DNA from: Phallusia mammillata | Taxonomy: Eukaryota | NCBI GenBank assembly: GCA_965637545.1 | Contig: OZ281497.1 | Location: forward strand, 14,818,001-14,882,000 | Direction: 5' to 3' | DNA: 64,000 bases | Shown here: positions 1-64,000 of the stretch, one piece after another | Numbering within the stretch: the stretch's first letter is position 1 | How the letters are laid out: the number at the start of each line of letters is the position of its first letter | Position numbers and translations under genes: made by a program | The notes under the pieces: model-generated | Told to the model about the DNA's origin: nothing | What the model saw: only the letters and a program-made list of their open reading frames with translations | Database searches by the model: none

Positions 1-43
1 TTATAATTTTTATTCGATAAAATAAGCAGCTAAAATAAAATAC

Positions 44-427
44 CATGTCGTTATCGTCCACAGGTGGCTTATACAGTCCACGAATTACACCAGACTTCAG
101 TTCGGTTTCAGTGCAGTAGTACATGTCAGCGTTCCTCATCATTCCGTCTGAGGACAGTGCAGTTGCAACATACTCGCCAGATGTGGCGCCAATGATCTCA
201 AATTTAAACTTGTCTTCGGCTGCTTGCTACAAGTTACAAACTTTTTAGAATTGGTAACTAATTGAGGTTACACCGATAAGATATATCTTACGTGAACCCA
301 GGTTGTCAAAATACAACTCGAATCTCCTGTTTGGCAACCTGGAGGAAAGCGAAAACATCCTTTGGTTTTGCCGCAGCCCTCGGCGTCTGGTACCGATGTT
401 GAGGCTGAACTTTGAGCGTTTCTGTTC
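44..427 (-). other. DOMON unit 5 (first two exons; the rest lies outside the window)
   Basis: EGCGKTKGCFRFPPGC ... DGMMRNADMYYC. Confidence 0.85.
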
Positions 428-3400
428 CTGCAAAATTGATGGTTTAAGGAACTGGCAACATGTCAAATGCAGGTATTGTTTCATGTTTGTTTTCCTAAAA
501 TATACACGGCACTTATAATTGCCTAATAAGCTTTATGTTATTGTGTAACTATACCCATACAGACTGCATGGTAGTGAAAGGTGTGGTGTGAGAAAAACTT
601 AAAAGAGTGATTTTTTCATTTAAAGTAAGATAAATCTCCGCACGAACAAAAAATATCATCCACCCACTTTTCAGTCGATAAAGTTTGTCCTGGGGTGGCG
701 GGAGCTGAGGTAGGAGAAAAAGATTGGGAAACAGCAACTTCAGTATTCACTGTGGTTGATATTAATGGATATGTGGACGAACTTGATCTTGTTGACAAGC
801 TTGAGACTGGCGTTGAACTTGTCGATTCCATTTCAGCAGTAAGTGTCGACGTCATAGCGTTAGAATTTGTGGGGTTCGATGAAGGTATAACTTGAGTCAA
901 AAAGCTGGAAGGCGAACTAGGGGTTGGTGTCGGTGATGCGCTTTGAAGTACAAATCATATTTTATAATTCTCATAACCTGAAGAGGATGTGTGTAGGAAT
1001 CTGTGATATTGTTTGAAGGATTGCCCGAGGGCACGTTGTCTTGTTTACTGGTAACTAGATACAAAAGAGAACTTTATTTGCTCTCTTTCGGAGGCAGTTA
1101 ACACAAATTGTTCGAAATTGTCCTGCAATTGTCCTGACGAAAAACGAAACCCAGTCAAACTTACGTGTTAGCTGTGACCGACTCGACTGAAACGAATTTT
1201 GTCAAGTTGCTCGACCATCGATCCACGCCATGATATAACATGGAATTACCTATGTGCAAAGTCAAAACAACAGTTAGAGGAAGGTTTTAGTTTGTTTTAG
1301 CTATCTTTAAAGGAAAGTTTTTTTACCATCCTGTAGCTTAAAGCGGTTGTTTACTTTTCAAATTGAACCATACAAAATCTGCTACAACGCTTTGAATTTT
1401 TTTTATCTTATAAATGTAAAACTAAAGAAACGCCCTTTTATACAATTGGTTCCCATTCATATACCAAGATAAGCGCCTGATGCAAACAGCACGTGATATG
1501 AATTTGAAACCAAGTCAAATGCGACCGCTTTGTTTTGACTGATTGTTTTAGTCAAGCTTCTTGCTCGACGGAAGCGACATTGTATGACTTCATTGTTAGT
1601 CGCTGCACTGGGCATTGAAATTCCAACCTGCACACAAAAGTTACATCAGTACCAACATTTATCAATTGTCAAAATCATTTACCGGTAGAGTTGAGTCTTC
1701 GATAGGATTTGAATAGCGACCTCGAATAACCCCAGATTTTAGTGCACCGCGAGTGCAAAAATAAAGATCAGCGTCCTGCATTTGTGTGCTTGTTGACATG
1801 GCAACAGCCACGTACTTTGGCATGACCCCAATGTTGCCGCGGATTTGCATGTCAAATGTCTCGCCGACTTTATCCTGGAAACATATTTGGTCTGCAATCA
1901 TTAATTTTGTCTGACGCTGACGAGTTGATGTTTTACCGAAATGGCAGAGCCCGCGGTTTCATTACACACGTCTGCTGCCACACTTACGTAGTTCCAGGAA
2001 AGTATGATGCAATTTGGTTGGTTCACTGTGCAGTTCGGAATGTTGCTCATGCATTCTGCGTAACCTCCACACTTTGGAGGCGTCGTCGCTGAGCTTGTTG
2101 GCATCGCAGTCGTCATGGTTTTTGTGGTTGAAACGATTGTTGTCGTGGTAGAAACGACTTCACTTATTCTGTGAGTGTATGCAAATTTAAGCAAAATCCG
2201 TGCAACGAAGTTTCACCATACAAGTAAATCATACGTTGTTGCAGCGGTCGGTGTTGTGGAAAAACCATTCATGAAGTTCACTGGTGGCGAAGACCAACGC
2301 TGTTGTTGGTGGTATAGAAGCGTCCCACCTAGAACACACAACCCAAATTAATTGGTACAATACCGGGCCGATGATAAGCTACATGAATTTTTAGTAGCAG
2401 CTTTCGAAACGTTACTCGGATCAATCGTTCAAATCACAAACTGCTGCATTTTATAAACAGTCGACGCCCAATTTTTGAATACATACTTCATTTTGTATCA
2501 TTAGTTTTTAGACAGCAGTGCATCAGCATGTGTATCGAAATTGCAATGCTCGCTTGGATGTGTAAATGTCGATTAAATCCGCTCTTTGTTCAATGCACTT
2601 ACCAGCATATGAGCCAATTGCGAAAAGCACGTGAAACGATTCCGCTAACAAGTCAAACGATTTGGGTTGTCCAGTTTGATCCGTTCTAGTTATCGATACA
2701 GGTCTTGTAAAAGAACAAGTCACTTTTCCGTTTGTGGACACTACACCGTTTGACACGACGCCAGCCTTGAAAGCAAAACATAAACTTTAAAATTACTTCA
2801 TTCCGGATTACTCTCGATGGCAACAATTAATTAAGTATCAAAGAGTGCCATATGGGTGTGGCAAGCCGAAAACTACAGCGTCATTATAACGAATAGCATT
2901 TAATTTGTAAATTTGAAGTAAATTAACCCTTAGTGGTAAGACTGGGGGTGAATCTCTGGTCTCAAGAAAGTAAGATTCGAGAATTTTTCTCATTAAGTTC
3001 ACACGTAAAGTTTTATCTGCATAGTAACCGCATATTATATAATGTTAATACTAACCGGCAAAGTAGCATCAAGAATTGGGCTAACATACAAGGATTGTAT
3101 TGTTCCCGAACCAAGATTTGAAGCAGTACAGTAATATAGATCTGCATCCTGCATTGTAGGTGACGAAGCAAATGCAATTGCCACATATTCCGTATCGGAC
3201 AGTGCACCAACACTTATCTCCATTTCGAAATTATTTACTTCTGCTACCTGTTGATTTGTTGTACAAAATTTTGAGCTTGTTTTTTGTTAAATAATATTTT
3301 TAAACGCTGGACTTACGTAGCGGGATGATAAAGTGACACAACCACTACTTGTTGTCGAGCAGTTGGGAATGTTACTGACACACAACTTGGTTGTCCCACA

Positions 3401-6400
3401 TTCATCACCGGGTGTGGTTGAGATGGCGGATGCCAGTAAGGGTGTAGTTGACGTTCTGTTTTAGAACAAAAGTTTGTTAACATTGTATCCGTAGTTACGT
3501 GTTTTTTTGGTTGTCCTTACGTGGTTTCGAACCCAGAATCTAAAGTCTATAGAACAGAACCTTGAATACACATCTACACATTTCTTGCATATTTAATGAA
3601 TGCCGCTTCTTACATATATCACAGGTTTGTTCGCTACCAAGTTTTTTCTCATGATTAACTAATGAAGTAACATATACAGAGCATCTTTCGCTCTCAAATG
3701 TGTTCCTTAGGGCCGCGAGTTTTGGCACTCGCCCAATATTTTGTCAACATCCGGAGTAGGCCACTTTATCACTGTTTTTACTAAAGCTGCAAGTGCCTCT
3801 ATTTCCCATAGTCTTAGCAGTAAAGCCCAGTCGTGTTTCATATTACTGTTCGTGAGATTGTTTGTCAGTCATGCAGTGACTGTATGTATTATTTAGTGGG
3901 ACGATTAACTTTGCTCTGGCGTGAAAAGGGGGTGAACGCCTCGACAAAAGGGACTTACAAAAAGGTGGCAGCATGTCAACCACCATGCCATGCATAATCC
4001 ATGTGCTCTCGGGACAGGATTGTGGAATCACACGGATAAGTGTAGACGCTTGAGTAATTAACACCCAGAAAAATTGTCGACGCAATTAAGCGTTTTCCAG
4101 CACCGCAATTATTACCTTGTTTCGTTTTGAGGTGGTGGAGCCAAGAAGCCCGTCGTGTAATTGAGCGACGAGGGTGAGAACCAACGGAGATTGAAATGAT
4201 ACTGCAAATTTCCACCTACCAGGTGTAATGATATGGAGTATAATGTTAAATGCCACTCAACGCTTTATTTAATTAATTATGACATGTGCGCCATATCAAG
4301 TATTGGAAGGAAGACTTAGCACTTTAATGGTTACAACTGCCTTACATCTTTAGGAAATGGCGTTGCTCAAATAAAACAATGAAGAAAGCAACTGTAATTT
4401 TTACGAGACATAAAAACAACCACGAAAGACGAAATGGAATTTTGTTTCGCTGGAAACAATTTGAATACACAGTACCTGGATATAAACCAATCGCTGAAAG
4501 TAAATGAAACTCGGCGGAAGACAAGTCAAATATAGTTTGGCTTCCATCACTGGCCGTTCGTGTCACCGATGACGGTCTGGTAAACTTGCATGTCGTCATG
4601 CCATTGGTCGAGTCGCCGTCAGTGCTCAAAACCCCGGTCTGTCAAAAATATTCAGGGAGTTTCAAGCCTGCATCAACGCATCTCAATTTTTTTCCATATT
4701 TGACAAATGTTATGTTTTTGACTGTTAAATTGAGGTTATGTCATTAGTCGAGACAAACGAAACGCATTTGCGTAGAATTGGGATTCCCAGCATGATTTGT
4801 TTTTATTCAAACGAAAACATGACAACGCACAAACTGTTTGATGTAATTTTGGTTTGCGTTGCGTGACTTCCAATGTACATTATTTGCTATGACGTTGCGT
4901 ACAACCTCACACAAAGCAAATTTTCTTTTATATGAACCCGCATTAAAGAATGACACATAACTAACCGGCAAAACAGAATCAACCACAGGGGACGAGTATT
5001 GTTGTCCAATCGTCGCCGAGCCAAGTACGCCACTTGCGCAGAAATAAACGTCTGCGTTCTCCATATTTCCAGTGGGTGCGAAGGCAATAGCGATGTAACC
5101 CATGTCCAGTTCGGGTTTTCCACTTATTTCCATGTCAAAGGTTCCAGAGTTTGGATTCTAATAGAAAAGCCGAAGCAGTTAAATACTATCTTTTGTGTGT
5201 CGAAAGAGATTTAATTTGTTTTCGTTGCCCAAAGTTGAAAACAGCTCTTTTAATGATGAACAAATTTTAAAGAAATTATTAAATTCTAAACGTAACTAAG
5301 AACCTGCAAATTTATTTCCCTTAGCTTATTCTTTATACTTCAACGTATAAAACGCTTAGTTGTCATGGGCAATGCGGCATTTCTCTTGTGTCACTCGCTT
5401 GTTGACATGTTCTGGTTAGGTTGTTTGTTTGTCAAACTCGGGTTCGCATGTTAGGTATGCTGACCGAAGTTTCAAGTGTTTTACCGAACCGTGTTTTTCT
5501 CCCACACACGTGACCACATCGCGTCACAAATTTACATAACCTCTACGTGATAAAGAACACGCAACAAATTCTTTGAATACGCATACGTCTTAAACGTGAA
5601 TGCAAAAACTCACGTATTTCCAAGAAAAAAATATGCAGTTGGTGTCCCCAGGCGAACAACCGGGCGTATTTGTGTAGCATCTTTTGGTGGTGTTGCAGCC
5701 CGAAGTGATGGTAGGTGATAGCGTCGTTGTCGGGGGTATAAATGTTGCGCTATTAAAAAACATTTTTTTGCCACAAACGGCATTTTGACGCATTTTCGGA
5801 AATGACCCATGGCGTAGCCTGATAAAATCTTTTATGAGACAATTTAGGTCTTATCTAAATACCCTTAAGGTTTGATTTTTTATCTCTGCATTTTGTTTTT
5901 CTTGCTTACGTGCTTGTTTGTGGTGACGAAGATCTCAGATTCACAGCACTTGACGAAATCCATCTTTGTGTGCCGTGGTATGTCATCACATCTAGATTGT
6001 TGGAACAAAAAACACAAGTATTGTTGTTTTGTCAAACTATCGGGTTTTTATATGTTAACGATGACCAACCTGGATAAGCACTTGAAGCCAACAGCACGTA
6101 AAAATCGTCGGCGGTCAAATTGAATACTTTTGATGTATCACCGCTAATAGTTTTTGTGACACTTTCGTATCGTGTAAACTGGCACTCCGCTACCCCATTG
6201 CTTGTACTGGCGATTCCCATCGTCAAAACGTCCTGCGCACAAACACTCATTATTTATTAACGTCGAACTTAATTGCCGCTTGGGTATCGTGTGAGAAACT
6301 CTCACCGTCTCTGTGTCAGTGACCGGCATTTGATAAAGCCCCTGAATTGCTCCAGACTTCAAGCTTGTCCCGGTGCAATAGTACATGTCAGCATCTTGCA

Positions 6401-7711
6401 TCCTGTTTGTGGCGGAAAACGCTACGGCAGTGTACGTTGCCCCATTACCTGCACCACCCCTCAACTCCATGTCAAACATGCCGGTTGACTGGTTCTATAA
6501 AAACATCAAAATACGCGATTCTCAAAATGGCCTGTTTTGGGTGGTACTCCTTGTTTTCGACAGGGCAAAAAAATCCAATAGCGACAAAAAAGTAACGTGC
6601 AGAAATATAATGTTGCTTTTAACAAATGTTAAAAATATATTCAAGGGGGTTTACAAAAACCGGCCGCGAAGGCCTAAAACAGATTTGATCAACAACATTC
6701 AACGACTTTTTGAAATATATGGGTGCGTTAAGTAGCCGTCGGTAACGAGAAATGAATTTGCTTCTTTCTAAAAATATTTTTCAGTTAAATTTATATCATA
6801 AAGGAGACCGCAAAACCGAAAATAGAAAACTTCTCAAGAAGCTGTCCCAAAGCGTGGGCAGTGGTTGTGATAGATGGAATTTCTCATTAACTTTCTTGAT
6901 CTTCAATGGGACATGAAATGTGACAAGTTCTTGATTAAAAATAAGTTGTATGCTAAAAAATGTTTGTATCTTTTAAACAAAATTAAAGACATGGCGTCAA
7001 TATCGCTTAACAATTCGCATTAGACAGCACAATTATTCGGTTTTGCGAATGAGGAATATGAAAGCGACCAGTTTTTGTAAGAAAGGTTTGTAAGAAAAAA
7101 TGATCGTCACCACTGCATCATCATGACTTGATAAATACGATTGTTTCAATTTCTATGCAATATGGCTGCCAAAGAGTGGCTTGCGGCAACGGGAGTTCGA
7201 ACTGACCGATCACTGCAGCAATACGTCATTTAAGTCACGACATGAAACAGCGTGCCGCGATTTTACAGTTAATAGCCCGGGTTGTCGTAAAAATGAAATT
7301 GCACGAAAAGTGACTAAGCGTAAACCCCGGATATCGAGAAAACGAAAACATATCCAAATCATGTTTCCAAAAATAGCCCAATACAACAAGCAATGTGTTC
7401 ACGAGCATTCACCTTTAAAATTGTGGCATATCACCTCAATGGAAAATACATTTTCTCTCAAGTTTTTGCAATACTGGAAACAATCAAAAACCATGCCAAA
7501 TGTGGGTAGATGAACAATGTGTCGTTTCAAAACTATTTTTGCACGTACTTACCCAAACATACGAAAAGAACAGACATGATGAATCTGTCAGGAGGCAGTT
7601 TTGAGGAAACTTGAAGCAGGCTTTCGTTTGTCCACATCCAACGTCGCTAACGGCATTTGAAGTTTTAATACTTGCAAGTAGAAATGCCAAAAAGAAAAGC
7701 GAAACTTTCAT
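44..7711 (-). CDS. Secreted multi-DOMON protein (FRRS1/SDR2-like DOMON domains, at least 5 tandem copies); 3'-partial, continues beyond base 1
   Basis: 19 GT-AG exons give one open frame of 995 aa: 7711-7553, 6494-6306, 6232-6070, 5991-5910, 5749-5614, 5157-4966, 4638-4476, 4215-4116, 3455-3317, 3247-3056, 2765-2603, 2328-2235, 2168-1988, 1874-1683, 1627-1465, 1249-1165, 940-668, 427-292, 226-44. The N-terminus is a signal peptide (MKVSLFFLAFLLASIKTSNA). Each unit has a C-x-x-x-K/A-x-C..C..C linker (e.g. GCGQTKACFKFPQNC, GCGKTKGCFRFPPGC), F-D/E-M-E/Q-I/L, YxAxA..M-x-D/N-AD-x-Y-Y/F-C, C-x-F-x-R, and YH-x3-RW. Confidence 0.9.
668..940 (-). other. Ser/Thr/Pro-rich mucin-like spacer exon of the DOMON gene
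   Basis: 273-nt phase 2-2 exon (ASPTPTPSSPSSFLTQVIPSS...TLSTE). The donor GTGGGT at 667 is inferred from frame continuity. Confidence 0.7.
1165..2168 (-). other. DOMON unit 4, 4 exons
   Basis: KCGGYAEC ... STQMQDADLYFC ... QCRFRRA ... MLYHGVDRWSS. Confidence 0.85.
2235..3455 (-). other. DOMON unit 3, 4 exons
   Basis: ECGTTKLC ... SPTMQDADLYYC ... TCSFTRP ... LLYHQQQRWSS. Confidence 0.85.
4116..5749 (-). other. DOMON unit 2, 4 exons
   Basis: SGCNTTKRC ... TGNMENADVYFC ... TCKFTRP ... LQYHFNLRWFS. Confidence 0.85.
5910..7651 (-). other. DOMON unit 1 (Cys linker plus DOMON), 4 exons
   Basis: TNRMQDADMYYC ... ECQFTRY ... MTYHGTQRWIS. Confidence 0.85.
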
Positions 7712-9915
7712 GCTTTTTCACCTACAAGTTTACTGCAATTTTACACTGACTTTTACCTAACAACAATACATTCTAGTTAGTCTTTTTTCCAGTACTTTGT
7801 GCACTTGTTTTATTTATTAAAGGCCAACGCACATGTTTACATAAGACACCACCGTGAACTACTGTGCTGCTTTCGGTTCAGCAAATCCACTTTGCTGTGA
7901 TGAGAGAAAATTAGCGCCAACGGCGGAGTTGGTGGCCTTCTTCACGGCGGCACGTTATCAACGTCCGCAATCTGTGGACGCAATTGTCTTGCATTTATCA
8001 GTGCCCAGTCCGCCATAATAGCCGCATTTTCAATAACTGATGTCTCGGCCACTGTCTTTAATTTATCATTGCCGGGGTTGCCACACTGACCGGATTTGCT
8101 AGTTCTGGTTTTACTTTTATTCTGGTTACCTTTTTTCGAGCAATAAAAAACCTAATATTAAAAAACTTTTTGTTACAAAAGAATTTTACCTCACCCGGTT
8201 TTATGTACTTGCATGACACTCACGCTTTCAAATAATGTTGCAAAAACCAAAACTGGTTTGTTAACCTAAGTTAAAAACTAAAAGTACAACCTGGTGCGAC
8301 TTAAAGGTCTCTGTTCAAGTATGTGTATTAGGTCTACGTTTTAGCAATTAGCTTTAACTGATGTGCTATTTTACCGCATGGGTCACCATGAGATACATTG
8401 CTATGCAAACAAGAAAAAAACACGCCCAAAAAGTGCTAGTTTTCGCATCCGAGTTGGCATCCTTATGAAATTTGATATACTCAGAAATCAATTACCCTTT
8501 CCGGGCACGAAGTTTTAATTGAGTCACGATTTAAAAACTCGGCGATAATTGCATGCAGTGTGAAATCAAATTGTTTTGGGTTTAGGGTAACATGAAGCTT
8601 GGCAATCCTATTCATTATGCTCTTTTTTCGAAACATGTTTGAAAACAGGACAAAAAATAAAACGCTTTAAACGCCGCCACATAACATATGCCCTTTTAGT
8701 GGTGGAGGGGACAATGGGGGTGGTTCGATATTTATTTGATTCTTGAAAAACAGAGAAACTGCTTCACCCCCGAGCTTGAATGGCTGTATGCAGGTATACT
8801 ACCAGGGTATAGCTCGTTTATCCAATTGGGGCCTATTCTATCCGTGTCATATGAGTGCACTTTTCATGTGGCGGTGAAAACGCCCCAACGGGCCGTTGTG
8901 CCGCACCAGGGCCCATGACATAAGGGCCCCATAAATATCAAAACTTAAATGCACCCAATTACGGATAAATTCTAGTGTTTTTATAAAACTTAATAATGAT
9001 TTAGTTGTTGCCCAGTATAGCATTTTTGTTTGCTCTTTAAGGATGGCATTACGGTACAGTATATATTACATTGGCAGTACTATACACAACTCGTTGCGAA
9101 GAGCGTCCCGCACTACAATACCGTACCAAATGTCAAAACCTGGAACGTACCGCACCTGCATCAACCCCATGGGGTAGTGCACTGTCTTTGCTTATACCGT
9201 GCATTTAAATAAACTAATCTGAATCAGATTTGCACTAACGGGAGTGGTGTCTAAACAAGCCGCTCAACTGTCTTGGTGAAAATGAAGTTGTAGTTTTAAC
9301 TATATAGCGTCGATAAGATTTTTTAAGGGGTTAAAATCACATGGACGAAGTAGCCTATTGACTTGAATATTAATAGAAGGATTCTCGTCCTATACGCGAC
9401 TTTAAATTTATATTTATATTTTTCCCTTCAACTGTAACTGCAGAACAAAACAGTTACTTTCCAGACTACTGAAAACCGCTTGAGAATACTGAACAAATCA
9501 CTTTCTAGTGCTAATTTTTGTGCATGTCTTTGGTTAATCGCTATGGGAAATGTAACTGCAGCCCAAATGCACGTGTAATCATTCTTTTACAGAACGAATA
9601 CCCACGTAAGCCTGAAATATGAAGTAGTGACGTCATAAACATTTTTGACTCTAGTTTAGAAAAAAAGGCACTGCGGTAAAATCATGTGATAAACAGCTTT
9701 AAATGCAGGTTTTGGTCAATTTTCATCTGTTGCAAAAAGAAACGATGTAAAAAAGACCATTTCTTCAACATTTATTTTGCGTACCAGTACGATAGTAGGC
9801 TTTTGGTACAGTGGTATGCTTTGGTGGTGACTAGCTAAAGATTTGTGAACATTTTACGGCCACTTTGCTTACGTTTTACAATACGATTCGCGTTTACCTT
9901 TTATAACTATAACTA

Positions 9916-9997
9916 TCAAAATTTTTAGAATAGGTCAAAAATTGTCAAAATTGTTTACAAAGTCAAATTTTTTTACAAAGTTAAAATTGTTTACAAA
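9916..9997. repeat. Degenerate short tandem repeat (GTCAAAATT-like units)
   Basis: Repeated (ag)gtcaaaa(a)tt / tttacaaa units; similar to the tract at 11448-11542. Confidence 0.5.
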
Positions 9998-10407
9998 CTG
10001 CATTGTTGTGGTGTTGTAGAGGTTGCACTGCCGGCAAACTATTCGTTTTACACCTTGTAGCTTACTTTATACTGTTGTAATTGGCCCATTGCCCCAATTA
10101 TTGCGAATCATAAACCATCAAGTGAGTGAAACAATTAGGTTGATATGGCGTGATGCTGAACACACCTCAAAACGTGCAAAATTTTGGTAGGTCCCAAGTC
10201 ATTTTACGACAGCTACAGCCTGCAGGTTAGGTGCAGCTCTTGCTTCGGTTTTGCTTTAGATACTTCATGTATCTTTCGTTTATACAAATGTATTGAATAA
10301 TTTTCGTTGTGTCTTAGCTGCAGTTTTTGGGCAGCGATTTTTAATTAGCTCATTCCCTTTTCAGAATAGGTTAGGTGTATGTTCAGATTTTTGCCCTTCT
10401 GTTAGAC

Positions 10408-10480
10408 CAGTGGTTCTTAAACTTTTTATAGCGGCCGAACCCCCACGATATTCTTCAGCCTTTGGTCGAACCCCAAAGTT
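10408..10480 (+). mobile_element. Truncated hAT-type MITE end
   Basis: Starts CAGTGGTTCTTAAAC, the same terminus as the MITE at 12750-13029; no partner end found. Confidence 0.4.
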
Positions 10481-11447
10481 ACATCGTAGGTTTTAAGAAA
10501 ATTTTGTTTGGATAATCATAATCAGTTTTTTTTCAAACGTAGTGGCAACAGTTACTGTTAGTCATTTTGTTAAAATCTGACATAATAATACAAGCATCTT
10601 GTTTCAAGATTCCTTTAATTCCGACAATTTTTATTTGTTAAGATATGTTTTTGCTGCCAATATTTTGTTGGTTTTCTGCTTACGAACAAACCACACATTG
10701 CTAGTTGGTACGTCAAAAAAAGAAAATAAAAGCTTAGTGCAGGGATGCACAACCTTTTTGCGCATCTTATTTTACTAACGACCGTCATTTACCTGTTTAT
10801 TTTTGTTTCAAAATACTTGGTTTATATCATATACATACCATCTAATAGCGCCCAAAACACCCAGATTAATTTCTAGCTAGGTGCACAGTTTGAGCTGCAC
10901 TATACGAAGATCAGTCCCACGTTTATGATGTCATAATCGAAATTCTGACGCTTGTGGTACCTGTTTTGTTCGCATTGTTAGCACACAATAGGCGTACAAA
11001 AAGTCTGACGGATGTTGCTACTAGGCTGGTAAAGTTAGTATACTATGGTAATACCCTTTTTGGTACCACAAAAACTGTTTAAAGCAGTTTAAAAATGATA
11101 ATATTTAGCAAACGAGTTTTATTTACGTCACGGCCGCCAGTACATATAGACATATTAAAAACATGTTCACGACCGCACAAACTCGTCTCTGCGGCGGCAG
11201 TACGTCCGCAGGTTGTTCAACCTTGCCTAAGTGTAAGCTTCCAATGTTTTGATATTTGGCAATATACAAATTACCATTTTTAGCAGACCCTAAAGTTTGA
11301 CGAAAACGAGTATTTTTATTGTACTTTGAAAAGACCTTCGTCGACTGTGTTAGACTTTTGCACATTCTTTCGCTGTAGTTAGATTAGCCTAGCCATATTT
11401 TAACTTTTTGAACGATAATGCGTAATTTAACTACTTGAATTCTTCCT

Positions 11448-11542
11448 AGGTCAAAATTTTGTCAAAAAAAAGTTTTTTAAGGTCAAAATTTGTCAAAATT
11501 TTTAATTTGTAGGTCAAAATTTTTCTTTTTTTAGGTCAAAAA
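11448..11542. repeat. Degenerate short tandem repeat (AGGTCAAAATTT units)
   Basis: Four AGGTCAAAA units plus gtcaaaa sub-repeats. Confidence 0.55.
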
Positions 11543-11924
11543 ATAATTGCCCTACTTATAAATATAACTTTTGTGCTTTTTATCGAATAGTTGTGTTATT
11601 TGTACGATGGAAAAGTCGTATATTCACACTTGCGTCATGCGGCATTGTGCGCAATGCGCATGTTCTGCTGAATCTGCTTCAAGTAAATTTCTGCAATTTT
11701 GTTGTTAAATGTTAGCTTGCTTTGAGATTTTGCAGATATAAATGAAAAAAAAAAAGATTTTGGAGATTCCTAAATACTTGTATTTACTGTTACTTTCATA
11801 AAGTCATTCAGAATCGAAAAATGCCAAAAAATATTTTCACTCAGACATAATAAAGTTTGTCATAAACGCCCAAACAAAAAAAGTACCTCGAATTTGCCAC
11901 CAAAGTCTTAAGGAATTTTGAAGT

Positions 11925-13873
11925 ATGGATGATGAAGCTGAAACGTACAGATTATGGAGAATAAGGAAAACAGTGATGCAAGTAATTACTTGTTTATTTG
12001 TTTTTTTACAATATGTGTGTTTTGAAAGCTCAATATTTCAATTTGTATCTTTTTATGATTGACAGAGTTGTCATGCTTCTGCTATAAGTATAATATCACT
12101 AATCTATTAGTTGCTGTATTGTTTTTGCATTTCAAGAATAAGTTGTTTTAAGAAACTGACTTCATTAAAAGAAATTTCCCAACATACCGTATACATATAT
12201 GCCATGTTTGGTTGAGCAGTAAGACTAAGCACCAGTCCGATTTTGTTTCAACAGCAAACAGTGACTAATGAAGTTATCATTCTATATCTATCCTATGTAG
12301 TACTGACTAAGCTTGCTGTGTTTCTAATATAGACAACTCATTTTTATTGGGCAGTGAATGCTTTTGTTTCAAGTGGCCTGTGTTTAGATTGGGTTTGGTT
12401 TATTGCCAAGTCCACTGCTCTGTTTATCAATTTGTACTTTTTGGTGTTGTTAATTTGGATAATGAGCTTAAACAATTTCGGGACTTATTTGATTCTTGCA
12501 TTTAACTAACTCCTTGTTTGTGCAAATTAAATTTTCACATCTAAATTTTAGCTTTGCCATGACCGTGGATATTTGGTCACACAACATGAACTTGACCAAT
12601 CCCTTGAGGAATTCAAAGATGAATTTGGTGATAAACCCAGTGAGAGAAAACCTGGACGACAAGATCTTACAATCCTTGTTGCTCACAATGATGATCCGAC
12701 AGATCAGATGTTTGTGTTTTTTCCGGGTGGGTGCTAAATAACTCTAGATCAGTGGTTTTTAACTTTGTAGTATGCAGATGAGCTTTCTATTATACTTTCA
12801 AGTCAAATCCAAAATTGCAACTTAACTTACCCAACTGATAAACCTTGGGCAAAACTCGTGTTTTGGACATTCTTTCGGAGATGCTAATATTGCTGGTTTT
12901 AGGAATATTTTGTCATAGTAAAGAAGAATATGCCTTTTTTGTCTACTCATCCAAATAGGGTTTGGTGGTATGCGGCCATAGAAAAAGTCGTAAGGTTGTA
13001 CGCAATCACTATAAGGTTAAGAACCACTGCTTTGGACACTTGACAGAACTCCAATTTTACTTTCACAACTGTAGAAACCGCATTTTACCAATTAAGAAAG
13101 AAAGTCTTTTTTTATGGTTGCTTTGGTATAGTAGTTGGTTTGTCATGTGTAAAATCCTTATCTTTTTATCAGAGGAACCAAAGGTTGGAGTAAAGACAAT
13201 CAAGACATACTGTCAAAGAATGCAAGAAGAGAACATTCAGCGAGCAATTATCGTCGTGCAACAAGGCATGACACCCTCTGCTAAACAATCATTATTTGAT
13301 ATGGCACCAAAATATATTCTTGAACAGTTTTTGGAACAAGAGTTGCTGATTAACATTACTGAACATGAGGTATATTATTTCTCAAAGTTTCAACAATTGC
13401 GATACAAGTCCATTTAATCTTTTTAATTGTTTGATGTTGTAATTTAGGTTTTTTTTTTCTTGTTCCTTTTTTACTTGTCTGTCATTTGTAACTTTGTGTT
13501 AATTTGCTGCTTCTTTGGGTGGTAGCTTAATCTTTTGTATAAAACTTCCGTAAAAATCTGAATTGTATATGAAACTTTTGTAAAAGTCCTAATGAATATC
13601 TCCGATAGATTTTTTGTGGTTATTAACATATTCTAAGGACATGTTTTTAAAGATATTTGTGTCTTACAGCTTGTACCAGAACATGTTGTACTAACACCCT
13701 CTGAAAAGCAGGAGCTGTTGACAAGATACAAACTCAAAGACTATCAGCTACCAAGAATACAAGCTGGTGACCCTGTCGCGCGATATTTTGGACTTAAACG
13801 GGGCCAAGTTGTCAAAATTGTTAGACCCAGTGAAACAGCTGGACGTTATGTAACATACAGACTTGTTCAATGA
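11925..13873 (+). CDS. POLR2E: DNA-directed RNA polymerases I, II and III subunit RPABC1 (RPB5), 210 aa
   Basis: Exons 11925-11981, 12552-12726, 13173-13369, 13670-13873 total 633 nt. Protein runs [26 protein letters not shown]...[42 protein letters not shown], nearly identical to metazoan RPB5. Confidence 0.99.
12750..13029. mobile_element. hAT-type MITE (280 bp) in POLR2E intron 2
   Basis: Terminal inverted repeats (TIRs) CAGTGGTTTTTAAC / GTTAAGAACCACTG (13/14 match); flanks CTCTAGAT and CTTTGGAC form a decayed 8-bp TSD (5/8). Confidence 0.75.
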
Positions 13874-14205
13874 TTCTGGATTTTTTTGCTGGAAGTGAAT
13901 TCCAGCTGCTTCCAGAACTAGAGGTCAAACAGAATAGCACAATGCATATTGTGTCAAAACTTTTATTGATATAGTATGAACTTTTGCGAAGGTGCATGAG
14001 GGGTTACTGCTTTTCTCCACCATGCTATGTTTGCTTTGAGTGAAAATTTGACCAAAAATCTGCAAAAAAAAGACCTGATCAAAAGGAAAAAACATTCAAT
14101 AATGTTTTTCATCTTTTTCAAAAGGGGTTTACAAGCATTCAAAAGTCATTACAATTCATGTCTGTTAATGTGTTAGATTGGCTATAAAATTATTATTGCG
14201 TTATG

Positions 14206-16542
14206 TCATTGGCCTGCCAGTAATAAACGCACGTTTCTTCGGCCAATCCATTTGGACCACGTGTACTTACTTTTGATGCGTTTGCTACATCTTTGGCTTG
14301 TAGCTAGGGCCGTCCATTCGTATGTATAGTAATCGGAATCGTACTGGCAATCTCTCTTAACGGTCACCGAACCGTCCTGTAAGGTTCTCCCCGCTTTGCA
14401 GAAGTAGAAAGTGTAAAATCTCCACCGTGCAGCGGTAACTGTTTCGAAGAACTCGCCGACTGGACACAAGTTGAACAAGCGCTTGGCAACATTTGCGATC
14501 CCACACTCTGATTCTGAAACAACAATCAAAACTTTACATTTTTAGTGCTATTGTGTCGCTATGTTGTCTTTCACCAAGCGAAATAAACTCAACTCAACTC
14601 ATTGCCTCTGTACCTGGGGAAAAAAGAATAACATTTTTTTAATGTCCGATGGTACACGCAATTTGCCTATTTACCGAACCAGTCGACCAATTTTTTTTAC
14701 TTTGTATGCTTGTTTGCTGATAAATTCGGTAGAACTACTAACACTGGAACTCATCTAACGCAGGTGGCGCAACAGAGCATGGGCGCCGGGCGGTAATGGT
14801 GCTCGGCAATTATTCTTGCCATAAACCCAAATTGCTGAGTCAGCACTATAAACGCCTATGCTCCGTTGCGCCACCTACCAGAAAATCCCAGACCGGGCGC
14901 TAGCCAAAATTCCAGTGTTAGTTGCTCTACCGATAAATTCAGGATTGAGTAGTTGATCTCAATTGTTCCGTTAAATTTCACGCACGCTTATGGGTATTAA
15001 TGTTAATTTAATGGAAAGGCTTCTGTCAAAGTTACTGAAGTGGACACGCGTTAACAACAATCTTATTCACTTAAAATTTGTTAATAATCTGCCGTGACTG
15101 TGAGTTCAAAGTGTGTATTACGTATCCCTGATTCCCTGCGGGCACAAACACGTAAAAGCTCTTAAAATTATTGGAAATCAAGATAATGATTACATCTAAC
15201 AAAATGTTTTTTGTCTTCAACGGCATTTTATTTCGGGATTTATCTTTGATTCAATCCTGTCTCAAAATCAGTTCTACGGTAAACAAACTTTTAAAAGCCT
15301 TTAAAAATTGTATAATTGGAATACTTACTAAATGAGGTACACTCAAGAGGCAAATCAACTCTCCACATAAATGTTCCCGGCGTGTCGACGTTACTACTTT
15401 GATGAAAGTTCGACATATCTTTAGTTCCCGATCCGTCGGCCTCGTGAGAGCATTCAATGGCTCCATCGCGTAATGCAAATATTCCCGCCTAATCATACAT
15501 CAAAAAAGATAAGTAACAAGGGCGACAGATGCCTACATCTTGTCATAAATCAGTTTAGTTTCAACTTTTGAATTCCGGCCTTGTTTAGGGAAGCTTATGT
15601 ATTATTTTGTTAAACACCACAGATGCAACATGGCACAGATCTTTCACTTAAACAAGCTGAATATTTTAAAATGTATAGATTATGTAAATTGTAAACCATC
15701 CACGCTTTATCAGATTGTAACAATATTCCTTGTAGTTTGCAATAATACAGGGGTTCCCAACCGGTGGTACGCGTACCACTAGTGGTACGCGAAGGTTTTT
15801 TAAGTGGTACGCGAGTAGCTTTCGTTTTTTTTTCACAAAAATTTGGATTCACAACTTTCTATTTTGTTTATCTGGTTTTGTTTACAAAAAAAAATCCCCA
15901 AGCCTCTTCTTATTGTTACGTAACTATTTCTGTTGTTTCGTATCATTACGATCTACAAACTACAGGTCATGTCAATTGCCAACAAGAAGCACAGTTGCTT
16001 TGAAAAGCCGTACAACGCTGTGGGACAGTGGGCGTTGATTACGGCAAATGATTGCTCAGCCAATTGGTGGACAGTAAACAAAAGCAAAAATATCATTAAA
16101 TTTGCTTTAGTGTTATTTTAGTAGGCCAATATTATTATTCTTAATAAAATATGATTCGATTAAATAAGTTGTTCTGCAAGAAGTGGTACGCGTGGCAGTA
16201 CAAAGCGTCGAAGTGGTACGAGATCGAAAAAAGGTTGGGAACCCCTGCAACAATAGAATGTTAGAATTAAAGTCGAGAACGCGATATTCCAAACCAGTGG
16301 TGCCAAAAGGGAGGAATTTCTTCCCGGTTGGGAACCACTGTTCTAAACAATGGAGAATAAATACCAACATGGCCAATTACCCTTGCGTAATTTTCCTCCC
16401 AATTCGTGAATTCAGTGACGTTGTAGAAATAGCCAACATACATTTTGTTTTTATTTCCAGCCAAGACAACTTGATAAATATTTCGAACATTTGAGTTGGA
16501 GACCATCTGATATAAAAAAATACACAACAATATGATCCACAT
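14206..16542 (-). CDS. Uncharacterised secreted protein, 209 aa, 3 exons
   Basis: Exons 16542-16381 (phase 0 out, GTAATT), 15488-15329 (phase 1 out, GTAAGT) and 14513-14206 total 630 nt and are open to a TGA. Hydrophobic N-terminus MWIILLCIFLYQMVSNS; 7 Cys after the signal; an NVT sequon. No family recognised. Confidence 0.75.
14726..14933. repeat. Nested inverted repeats (foldback/MITE-like) in intron 2 of the orphan gene
   Basis: Outer arms 14726-14749 and 14910-14933 match 22/24. Inner arms CAGGTGGCGCAACAGAGCAT (from 14761) and ATGCTCCGTTGCGCCACCTA (ending about 14877) match 18/20. Confidence 0.75.
15748..16247. mobile_element. hAT-type MITE (500 bp) in intron 1 of the orphan gene
   Basis: Perfect 15-bp TIR CAGGGGTTCCCAACC; subterminal GTGGTACGCG repeats; TSD CAATAATA / CAACAATA (7/8). 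Confidence 0.85.
16295..16340. mobile_element. 46-bp minimal hAT derivative
   Basis: CAGTGGTGCCAA...TTGGGAACCACTG flanked by TTCCAAAC / TTCTAAAC (7/8 TSD). Confidence 0.65.
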
Positions 16543-19109
16543 GCAGTAATGGAGTTTACAGTTTTGTAAATTAAAGATAATTTGTCGTAGGACGATGAGG
16601 TTGTTTTTTTCTGGTTAGTCGAGTTTTGCGTAATGATAGCCTTTGTCAAGCTTTGATACACAAAAGATGCTATTATATAACGAATAATCCGATTTTTGTG
16701 GTTTCATATGTCTCCGTACAGCGTACTGATAAGTATGTTCATGTCAGTGAGGCCTATAACTAATGCCAAGAAGTCGTGCTAAAGACCAGCGCTAAAATTT
16801 TAAACAGAATCAACGACCGCTGGTAGATTCCGACTTGAGATCAAAAGTGGAAAGACGGGTTTTCCACGCAGTTGTTTCACATCTGACATTTGCTTTGAAG
16901 ATGGCAGTATTAATATCTGTTTTAATAGACGAGATTAAAGTGATGTGTTTTGTGGTTACGGTGACGTTAAAGGTCAAGAAAACTGATGTGAACAGAACAA
17001 GTGTTTAAATTAGTCTTTCAAATGTAAACGATCAATATACACAATCTAAATCTCCGTCAACCGTTCTAGTGCGACCTGATTATATATAGCCACTTCAACA
17101 ATAAAAACTTTATCACTATCAAAAGTCACTGTAACAGTTCAACTTTTTGATGTAAGCTTATAGAAAACCCCTAAAAGTGTGGTTATGCCCAGGCGAAAAT
17201 TATCTACCCTTTACGCTCGGCCGTTGGCCTCTTGCGCACGATTATCTGTTGCGTATGTACCAAACGGCCAATGAACGGCAGTCCCAAACTTTTCCCATTC
17301 ATATAAGTTAAGTTTTTTTAAGGCATTTTCATACCTGGTCCTAACTTGGAATAATCATACACCGCCCTCGTCTGATTATTAATGGCGGTCAGGTACAAAG
17401 GATTATGGTATGAAAAGACAAGCATGGCCATGTTACAATTTTGTACGGCGTCGTAAATGTTGCTTGTAAACACTACAAATTTTATTGATTCGATGCACGT
17501 CACATAAAGACAGAAAGTTTGACTATTAGGAAAAAAAGTACTATTGGAATAACATAACATATAGGCTAGTTTGTAATTAAATAATTGCTTAAAGAATGAA
17601 TTTCATATTACTTATAAAGTTAGGTGTTGAATTGAATGGATGGTTTGCTTAAACGTAAAAAAAGTTTTTGTTTTGTCGTTTCGTCGACACTTATTACGAA
17701 ATCGCGTGAATAGTGCCTAACTGTTAATGCAATTTTTAAAGATTTATTTATCAACCAATTGTTCAGCTAAGGGCGTTATGTTTTGGCCGTAAGTGACGCA
17801 CCCCGCTGGCAGCTACAAAGGCCGACCATCGCACAATTTTGAGACGTCGATCAATCATGCCTTTGAAGTTTTGCTCTCCCTTTTCGCGCCACAGTGCAAC
17901 TTTCGAACAAAGGCGCGTTTAAGCTCAAGCAGTGCTATTGGCCAATCGACGATAAAGGAACTTAGTTCAGTGGAATGACTTAGCTCTGTTAACACACTGT
18001 GTTAAAGTGAAAGTTAAGTTGTTGAGGCAGCATGCAGCTTTTCAGTTAAGTCTATTTTTCGGAATACACTTCAGGAATATACTTTATTTTGCCTTACGAA
18101 CTGCAATATGTTGCTGGACGTCAACTTATTTATGTATGAAAAGGTAAGCACTTGTTGTCCTATTGATTTCGTTGTATCTTTGTTTGTACCATAATATTTC
18201 CATGTTTGCATGTAAGCCTGTAGCCATCATTTTTTTTCTAAAAACCGAAAATTATTTAAACCGTAAACAGTTTTGAAATAATACTGCGCATTTTCATGTT
18301 TTGTAAAATCGATTATATCTATTTTATTTTTTGTTTAGATATCTTCATGGGCGCACGTCAAACTCAGTTCAGCGGGGGAAGTAAAGATGTGAACGATTGG
18401 CATTTTCCTAAAACCTTCATTAACAACAAGGTGCAACCGCTCGTCTTTAATTGACGACTGCAGCGCGAATATTGTGCGTCGACGTTGAGTAACAGTTTTT
18501 CGTACGTTTAATGTTGATGATTTTCCCTTTTCCGTTCGTATTTGTGGCAATAAAATTCAGATAAAAGCAATATGTGGGTCATAGTCCGTACTCATCCGGA
18601 AAGCCGATAGAAAAACTAGCAAGGTGGGTGTCCGGGGCATGTTAGGCAAAGTGTGGCGTAACGACGCAACAAGCCAGGGACTGTCAGCCATGGACCAGGC
18701 AAGGGTACCATTGTATGGCCGTTGGCACGGAACGTACATGGACCAAACATAATCCTGACGTACGCACCATGCATGGGGGTGTTTCAATGTCAACCCAGCC
18801 ATACATTCATATAAGGTTGAGACACGGTTGTCATGTCCGACCCAGACTTGGTTGCACTAGTAAGCCATACGTATTTGGACACGGCCCGGTCATAATTTTT
18901 TGCTTGGGTGGCTCATGTCACCAAAATCTCTTTTCCGTTTTTCGTGCTTTTCATGTAAAAAAACAAAAACCACGATCATAGAAGTTTATGATCGGAAATG
19001 CTGTTTTAAATCAACACCAACTTAATTCTTAATAAACCTGTCGTGTGAGTTACTATGCTAAACAGAAAAGTCACGGATTTTTTTATGATACGGATAAAAT
19101 CATCCCTAG

Positions 19110-19170
19110 TTGGGTTACGTCTTCGCTATTCCCTCAAAAGTGCTTCGCAACCCCAGGTTGAGAAACACTG
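19110..19170. mobile_element. Truncated hAT-type MITE end
   Basis: Ends CCCCAGGTTGAGAAACACTG; no partner end found. Confidence 0.35.
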
Positions 19171-21302
19171 CTCTGAAGGTTATCTTGAATTTCCACAACA
19201 GATAAAATTTTGTGCAAAACAATTTACTTGATAAGTTCACAGCTCACTAATAACTTACCATGGTGAAGTTAAACGTTATAGCGAATGCTTGTGACACAGT
19301 GAAATCATGATCCTGAAGGGATTGGCGAAATATGGTTTGAATTTTGAAATGATCCGTCGCATTATAAAGCTCCAAGTACGAAATGGATTTACGTACAACT
19401 GAAAAAAAAAATAGAAAGAAAATTTGTGCAACGCACATTGCGTTTCAATCGGATGGGGATTTGTGGTTAGAAGATAAACAAAATATGAAAAGGCCTATGG
19501 GCCTTGGTTCGGCAGACTTTTAAAAATTGAATTGCCCTCACAAACCATATTTTAAAGGTTATGCTTTGAGATTTTTTTTGTATTTCGTTATTAGCGTGTT
19601 TTGTTAAATTATTTTCATCCGGTTATAACCATTTTGGTAGTGAGAACGAATAAACATCTTTTATAAATTGCCACCAAACATGGTTTGAATAATAAACGTA
19701 AAACAATTTACTTAATATGCAATACAGTAACTTTAAGACTCACCAGCTTTTCGAAGGTCAATCAGAATTGGACTAAACAAAATCACGTCGTCCCTGACGT
19801 CATGCAACTCAGTTGTTCGCTGTGGGGATCCCATGCTTATTGTTCCCATTTCGTTTATCTAAAAACGAGTTGAACATGAAGTTTGTTTTATATTTAGTTT
19901 TTTGGTTAACCGCACTTGTCGCTAATAAATCAAATATCGGGCGTTTACGGACTATATCATGTAACGGTCAAAACAAGACCTTGATTGTAATTATGGGTGC
20001 AAACAAGGTGCCAATTTTGGCTTGCACAACTGCTACGTTCACTTGCGCAGCAACCGGTTTGGGTTTTTACACAGGAAGCCACTCACAAATAGACGATCAA
20101 ATTTTCCTCGGCCAAAGATCGTGTATGAAGAATTTAAGGCAATTTCTACATATTTTGTGCGCCAGTCGTCGTCAGTGAAGTGCTTGACACCTTTCCATGA
20201 CAAGATCTCGCTCCCGGATGAACGAACGATAAAAAACAAGAAAAATATGCCGCAGAACTTTAATTTTGAAGAAAAGAAGAAAATGTTTGACCAGGAAATA
20301 TTCATTCCTGTTTAATCTGTTTGCTCGAAATTAACTTTTTCATGAACATGTTTCACAACTATCTTCCGTGATGTAGTTACACTACATTCTAACGTGAATC
20401 TGAAACAGAACATAGATTGATGTAGAAACCTAAAACTTGAAATCGTTGAAACCTGGCATATATTACACCGTTGAAACCTGGCATAGCTACATTAGACCTG
20501 TTAAATAAAAATGTTCTATAAAAACTAAAAAAATAACTGCTATACTAATTAACGTGCCATAATGCGAATTATTTGAAATACTGCTTATGCTGTTTCCATA
20601 ACATTTATCTCAATCGCACTCAACCTTATTTGTTTCAACCTATAAAGTTCGCTCATATTTCATTAAAACTATTTGTTTCTATTTGGCGCCTGAAACACTT
20701 TGATTGTCGAGCGTAGTCTTTTCCGCGCCAGGGCGTTATAACCGAGATCTTTATGCCTACATTTGCCCCACACTTGACTTGACGAAGGAAACCCACAATT
20801 AGGCTCTAATCTCATGTTGTCGTCATAGCCTTGTGTGGAGTTGCGTAATTCACGTTGTCCGTTCTTTAACTGTATTGTGTACACGCTGGCGGGAAGTAAT
20901 TTGCGTCCATGTCCTTATGACGTTATTATAAACACTAAGAACTCAATGGCCAGTACCTATAGCTATTTATGATCGGTGTTGAGTGTTGACAATGGCATTC
21001 GGAACACAGGTGCAATCGGAAGAACGTGGCATCCCAGACAAGCACAACGTCGTTGTAATTGGGGGTCGCGAAAAGGGTGTGCTGAATTATTATGACAGCA
21101 ATTTAGCAAGATGCAGAGAATCTTAATTTGAAGTCGGTTGATACCGGCTCTGACACACCTCAGTTCGGAATCGATACTTCGTTTAACTTCTTGCTATAAG
21201 TAACGATTTAAGTAAATGTAAAATACTTTGGATGCAAGTTTGTTTGGGCAATTAGAGTAAATCGAAAACTCCACACATCACAAACGTTCATGTATTCTAG
21301 AT

Positions 21303-21599
21303 CAGTGCTTCCCTATGTATGGGTCGCGGCCCAAAGGTGGTTCGCTTGGTTTTGAAACGATGTCATCTACTTTTTAACATTGCTTCTTAGCCTTCATTTT
21401 TTCAAGGCCTTAAACAACTGCGAAATAATAATGTCATAACAGCTTGTTTTAACGCAGTGTTCGTTTGTAACAAGTTGTCTAGGTTCGTTTGTGACGTCAC
21501 AAGTTATCTGACTGTTTGTTTTACTCATTTGTCGCGTGAAATCACAAACTTGTACTTTCGAAACATTTGGGTCGCGTTAAAAAAGTTTGGGATCCTCTG
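21303..21599. mobile_element. hAT-type MITE (297 bp)
   Basis: Degenerate TIRs CAGTGCTTCCC / GGGATCCTCTG; subterminal GGGTCGCG at both ends; TSD TTCTAGAT / TTCTAAAT (7/8). Confidence 0.7.
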
Positions 21600-22046
21600 T
21601 TCTAAATGACCTCTTTACAACAGTAAATGTATCGCGAATTGTGCCTTTTAAAAACTGTCCTTAATCTTTTGTCTTCCCCGAACAACCACAAAAAGAATAC
21701 TAAACAGAATAAATTTGTCTACATGCAACTTTTTCTACAACCTTCTTTGGTTTGTATCGCTTGTTAGGCAAATTTGTCGTACCACAAGTTTCCTTATGTA
21801 CACAATAGCCGAAGGAATCTTTTTTTCTTTTCGTTTTGCGCTCTTTCCCTTTGATACCGATCAACGCATCGGTATTTTTGAAGCGGTACACCCTTTTAAC
21901 GTTCACTCCAAATTTGTACACCCCAGTGAAAAATTCTGTGGTCCTAACAGAAATAATGATGTGCAAAATACCAACAAGCCATAATCCACTTTCTACTTCA
22001 AAAAGAACTACCATTAACAACGATTATGAAGTGAAATATTAAACTA

Positions 22047-22176
22047 TGACGTCACAAATAGAGTTTTGCAGCTTAAAATCTACGTACACTTGAGATGCAT
22101 GTTGTGCATAGGCGCCGAGTTTTACAAAAATGCAAGGTGGCGGACGTAAATTATGACGTCACTTTATGTGACGTCA
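22047..22176. promoter_or_regulatory. Cluster of three perfect CRE/ATF palindromes (TGACGTCA), candidate KIF2 upstream regulatory region
   Basis: TGACGTCA at 22047, 22154 and 22169, about 1.6 kb upstream of the KIF2 ATG. Function is inferred. Confidence 0.45.
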
Positions 22177-23739
22177 CTAATTCTTGCAACCACACGAGCT
22201 CTAACTTAAGGTCCAATAAACTTTCAATAGAATGCAACGTTCGTCAAATTCTAAAAAAAAAAAATTTTTTGAATTAATATTCATTTGAAACACTTTGTTG
22301 TTTTGTCAATGCGTTTATCAGGCTAGCGAAACATCCAAATATGCGTTTTAAATTTTTGTCTTATTTTTTTTAGTTTACTTCAAAAAAAAAATCTTTCGAC
22401 CTTTAAAGATTTTTTAGAAAGTAAAAGTCTAAACAGAGTTTTTAAGCAGATTAATAGAAGAAGGCCTAAAGATCACAACTTGCAACACCGAAATCATGAA
22501 CAAGAATTCAATTGCATCCAGTTGATATAGTTGTCAAACTTTCAATTCAAGTAATTATCTTGGCCTGAAACTTAAATGTTGGTCCAAGTGTACCATTACC
22601 AATGATATTATTAGGGAAATTGTGTGTGTCCTATTTCATTCGGTGCCTGAAACTATCCGGAAGGTTTCTTTTTTGTATTTTTTCCTGTCGAACCCCAAGT
22701 ATTTTCCTAACAGGGATGCTTAGTTTTTAGAGCCCCTGGTTCCGCCAACGTCCCACTCCCAGTGGTGTTTGTGGTGCTTGATATCGTAATGAAATATAAA
22801 TGTTTTTTGTTTTATCTGTTTTAGAATAAAAATGTTGCCGGAAAGGTTAACAATTAACATTCGTTGAGATAGATTTGCAAACAGCAGTTCTAAAAGATGG
22901 CGCTTTATTGGTTGCGGTATGCGTTGGATGATTTCTATGTCATTGAAAAATTCAAAAGCTTTGTTTTTCCAAAAGTTTACTCGATCGTTGGTTGCGAGCT
23001 GATGTAAGTTGTTTTTTTACCAAATTACGAGACATATCTTATGCGTGTTTATTTATCACGATTAATTGTAGCAATTTTTGCCATCAGTAATGTGTATTAA
23101 ACGCATCTTGTTTGAACACACAAGCGTTTTGTACTGTGTGCTGTACATGGTGCACAAGGTGAGATAAAGTGCAAAAATCTCACATTGACCATAAAAAGAT
23201 GCTCTAATAAAAGGATATAAACGGTGACATAGCACAAAATATGATAACAGAAATTCGATTTTTACTATTAATATCATGTGTACAGTTGTTTGTCTGCAAA
23301 GCTGCTAAACACAAAAGATCATATTTACGGTTACAAGGTGTAGCTATGCAGCGTGTTTAGCTATTATCAACCAATTGTACCCTTTACTGTTGTGTTCTCC
23401 ATAGTGTTTTAATGTCACACAGTAATTTCCAGCTTGGTGGTTGTTTTAGTCCTAATATGTCACTATGTTTTCTTTCACGAAGCAATATATACTCATCTCA
23501 ATTTGAAAACTACGTATATTATTTTTGATATTTAAATATAGTATATTAAATTTATTTAAATGGTGTAAAACACTTTAGTTTAATCTGTAGATTGATTGGT
23601 ATTGTATAGGAAACAAATGATAAAGTCCCTAAAACCAAAATGATTGCCAATATTTCCAGTAGATACCATGTAACAAGAACTTTTATTTTTAGAATCTTTT
23701 TCTATTAAATGTTTTTCTTTCAAATTATATTTTTTAAAA

Positions 23740-37319
<13,580 letters not shown>

Positions 37320-40032
37320 ATTCTCGTCGATTTTCATCCTCATGACAACTTTACAACCCAATTCCCGTTGCTATGGCAACGTCCACCACACAGTCAGTGT
37401 TGCATTTCAGGGCGAGAGTCCTTGCCTGGTGGCCAGCGCTTTACCTATTTATTTTCCACCATATAGTTAACGCAGTTGTTCAGAGTTTTTTTCAAAGAAC
37501 GCAGGTGCCCCTGAATGACTGACGCAATTTCCCTTGTAGACATTTGAGGTTATCGAAAGGTCGTCTGGCCATTGCATCATATGTATAGTTCAATTTCGGC
37601 GTGTGTGCCCCTCGGCCGTTGCACGCTGCTTCGTCATAAAATACTATTTTTATACTAAACCCGCCGGTACCGTTTGCCAAAGTAGTGCACCGATCGTTTT
37701 GTGTTCCCCGTATCATCGCAATGCTGGCAGAAAAGTTCGTGTTACACTGTACAGTAGCAAAACTCGCCTATATACTGTGAGTCGTGGCGCGTGGTTCCTC
37801 CCTCGGTTGTTGTAAGCCAATAAACTCTTCCCGTAACTTTCAAGGAAGCTAGACCAGCAAAATTCCCCCGCGCTCGTCAATGGACTGCGATCTGACATTT
37901 ATTGTTGTGTTTGCGACGAATCAAGTGGCTACTTACAAAGTTCGGTGCTTTGAAAGTTCACTGTTGCCCACCTCATGTGTATGTGTACGTTGTATCTGTG
38001 TTGAACGCGCCTGTTTGTGTGATGGCTCGCCCTGTTCCCCTATATTGCTTCCTGCTTCTGGTCGCCAAACGGCTTGAAAACCTCTTCATATTTTCATCTA
38101 CCGCCAGCGCAGTCCCACCCTGTGTAATGCGATGTAAACCACAGAACAGCCACATTATTATGTTTCAAACAAAGACCGCGTTTGTGTCAGCATATAGCTT
38201 GGTGCTATTGGTAGCGTCGTGTCATATGAGGACAGTCATCTCTTCAAGCCGCTAAAATACCCCGATGTAACCTTCCAACGCATGCACTAAAGATTTTGCG
38301 CCTGTCTGCTTCGATGATTTATGGTAACAGATCGTTGGTTTGTCGCCAGCGGTGTTTCTTTTCTCGCAAATCTTCTCCGCGTTACGTGTCCTGTCGTTTG
38401 TCGGGCCACCATCTATATTTTGTATGTGTCGAGCGCATTTTCTCGTGTAAAATTCTCCACATGAACTTACATTTACCGTGTGATTTTTGCCCAACCAGAC
38501 TCAACGGTTACAAGAAAGCAAAAACTTGAGCCTGGAAAGCAAAAAATAGACATGCCACATTTTGGGAGGGAATAGGTTTTAAGTTTGCGGTTAGTGATGT
38601 GGTAAAGGTCAGGCCATCTACGTCACAGCTACCCGTTGCTTGGTGTTCGGGCTGATAATCGTGGTGTTGTAAAGGTCAGCTGTAAAGCGTTGAACACTCA
38701 AGTCGTCATGCAATTAAATCGACCAGCCAGTGGCGCTGGCAACGTCATTTCCGATTTCAAAGACTTACATGTCCCGTGTTTTAATGATATGCGTGATTAA
38801 AACATATATACAACACGCTTTTATGCCATGATGTCCTTATTGGTTTGTAGGCCTCCATGTTTGTTAAAGTATGGCCTCTAAACGTTAAATGTACAAACAT
38901 TATTTGTGCCAAATTTTTGGCTAGATAGCGTTTATTTTAAAATTTAAATTTTGCTTTGCTGCAAAGTTGAAATAGCATGCCGAACGACGTCAACGCCCGT
39001 TAGCTGCCTAACAACTGTTTCAGATGTAGGTCAAGCATATTTTGCGCAAGAAATTTTCATGAATTTATGAGTTTAACACCAGGTAAAGTTCGCATTGTCC
39101 CCACGATGTGTCAGAACAGCGTCAAACCACGTCGAAGCGATCCACTGACTTGCCGCTGGGCATGCAGTGTATCGTTAGCCGACTTTATCGCCTGCATCGG
39201 AATGTCTAAGCTTTGTGGTTGCTGGGTCATATACTATGTGTGTGGAGGAATCTAGGTCATATACTGACTGACTGACGGAATTGTAAAAACCCTCGGTTTG
39301 TATCCGGTTTTATTGTGTCCGAACGAACAGTTGGTCAAAAAAATCGAATGCAAAGAAATACTACACTTACAGTAACATACATCAAAAAATTTTGCTTGGC
39401 CTTGTGCTGCGTGTGCAACGGTAGTTGATAAATGATTTGCAGATGACGCATGCCAGTCGTGACACATCGACACGACGTTTTGCTCACACTCTGTTCGGTC
39501 AAATGCCAATTTAGTGTCGCTATGTCCGGAAAGCATTACTCTTCGGACGCTTAGTAATCCAGGCGGGTTTGGTGTGGCCGCACACACAATACATTAAGTC
39601 GCAATCGTGTCTTTAAAAATGCGATTAATTGCAATTTGTGTGACGTCATTCGGCAGGGCGAGGCCGTGCCTGCGTGGTGTGAGCTTTCATACCAAATTCG
39701 GCTTTAGTCAATATTAGGCGGTTTGCCGAATGTTGGCGACAACAATATAGGGAGAATGAGAAGGCGCAAGTGGGAAAATTGCAATAGCTTCGTTGCATTT
39801 ATCGTGCTTTCGCAAATAGTTCAAAAAACAACGCTCGGTCGCCATGTTCGGTTATAATTTTAAGTTAAACGCATGATGTACATTAACGTTTGTTTAAACT
39901 AGACATAAAAAAGAAAACTAAACCCAGCAATAAAACAACATATCAAAACTGACTTCGATTTGTACTTGTAGGCGAACGATAAAAATGTAATTTGACTTCA
40001 GTCCATTCCTTGTTTAAGACGACCAACAAATT

Positions 40033-40314
40033 TTATCCGTCTTGCTGCTGTTGGTTGGCCTCAGCCACAGCATCGTTCACGATTTCACTTGACATTCTGT
40101 TTGCGCTTTCCTGTTGCTGCTGATCAATTTCGTCATTGTTGCCAGCAGCCTCTTGCTCGACAGGAGCCTGTTCCACTTCCGCAGCAGTGCCGTTCGCCTC
40201 CTGTTGGGTTTCCTTTGCTTGCTCTTGAGGTTGTTCTTCCGCTGGTGCTGGGGAGGCTGCTGCCTCTTCATTAGCTGCCTCTTTTGCTGATCCTTTGCCA
40301 CAAATTGATCCCAT
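40033..40314 (-). CDS. Small acidic myristoylated/palmitoylated protein with an AKAP-type helix (smAKAP/AKAP18-alpha-like), 93 aa
   Basis: Intronless ORF with an in-frame upstream TAA and AAAATGG start context. MGSICGK N-terminus; A/E/Q-rich body with no aromatic residues; C-terminal ANRMSSEIVNDAVAEA. Confidence 0.85.
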   Translation of the reverse strand: MGSICGKGSAKEAANEEAAASPAPAEEQPQEQAKETQQEANGTAAEVEQAPVEQEAAGNNDEIDQQQQESANRMSSEIVNDAVAEANQQQQDG

Positions 40315-43300
40315 TTTGGTGTAGCGGAGTTTTTGGGGTTAGATTGAACTGGTTTCTGTTGTTTGCCGTTATTTTCTTAAACCAGGACAGCTTGACTTTA
40401 CCCAGTTACAATTAAACACAAACAGCTTCAACTTGGAAACAATTGCTTTTAGGGTTCTGCAATATAAAAAATCGTAAAAATAAACACAAAATCACCAAAA
40501 TCTACAATTAAAAGTCTTGTTGTCACAAACTACGCCCTCGGATTTGCCACTTCTGCGTGCTCGTTCAAGCCTAACCAATTCAACTGAGAGAAAAGCTAAA
40601 GCCTCTACTACAACCAAGTGCCACACAGGAAAACTCAGCTAATTCGCAATGCACTGTCTGCCAACAACTTTCGACTCATTCCGCTGGGTAGTTAAGGAAA
40701 CGAATGCTTCACGATTGCTTCGACTGTGCTGCGGAACAAATCGTTACGCGTTTTACGCAGACCGAACGTAATGAATAAAAGATGTTGTGACTTGCAACCG
40801 CAATTTGGCCCCAGCTGTTAGGTTTGGTACAACAAACACACCAAGCCGCCTCTAGTTCTCAAACTGTGTTAATTTCCCACATTACACAATCTGTTTCGAT
40901 GCGCTGCTCATGAAATATTCAGGGAGGCGTCCCTGATCAGCAAAATCTCAATACCTGCTACTGGTTGCGCGACGTTCAGAAGTAACTCCCCGGAGACTAC
41001 CGATATCGCGATTTGTTTCCATCTTTTTCGGTCGTCGGGCAATTTGGCGGCCCCGGCAGACATTTGTAACTCACAACAATTCCCTATTGATTTTGCTACG
41101 CCTGGCTGCGAGAAGAAAGTCTGTCGCAGTCTTTCTAACTGACTGATTTGCCGCCGCCGCACGAAAAACAAGGTGCCAAGTCAACTAAACTGGCTTTGAA
41201 GCCATCTCCCTTCGTTTAGAGCCGCCGATGACCACTTGTGAATACCGCCCGGCAGGAGGACACTTGCTTTATTGTTTTGAGAAGGAGAAACTACGCAGTC
41301 ATCCATCACCACAAAAGTTTCAAAGTCTAACGATAACTAGTTAAGTCTTCAAGTCGTTATAATTCAAGAGCGACAGAGAAGGCTTGTTGTACGTCTTTTA
41401 ACAATTGCCCTGTTGATTTCATTTGTAAACCTCAACTTGCTCTTAACTTAACAATCCACATATCCAATAAAGATCTTTCAATTTGCGTACATAATACTGT
41501 TTAAAGAATTACCAATCTGTTCGTTTCCTTGTATGGTTTTCGCAAGCAATAAACGAATGCCATTGGAATTGCGTCGCTTGCTCGAGGCTGTTTAGTATTA
41601 TTCGTGGCCACCGCGAGAACGCTATAACACCGATAAGAAAATGCAAACATGAAACGAAAGAGGTGACTTTCCCAAGCTTTGCAGCTAGATTCTCTTTACT
41701 TATGACAAACCAAGTCCCTGGTGTAATATTGCCGGCAGTTTGGACCTCAGAGGCTTGCCAAAGTTTATAGCTACATCCGCTCTCTTCGGCAAATTTGGTC
41801 ATTTCTGAGTCAAACATGAGCTCACTCATAATCCACACCGTTGTCAAACAGTGTATAGCATTTTAATGGATTTTGATATGTACTGCATAATACACCGAAT
41901 TTACGAAGGTTTTTCAAATTCCAAAACGTTAAACAGGTACAAATATATTGTAAAGCTATGAATCCATGTGCATCTATGCTGTGATGTTTTTGATTCGTCT
42001 TTGTTTTTTTATTCGTTTAACACATTTTGCTAGAAATCGCAGTATAACTAAACAAACCAATTTGGCGATGCTACATGTAATATGAAGAAAAAGTCCCAAT
42101 CAGACAATTCGCCGCAAAAGAAAGTATGTAATGTGCAATTAGAGCATTCAAGGGAAGGAATAATTACATGTGTTTGAGGTTTGGCGCATCATTATCGGCA
42201 AATGTAAGTGACATATATATATTAAGCACCCGCATTTAAGTTTGAAAGATTAATGTTAATCTTTGTGTTTGAAACAGTTCCAACAAAATATAAAGAACAA
42301 CTCTAACTAACTGAACACATGTTTGTGTCACACTGGCATTTGTTTGCAGGAACCAATGATGCCATTAACCTTACGTAAATAATCTATTTTAAGGAATATG
42401 TGTACATACCTTTAGATTCTGCATGGCCTGCATGGTTTTTTACACTGGGTTTTCGAATTCTACATGAAACGTTTGAACATAACTTTATTTTCACGACACT
42501 TGCGTATTACTTTGCAACTAACTTCATCTTTAAGACCTACCTACAGTACCTTTTCAAAATGTTTTACAATCTGTCGACTTATCCAATCGTATCGTCCCTT
42601 GTTGTCTAGTGATCTTTTTATTGCCACATTCTGTTACTCCATAGATCGTTTTTGTTTTTTTCTTGATTTTCACAAATATAAATATGTGTGGCTGCTGCAC
42701 TTGTGACTCTCGCTTCCACATTTATTTTACCTGTAGGTAATTTCTCAGCTGTCCGATGTTTGCAGCTGTTTCCTGTTTATGTGTCGCGTTATACCTATGT
42801 GATATTCTTACGAACGTATAACATCATGCTAGACAATAAACTGTCTTGACAAAGAGACTAATATCAATAATAGAAGCAAACGCATTTGTGCAATAAACCA
42901 GCAATCACCAACCCTTATTCCAATTTCCAACATTCACTGGCATTCATTTGCGCTCGTCAAAACCTGCACTTCCCTTTCGGCGTGACATGGGACTACAGCT
43001 CCCACCAAAGCAAAGGATGCGCTTTGTTATTTGCTGGAAGCAAGCGTATAATTAGGCAAACCTTTTGTGCAGTAATAGCCAGTCTAATATCTGCGACATT
43101 CGCTGCTACATGTTGCTGCTGGACGCACAACCTACACCTAGAAGCCCTGCAGCGTCTGCAGTGGTTGTGATCGCTTTGGGCGCGGCTTGTCACATCTAAA
43201 ATCTGCTTTATAAATGTCATTTGCAATATTTCAGTCTCGGTTGGTTTGTCACAGCAGGAAGTAATATGGAAATGATGTCTGATGGTGTTGAAGCAGTTCA

Positions 43301-43985
43301 GACAAAAATGACATTTTACGAAGTTTTGTCCAATGTCCATTTGCAAGTGTTGTAAGACTCAATTCCTAACTTGACTCGAGTCGTTTTATTTAAAAGACTA
43401 TACGTGCTTTAAGACGACATAACCTGACTCGAAGTCTTAAACTGTTCACCATGAAGTTGTCATCTGTCATGGATTCGAAAAAAAACTCCGTTGAACTAAA
43501 TACATTTGCTTCAGTGCCTTGTCAATAACGTTTTTTATCCAAACTTGCTTTAATAAAGCACCGAGAATTTATCCCAAAGTTCTTTTTTCCACTTTAATTT
43601 TGCCATGTCACATTACTCGGTTAAAAACCTCTGTTGTCTTGAAAAGTTTAACACCTGAAATCAAACCTCACAACATCTTTTAAGGCTTGAGTTGTTCGAC
43701 TGATAAGACTGGTTGTTCAACATTGCCAGTAGTATCAGGGAATCTTGCCCCATTTGGTTATGTGATCTCAACCGTCTGACTTAAATTCAAACGTGTCAAC
43801 AACTGATCCATGTTGTATTTACAAACAACTGTGGGCAATTGTATCAAAACATGTTTTTGCTCAATTTCCCACCAAAATTCATCTGTAGCTGCAATCTCGA
43901 AACACGTCACAAAAGTATGGTGAAATATTACTACGAAACAATTATAGAAATTATTTAAAATGTGTCTAAAATTCAATGTTCATAA

Positions 43986-44531
43986 CAGGGCTGCCACTCC
44001 TTGGGATTTTTCCCAAGATCTTGGGATTTTAGTGCTAAGCTTGGAATCTTGGGAAAAACGTTTTAAACCTCGGGATTTTTTGAAATTATCAGTTTAATAC
44101 GTATAAGATTCAATTATTACTATTGTTGCAAACAAAAATGATCCTTTTGCAAAAATCGTCTTTTTATTTAACGATTTGCATAACAGTGCTTCATCAATTT
44201 TGTGTTCCAAGCTGTGTAAGTTGATTGAAATTTCCTGTCAAAACTGGTAAGTTAGGCCAGTACTACAGGCTTTTCGATGTATCATGTAGCCTACCAGTTA
44301 AAAAATGGAGACAAAAAATATTTTTTCTTTTGTTTTTTTCTTGTATATCTTAACGTCTTTTGAAAGGTACGTGATGGCTGGGACGTGGTGGTGTACCTTA
44401 TGTTGCCTGCGCCAGCTAGGATTTAAACTGTTCTTTTGCCATTTTTTGGTTATCTTGGGATTTTTGGACAAACCTTGGGATTTTTTGTGAGGGAAGCTTG
44501 GGATATCTTAAAATTCTCAGTGGCAGCCCTG
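43986..44531. mobile_element. hAT-type MITE (546 bp)
   Basis: Perfect TIR CAGGGCTGCCACT; perfect 8-bp TSD GTTCATAA; subterminal TTGGGATTTT repeats. Confidence 0.92.
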
Positions 44532-44752
44532 GTTCATAACACAAGACTTCGCCAACACTTACAGACATATACCGATAGGACAGACACAAACAATTAGACT
44601 GGCCTTCAGAAATCGAGTCACTTTGAAAGGACTAATTGCCGCAAAATTTATTTTTGTTGGTTAATAAACATTTAGATTCGGAGCAATTTTCAGTTTAATT
44701 ATATATTTCCATATTTGTTTAAGCTTAAAAAGAAATTACTCTTGGCCCCATC

Positions 44753-44932
44753 CACTGGTGGAATTCAAATTTTATGTCAGCCGGTTCTGTCACAAAAGTC
44801 CTATTTTTCAGCCGTTTCTGTTACAAAAAATCCTTTGACAGTAACCAGTAATGCTAACCGGTACGCTGATCTCATAAAATTTCGTGATACGGTTCTATAG
44901 AACCGGTGCGAACCGGCTGAATCCCACCACTG
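44753..44932. mobile_element. hAT-type MITE (180 bp)
   Basis: TIRs CACTGGTGGAATTCA / TGAATCCCACCACTG (13/15); perfect 8-bp TSD GCCCCATC; internal GAACCGG/CCGGTTC motifs. Confidence 0.88.
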
Positions 44933-45716
44933 GCCCCATCACATTTTCTACTTTATACAAAATATGATGTTTGTGACCAATTTCGTACCAGCCGCAAGAC
45001 GGTGCTGTTGCATAGATTCTTTACTTGCTGAGTGTATGGCTGTGTGTCCACTCCTGGCCCAGTTCATGCTGCAAAAAATTGCTGAAGTGCTGAGAGTTAA
45101 AGACCCGCGGCCGCAGGCAAGCGCAGGCCGCAGGTAGACGGCGTGTGGTTTGTGAAGTCTGATTTGTACAAGGTACATTGTATGTTATGAAAAGAATATG
45201 CTATGTTTTCTTCATTGAGTATGCAAGTTGCCAGATTGTTCAGTATAGTAAATACACACACAGTGCAATTTTTAGGATATGGTTTGAATTATTGACAGAA
45301 CATTTTAAATTCACCAAGATTTCCAACACTACACTGTTGTCGTAGTTAATGCAGGAATTCTAGACCGACCAAACATAAGACTGTTATAACTTTATGCTTT
45401 TTAGTTGTAATGGAAATTGTGTGTATATTTTCTACTTTATAATAACTATTATCAAAGTATTGTTTGAATGTAAAATTTCAGGTCTGGAATGTTTGCATGT
45501 ACTTAAATATATTATAAGTTAACATTTATTTGTAAATAGCACTTTTAATGTGTTATGTTAATATCGATTGTATTGGTAATGCTAGCGCTTCAAGCATCAA
45601 TCTAATAAAAGTCCGCAAAAAATTGCAATGTATTTTTACCAGTGAACAACTAAAAAATCCTCTTAACAAACCATATGTTTAGACGAAATATGAAGCATTA
45701 ATTTTGTGTACTGTGG

Positions 45717-48700
45717 ATGTTGTTGGATGTTAAACACATGAAAGGGATGACAAATGCCTATCAAGATAACGGACAGGGTAGTCCTCCCCAGGTCACCATG
45801 CGATCATCGCTTGGTTCCAATTCCAACAAAATGCAATCTGCATCTGATCGGAGAAGAAGCCTAAATGTCTCTCATTTTAATGCTGTCCAAGCTGCTGTTT
45901 CTCAGTTAGCTCGCATAGATGATTTCGATCTTGAAGAATTAGGTTATGGATTCTTTTCTGATGTGTTTAAGGTAATTTTTTGTGCAGTGATTACAAATAT
46001 AAAGGTTTTTTGACAAAGTCAGTTGTGTTTACTACCAATTCAATTTGTTTTGTATTGTGTTTTACACATTTTTGTATGCTAACAATTTGTTGCATTTGCA
46101 AAAAAGCAAACTTGCTGTCAGAAATGAACTTTGCATTTCTCAGAATGTTCCTGCTGGCAAAAATACTACCACAGGACAAAAATATTTTAATGCTTAAAAC
46201 ATTGGATTTGCAAATGCAAGTTGTGTTTGTATTAGCGCTATAAGTATGACCTAGCAACACAATTTGCATACAACTTCCTATTTAAACATGCAGTTAAAAT
46301 AAAGTACAAAATGTGAAATTTTATGGACTTATGCTTGTGGAAAAATGGAAACTCATGCAAGGTGTTTGATTATTAGCTCAACATTGCGTTACATTGATGA
46401 CCAGCCATTATGTCGCACAGGGCCTGCATGTAATGAGGTACAAATAGGTCAATCGTCAGATTAATCAGCGAAACAGATTTTGCATCCGCTGGTTGTTCGC
46501 ACTCGAACGTCGCATCAAATCACAAGCGAGTGTGCCCCGTGTTAGAGTGAACATAGAATTTAAGGTAGATGAAAGAACGGACGCTGATCAAACTCCCGGT
46601 TTTTCAGACCACCCACTCGAACGGAAATATCTACCAAAGCGCCATTGAGTACTACCTGATACTAGATGCGTTATGTTAAAGCCTAAAGGCCATAAACAAC
46701 TTTTCAAAATGCGTCCGCGTGTGTGTATAGTATCCACGTGTACTGCACGCAATACTTACAAAAATTGACATTATTACGGTGATTGTTTTTGCGCGTCATT
46801 AGCATTTTTTGAATTTAAGTCGATTATTAATCCATGAGCATGGACATTGCGGTTGTATAGCGTGACCGGTACGAACTTGCGTAAACAAACATGCGTTTTC
46901 ACGACAACACGTTGCTTTTACTGCAGAAGTGTTTGTTTACATTGGCGAGGACGATTGTGTCTGTTGGCACAAACAACTGACACGGACTTGTCTGACTACA
47001 ATAGCATCTAAAAGTTGCGGTTTATGTTTTACTTAAAAAGTGTTTTTTAACCCCAACAACAAAATCAATCCACACTCGCTGCGTTATCCGTTTATTTGGC
47101 CAGTAGTATAGTCGCCGGAAACAATTTGCTAACGAAGCAAAACGGCCACAAATCAGCCATTGACTACAGATTTCACTTGTTACGTCTTTCTGTTTTGGCC
47201 CAACCATTGAATGTTCATCTCTGTTTTACTCTGTATATAAATCTGTAATACATCCGCATAGGTGCGTAAGGATACTGAGCATTGCGCGAACCGTATCCAA
47301 GCATTATGACATCACACAAACATAAAATACATAAAATTTCATTGGCTGAAATATGCTTGCTTGAACAACAGAATTTCTCAGGCTCTTTTTTGTCCGGGAA
47401 TAACCTTGGCAAACGCAATGTAAATGTGTATTAATAAAGTTAACCCTACTGCAACAAAATTGTTTGTAAGTCATGGTGTGGTCGCAGAATAACTAAAGTT
47501 TTTTAAGAACATCTCTCCTATAGAGATACAGCACTTGTTAAAAAACTTTTTGTTGCACTGTGATCTGTGACAAATAATACCAAGTTGTGATCCAAAAACA
47601 TGTACAGATAAAATAATATACTGTCTGGTTAGATTAAAATCTGTTTGAAGTTAAGCATATGGTGTGATTATTTTATACAAATATATGCAAGTTGTGAATA
47701 GTAAATACAGGCCAGATTCACTTCAGATAAATTTTGTCTTCGTTTCTTACAAACACAAGCATATGTGGTCACCAAGACTTTCGGTTTGCGTTTACGCAAT
47801 ATTTAACTATGTGTGCCAGTGCCTTTTCTCAGTCAACTAAGCAAACCTGAAATTGTGGTTTGAATGGCTGGATCAGGAGAGTAAATATTTTTTGTGGCTT
47901 ACGCAAGAGAACATTATTGTTTCACTGTTGTCCCCTTTCCTAGTTTGTTTTACCCTCCTAGAAGTTTTACCCTCCTCCCCTTTCCTAGTTTGTTTTACCC
48001 TCCTTTACTTATGTCTAATGGTGGTTTCACAATCTAGTGTATTTATGGGTAAAACTCACTTTGTACAAGACAATTATTGCGTAACATGCTTACCTCTTGG
48101 TTGATTACAGACATACTGTTTTGCCCTTCAGTGCAATATGTATAACACACAAGGAATTGATTAGTGGCCATTAAGGCTATTAGCTGTGTCAAATAGGGAC
48201 TTTGCATTAGCAGTAGTCAATTGTTTTCTTGAGGATGTGACCTATGTTTTGTTTTTATTAGGTGACACATAAACAAACTGGCAAAGTGATGGTACTTAAA
48301 AGAAACAAGGAAACCAATTCGAAAATGAACATTCTGCGAGAAGTTCAACTGATGAACAGACTTTCCCATCCCAACATTCTCAAGTAAAACCCAGTTTCAT
48401 TGATTGCTAAAGAGGCAATTATTGATTTTTTTGATAACCTTCCAATCTTGAAGCTGTTGGTTGTCCAGCCTTGCGATTTACAAGTTTGCTACCTCCTACA
48501 TGCTACACATATATATATGTTACAAGTTTTTGAAATTTCAAAACCCTGTTTACTTTTAATTTCAGGTTTAAAGGTGTTTGTGTACATGAGGGACAATTGC
48601 ATGGACTCACTGAGGTAAAAACTGACCATATACAATACATATTCTGTCAAACTTCATAAGTTTAGTTTTATGACTGTGTTAATGCATTTAAATAGACAAT

Positions 48701-51700
48701 AAACAAATTGCATTTTTGTCAAAAACATCTTATTTTTACAGTTTATCAATGGAGGAGATCTTGAAAAACTGGTTACAAAGAAAAACATACGCTTATCTTG
48801 GAAACAACGGATACAAATTGCTCATGATATTTCACAAGGCATGAAATACCTACATGCGATTGGAATTTTTCACAGGGACCTCAGTGCAAAGGTGCGTTGA
48901 ATGGCTTCAAAATTAATTTGTAAGACCAGGAAATGTATTTTTCTCTTACATTCTGCTATGCTTGGCACTGGGTAGCAATTCAATTTGCCTTGACAGAAAA
49001 TGTGAACCAAAATTTGGCCTTTACATTGTCACAAGAATTTGTGCTTACCATTAATCCATATTTTGAAATATTTTTGACTGATCAAAAGTGTCATATTAAT
49101 GCATATATAGGTTTGGTTGTGAAAGAGGTAATATAATAAAGTTGAATTTAAATAGTGGAATTACTATAACACATTTTTGATTATTTCAGAACTGTTTGGT
49201 AAGCATTTCCACTGACAATAATGGCAAGAAGAAATACAAGGCAGTTGTGGCAGACCTTGGGTTAGCTGAAAAAATTCCAACGTGCACTGAGGACGAGAAG
49301 CGGTTTGCAATGGTGGGAACTCCATACATCATGGCACCCGAGGTTATACATGGACGGCCTTACAATGAAAAAGTAAGATTTACAAGCTGGTGTACATGGA
49401 ATGTGCCTCACATCCAATAAAGATGTTTGAACTTTACCTTCATATGACATTTAATTCATTGAAGCAAATATTGCAATAAATGGAAACTTAAGTCAGCATG
49501 TTCAGTGTAAAATTATAAATAATTGGTTTACAACATCAGCAACAAAATAGGGTCTAAAGCAGTCTTTTTGTTGTTATTTTCCACTGTATAAAATTCATGC
49601 AAATATGCATCAGTATCACAACGTGCTATGACTTTTAAAAGCCTGACTGATTTAGTGCAGTGACTTAATCTTCTGTCATTGAACCAACTTGTCATTGCAT
49701 GAAATTTATACCCTGTCAATATTGTCAAGTTAATTCTGGTGCTTGATCCCATGCTGTAAAATGCTGTGCATTGTATGACTTATCATGGTGGGAAACGACA
49801 AAGGTGTTAGGTGGTACAAACTTTCTGATTGGTTGCTTTATGAAAAGCAACAGTGTTTTTCCAACTACAATGCCACAAGAGGAAAACATGCCTTCCTGAA
49901 CCATGGCATGTTTGTTATCACACTATACAAACAATAAACAAAATGATTGCACAATTTGTAAGGCACTACCCTTTGGACACAACATAATTTCATTAATAAC
50001 CCAGACAATGTCAAGATGACAACAGCACAATACTAATTGCATTATGTTCATGTTTTTCTAGGCAGACATATTTTCCTATGGTCTTATACTTTGCCAGTTA
50101 ATGGCTCTGGTCTCATGTGACCCAGAGGAACTTCCTCGAAGCTATGATTTTGGCTTGGCAATAGACACCTTTCAGCGTTTGTTGACATCCAATGAGACAA
50201 CACCACCTAATGAACTCCTGCAACTAGCCTATGACTGTTGTCAGGTAATCAATTTGAAATAGCTTACAGTATCCAGGCAAAGCTTTTTGGTGGATCAAAA
50301 GTTGTGTGTCAATAGAATGTGGATATGTCTGCCAGGCAGCTTTGATGAAATTCCCACTGAAGTTTTATTATGTTGACTCAATCAATGTGTTTCAGCATTG
50401 TTATACGGCTTAACATACACCTGACAAAGTGTGTTTGCATTACAAACACATAAAACTTGATCTGTTCTCATTTAGCCAATATATAATGGTCCTCAAAAGG
50501 TATATTGGTAGATGACAGGTCATTTTTTGTAAATGTCCATTTAGATAACATTAATTTATTTTTAAGTGAGTTGTAAAAAAATTATGTTCCCATTAACTCA
50601 TATGCATTGATCTATTACAAATCTGTATTTAGCTTGCTTAAAATAGGGCAATAATGGTAGCAGATAAAGGCATGTCATTTCCTAGTTTGATTTGTTTACT
50701 ATTTATAGAAGGCTCAGGCAACCTTTTTTTACATTATTACCATTCAATCATTTTGTGTGTTTATATATTACATGTGGCCTTGTCATGTAGTTCTTGCCTA
50801 TTTAACAATCGCTAGGTATTATTTAAAATGAATATATTTTTAAAGAATTCATCTGATACAGCCATTTACAAGTAAACATTGATGATTTTGTATCTAGCTG
50901 GAACCAAAAGCACGCCCAACTTTCTCCAAAATTGTTGCCTGTTTGGAAGCCATCCTCACTGCCCTGAAAAAGAAGAAAAGGGCTTCTTCGTTTCGAGGTG
51001 TGTGAAGTTATTTGTAAGGAATGCGCAAATGTTTTTTTAAGTATGATCGCGAACAGACTTGATTGTGTTTGAATTCCAGACGTTGTGGCTGTGTTCGCTG
51101 CCTTCTCGCCCTGTCTACCCGTAAAGGCCGATTAAAAACAGACCCGTGGGTGTGCTTACGACTTAGCAACACTGCGACCGGATAAGCTTACGTCCCGGGC
51201 GTAAAATTACGCAACAGTGCCATAGTGTTCAATGCGTTTCGTGTAGAATTGATCAATAGAGTAACGGTCGCCGTAATTGCTTTTGTTTTAGTACCGGGCG
51301 ACATTTAACGTCCTTCTATTTTGACGCGACCTTTGCTGTTTAGTGCGCAAAGGCGTGCAGGTTATGCGTCAAATGTATCGAACGTCCACCAGTCATGTCA
51401 TTGCTTGCTCGTCACAACGACGCTAAGCGGTTAAGTTTCGGCCGCCACTCGATTTACATGCAACTATGCACATGTGTACCAACGTTGCGATTGATTACTT
51501 CTGGCTCCCGCTTCTATTGTCGGCCCTTGCGCGTTGTTCCAGCAAGTGCTGGTTGAGGTTAATCACGATCTTCCTTCCTGTTTTGGGCGCCTTTGGGCAA
51601 AGCTTTGGTGAAAGCAAACTTCTCTTGTTGCACCTAGCGCTAGACGTCCTGCCTTGCCATTGCCAGCTGCACCCTGTACCCCGATCGTGCGCTATCGTCA

Positions 51701-54700
51701 CGTTTTTACGTGTTTCGTTAACTCTTGCAATGTTGACATTTGCTAAGCATCCCGACGTGCGAGACGTTTTGGTTACAGCAAGACCCTGGCGACAACCTTT
51801 GATATTAAAACCGCATTCGATGTGCATTTGCGTGCATGAAAATAGTCTGGGCCCACAGTGTCGCATGCCGGAAGTTTATGCTACTACGTCTTCGTTTTGC
51901 GTTACTGGTGTGAATGGTAAACCAGATATCTGTAACTCTATCACATGTAAGCTACCAAATCGATTTGTAAACAACTCTTCTAATTCCGATGGCAAAATGT
52001 TTTAAGCAGATGAGCTACAAACTATTTTCAGCTGAAACCAAACTTATTTGTACAGACCATCCCGTATGAAAATATTTCCAACTACACATAACAATCAGCT
52101 GTTGGGATATTCGTAATGTTTGTGTTTCTCAATGCGCTGTGACGAGGTTCGGGTATTGTTGTGTTGTGCGATATATAAAGGGATTTTGCGACAAGACGCT
52201 TATTAACGTGCCATTTTCAACCACGCACCGTTGGAATTTTTACTGCTAGCAGTTAACTACGGGAACACAATAGCTGAAGTCAACGCCAGGTCACCTCGCT
52301 AGCAAAGTTTAGTCAGTCAGATAAACTTTTTTTATCTTTTCAGTTGACGACAGCGCCAGAAGTCGTTATTCGGCTTCCACCACCCGAAGTTCGCAACCCT
52401 CAGCAAACAATGGGAATTCGACAGTATCTCCATCCAAACCTCCTATGTCACCTAGAGTAAGTGTATCCTGCAATATAAAATACGTGATCACATATAGTTA
52501 CAGACCATTATAAGTGCTGGTCGATATTCCTCGTACAGGTTTGAGACATGTGTTTTTATGTCTAGAACTACATATGTTTAAGCTGCAGACATATGTTTGT
52601 TGTTTGTTTTTATAAATGCATATGTTTGTTTTTATAAATGTCCCGAATTGGTTTGCGATATCATTGTTCACGTTGTTAGAACTGCACATGTTAATATATG
52701 AATTGCCTTCTTGCTTTCGTGAGCATGCATCGAATGTTTACTGCTGTAAAACCCCCCACCCAGCCCCTGTAGTGACACATACTCGGGCGACCCGTCCAAT
52801 CTCCCGGGTTGCATCACAACCCCACGCGACCTCGATCAGTCACTGACCCATGGTTTATCCACCTATCACAGGGTCGCCGCCCGTCGTCCACTTCTCGTCT
52901 TTCTCGAAGTTTCTCCGACATATCACGTGAGCTGTTAACGCATGCCGCAAACATGGCTTGCTCAGCAAACGATGATGACGAATCAAGCTTCACAAATCCT
53001 TTCTCCACACTGGAGGTGAGTTGTATGATACATTGTATGCTCTATGCATTACATAAAATACATGTTAAATGACCATGTACCTTTAATGTTTTACATGTGT
53101 TGCATCACCATTGGTTTATTTGTCAAATAAATTGTGTGGTCATTTTTATCACCAATCAAGCAACGTAAAGTGTAATCTGTTGCACAGCCTTTAATTTCTC
53201 GGCGAACTTGCTATCGGACCATGTACGCAGCATGTGTAAAGATTAGAGCGCCCTGTCGGCGTTTAACCTCGACCAACAGTATTGATTGCTTATTGCAAAT
53301 ACACATGGCCAACAGTGGATGCTTCTCGAAAATGTTAAATGAGGTCCTATATGTTTCATGCATCGAACGCCTTCAATTATGTGGTTTGTTGTTTGATAAG
53401 GGACAATAACCGATACGTTTAACTCCCATACTCGATGACGTCACTTAATGTACATCCTGACTTGCAGTTAGGTATAACGTGGTTAGCCTATCAACGACCT
53501 GCACATATCACATACCACAACATGTATATTCCACAAATGGAAGCGTTTCCGCTAGTCTTCCGCTAATATATAGAGTCCAGTGATGTCACAACTACGTTTC
53601 GAATGTTAATACATTGTCGCTGGTAATTTAGTGCTGTGACGCGACATGTGTAGTGCTTACTAATCGGTGTTGCATTTTTTGTGCGAAACGTAGGGGTAAT
53701 GTACAATAGGGAATGACGTAATTTTACCGCTTTGTTTTTTGTGCGTAATAGTTTCGCTTTATTCTGATAGAAAGTGTTTAGACGGTGATCGTTAAAATTC
53801 AAGGCTGCTGTAAGCCCGAAAGAGAAAGCAAACAGTCAAACACAATATTTCTGTTTCTGTTATTGCTTCCCATGTAAAACTCGAAGGAAATATGTTTCAT
53901 ACGCATACACTGGTTTGAAGCGGCACTCTTGCATGTACAAGGAAAAGCACCGTACAGCTTGTAAGCAAGTCGCCAACCGAATATTTTAACAAACCCTGCT
54001 GCCGTTTTCGGTTTCTGTTACAAGTGGTAATACCGTGTACCACTAAGTTTTATATATGTTCCAGCCCTTGCCTGTACCATTTACTACAGTGCAAAAGGTC
54101 ACCCCATGTTGACAATAGCCGACCGATCGCGTTATACAGCTGTGTTGTAGTTAAAAATTTAACTAACATCTGTTGAGTGCCGGTTTTCCCACCGATGTTT
54201 ACAAAGTAGGGATTGAGACAACAAGACAAGGTCACTTAACTGTGACGACCGCGGCCCCGCTAGGCTTTGATACACAACTTCACTAGACTCGGTTATTATA
54301 TGCATTTTACCGTGAATAAGAACATGGTTTTGTGTAAAATAAGTAAAAATATACTGTGGTGACCGACGGATCTGTCTTCACTCATCAAATACCCAAAATT
54401 ACTCAATAAAAGCGGCAGACGATAAGTGTCAGTGTTATTTTCCATGATTCTATTTGAATAAGACAGAAACTGACGATCTAAATAGGAGGAATTAAAATTT
54501 CTGTTTCGAAAATAAAAGATTGGACTATTACTGATCGTCTTCCGCTCTTATTGAGTAAGTTTGGGGAGATAGTTTTATGCGAACAATGTTTTATCTGCGA
54601 AATCTGCCTCCGGTACATTGCAAGTGCGTGAAACGCTGTGGTAAGCCAAGATACAGTTACCTTACTGTTGTGACCTTTCGGTACGAATAGAGCTTCCTTT

Positions 54701-57163
54701 GATGGCATTTGATGAAAAATGAGGCAAATTATAATGCCGACGCTGTCAGTTTTTGCAAATGTCCTGTGGTGGGTAATCAGTATGTGTGTTATTTATAGCA
54801 CTGAGCTTTCCTCCGTTACAAAGCACTTATATATACAGACAGCGATGGTTGGGCGGTGAACCACCAACGTGTACTGCGTGACAAGCAACGTCTGAGATCG
54901 ATTAATGAACTCGTGTGTTACACGGAAAACACTACGTATTTATAATATTTTAATCAGTCGGTACAAGGATACCACAAATATGCACAACTAGTAAAGCATT
55001 TTCACATTCTCGTTTGACTTGGGTCATTATATGACCTGTGTTTGTGCTTCACATTTATTTAGTTTTTCTTGCACATTTGGTTTCTGACCCAAGGGCAGTG
55101 AACTTTAGTTGAATTTAAGCTGAAGTGGTTAATGTTTGCCTAAAAGTTTTGTCACAAATGTGTAGGTTTAAATTGGAATCATTTTTGAACAGCAATACAA
55201 AATATTAGTTGTTGGATTACTAATCGTATGTGTAATCTTTTGCAGCATCTGGAAGGCGGCAATGCGAAGTTGACGGACGAACCGAGTCTCGCTCTTCTCG
55301 AAATGACCTTTGACATCGCAACAACCGACTACAGAAAAACATCATGGGTGGAAGAGACTGATGGTCCAAGCAGCAGCAGCAGAGGGTTGAAAAAACGGCA
55401 ACCACGCCCCAAATCAGTTTTCGGTGAGTTTTTTTTCGATCAGAAAATGTTTACAGTTTATTCGACGTGATGTGTTGAAGTGTCAAGAGGGGGTGAAAAG
55501 TGCTCGATTCGACACTAAACGTTAATTGACGCTCGTTTATTTACGGATTTGTTTAACTCCTAACGTCACGCATGTCAGGATTTGCCAAATTTGTTTACTA
55601 AGTTTGTCAAAAACTTGCTGGTCATAGTAAAGTCTTCGTGCCACGATAGCCGGAAACAAAAGTTATATTGGTAATTGGTTGGTATATAGATGGCCTTTTA
55701 GGACCAATGCGTTGTGATGCATCAAATTGCTGTAGCGACCTTTGGGCGTGGATACCGTCTTGGCCACGGCAGTTAAGCTTAAAACGGTCCCGCATATTGT
55801 GGAGCTATATTTGCTGCTTGGTAACCACAAACCAGCATGGGCTGGTAAATGTTCCATTGCAAACATGTCATCATAATTGGTTTGAGTTTATGAAAATGTT
55901 CTCACAATTGTGAATTTTTATGTCACATTTCTTTCTGTGCTGATTTTTGTCGCTGCATTGTTTGAGAGAGTATCATACTTTTCTAAACCATATTTTCATT
56001 AATGAAACTATTTTATCGCAGCTTCATTTAACGAACCGATGAACAACAACCCAGGAGTCCCATCCCCACCAACAACCCTCAACATCTCCTCCCCGGCGCA
56101 CAGTATACGTCATCGCTCATCGGACAGTATCATGTCCAGTCCCCGTTCACACTGCAGCACTCCCGACGGCATGCACCAATCCGACGAGTACAGGCTTGCC
56201 TTGCACCGAGCTATGATTCTCTCGCCGCGTGGAAACAATCTCGCTTCGTGGTGGTGCGCACGTAAAAGGGCTGAAGGTGATTCTGGGACCGCCAAAGAGC
56301 GTCAGTCACTGGCTTCGGTCATTTCCGTATTGTCGCGCAATGTTGCGCATGTGCGTCGTAGCATCAGTCTCCCCGACGTGTCTCGCATCAGCACACTATT
56401 TAAAACCCACGAGCCTGGTAGTCTAGAAAATTCGCTGACCGCTGCTGATAGAAAACCCCGCTCCCGTACTGGAGATGAAGTCTTCTACGGTAGTTCATCG
56501 CAGGAATTTAGTTTGTCCGGCGCGAACTCAATAAAGACGGAGTTCAATCGCCCATCACCTAAACTGATTGTAAGCGACCACGACTCTTGCGGCAGTGGCA
56601 GTACGGGTCATCACGTGACATTTGCGCCACAGGAGGAAGCGAAAATCTTCTTTCCCCAAGAAGAGGAAACGGAACGTCTTCCAATCGTACAAGAGGGTGA
56701 TTCGGACTTACTTGATGCCAATGCTCAATCCATTTCTTCTTCCTCATCAGGATGCTCTTCCAGTGGGCTCTTGGTTTGCTCCGCCGAAGTGTCCCAGCTT
56801 CGGCGCAGAGACTCGAACGACCGTGGCCGACGTCACGAACCGATGGTTGCTCCGTCAGTTGTCAATCATTCGTGCTTGCGCCGAGAGTCCAGTGATCGCA
56901 CTCACAGCTCAAAGTCAAAGAACCGAGATTCTGGATATGAAGAGGACCATCACGTTCATCAACCAACATCTCCTGTTTTGGAGAGCGGCAATGAACACGT
57001 GGTGTGGAGCATCCAAGAGAACGAGAATGCCTCGTCAACTGCGGGGGATTGTTGTGCCGAAATCCCGTACTCGAGCTGCAGCGGAGCCGTTACCGACTGG
57101 AACAGTAATGAAAACCATTTCCACCCTTCCAAGCACAAGCTGCGTTCGGACGCAGTTCTTTGA
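45717..57163 (+). CDS. TESK2: Dual-specificity testis-specific protein kinase (TESK1/2-like, LIMK/TESK family), about 872 aa
   Basis: Exons 45717-45971, 48262-48383, 48566-48614, 48742-48891, 49190-49372, 50062-50244, 50898-50997, 52344-52456, 52872-53015, 55246-55423, 56022-57163 total 2619 nt, open. Motifs: [82 protein letters not shown], plus TESK tail motifs [19 protein letters not shown] and RSISLP. The start Met could be 45717, 45738 or 45747. TESK1 versus TESK2 orthology cannot be resolved. Confidence 0.93.
47933..48003. repeat. Local 26-bp direct duplication
   Basis: CCCTTTCCTAGTTTGTTTTACCCTCC at 47933 and 47978. Confidence 0.9.
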
Positions 57164-58370
57164 GCAATCGTTAAATCGCCACGTCCATATTAAAACGTCT
57201 ATGCAATATACAGCGAAAAGAAGCCACGACCACCATTCATGAAGCCTTTGAAAGTCGACGGCACTTTAGAGATTCTGTCCGGCAGAGGGCAGCAGAAATG
57301 CATTCCGCGAATGTATATGTTTTGTAAATTCTTTGGATTTTTGTTCACCATGATTTATGTATCTTGCACATAGGCTAAAATGCACACGCACAAAAGCATT
57401 GATGTACATACACCTCATTGCGAACGTTCATGTAAAAATTGCAGTACTGTGTTTTTTTGACCGCACGTCTTTGCGACAAAATATGTGTTTTGTAAAACCT
57501 ATCTGAAGCCTTCGTGTTTGTATTCTAGCGAGAAATGTTGTCTTTATTTGTCTGGTATTATTTCTCAATGCTGTTTGGGTAAAAGTTATATTATGTTCCG
57601 ACATGACATACTATGTTCAGTATTTGCGGAAAACTTTAGATTTTTTTGTACAATTCTTCTCACTCTACTTTACTACCGTTTACGTCATCAAGTAGTGACA
57701 TTTAGGCCACCTTTTGCGCTCACTGTATTACAAGTCTAACAAACGCAATATTACCGTTAACATCCCGAGTTGAAACTGTTATAGCATTATTACCACGTGG
57801 TGGATTTTGCTCCACAACGTCACAACTATTGACCAAAATTTCTTCAACGTGTCGTTTAGCTGTGGGGGCATTTTTTGACGCACCCAAGCCGATGTACACA
57901 CTCTCGCCCGAGGTTCTTGCCTTTATTTCTCCACAGTTTTCTATGTGTTGCGTTATAATTTTACGTTTACAAATCATTTAATTATGTTCCACAGATCGGG
58001 CGAAAATAAATGCGACGCCACCATTGTTGAGCTGATCCACTGTGCTGACCATCTTAATTAGATAGAGTATTGTGTAGTATACAGAAAGAAACTTTAGGGA
58101 AATCTAGTTAAAGGTTTAATATCGCTTGTGTAAATCATGTATAACATACTACGCAAGCAAAAATCACAGTGCAATTATAAAGTAACAAAAATATTTCCGT
58201 CACTTAAAATTAAACCAATTTGTTGAAAAGTATGTAGTAAAATGAAAATTTTCTAAGTAACTGTTCCACTGCCGTACGTATAAATATTCACTGAATCTCC
58301 TGACACAGAGAAAAGGAGCCCGTTCTCAGTCCAATGAGACGTTTTGCATTCAATGGGTAATAGCCAGTCA

Positions 58371-61300
58371 TCACTTCACGGCTGGTGGAATGTTGACGGT
58401 AACCTTGGTAACGCCCCTAACATCCACATCTTCTTCCACTATCTTGCCACCCGCATCATCAGTATCATCCTCGGTCCCTATTTTATCGAGATGACTTTCG
58501 GACAAACTTCTGCGATCCGCTAATGGAAGGGGAGCACCGTTTTCCGTATCTTCTACGTTCTCGGAAGACTGTTTACTCTTCTCATCAGGATCGTTTTCGA
58601 AAGTCACCAAACCATCATCGGGTTTATCGGTTTGCAACACACTTTTTGACAAGTTTTGGTTTTCAGCGACATCTTGTGGTGGCGAAGACGGCGGTTGAAT
58701 TTCGTGGATAGGATTTTCAGGTAAACGCTCATTTGCATCTGGACGGATGTCGATCATATTTACTGCGCCGGTATCCAACTCCATTCGGTTTTGGATATTA
58801 TCTGACTGTGGTGGGTCAGTTTCATGTGTCGTGTCGACAGCAGTATTATTATCACCATTTGTTGCCATGCTGGGCGCTGCGAAAAATAGCATATTGTAGG
58901 ATAGGTGCACATTTTTGATCTTGTGCCGAATTTGGACCAAAACATAATGGTCAACCCGTTGTAAAATCTGCCTAGTTGGTAAATTGTCCAAAAATACATT
59001 CTATGCATGTGAAATATATAATATTTATCATTTATCTCCAGACTAAATAAAATATGCATTTAAAAAAAAATCCTGTAATAAAACTCTAAAAGTCTTGGGC
59101 AGACGTTATTGTGTGGACGAATATGTTACGTACCGATTTCGTCTTTAGGTTCCATTTCCGCAGGATTGCATTGGGTTCCAAAATCAGCCATGTCGTTGGA
59201 CTTTTTTGCCGATGACGCTCTCTGTTCTTTATCGTTAGTAGTCTGTAAAAGTTCTGATTGACCTTGTTGACCATTTGTCAATGGTATATCGCCGGTATCC
59301 GCGTTCTGCTCCTTAATTTCTTCTTGCTTCACAGAATCGACGTCTGTATCGTTTAAGTATGCGTCATCGTAGTCGTGAGTGCTGTTTGCTGCGGTTGGTA
59401 TGGTAACCACCGAGTGAAGGGAAGCACTGTCTGCAATGCGCTCTCCTGAGATTGCAGAATGAGCTCTGGAACGACTTCCGTCACTTCGACGACCAGCTGA
59501 CTTCACATTTCGTTTTGCCCCGTTATTGACCACCTGCACCTCTTCATACGTCATAATATTTGATTGTTGCGGTGATGTAGCGCCTGAACCATTACCAGGC
59601 TTCTTAAGAATTCCCAAATCACGGTAAATATTATGAATGTTTTTGTCCAGATTTAGTCGGACGGGGTCGCCGTGCAAACCTAGATGGACACTCCCACCGT
59701 TGGACTTGGCTTGGTGTACAGGTGGCGCAGAAATCTCACCTGCTATTGCAAGACCAGAGCGCCGTCCAGCGTGAGCGGAAAAACTGGTGTAGTTAGGCTT
59801 GCTTTTGGTGCTTCCACCTCCCGCTGGTGCAGTTTGCGGTTTGATGCCTCCCTGGTGATCCGGAAATATTTTACCGGAAGTCCCACCCAAACTCTTCACT
59901 ACAACACCGTTAGTTTTGCCGGAATGCAAACCTTTGTACTTGTTACTTCGTTCTGTCCTCGATGTTAGCTCTCGCATGTAACTGTCGTAGATTTTATTGC
60001 GCTTCTCCGCCTTCGCTGAAGAGGGTCGTTGAGGCGGAATGTGCAGAGAGTGAGATATCTGAATAAAGCCAGTGCGCGTTGGGAACTCGACGAGTTTGTT
60101 GATGTTGTCCACTCCAGTGAGACCGACCGGAGTTGCTGTTTTAAAAGATTTCGTCGTGCTGCCAAATCGGGATTGGCCAGCCTTTCCGGTTTGCGTGCGC
60201 CCGGTCAGCGGTGAACCGTGAAAGCCTCGGTTCGGGGGGTGTTGTGGCAAATCTGTCAACGCAGAAAAGTTCACAGCATATATTTTATTTGTTACAACTT
60301 TTAAACGCATCGTATTCCAGTTTTAGTTTGTGCTAGGTTACTGCGCATACGATAACAGCACACATGCGAAAAAAGGTTTATTAAATCAACACGTCATGCC
60401 AATGATCTACGGTGACTTTTACAAAGCTCGTTAATCTTTTTAAAATACTTTTCCAACATTGAATTAGGGCAACTTTCGGTGTGCGTGGATATTGTCGTGG
60501 TTTTAGATGTTACCCAACACAGAAATTAATGGTAAAAAATGAAGACTCACCATTGGCTATTTGCATTGGATAGTTTCTTGGTGATGAACCATTGGAACGT
60601 GGAAGAGTCGACGCTGACTTGGAACCGTGTCGAAAGTTTCCTGCCCGGCTTCGATTCTCGTAAGAAGACGGAAGTCGGTCGTCTTGTAGCAAACTCCTTG
60701 CGTCCGAGCTGCTGAGCTTACTGCTGGTCGGTGGCACTTTCGGTGTTTTGGGCGTGTTTGCTGGCACGCCGAATTTCGTTCCAGTGCCTAACGGTGCGTA
60801 GTTGGCCAATTCAAAAATTTCTTCCATGCGAATCTGTGACGGTCAGTTAGTTTGTAGGGTTTTGTAGCTACGAACCATGTGACTTTATTGTGCCGAGCAA
60901 TACTTACGGGTGAAACTGGGCTTGGTGGATTGGGTCCGTTTATAACGTTGTAGTTTTCATCCAGATCTGTTAAGTTTAAACCGCTGACGGGAACCGACGA
61001 TCTAAAAAACCCATTATCATGTAAGCTTTCTTATACTATCTGGAATAAAAGCACGGCTTAGGTTTACAGCCGTAATCATAGAATGCAATCACAAGACCTC
61101 GTTATCTAACAAACTGTACCACAGCGAAGTAATCAGCTTTCAAAAATTAACCATCGTTTACCACAACCTACTTAGGGACGGAAGGGCGAATATCCACAGT
61201 AGTTATAGGTGAGCTCGACTTCATCGGTAAGCTGTTCAGGGTTACGCTTTTGGTTCTGTAAGCACAAACATTTGTCAACTGCCTTGTGTTCCAGCCACCG

Positions 61301-63807
61301 CAGCGGCAAATGAAACCCGCCTATCAAACCTATTCTGATGCTGTTGCTGATTCGAAGTAGATCGGTTGGCTTCTGATCGTTCGTCGACAGATCCCAGTAG
61401 CTTTGGATGGACGTGTCCGGTCAACTTCATGCTTTTCGCCGCTTCCTGACGCATCGCTTCAAGCTCTTCTCTGCTCACGTCGTCATCTACAAACCACCCA
61501 CAACAACTATTTGGTTAAACCGCCGCTTGAAGTACTGGAATGTGATGCTTATTTCTTTGCAACCGTCGCGTAGCAAGTTCCATCTGTTACAGTCACGACT
61601 TTTGCTATCTGACCATGTTTGGATGAAAGACGTGAATTACAAAGCTATAGCTATTCATTGTAGTTTTATTTCGCTTGGGTTTGACCTAATTATGGGTCAC
61701 GACGCATCCAACATAAAGGGTAAATTTCCATGTATATGAATATAGTCCAATCAGCACCCAAGCTATCATACAATAGAACTATGTACCGCGACCAAGTGAA
61801 TAATCTGCTGTACAGTTTATGATACGTACATTTATACACAGAACACGTCCTACAACATAATACAACAACATACGTTTCCCTTCTGTCCCCTCGACATGAT
61901 CCGCTTCGCTTGCAACCTGCTTGCCCGGCAGTGAATCTTGCGTGACTCGAAGTAGTTGCGAGAGTTCGAGACTTCCCGTTTCGTTCGCGGCCAATCGACT
62001 TCTCTTTGTGAGCGATTGTGCTGTGAACGGTCGCCCGGGAAAGGCGCCATCATGTGAACCGTTTGCCGCACTAGTGGTCCGCGACCTGCACACAGCGTTG
62101 CGGTATAAGATGGTAAACATAGCTCAAAGGACGTTCTCTACTGTAAAAATGATTAATTAACAGCACACTGACTTAAACCAGCACCATCCAGTCAAAAAGA
62201 AAGTAATGTGAAATAAAGACGTGGACATGTTGTTTCGTATAAGCATTCTATCAAAGCTATTTGATTTTTAGCAAACAAAACTATTAAAAAAGATTCGAGT
62301 TCATTAACTATTTTACATGAATGGAAACATTTGATTACAGTCAACAACGTGTTTTGGGCACATTACTTTCTCTCTTCAAAGTCAACGTCGCGTTGTATTG
62401 TGTGCGAACGGACACAAAGCGCAAGTAACAACAGACAGACGTACTTGGCTGATCTCGGCGGCGTTGTTATAGTCGATTCGCATCCTTTTGATGGAGCGGT
62501 GAGATCAAGATCTTTGTCGACCCGAGACATTGTCGAGTGGGGTCGGTAACCGCTGTTTGTAAGATGGACGAAACCGACAGGAAGTTGATCGTAAGACAGA
62601 AGTTTATGAAACACCACGGGCAAGGAGTCGTTTTCACCCTGTTGTAAGTAAAGTATGTTAAACGCTTTGCGTGGTTCTATCCCAACAACAGATTTTTTAC
62701 ACGGTGTGATAATGAAAAAATGCCAAATGTGAAACTTCGCACACATTGTAATAAAAGTACTCCAGCAGCATGTGTATTAAAGCTGCTGATTGCAATAACC
62801 TGTTGAAAACTTACAACATTGATGAGGTTTACTTACCAAGTTACTTATGGTACCATTTTTCGCTTTGGTTTCAATCACCCTTGCGTCGTTTTGTTTTAGT
62901 TGCTCATCCCACGACAGAGGAAAAACTGTACCATCTGCAATCTCCGCAACACGTTTCGACTTTTTGCGCTGTAAATCTTCCCTCATCTTTCTCCACTTTT
63001 CCTTTGAAATCCAAAAGGATGGTGACGCTTCCTTCAGCAATTTCCAAACCGATTCGTCAGCCACAAGTTCCATGTCGCTGTTCTTGGCGTTCTTCACATT
63101 TCGAGCAATATCAGCTAACAAGGCTGAGAGATTGCCTGAACTCGTTGAGGTCGACGGCGAGTTTGCCACATACGGATTTTCGCCGTTCGCTACTCCGACG
63201 AAGCGAAGTAAAGTAAATTTACGGTCTTCCTCTTGGGGTGTGTCGGCATTTTCGGGTTTGTGGTCTTGCATTTTGTCATCGCTTCCCAACTCCGACTCCG
63301 CCTTTTCCTCCTCTACTGATTCTATAGAGTCTCCTTTTCCTGATGAACTGGCTTTGTCTTCTCTATAAATCAACATAATGTGGCGTAATATTTTAAACAA
63401 CCATGACACATATACAGTAGTTATAACACAACTAGCAAAGTTTAGAGCAAAATTATATTTGTGAAAATCCCCTTTTATACAGCTTTATTAACAAATGTTA
63501 CGTTTTCGCGTCACTTGTGAAGTCTGTTTGTTGATTTTCTTCGTCATCCCATGAAATGTCATCATTACCTGTTGCGGTTCCATTTTGAGATTTCTTGACA
63601 ACCTGTCGTAATACAATTGTTGCTTACAGTTGTTGCAATTTTTAAACACGAATATCACAAAGACACGAAAATGTATATTCACCTTCATCGAGTCCGAAAC
63701 AACATTTCCGTTGACACCGATTCTTATTCCTGCTTTAGACTGCAACTGATTGATTACTGTTTCACTAACTCGTGATTCAATGTTGTAGTAATCATCAGCA
63801 TGTTTTT
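58371..63807 (-). CDS. Uncharacterised large low-complexity protein; 5'-partial, continues beyond base 64000
   Basis: 11 exons keep one frame for about 1,130 codons: 63807-63683, 63602-63502, 63362-62837, 62638-62445, 62085-61874, 61486-61330, 61255-61172, 61001-60908, 60833-60551, 60252-59134, 58876-58371. Rich in S, T, G, N, D and E. No domain recognised. Confidence 0.8.
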
Positions 63808-64000
63808 CTAGAAAATATACAAATTCTGTTTTCCAATGGCTCAAACCATATTCACCCATCCAGCCTTTCAACCAGTTTGTAAAATAGGAAAATATTAAAA
63901 AGTTGGTTAATATTTAACCTAATTTGCGTCTTAGCCTGTACATAAAGCAAACACCTGTGAACGATGTTAAGATCGGTTGTTGTTTGGACGGATCTTTGCC

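Follow-up and report, generated by a model that had tools for sequence, protein, structure and literature searches.

A gene on the minus strand of the window, which is the whole stretch of 64,000 nucleotides of Phallusia mammillata DNA analysed here, encodes a signal peptide followed by five units, four of them complete and one (unit 5) partial, each composed of a four-cysteine cap and a DOMON domain. All copies carry candidate Met/His ligands at the positions homologous to those of heme b-type DOMONs. The locus is a real and expressed tunicate gene, not an artefact. Its product is probably a secreted, heavily glycosylated single-electron carrier having at least five heme b DOMONs of the cellobiose dehydrogenase (CDH) cytochrome/CYBDOM/AIR12 type on flexible mucin-like linkers.

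Gene model and transcript support

The coding sequence starts with the ATG at 7711 and reaches the left edge of the window without the end of the gene; no N is present in the window. Transcript contigs from three studies were found to remove 13 introns exactly, with GT..AG borders on the minus strand (CT..AC on the plus strand), which shows the splicing directly. This splicing is observed in the RNA-like runs X1, X5, and X11, the run type being an automatic guess, while the DNA run X9 is colinear with the genome and retains the introns. The X1 and X5 contigs have their first base at 7757 and join 7553 directly to 6494; the X1 contig is 4,362 nt long, and approximately 1,331 nt of it extend beyond the left edge of the window. 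The 13 transcript-confirmed introns together with the last five exons of the model, which are inferred and not transcript-joined, give a spliced frame of 995 amino acids with no stop (Table 1).

Table 1. Exons of the multi-DOMON gene, the conserved motifs located in them, and the basis of each assignment (motif positions on the minus strand).
Exon	Positions	Strand	Content	Motif	Basis
1	7553..7757	-	5' UTR (7757-7712), ATG 7711, signal peptide (about aa 1-21), unit 1 four-Cys cap	C-x5-C-x6-C-x6-C, 7636-7574	
2	6305..6494	-	Unit 1 DOMON, first half	MQDADMYYC, 6401-6375	Transcript joints; Pfam positions 16-74, E 9.8e-6
3	6070..6231	-	Unit 1 DOMON, second half	Conserved Cys (C.F.R)	Transcript joints; unit alignment
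4	5910..5991	-	Unit 1 end (YHGTQRW), linker 1 start	YH-x3-RW, 5980-5960	Transcript joints
5	5614..5749	-	Ser/Thr/Pro linker 1, unit 2 Cys cap	C-x5-C-x6-C-x6-C, 5697-5635	Transcript joints
6	4966..5157	-	Unit 2 DOMON, first half	MENADVYFC, 5064-5038	Transcript joints; Pfam DOMON E 1.1e-6
7	4474..4638	-	Unit 2 DOMON, second half		Transcript joints; Pfam positions 82-108, E 0.052
8	4116..4213	-	Unit 2 end (YHFNLRW), linker 2 start	YH-x3-RW, 4201-4181	Transcript joints
9	3314..3455	-	Linker 2, unit 3 Cys cap	C-x5-C-x6-C-x6-C, 3400-3338	Transcript joints
10	3055..3244	-	Unit 3 DOMON, first half	MQDADLYYC, 3154-3128	Transcript joints; Pfam DOMON E 8.8e-7
11	2601..2764	-	Unit 3 DOMON, second half		Transcript joints; Pfam positions 85-124, E 0.039
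12	2235..2326	-	Unit 3 end (YHQQQRW), linker 3 start	YH-x3-RW, 2314-2294	Transcript joints
13	1987..2168	-	Linker 3, unit 4 Cys cap	C-x5-C-x6-C-x6-C, 2071-2009	Transcript joints
14	1683..1873	-	Unit 4 DOMON, first half	MQDADLYFC, 1781-1755	Acceptor transcript-confirmed, reads down to 1760; donor 1683 predicted from GT and frame; Pfam DOMON E 4.5e-5
15	1465..1627	-	Unit 4 DOMON, second half		Predicted: AG/GT, open frame, homology to exons 3, 7, and 11
16	1165..1249	-	Unit 4 end (YHGVDRW)	YH-x3-RW, 1235-1215	Predicted boundaries
17	668..940	-	Mucin-like, Ser/Thr/Pro-rich; most of the 124-aa linker 4		Predicted boundaries; frame joins exons 16 and 18
18	292..427	-	Linker 4 end, unit 5 Cys cap	C-x5-C-x6-C-x6-C, 375-313	Predicted boundaries (Cys motif, frame)
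19	44..226	-	Unit 5 DOMON, first half; gene goes on past base 1	MRNADMYYC, 139-113	Aligned with four equivalent exons

The protein encoded by the locus was not found in a library of 1.84 billion proteins, and its best full-length identity to any relative is approximately 35%; these two points are what speaks for a locus without a functional gene, be it an artefact of annotation or a repeat array in decay. Such an explanation is almost certainly wrong, as the spliced transcript occurs in three independent studies, the 995-residue frame has no stop, and the conserved Cys, Met, His, and Tyr residues are intact in every unit wherever its sequence is present. For annotation, the analysis provides a transcript-backed model of a locus with no protein in the public sets searched.

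Cysteine caps, DOMON units, and fold

At the N-terminus, a single hydrophobic stretch precedes ...SNA/VSD, and residue 26 is where the first Cys cap starts. The signal peptide thus runs straight into the units, and there is no Reeler domain in the N-terminus translation, as had been proposed. This N-terminal signal is the sole hydrophobic segment in the 995 residues, which are devoid of transmembrane segments. The units are joined by Ser/Thr/Pro-rich linkers of 33–124 residues with a Ser/Thr/Pro content of 51–64%, and eight N-glycosylation sequons are present.

At least five cap-plus-DOMON units had been predicted, with no candidate ligand lost, and all of the elements described lie in place on the minus strand: the Met motif is kept in all five units and YH-x3-RW in each of the four complete ones. 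The Met and His are 91–93 residues apart, with an Arg at His+4. No similar motifs occur elsewhere in the 64-kb window.

The assignment to the DOMON family (PF03351), also part of the original prediction, is supported by a profile search in which the exons match across the domain. In the single-exon scan, the second exon of the units covers Pfam positions 12–74 (E 9e-7 to 5e-5); of the third exons, four were scanned and two match positions 82–124 (E 0.04–0.05). The single exons score 26–30 bits, each falling under the Pfam gathering score of 32.7 because the introns split the domain, and their matches to Pfam DOMON are far above chance. A hidden Markov model made from the four spliced units of the gene retrieves proteins that score 57–272 bits on PF03351 in two to eight matched stretches.

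The fold class was established on a relative. The predicted fold of a relative's unit with 46% identity matches the heme-binding CDH cytochrome domains 1d7b, 4qi3, 4qi6, and 4qi7, and the model has a beta-sandwich fold in common with the DBH DOMON and the CDH cytochrome domain. Residues 1–171 of the model align with residues 5–175 of 1d7b, and these alignment ranges put Met60 of the model near CDH Met65 and His154 within about five residues of CDH His163. Searches of PDB sequences with the second-exon profile, with the tunicate protein P0005, and with a 99-unit profile gave chance matches or none, so the link to solved structures is by fold comparison only.

Candidate heme ligands and possible functions

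In the aligned units of relatives, Met occupies the corresponding column in 95 of 99 cases and His in 96 of 99; the only columns conserved equally well are those of four Cys and one Tyr. The corresponding residues in Drosophila CG8399 are Met286, His379, and Arg383, with a motif of SxDxxMGxD, and the Met/His pair does not exist in the sugar-binding DOMONs and DBH (PMC10691727). The near-invariance of the pair in approximately 100 tunicate and echinoderm units argues for strong selection on putative heme ligands, and the most likely state of each DOMON is one bound heme b, ligated by its conserved Met and His. There is no C-x2-C-H in the 995 residues, the heme c motif known from bacterial multi-heme c-type cytochromes; any hemes would therefore be non-covalent and b-type, one per domain.

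From these features, we infer heme occupancy and a redox role for the DOMON array. In the preferred explanation, each unit consists of a four-Cys cap and a DOMON beta-sandwich of the CDH cytochrome/CYBDOM/AIR12 type, with heme b probably held by the Met of the S-x4-M-x-D/N-A-D..C loop and the His of YH-x3-RW. A protein of this kind would amount to several b-type cytochromes strung together outside the cell, each independent of the others. It could take up electrons one at a time, with ascorbate or a membrane b561 protein as possible donors, and hand them to acceptors in the extracellular space, ferric chelates among them. A block of four exons was probably duplicated in tandem to build the array, and the gene is the counterpart of an eight-unit Phallusia protein and of Clavelina proteins with four to six units.

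Two parts of the original functional proposal are unsupported or overstated. A fixed electron relay is unlikely, since the mucin-like linkers set the units 33–124 residues apart and so disfavor a rigid electron wire. The proposal also pointed to vanadium and iron accumulation in tunicates, and no evidence was found to link the gene to it; a literature search on a ferric-reductase or vanadium link in ascidians gave nothing relevant. A more specific function would be that of a soluble or tunic-embedded "poly-cytochrome b", in which heme b DOMONs, at least five and independent of one another, are strung on a mucin-like tether and serve as an extracellular electron shuttle. It might feed LPMO-like copper domains, in what would be an animal version of the fungal CDH-to-LPMO system with tunic cellulose as its target, or reduce extracellular Fe(III)/V(V); this elaboration is speculative and quite improbable.

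The mucin-like linkers and the eight sequons would suit a non-redox glycoprotein of the matrix or tunic, whose DOMONs serve in adhesion, sugar binding, or the sequestering and storage of heme, with the Met/His pair used for ligand capture or merely ancestral. The DOMON superfamily does include sugar-binding and adhesion members (Iyer et al., 2007, as cited), and DOMON proteins of corals have been classed under matrix/adhesion. However, sugar-binding members do not have the pair that is nearly invariant in tunicates and echinoderms, and a non-redox role is considered improbable.

Related arrays and known heme DOMON proteins

The gene belongs to an uncharacterised family that also occurs in other tunicates and echinoderms, and is less unique than first thought. 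The architecture is not peculiar to this animal: arrays of three to eight DOMONs from tunicates and echinoderms, some with a b561 end, are already deposited. The best relatives are from Phallusia, Clavelina, Styela, and Ciona savignyi, in agreement with a tunicate origin; the arrays consist of eight units in Phallusia, three to six in Clavelina and Styela, and three to six in echinoderm proteins. Marine deuterostomes, as represented by the gene and these relatives, thus build arrays of 3–8 DOMONs with the ligands strictly kept. If every domain is heme-loaded, no larger extracellular arrays of b-type cytochromes would be known from animals, and these would offer a tractable system for the roles of DOMON cytochromes outside cells. 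The practical value of the result will be modest before heme binding, the C-terminal anchor, and the expressing tissue have been established. Two DOMONs were considered rare in a survey of insects (PMC10691727), and our literature search found no description of more than two DOMONs per protein and nothing relevant on DOMON in tunicates.

Phallusia mammillata CAB3247152.1 (P0001, 1,457 amino acids, "putative ferric-chelate reductase 1") also has a signal peptide, no Reeler, and eight units. Clavelina lepadiformis CAK8680834.1 and XP_076811719.1 have a like architecture with four to six units and the Met/His pair kept; none of the three proteins has a Pfam b561 match. Their identity to the gene is approximately 35% over the full length and 38%–47% per unit. 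In the Phallusia and Clavelina arrays, neighbouring units nearly adjoin, with 5–20 residues between them, whereas the units of the gene are separated by 33–124 mucin-like residues. These array proteins bear automatic names only and are unstudied. In a tree of units, unit 1 of the gene groups with the first units of the Phallusia/Clavelina arrays, and units 2–4 group with their internal units, not with b561-proximal units. The echinoderm proteins of Amphiura (XP_072017628.1), Apostichopus (XP_071846071.1), and Anneissia (XP_033111693.1) have three to six like units with conserved Met/His and are 23%–29% identical to the gene. The Amphiura array ends in a cytochrome b561, and its six units cluster together in the tree, which suggests that it expanded separately. 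In addition, the closest fragment, P0026, which is 72% identical to one exon, comes from a 627-bp marine metagenome contig without context.

How the protein ends bears on the choice between a secreted and an anchored form. Several tunicate relatives, for instance, Styela P0003 and P0119, end in a GPI-type hydrophobic tail. The end in the present gene could be free, a GPI-type tail, or a cytochrome b561, so "secreted" could become "membrane-anchored". The term CYBDOM denotes a protein in which a DOMON is joined to cytochrome b561, FRRS1 being an example. The window could hold the ectodomain of a multi-DOMON CYBDOM with the b561 left of base 1. The protein would then resemble FRRS1/SDR2 or CG8399, as a ferric reductase that spans the membrane and is driven by ascorbate, with a long chain of heme DOMONs reaching away from the membrane. 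No cytochrome b561 (PF03188) occurs in the 995 residues inside the window, while the approximately 1,331 nt of transcript outside it offer enough space for the remainder of unit 5 followed by a b561 and a 3' UTR. Such an architecture exists in the Amphiura protein (six DOMONs and b561), P0024 (eight and b561), and P0014 (six and the start of b561), and tunicates have proteins with two DOMONs and b561 in which the first unit shares 47% identity with unit 1. On the other hand, the five b561 relatives found in tunicates each contain just one or two DOMONs, the tunicate proteins of the family with at least three units end plainly or in a short hydrophobic tail, and the internal units of the gene cluster with those of the array proteins. 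Moreover, linkers of up to 124 residues would leave a large distance between the outer hemes and any heme in the membrane. The membrane reductase is possible but rather unlikely, and the secreted single-electron carrier remains the preferred reading.

To our knowledge, the characterised heme DOMON proteins have one heme DOMON each. The CYBDOMs (FRRS1/SDR2, Drosophila CG8399, and plant CRR/HYP1) share the DOMON subtype of the gene, with the S-x4-M loop, a Met–His spacing of approximately 93 residues, and Arg at His+4. They possess one DOMON, or rarely two, together with b561, and the animal ones have a Reeler, whereas the gene has at least five DOMONs, no Reeler, and no b561 in the window. The tunicate CYBDOMs P0005, P0127, and P0128 are direct sequence relatives of the gene; neither FRRS1 nor CG8399 was among the four proteins retrieved by a word-based search with P0005. 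The CDH cytochrome domain has 10%–14% identity and no match at the sequence level, and it is a single fungal domain fused to a flavodehydrogenase without the N-terminal four-Cys cap. The best functional analogue is AIR12, a GPI-anchored plant protein that is likewise extracellular and DOMON-only with no b561, and its heme b is reducible by ascorbate (Preger et al., 2009, as cited). AIR12 is plant-specific and has a single domain, in contrast to the at least five DOMONs of the gene in the window.

Splicing and extent of the tandem DOMON gene

The window contains no undetermined bases, and the frame of the tandem DOMON gene opens at a minus-strand ATG. The N-terminus of the encoded protein has a single hydrophobic stretch followed by a small-residue cleavage motif (..SNA/VSD), and a C-x5-C-x6-C-x6-C cap begins at residue 26; the signal peptide thus leads straight into the units of Cys cap and DOMON domain, as the original prediction held. 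One run search found 14 sequencing runs that contain part of this stretch, the share of its sampled words being approximately 0.3 in RNA-like runs (kind guessed), which equals the exon share, vs. 0.97–0.98 in two DNA runs. Contigs of three RNA-like runs from three studies (X1, X5, and X11) and of a DNA run (X9) were compared with the window. The former skip 13 segments, all of which (13/13) are bounded by CT..AC on the forward strand, that is, GT..AG on the minus strand, while the X9 contigs are colinear with the same interval. The joined transcript-backed exons form a frame without a stop, and the five exons below this interval were placed by their AG/GT sites, by frame, and by homology with the units upstream of them. 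The resulting model is a 995-aa open frame. It uses 3,031 nt of the X1 contig of 4,362 nt, so approximately 1,331 nt of transcript lie left of the window, and the full protein is at most approximately 1,438 aa, with five, perhaps six, units plus a terminal part. Two single-base differences inside exons are probably alleles.

Features of the tandem DOMON gene (window positions)
Feature	Position	Strand	Remark
Start codon	7711	−	ATG
Interval compared with run contigs	1760–7759		X1, X5, X11, and X9
Linker exon	668–940	−	273 nt; codes for Ser/Thr/Pro-rich linker only
Last base of the model	44	−	frame still open
Single-base difference	2036		C>T in X11 transcript contig
Single-base difference	2686		C>A in DNA run X9

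Unit anatomy and relatives

A six-frame regex scan of the 64 kb recovered all of the predicted motifs and only in this gene: five Met motifs (M-x-D/N-A-D-x-Y/F-x-C), four YH-x3-RW motifs, and five Cys caps. The family assignment also held, as single exons match Pfam DOMON, and a language-model atlas points to the DOMON and cellobiose dehydrogenase (CDH) cytochrome clusters. Each unit of approximately 166–168 aa is coded by a four-exon block: linker and Cys cap; the first half of the DOMON, with Met; the second half, with a conserved Cys; and a short exon with YH-x3-RW. Pairwise identity among the four complete units is 37–47%. The inter-unit linkers (33, 39, 51, and 124 aa) consist of 51–64% Ser/Thr/Pro, the longest, between units 4 and 5, owing its length to the separate linker exon. 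The 995 aa within the window include eight N-x-S/T sequons but neither a CXXCH motif nor, after the signal peptide, a transmembrane-grade hydrophobic segment.

A profile built from the five exons that carry the Met matched 115 of 1.84 billion representative proteins; the gene's own product is absent among these matches, and the best full-length identity is approximately 35%. Among tunicates, P. mammillata CAB3247152.1 has eight units in 1,457 aa; Clavelina lepadiformis proteins have four to six; Styela clava proteins have three to four and a hydrophobic C-terminal tail. Tunicate CYBDOM proteins (DOMON plus cytochrome b561) have two units (P0005 of Phallusia, P0008, P0127, and P0128) or one (P0025, a Ciona savignyi fragment). 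In echinoderms, Amphiura has six units with b561, and Apostichopus and Anneissia have three each; among unnamed transcript contigs, P0024 included, the count reaches eight with b561. Since arrays occur in several tunicates and echinoderms, the tandem architecture is a trait of this family in both groups and not peculiar to this locus. Full-text literature searches found no paper on a protein with more than two DOMONs; the locus is a previously unannotated member of a family present in databases yet unstudied.

Three relatives, P0007 (echinoderm), P0024, and P0014, combine a C-terminal b561 with six to eight heme-type DOMONs, an architecture for which no description was found in the literature searched. 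In addition, an 82-aa piece encoded on a marine metagenome contig of 627 bp (ENA ERZ909262; L001:95–343) shares 72% identity with the Met-bearing exon of unit 1; the contig is probably environmental DNA from a related tunicate.

Array history and the C-terminal end

In a quick FastTree of tunicate units, unit 1 clusters with the first unit of every relative. Units 2–4 join the internal units of the arrays in Phallusia and Clavelina, apart from the b561-proximal type. The arrays of different species appear to have expanded partly independently. A b561 end is unlikely for this protein, given the position of units 2–4 and the one or two units of the tunicate b561 forms found. Most relatives with at least three units carry a short hydrophobic tail or end directly past the last DOMON, and a secreted or lipid-anchored end is somewhat favored because of the unit tree and these tunicate C-termini.

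Candidate heme ligands and possible electron transfer

AlphaFold2 was run on a relative's unit (P0002:28–198, 46% identical to unit 1) with an alignment (A2) of 99 full units from relatives, giving an all-beta model (pLDDT 96.2, pTM 0.92). Residues 1–171 align with 5–175 of 1d7b, and by these ranges, model Met60 and His154 would lie no more than a few residues away from Met65 and His163, the established heme ligands of CDH. However, DBH, a protein with no heme, scores as well as CDH against this fold, so the heme case rests on ligand conservation and not on the fold. Seven columns of A2 are conserved at ≥90% (four Cys, one Tyr, Met, and His), with Met in 95/99 units and His in 96/99, and all seven are intact in the four complete units. 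The Met loop consensus has S at −5, D/N at +2, D/S at +4, and C at +8, and many units have Arg 3–5 residues past His.

The multi-heme redox reading originally proposed is partly supported, through this conservation of the candidate ligands, and each DOMON is most likely an independent b-type cytochrome, of the kind found in AIR12, in the cytochrome domain of CDH, and in the DOMON of CYBDOM proteins, strung on extended, probably O-glycosylated tethers. A fixed heme-to-heme wire is improbable because the linkers are extended; a relay is more conceivable in the Phallusia and Clavelina relatives, whose units nearly abut with almost no spacers, in contrast to the 33–124 aa here. Multivalent one-electron carriers, diffusible or tethered, would suit this gene better than a wire. 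Electrons could come from ascorbate or from a b561/CYBDOM protein in the membrane and could pass to Fe(III) chelates or other proteins. The suggested iron and vanadium context found no footing in the same literature searches, which returned no paper tying metal handling in ascidians to genes for DOMON proteins or ferric-chelate reductases.

In Drosophila CG8399, Met286 and His379 are predicted heme ligands, aligned to those of CDH, with an SxDxxMGxD motif around the Met, and Arg383 is also reported (PMC10691727, a survey of insect and human cytochrome b561). Its Met–His spacing is therefore 93 with Arg at His+4, compared with spacings of 91, 93, 93, and 93 and likewise Arg at His+4 in the units described here.

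What the first reader, a model, noticed from the sequence alone, without database searches (positions are those of the whole stretch)
40033..40314. 93-aa lipid-anchored micro-AKAP candidate (smAKAP/AKAP18-alpha architecture)
Seen in sequence: MGSICGK (Gly2 myristoylation, Cys5 palmitoylation candidate), a disordered acidic linker, and residues 71-86 ANRMSSEIVNDAVAEA (40104-40057) with small or hydrophobic residues at positions 1, 4/5, 8/9, 12/13 and 16. Established, recalled from memory: this is the spacing of PKA R-subunit-binding helices, e.g. AKAP18 LVRLSKRLVENAVLKA and smAKAP [16 protein letters not shown] (6/16 identities to each), and both proteins are also N-terminally acylated. Inference: a membrane PKA anchor that pipelines would label hypothetical or miss. 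It lacks the aromatic residue that precedes the smAKAP helix, so it may prefer RII or be dual-specific. The layout is inverted relative to AKAP18-alpha, with the helix at the far C-terminus.
Basis: partly seen in the sequence, partly recalled or inferred. Interest (0 to 1): 0.8.

Follow-up and report, generated by a model that had tools for sequence, protein, structure and literature searches.

The report
Lipid-anchored small PKA-anchor candidate, Ciona
A real, expressed and conserved 93-residue sea-squirt protein, missing from the public protein collections searched here, combines a membrane-anchoring lipid signal with a helix that closely resembles the helices that dock protein kinase A; PKA binding itself is untested.

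Summary

**It is a real gene.**
- A transcript contig joins the Ciona spliced leader to an AG acceptor at 40458/40457.
- The ORF starts at the first AUG of that mature mRNA and is its longest ORF. AATAAA lies about 13 nt before the contig end.
- One 91-aa homologue exists. Synonymous sites are saturated (pS 0.87) while pN is 0.12.
- The N-terminal 12 residues, a central 13-residue block and the C-terminal helix are invariant or nearly so.

**Architecture.**
- AlphaFold2 gives a disordered acidic chain and one helix, residues 60-92.
- The N-terminus matches the proven HASPB dual-acylation signal at 9 of 12 positions.
- The helix matches seven literature R-subunit-binding helices in register as well as those helices match each other. 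Only 1 in 5000 shuffles reaches its score.

**Limits.**
- Homology to smAKAP is not established. Pfam SmAKAP is the top hit for both proteins but scores 13.5 bits against a cut-off of 27.
- An exhaustive search of 1.84 billion proteins found only the one homologue.
- The F/Y-A motif needed for RI selectivity is missing.

PKA anchoring is therefore a well-motivated inference (about 0.45), not a result. Published surveys place smAKAP and the AKAP7 binding domain at the base of vertebrates, so a tunicate candidate is new.

The parts
40033..40314 (-). Coding sequence of the 93-aa protein (ATG at 40314-40312, TAA at 40035-40033), in a single coding exon
   Evidence: It starts at the first AUG of the mature mRNA and is its longest ORF. 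Purifying selection against the homologue P0001: pN 0.12 against pS 0.87.
40279..40314 (-). Residues 1-12, MGSICGKGSAKE: predicted dual-acylation signal (Gly2 myristoylation, Cys5 palmitoylation)
   Evidence: Invariant in P0001, with 7 of about 8 synonymous sites changed and no nonsynonymous change. It is identical at 9 of 12 positions to the Leishmania HASPB dual-acylation signal MGSSCTKDSAKE, in which Gly2 and Cys5 are the acylated residues.
40165..40203 (-). Residues 38-50, QEANGTAAEVEQA: a second invariant block inside the disordered linker, function unknown
   Evidence: Invariant in the protein alignment. My count of the differences shown in the DNA alignment is 8 synonymous and 0 nonsynonymous. 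pLDDT is below 50 here.
40039..40137 (-). Residues 60-92: the only predicted structured element, a single long alpha-helix
   Evidence: AlphaFold2 on alignment A2 gives helix H60-92. The 10-residue blocks 61-90 have mean pLDDT 79-87, and the rest of the protein is mostly below 55.
40057..40107 (-). Residues 70-86, SANRMSSEIVNDAVAEA: core of the AKAP-type helix. Small or hydrophobic residues sit at helix positions 2, 5, 6, 9, 10, 13, 14 and 17. An R-x-S motif sits at the position of smAKAP Ser66.
   Evidence: Register-fixed score of 18.1 against seven literature R-binding helices, inside their own leave-one-out range of 15.3-29.3. It was reached by 0 of 35,541 background 17-mers, 1 of 5000 shuffles, and 1.5% of synthetic helices forced into the AKAP register. 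The only difference in P0001 is R73K. The list of hydrophobic-face positions comes from PMC12083921.
40315..40456 (-). 5' UTR of the mature mRNA (142 nt after the spliced leader), with no upstream AUG and a favourable start context, CACCAAAATGG
40457..40500 (-). Trans-splice acceptor: a polypyrimidine tract followed by AG at 40458-40457
   Evidence: The X8 contig covers 39296-40458 and then continues with 17 letters absent from the window. Their reverse complement, GGGATTCTATTTGAATA, together with the AG spells the Ciona spliced leader ATTCTATTTGAATAAG. A comparable pyrimidine-rich tract ending in AG lies upstream of the ATG in L001.
39296..40032 (-). 3' UTR (about 737 nt), with AATAAA at 39314-39309 and transcript contigs ending at 39296 and 39317
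40459..41340 (-). Probable outron and promoter region, carrying non-coding blocks conserved with L001 (for example 40863-40922)
   Evidence: The X1 contig spans 39521-41340, while X6 shows only thin coverage upstream of the acceptor. The conserved blocks carry indels that are not multiples of three. The ORF here is not conserved as protein. The transcription start near 41340 is inferred, not shown.

Best explanation
Shown: this is a genuine, unannotated, SL-trans-spliced gene of a Ciona-type ascidian. It encodes a 93-residue, very acidic protein with 20 D/E against 4 K/R.

The protein has three constrained elements:
- an N-terminal MGSICGKGSAKE signal;
- a short central block, residues 38-50;
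- a C-terminal helix.

Inferred:
- After the initiator Met is removed, Gly2 is myristoylated and Cys5 palmitoylated. This would fix the N-terminus in the cytoplasmic leaflet of a membrane.
- The disordered acidic linker acts as a flexible tether.
- The C-terminal helix presents its face of small and beta-branched residues (A71, M74, S75, I78, V79, A82, V83, A86) to the groove of the docking/dimerisation four-helix bundle of a PKA regulatory-subunit dimer. This would hold PKA at the membrane, as smAKAP and AKAP18-alpha do.
- Because the helix begins S-A rather than F/Y-A, it should bind RII or both isotypes rather than be RI-selective.
- Ser75 lies in an R-x-S context at the position of smAKAP Ser66, so it could allow feedback release by PKA phosphorylation.

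Whether the protein is an orthologue of vertebrate smAKAP or an independent invention is open.
For: Gene reality:
- Spliced-leader junction and poly(A) signal.
- First AUG and longest ORF of the mRNA.
- pN 0.12 against a saturated pS of 0.87, with codon-position differences of 12/8/52.

Acylation:
- The N-terminal 12 residues are invariant.
- They are identical at 9 of 12 positions to the HASPB dual-acylation signal.
- They fit the N-myristoylation pattern G-{EDRKHPFYW}-x(2)-[STAGCN]-{P}, which I recall from PROSITE rather than from a tool.

Helix:
- AlphaFold2 helix 60-92 in the one confident stretch of the model, 10-residue block means 79-87.
- All eight published hydrophobic-face positions are occupied by small or hydrophobic residues.
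- The register-fixed score against seven literature helices is 18.1, within their own leave-one-out range. It exceeds all 35,541 background 17-mers and all but 1 of 5000 shuffles. It also exceeds 98.5% of synthetic helices in the AKAP register and all 20,000 heptad or 3.6-periodic amphipathic helices.
- 6 of 16 residues are identical to the smAKAP AKB, including the Arg-x-Ser of Ser66.

Family hint: Pfam SmAKAP is the top hit for both homologues, at E 0.15 and 0.077.
Against: - No binding data exist, and no complex prediction could be run.
- The Pfam SmAKAP score (13.5 bits) is half the gathering cut-off. It needs the acidic linker as well as the helix: the helix piece alone gives no hit. Composition may therefore contribute.
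- No relative besides P0001 was found in 1.84 billion representatives. The PDB and the ESM Atlas also gave nothing.
- The hydrophobic face is alanine-rich. Only M74, I78, V79 and V83 are large, which may give low affinity.
- The F/Y-A determinant is absent.
- Both helix faces are equally invariant in the two sequences, so conservation cannot single out a binding face.
- The reference helices are few and partly engineered and related to each other, and the nulls are synthetic rather than natural proteomes.
- The candidate was picked by eye from a genome-wide scan, so a post-hoc selection effect applies.
Confidence: 0.45

Rival explanations
1. It is a membrane-anchored acidic disordered microprotein, in the manner of BASP1 or HASPB. 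Its conserved helix binds a partner unrelated to cAMP signalling, or mediates self-association, and the likeness to AKAP helices is coincidental.
For: No detectable homology to any AKAP family. The Pfam hit is sub-threshold. The N-terminus resembles HASPB, which is not an AKAP. A second invariant block, residues 38-50, points to further unknown interactions. Many small acylated proteins are not AKAPs (general knowledge).
Against: The order of residues in the helix is specifically AKAP-like. Heptad or ordinary amphipathic helices never reached its score, and only 1.5% of helices already in the AKAP register did. It scores as well against known R-binding helices as they score against each other.
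Confidence: 0.33
2. The helix docks a different RIIa/DPY-30-type four-helix-bundle protein rather than PKA itself. Candidates are ROPN1, SPA17 or CABYR-like proteins and radial-spoke proteins of cilia and sperm flagella. The protein would tether that partner to the membrane.
For: The helix evidence is the same as for the main explanation. From established knowledge, AKAP-type helices also bind other proteins that contain D/D domains.
Against: Nothing in the data favours these partners over R subunits. The tissue of expression is unknown because the run labels are coded.
Confidence: 0.12
3. It is a true orthologue of vertebrate smAKAP (C2orf88) that has diverged beyond sequence detection. This is a sub-claim of the main explanation.
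For: Tunicates are the sister group of vertebrates. Size is the same (93 aa against about 95 aa, the latter recalled). Both have an N-terminal Myr/Palm signal and a helix in the last third of the protein. 6 of 16 helix residues are identical, and the R-x-S is shared. SmAKAP is the top Pfam hit for both proteins.
Against: The score is 13.5 bits against a cut-off of 27. No vertebrate hit came from the exhaustive search. The F/Y-A motif is missing. Published phylogeny places the origin of smAKAP at the base of vertebrates. No synteny evidence is available.
Confidence: 0.2
4. It is not a functional protein: a chance ORF in a non-coding or otherwise functional transcript.
For: The ORF is short and low in complexity. 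It is absent from the public protein sets searched.
Against: 72% of the differences fall at third codon positions, and pN/pS is far below 1 with saturated synonymous sites. It starts at the first AUG of an abundant processed mRNA. The neighbouring ORFs are not conserved as protein.
Confidence: 0.02

Closest known systems
smAKAP / AKAP19 (C2orf88; Pfam PF15127)
   Same: - A very small protein with N-terminal myristoylation and palmitoylation and a single R-binding helix in the C-terminal third.
- The helix shares A-x-R-[LM]-S-x-[DE]-I-[LV]-x-D-A-[LV], including the Arg-x-Ser whose Ser66 phosphorylation releases RI.
- It is the top Pfam hit for both proteins.
   Different: - The score is below the family cut-off, and the exhaustive search retrieved no vertebrate member.
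- The helix starts S-A instead of the Y-A that smAKAP needs for RI binding.
- The palmitoylation candidate is Cys5, not Cys3 (the latter recalled).
- The linker is much more acidic and rich in Q and A.
- The helix lies nearer the C-terminus.
AKAP18-alpha / AKAP7-alpha (Pfam PF10470, AKAP7_RIRII_bdg)
   Same: A lipid-anchored short AKAP. Its helix, LVRLSKRLVENAV, shares R-[LM]-S, [IL]-V and A-V in the same register (5 of 13 identical over the verified part).
   Different: No Pfam hit to PF10470. [quoted passage not shown] AKAP7-alpha is one splice form of a multi-exon gene, whereas this is a stand-alone gene with a single coding exon.
AKAP-is and RIAD (engineered R-binding peptides)
   Same: The helix matches in register. 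Against AKAP-is it shares I9, V10, A13 and A17. Against RIAD it shares A2, N3, I9 and A13.
   Different: Those are optimised synthetic peptides with bulkier hydrophobic residues. The natural helix here has Ala at positions 2 and 17 and Ser at position 6.
Leishmania HASPB SH4-type dual-acylation signal
   Same: MGSICGKGSAKE and MGSSCTKDSAKE are identical at 9 of 12 positions, with the same Gly2 and Cys5.
   Different: The similarity is confined to the acylation signal. The organisms are unrelated and the rest of the proteins has no similarity, so this is functional analogy only.

Membership tests
SmAKAP (Pfam PF15127) | Sequence reaches the curated Pfam gathering score | tested here: not met
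   13.5 bits (E 0.15) for the window protein and E 0.077 for P0001, against a cut-off of 27 bits. It is the top hit for both, but sub-threshold.
SmAKAP (Pfam PF15127) | Detectable relatives among vertebrate smAKAP proteins | tested here: not met
   A profile search of 1.84 billion representatives returned only P0001. The word-based search also returned only P0001.
SmAKAP (Pfam PF15127) | N-terminal myristoylation (Gly2) plus palmitoylation of a nearby Cys | tested here: met
   Met at the level of the sequence motif only. MGSICGK is invariant in the homologue and identical at 9 of 12 positions to a proven dual-acylation signal. The lipid modification itself cannot be tested here.
SmAKAP (Pfam PF15127) | F/Y-A motif at helix positions 1-2 (the RI-selectivity determinant; the YA-to-LL mutant loses RI binding) | tested here: not met
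   The helix starts S70-A71. The rule comes from PMC12083921.
SmAKAP (Pfam PF15127) | Nanomolar, RI-specific binding to the D/D domain | not testable with these tools
AKAP7 / AKAP18 (Pfam PF10470, AKAP7_RIRII_bdg) | [quoted passage not shown] | tested here: not met
   No hit at E up to 10. The literature reports this domain as absent from Ciona.
AKAP (a functional class, not a homologous family) | An amphipathic helix of 14-18 residues with small or hydrophobic side chains at positions 2, 5, 6, 9, 10, 13, 14 and 17 | tested here: met
   A71, M74, S75, I78, V79, A82, V83 and A86 occupy these positions. AlphaFold2 predicts helix 60-92. The register score lies within the range of known helices and far above the nulls.
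AKAP (a functional class, not a homologous family) | Direct binding to the PKA regulatory-subunit D/D dimer, abolished by a helix-breaking proline | not testable with these tools

The most novel reading that the evidence does not exclude
This stand-alone, single-coding-exon gene descends from the ancestral lipid-anchored micro-AKAP of the common ancestor of tunicates and vertebrates. Vertebrate smAKAP then derives from that ancestor, and possibly so does the terminal RI/RII-binding exon that appears abruptly in lamprey AKAP7. On this reading, the RI-selective F/Y-A determinant was added later, in vertebrates. Membrane-tethered PKA anchoring by micro-proteins would then predate vertebrates, contrary to current AKAP phylogenies.
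Probability: 0.15. Interest if true: 0.75.

Novelty: new member of a known kind. Interest (0 to 1): 0.55.

Why it matters
Current surveys place the lipid-anchored small AKAPs at the base of the vertebrates. This applies to smAKAP and to the AKAP7 binding domain, and the surveys report the AKAP7 domain as absent from Ciona.

A conserved, well-expressed Ciona micro-protein with the same architecture would mean one of two things. Either that origin moves back to the common ancestor of tunicates and vertebrates, or the design was invented twice.

It would also give a minimal, genetically tractable PKA anchor in an organism that, from general knowledge rather than anything tested here, likely has one RI and one RII gene. 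Embryo electroporation makes localisation and loss-of-function tests easy there.

It is also a concrete example of a functional small ORF that is absent from the protein collections searched here.

Tried and rejected
- **Word-based protein search:** only P0001.
- **Exhaustive profile search of 1.84 billion representatives:** only P0001.
- **Metagenome scans:** nothing, either with peptide patterns or with a degenerate helix pattern.
- **PDB sequence searches:** nothing at E up to 10 with the full protein, the helix piece or the profile.
- **ESM Atlas feature searches:** no usable hit for the whole protein or the helix part.
- **Exact-sequence look-up of the window protein:** not on record.
- **Generic AKAP spacing pattern (recalled):** it matches at residues 75-86, but 9% of shuffles also match, so I rejected it as evidence on its own.
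- **Pfam on separate pieces:** the 34-aa helix piece and the N-terminal piece each give nothing.
- **Upstream ORF 40908-41171 as a possible first cistron:** not conserved as protein.
- **Rfam over 38500-42500:** nothing.
- **Synteny:** Pfam scans of 20 neighbouring long ORFs identified no gene except a weak Rpb5 hit. A motif scan identified a kinesin gene. Synteny with C2orf88 or AKAP7 therefore could not be assessed.
- **The two primary smAKAP papers:** not held in the library.
- **Structure-library search of the model:** not run, because a single helix with a low-confidence remainder gives meaningless matches.
- **Full-length vertebrate smAKAP sequences for a profile-profile comparison:** not obtained.

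Full report
**1. The observation**

The minus strand carries an ATG at 40314-40312 and a TAA at 40035-40033. It starts MGSICGK, and ANRMSSEIVNDAVAEA occupies residues 71-86 (40104-40057). The window is AT-rich (35-45% G+C) and has no N. It holds dozens of ORFs of similar length, so length alone proves nothing.

**2. It is a real, processed mRNA**

Public runs of one organism hold the stretch. I laid four of them on 38500-43500.

- Run X8 has a contig covering 39296-40458. It then continues with 17 letters that occur nowhere in the window.
- The reverse complement of those letters is GGGATTCTATTTGAATA. Together with the AG at 40458/40457 this spells ATTCTATTTGAATAAG, the dominant spliced leader of Ciona intestinalis (PMC1488885, Table 1).
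- The acceptor is preceded by a long pyrimidine tract. A comparable pyrimidine-rich tract ending in AG lies upstream of the ATG in the homologous locus.
- Because a leader junction forms only on RNA, it shows a mature transcript whatever the run's label.
- Run X6 has a contig over 39317-40376 at word depth 406, with only thin coverage around it.
- An oligo-dT seawater metatranscriptome (X13) has a contig over 40274-40433.
- AATAAA lies at 39314-39309, 13 nt before the X8 contig end.

The mature mRNA is therefore the leader plus 40456..~39296. Its first AUG is the ORF's start, in a good context (CACCAAAATGG), and the ORF is the longest in the mRNA.

The spliced leader identifies the genome as a Ciona-type ascidian, that is, a tunicate.

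**3. It is under protein-level selection**

The word search found one relative, P0001 (91 aa, E 1e-25), on a 1.9-kb Logan contig, L001.

| Region | Result (unless stated) |
|---|---|
| Whole CDS | 12, 8 and 52 differences at codon positions 1, 2 and 3; pS 0.87 (saturated), pN 0.12 |
| Residues 1-12 | No nonsynonymous change, although 7 of about 8 synonymous sites differ |
| Residues 63-93 | pN 0.05 |
| Residues 38-50 | Invariant; my count from the DNA alignment is 8 synonymous differences |
| Between the blocks | Substitutions and indels |

Upstream of the acceptor the two loci share non-coding blocks whose indels are not multiples of three. The ORF there is not conserved as protein. I read this as an outron and promoter rather than an upstream cistron.

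**4. Anatomy**

AlphaFold2 on the two-sequence alignment gives one helix, residues 60-92. Its 10-residue blocks from 61 to 90 have mean pLDDT 79-87, and the rest of the protein is mostly below 55. The protein has 20 acidic and 4 basic residues.

*N-terminus.* MGSICGKGSAKE fits the N-myristoylation pattern, which I recall from PROSITE. It is identical at 9 of 12 positions to the Leishmania HASPB signal MGSSCTKDSAKE, whose Gly2 and Cys5 are the myristoylation and palmitoylation sites (PMC5540225).

*Helix.* PMC12083921 lists positions 2, 5, 6, 9, 10, 13, 14 and 17 as the D/D-contacting face of AKAP helices. Counting from S70, these positions are A, M, S, I, V, A, V and A.

**5. Is the helix AKAP-like beyond chance?**

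The recalled generic pattern matches at 75-86. However, 9% of shuffles of the protein also match, so it is weak.

I put them in register and scored every 17-mer against them with BLOSUM62.

| Comparison | Result |
|---|---|
| The 17-mer starting at residue 70 | 18.1, the best in the protein by 8 units |
| Leave-one-out range of the known helices | 15.3-29.3 |
| 17-mers from six-frame translations of the rest of the window | 0 of 35,541 reach 18.1 |
| Shuffles of the whole protein | 1 of 5000 |
| Shuffles of residues 60-92 | 1 of 5000 |
| Synthetic helices with hydrophobic residues forced onto the eight AKAP positions | 1.5% |
| Heptad-type helices | 0 of 20,000 |
| 3.6-periodic amphipathic helices | 0 of 20,000 |

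The helix is thus specifically of the AKAP type, not merely amphipathic.

Caveats:
- The reference set is small, partly engineered and partly redundant.
- The nulls are not natural proteomes.
- The candidate was chosen by eye.

Against smAKAP the identities are A, R, S, I, D and A (6 of 16). They include the Arg-x-Ser whose Ser66 is the PKA site that releases RI (PMC13025221). P0001 has K-x-S at that position.

**6. Family membership**

- Pfam's top hit for both proteins is SmAKAP, at E 0.15 and 0.077. The score of 13.5 bits is half the gathering cut-off.
- The hit needs the linker as well as the helix, so composition may contribute.
- There is no hit to AKAP7_RIRII_bdg.
- The exhaustive profile search of 1.84 billion representatives found only P0001.
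- Metagenome scans, the PDB and the Atlas gave nothing.
- The F/Y-A motif is replaced by S-A. Its loss abolishes RI binding in smAKAP.

I therefore do not file the protein as a member of the smAKAP or AKAP7 families. The claim that it works like them rests on architecture and the helix.

**7. Context**

A kinesin gene lies on the plus strand. Its P-loop is at 28815, SSRSH at 30651 and RVKEL at 33121. It is convergent with this gene. Long ORFs elsewhere gave no Pfam hits apart from a weak Rpb5 fragment, so synteny with C2orf88 or AKAP7 could not be tested.

**8. Relation to the literature**

[quoted passage not shown] A lipid-anchored micro-AKAP in a tunicate is therefore not in the current inventory. 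This protein is not in the protein collections searched here.

**9. Verdict**

| Claim | Probability |
|---|---|
| The gene and its three-part architecture are real | about 0.97 |
| It anchors PKA | about 0.45 |
| It anchors some D/D-domain protein (PKA or another) | about 0.57 |
| It is a true orthologue of smAKAP | about 0.2 |

It is a well-defined, cheaply testable candidate of moderate-to-good interest.

Noticed in passing
window 40165-40203 (-), residues 38-50: A 13-residue block, QEANGTAAEVEQA, inside the disordered linker is invariant between the two species. By my count from the DNA alignment it carries 8 synonymous differences. It may be a second, unexplained interaction motif.
   Followed up: partly
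window 40863-40922 and further blocks up to about 41110 (-); L001 about 800-1000: [quoted passage not shown] The surrounding DNA has diverged. These are probably promoter or outron regulatory elements.
   Followed up: no
window 28815, 30651, 32355, 33121 (+): Kinesin motor motifs on the plus strand: [13 protein letters not shown], and both RVKDF and RVKEL. They confirm a kinesin gene convergent with the micro-protein gene. The two RVK motifs are the ones flagged in another note on this window.
   Followed up: partly
window 40274-40433: An oligo-dT seawater metatranscriptome holds a 161-nt contig of this gene's 5' UTR and start codon, with 2 differences. This suggests the transcript is abundant enough in planktonic stages or shed cells to appear in environmental RNA.
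   Followed up: no
window 12962-13417 (+): A weak sub-threshold Pfam hit to the RNA polymerase Rpb5 N-terminal domain (E 8.8e-4, 20.3 bits against a cut-off of 27), in a 24-residue stretch of an ORF. It may be an exon of an Rpb5 gene.
   Followed up: no
window 39521-41340: In run X1 a single contig spans the mature exon, the acceptor and about 880 nt upstream. This is consistent with an unprocessed precursor (outron). Its upstream end near 41340 may mark the transcription start.
   Followed up: no
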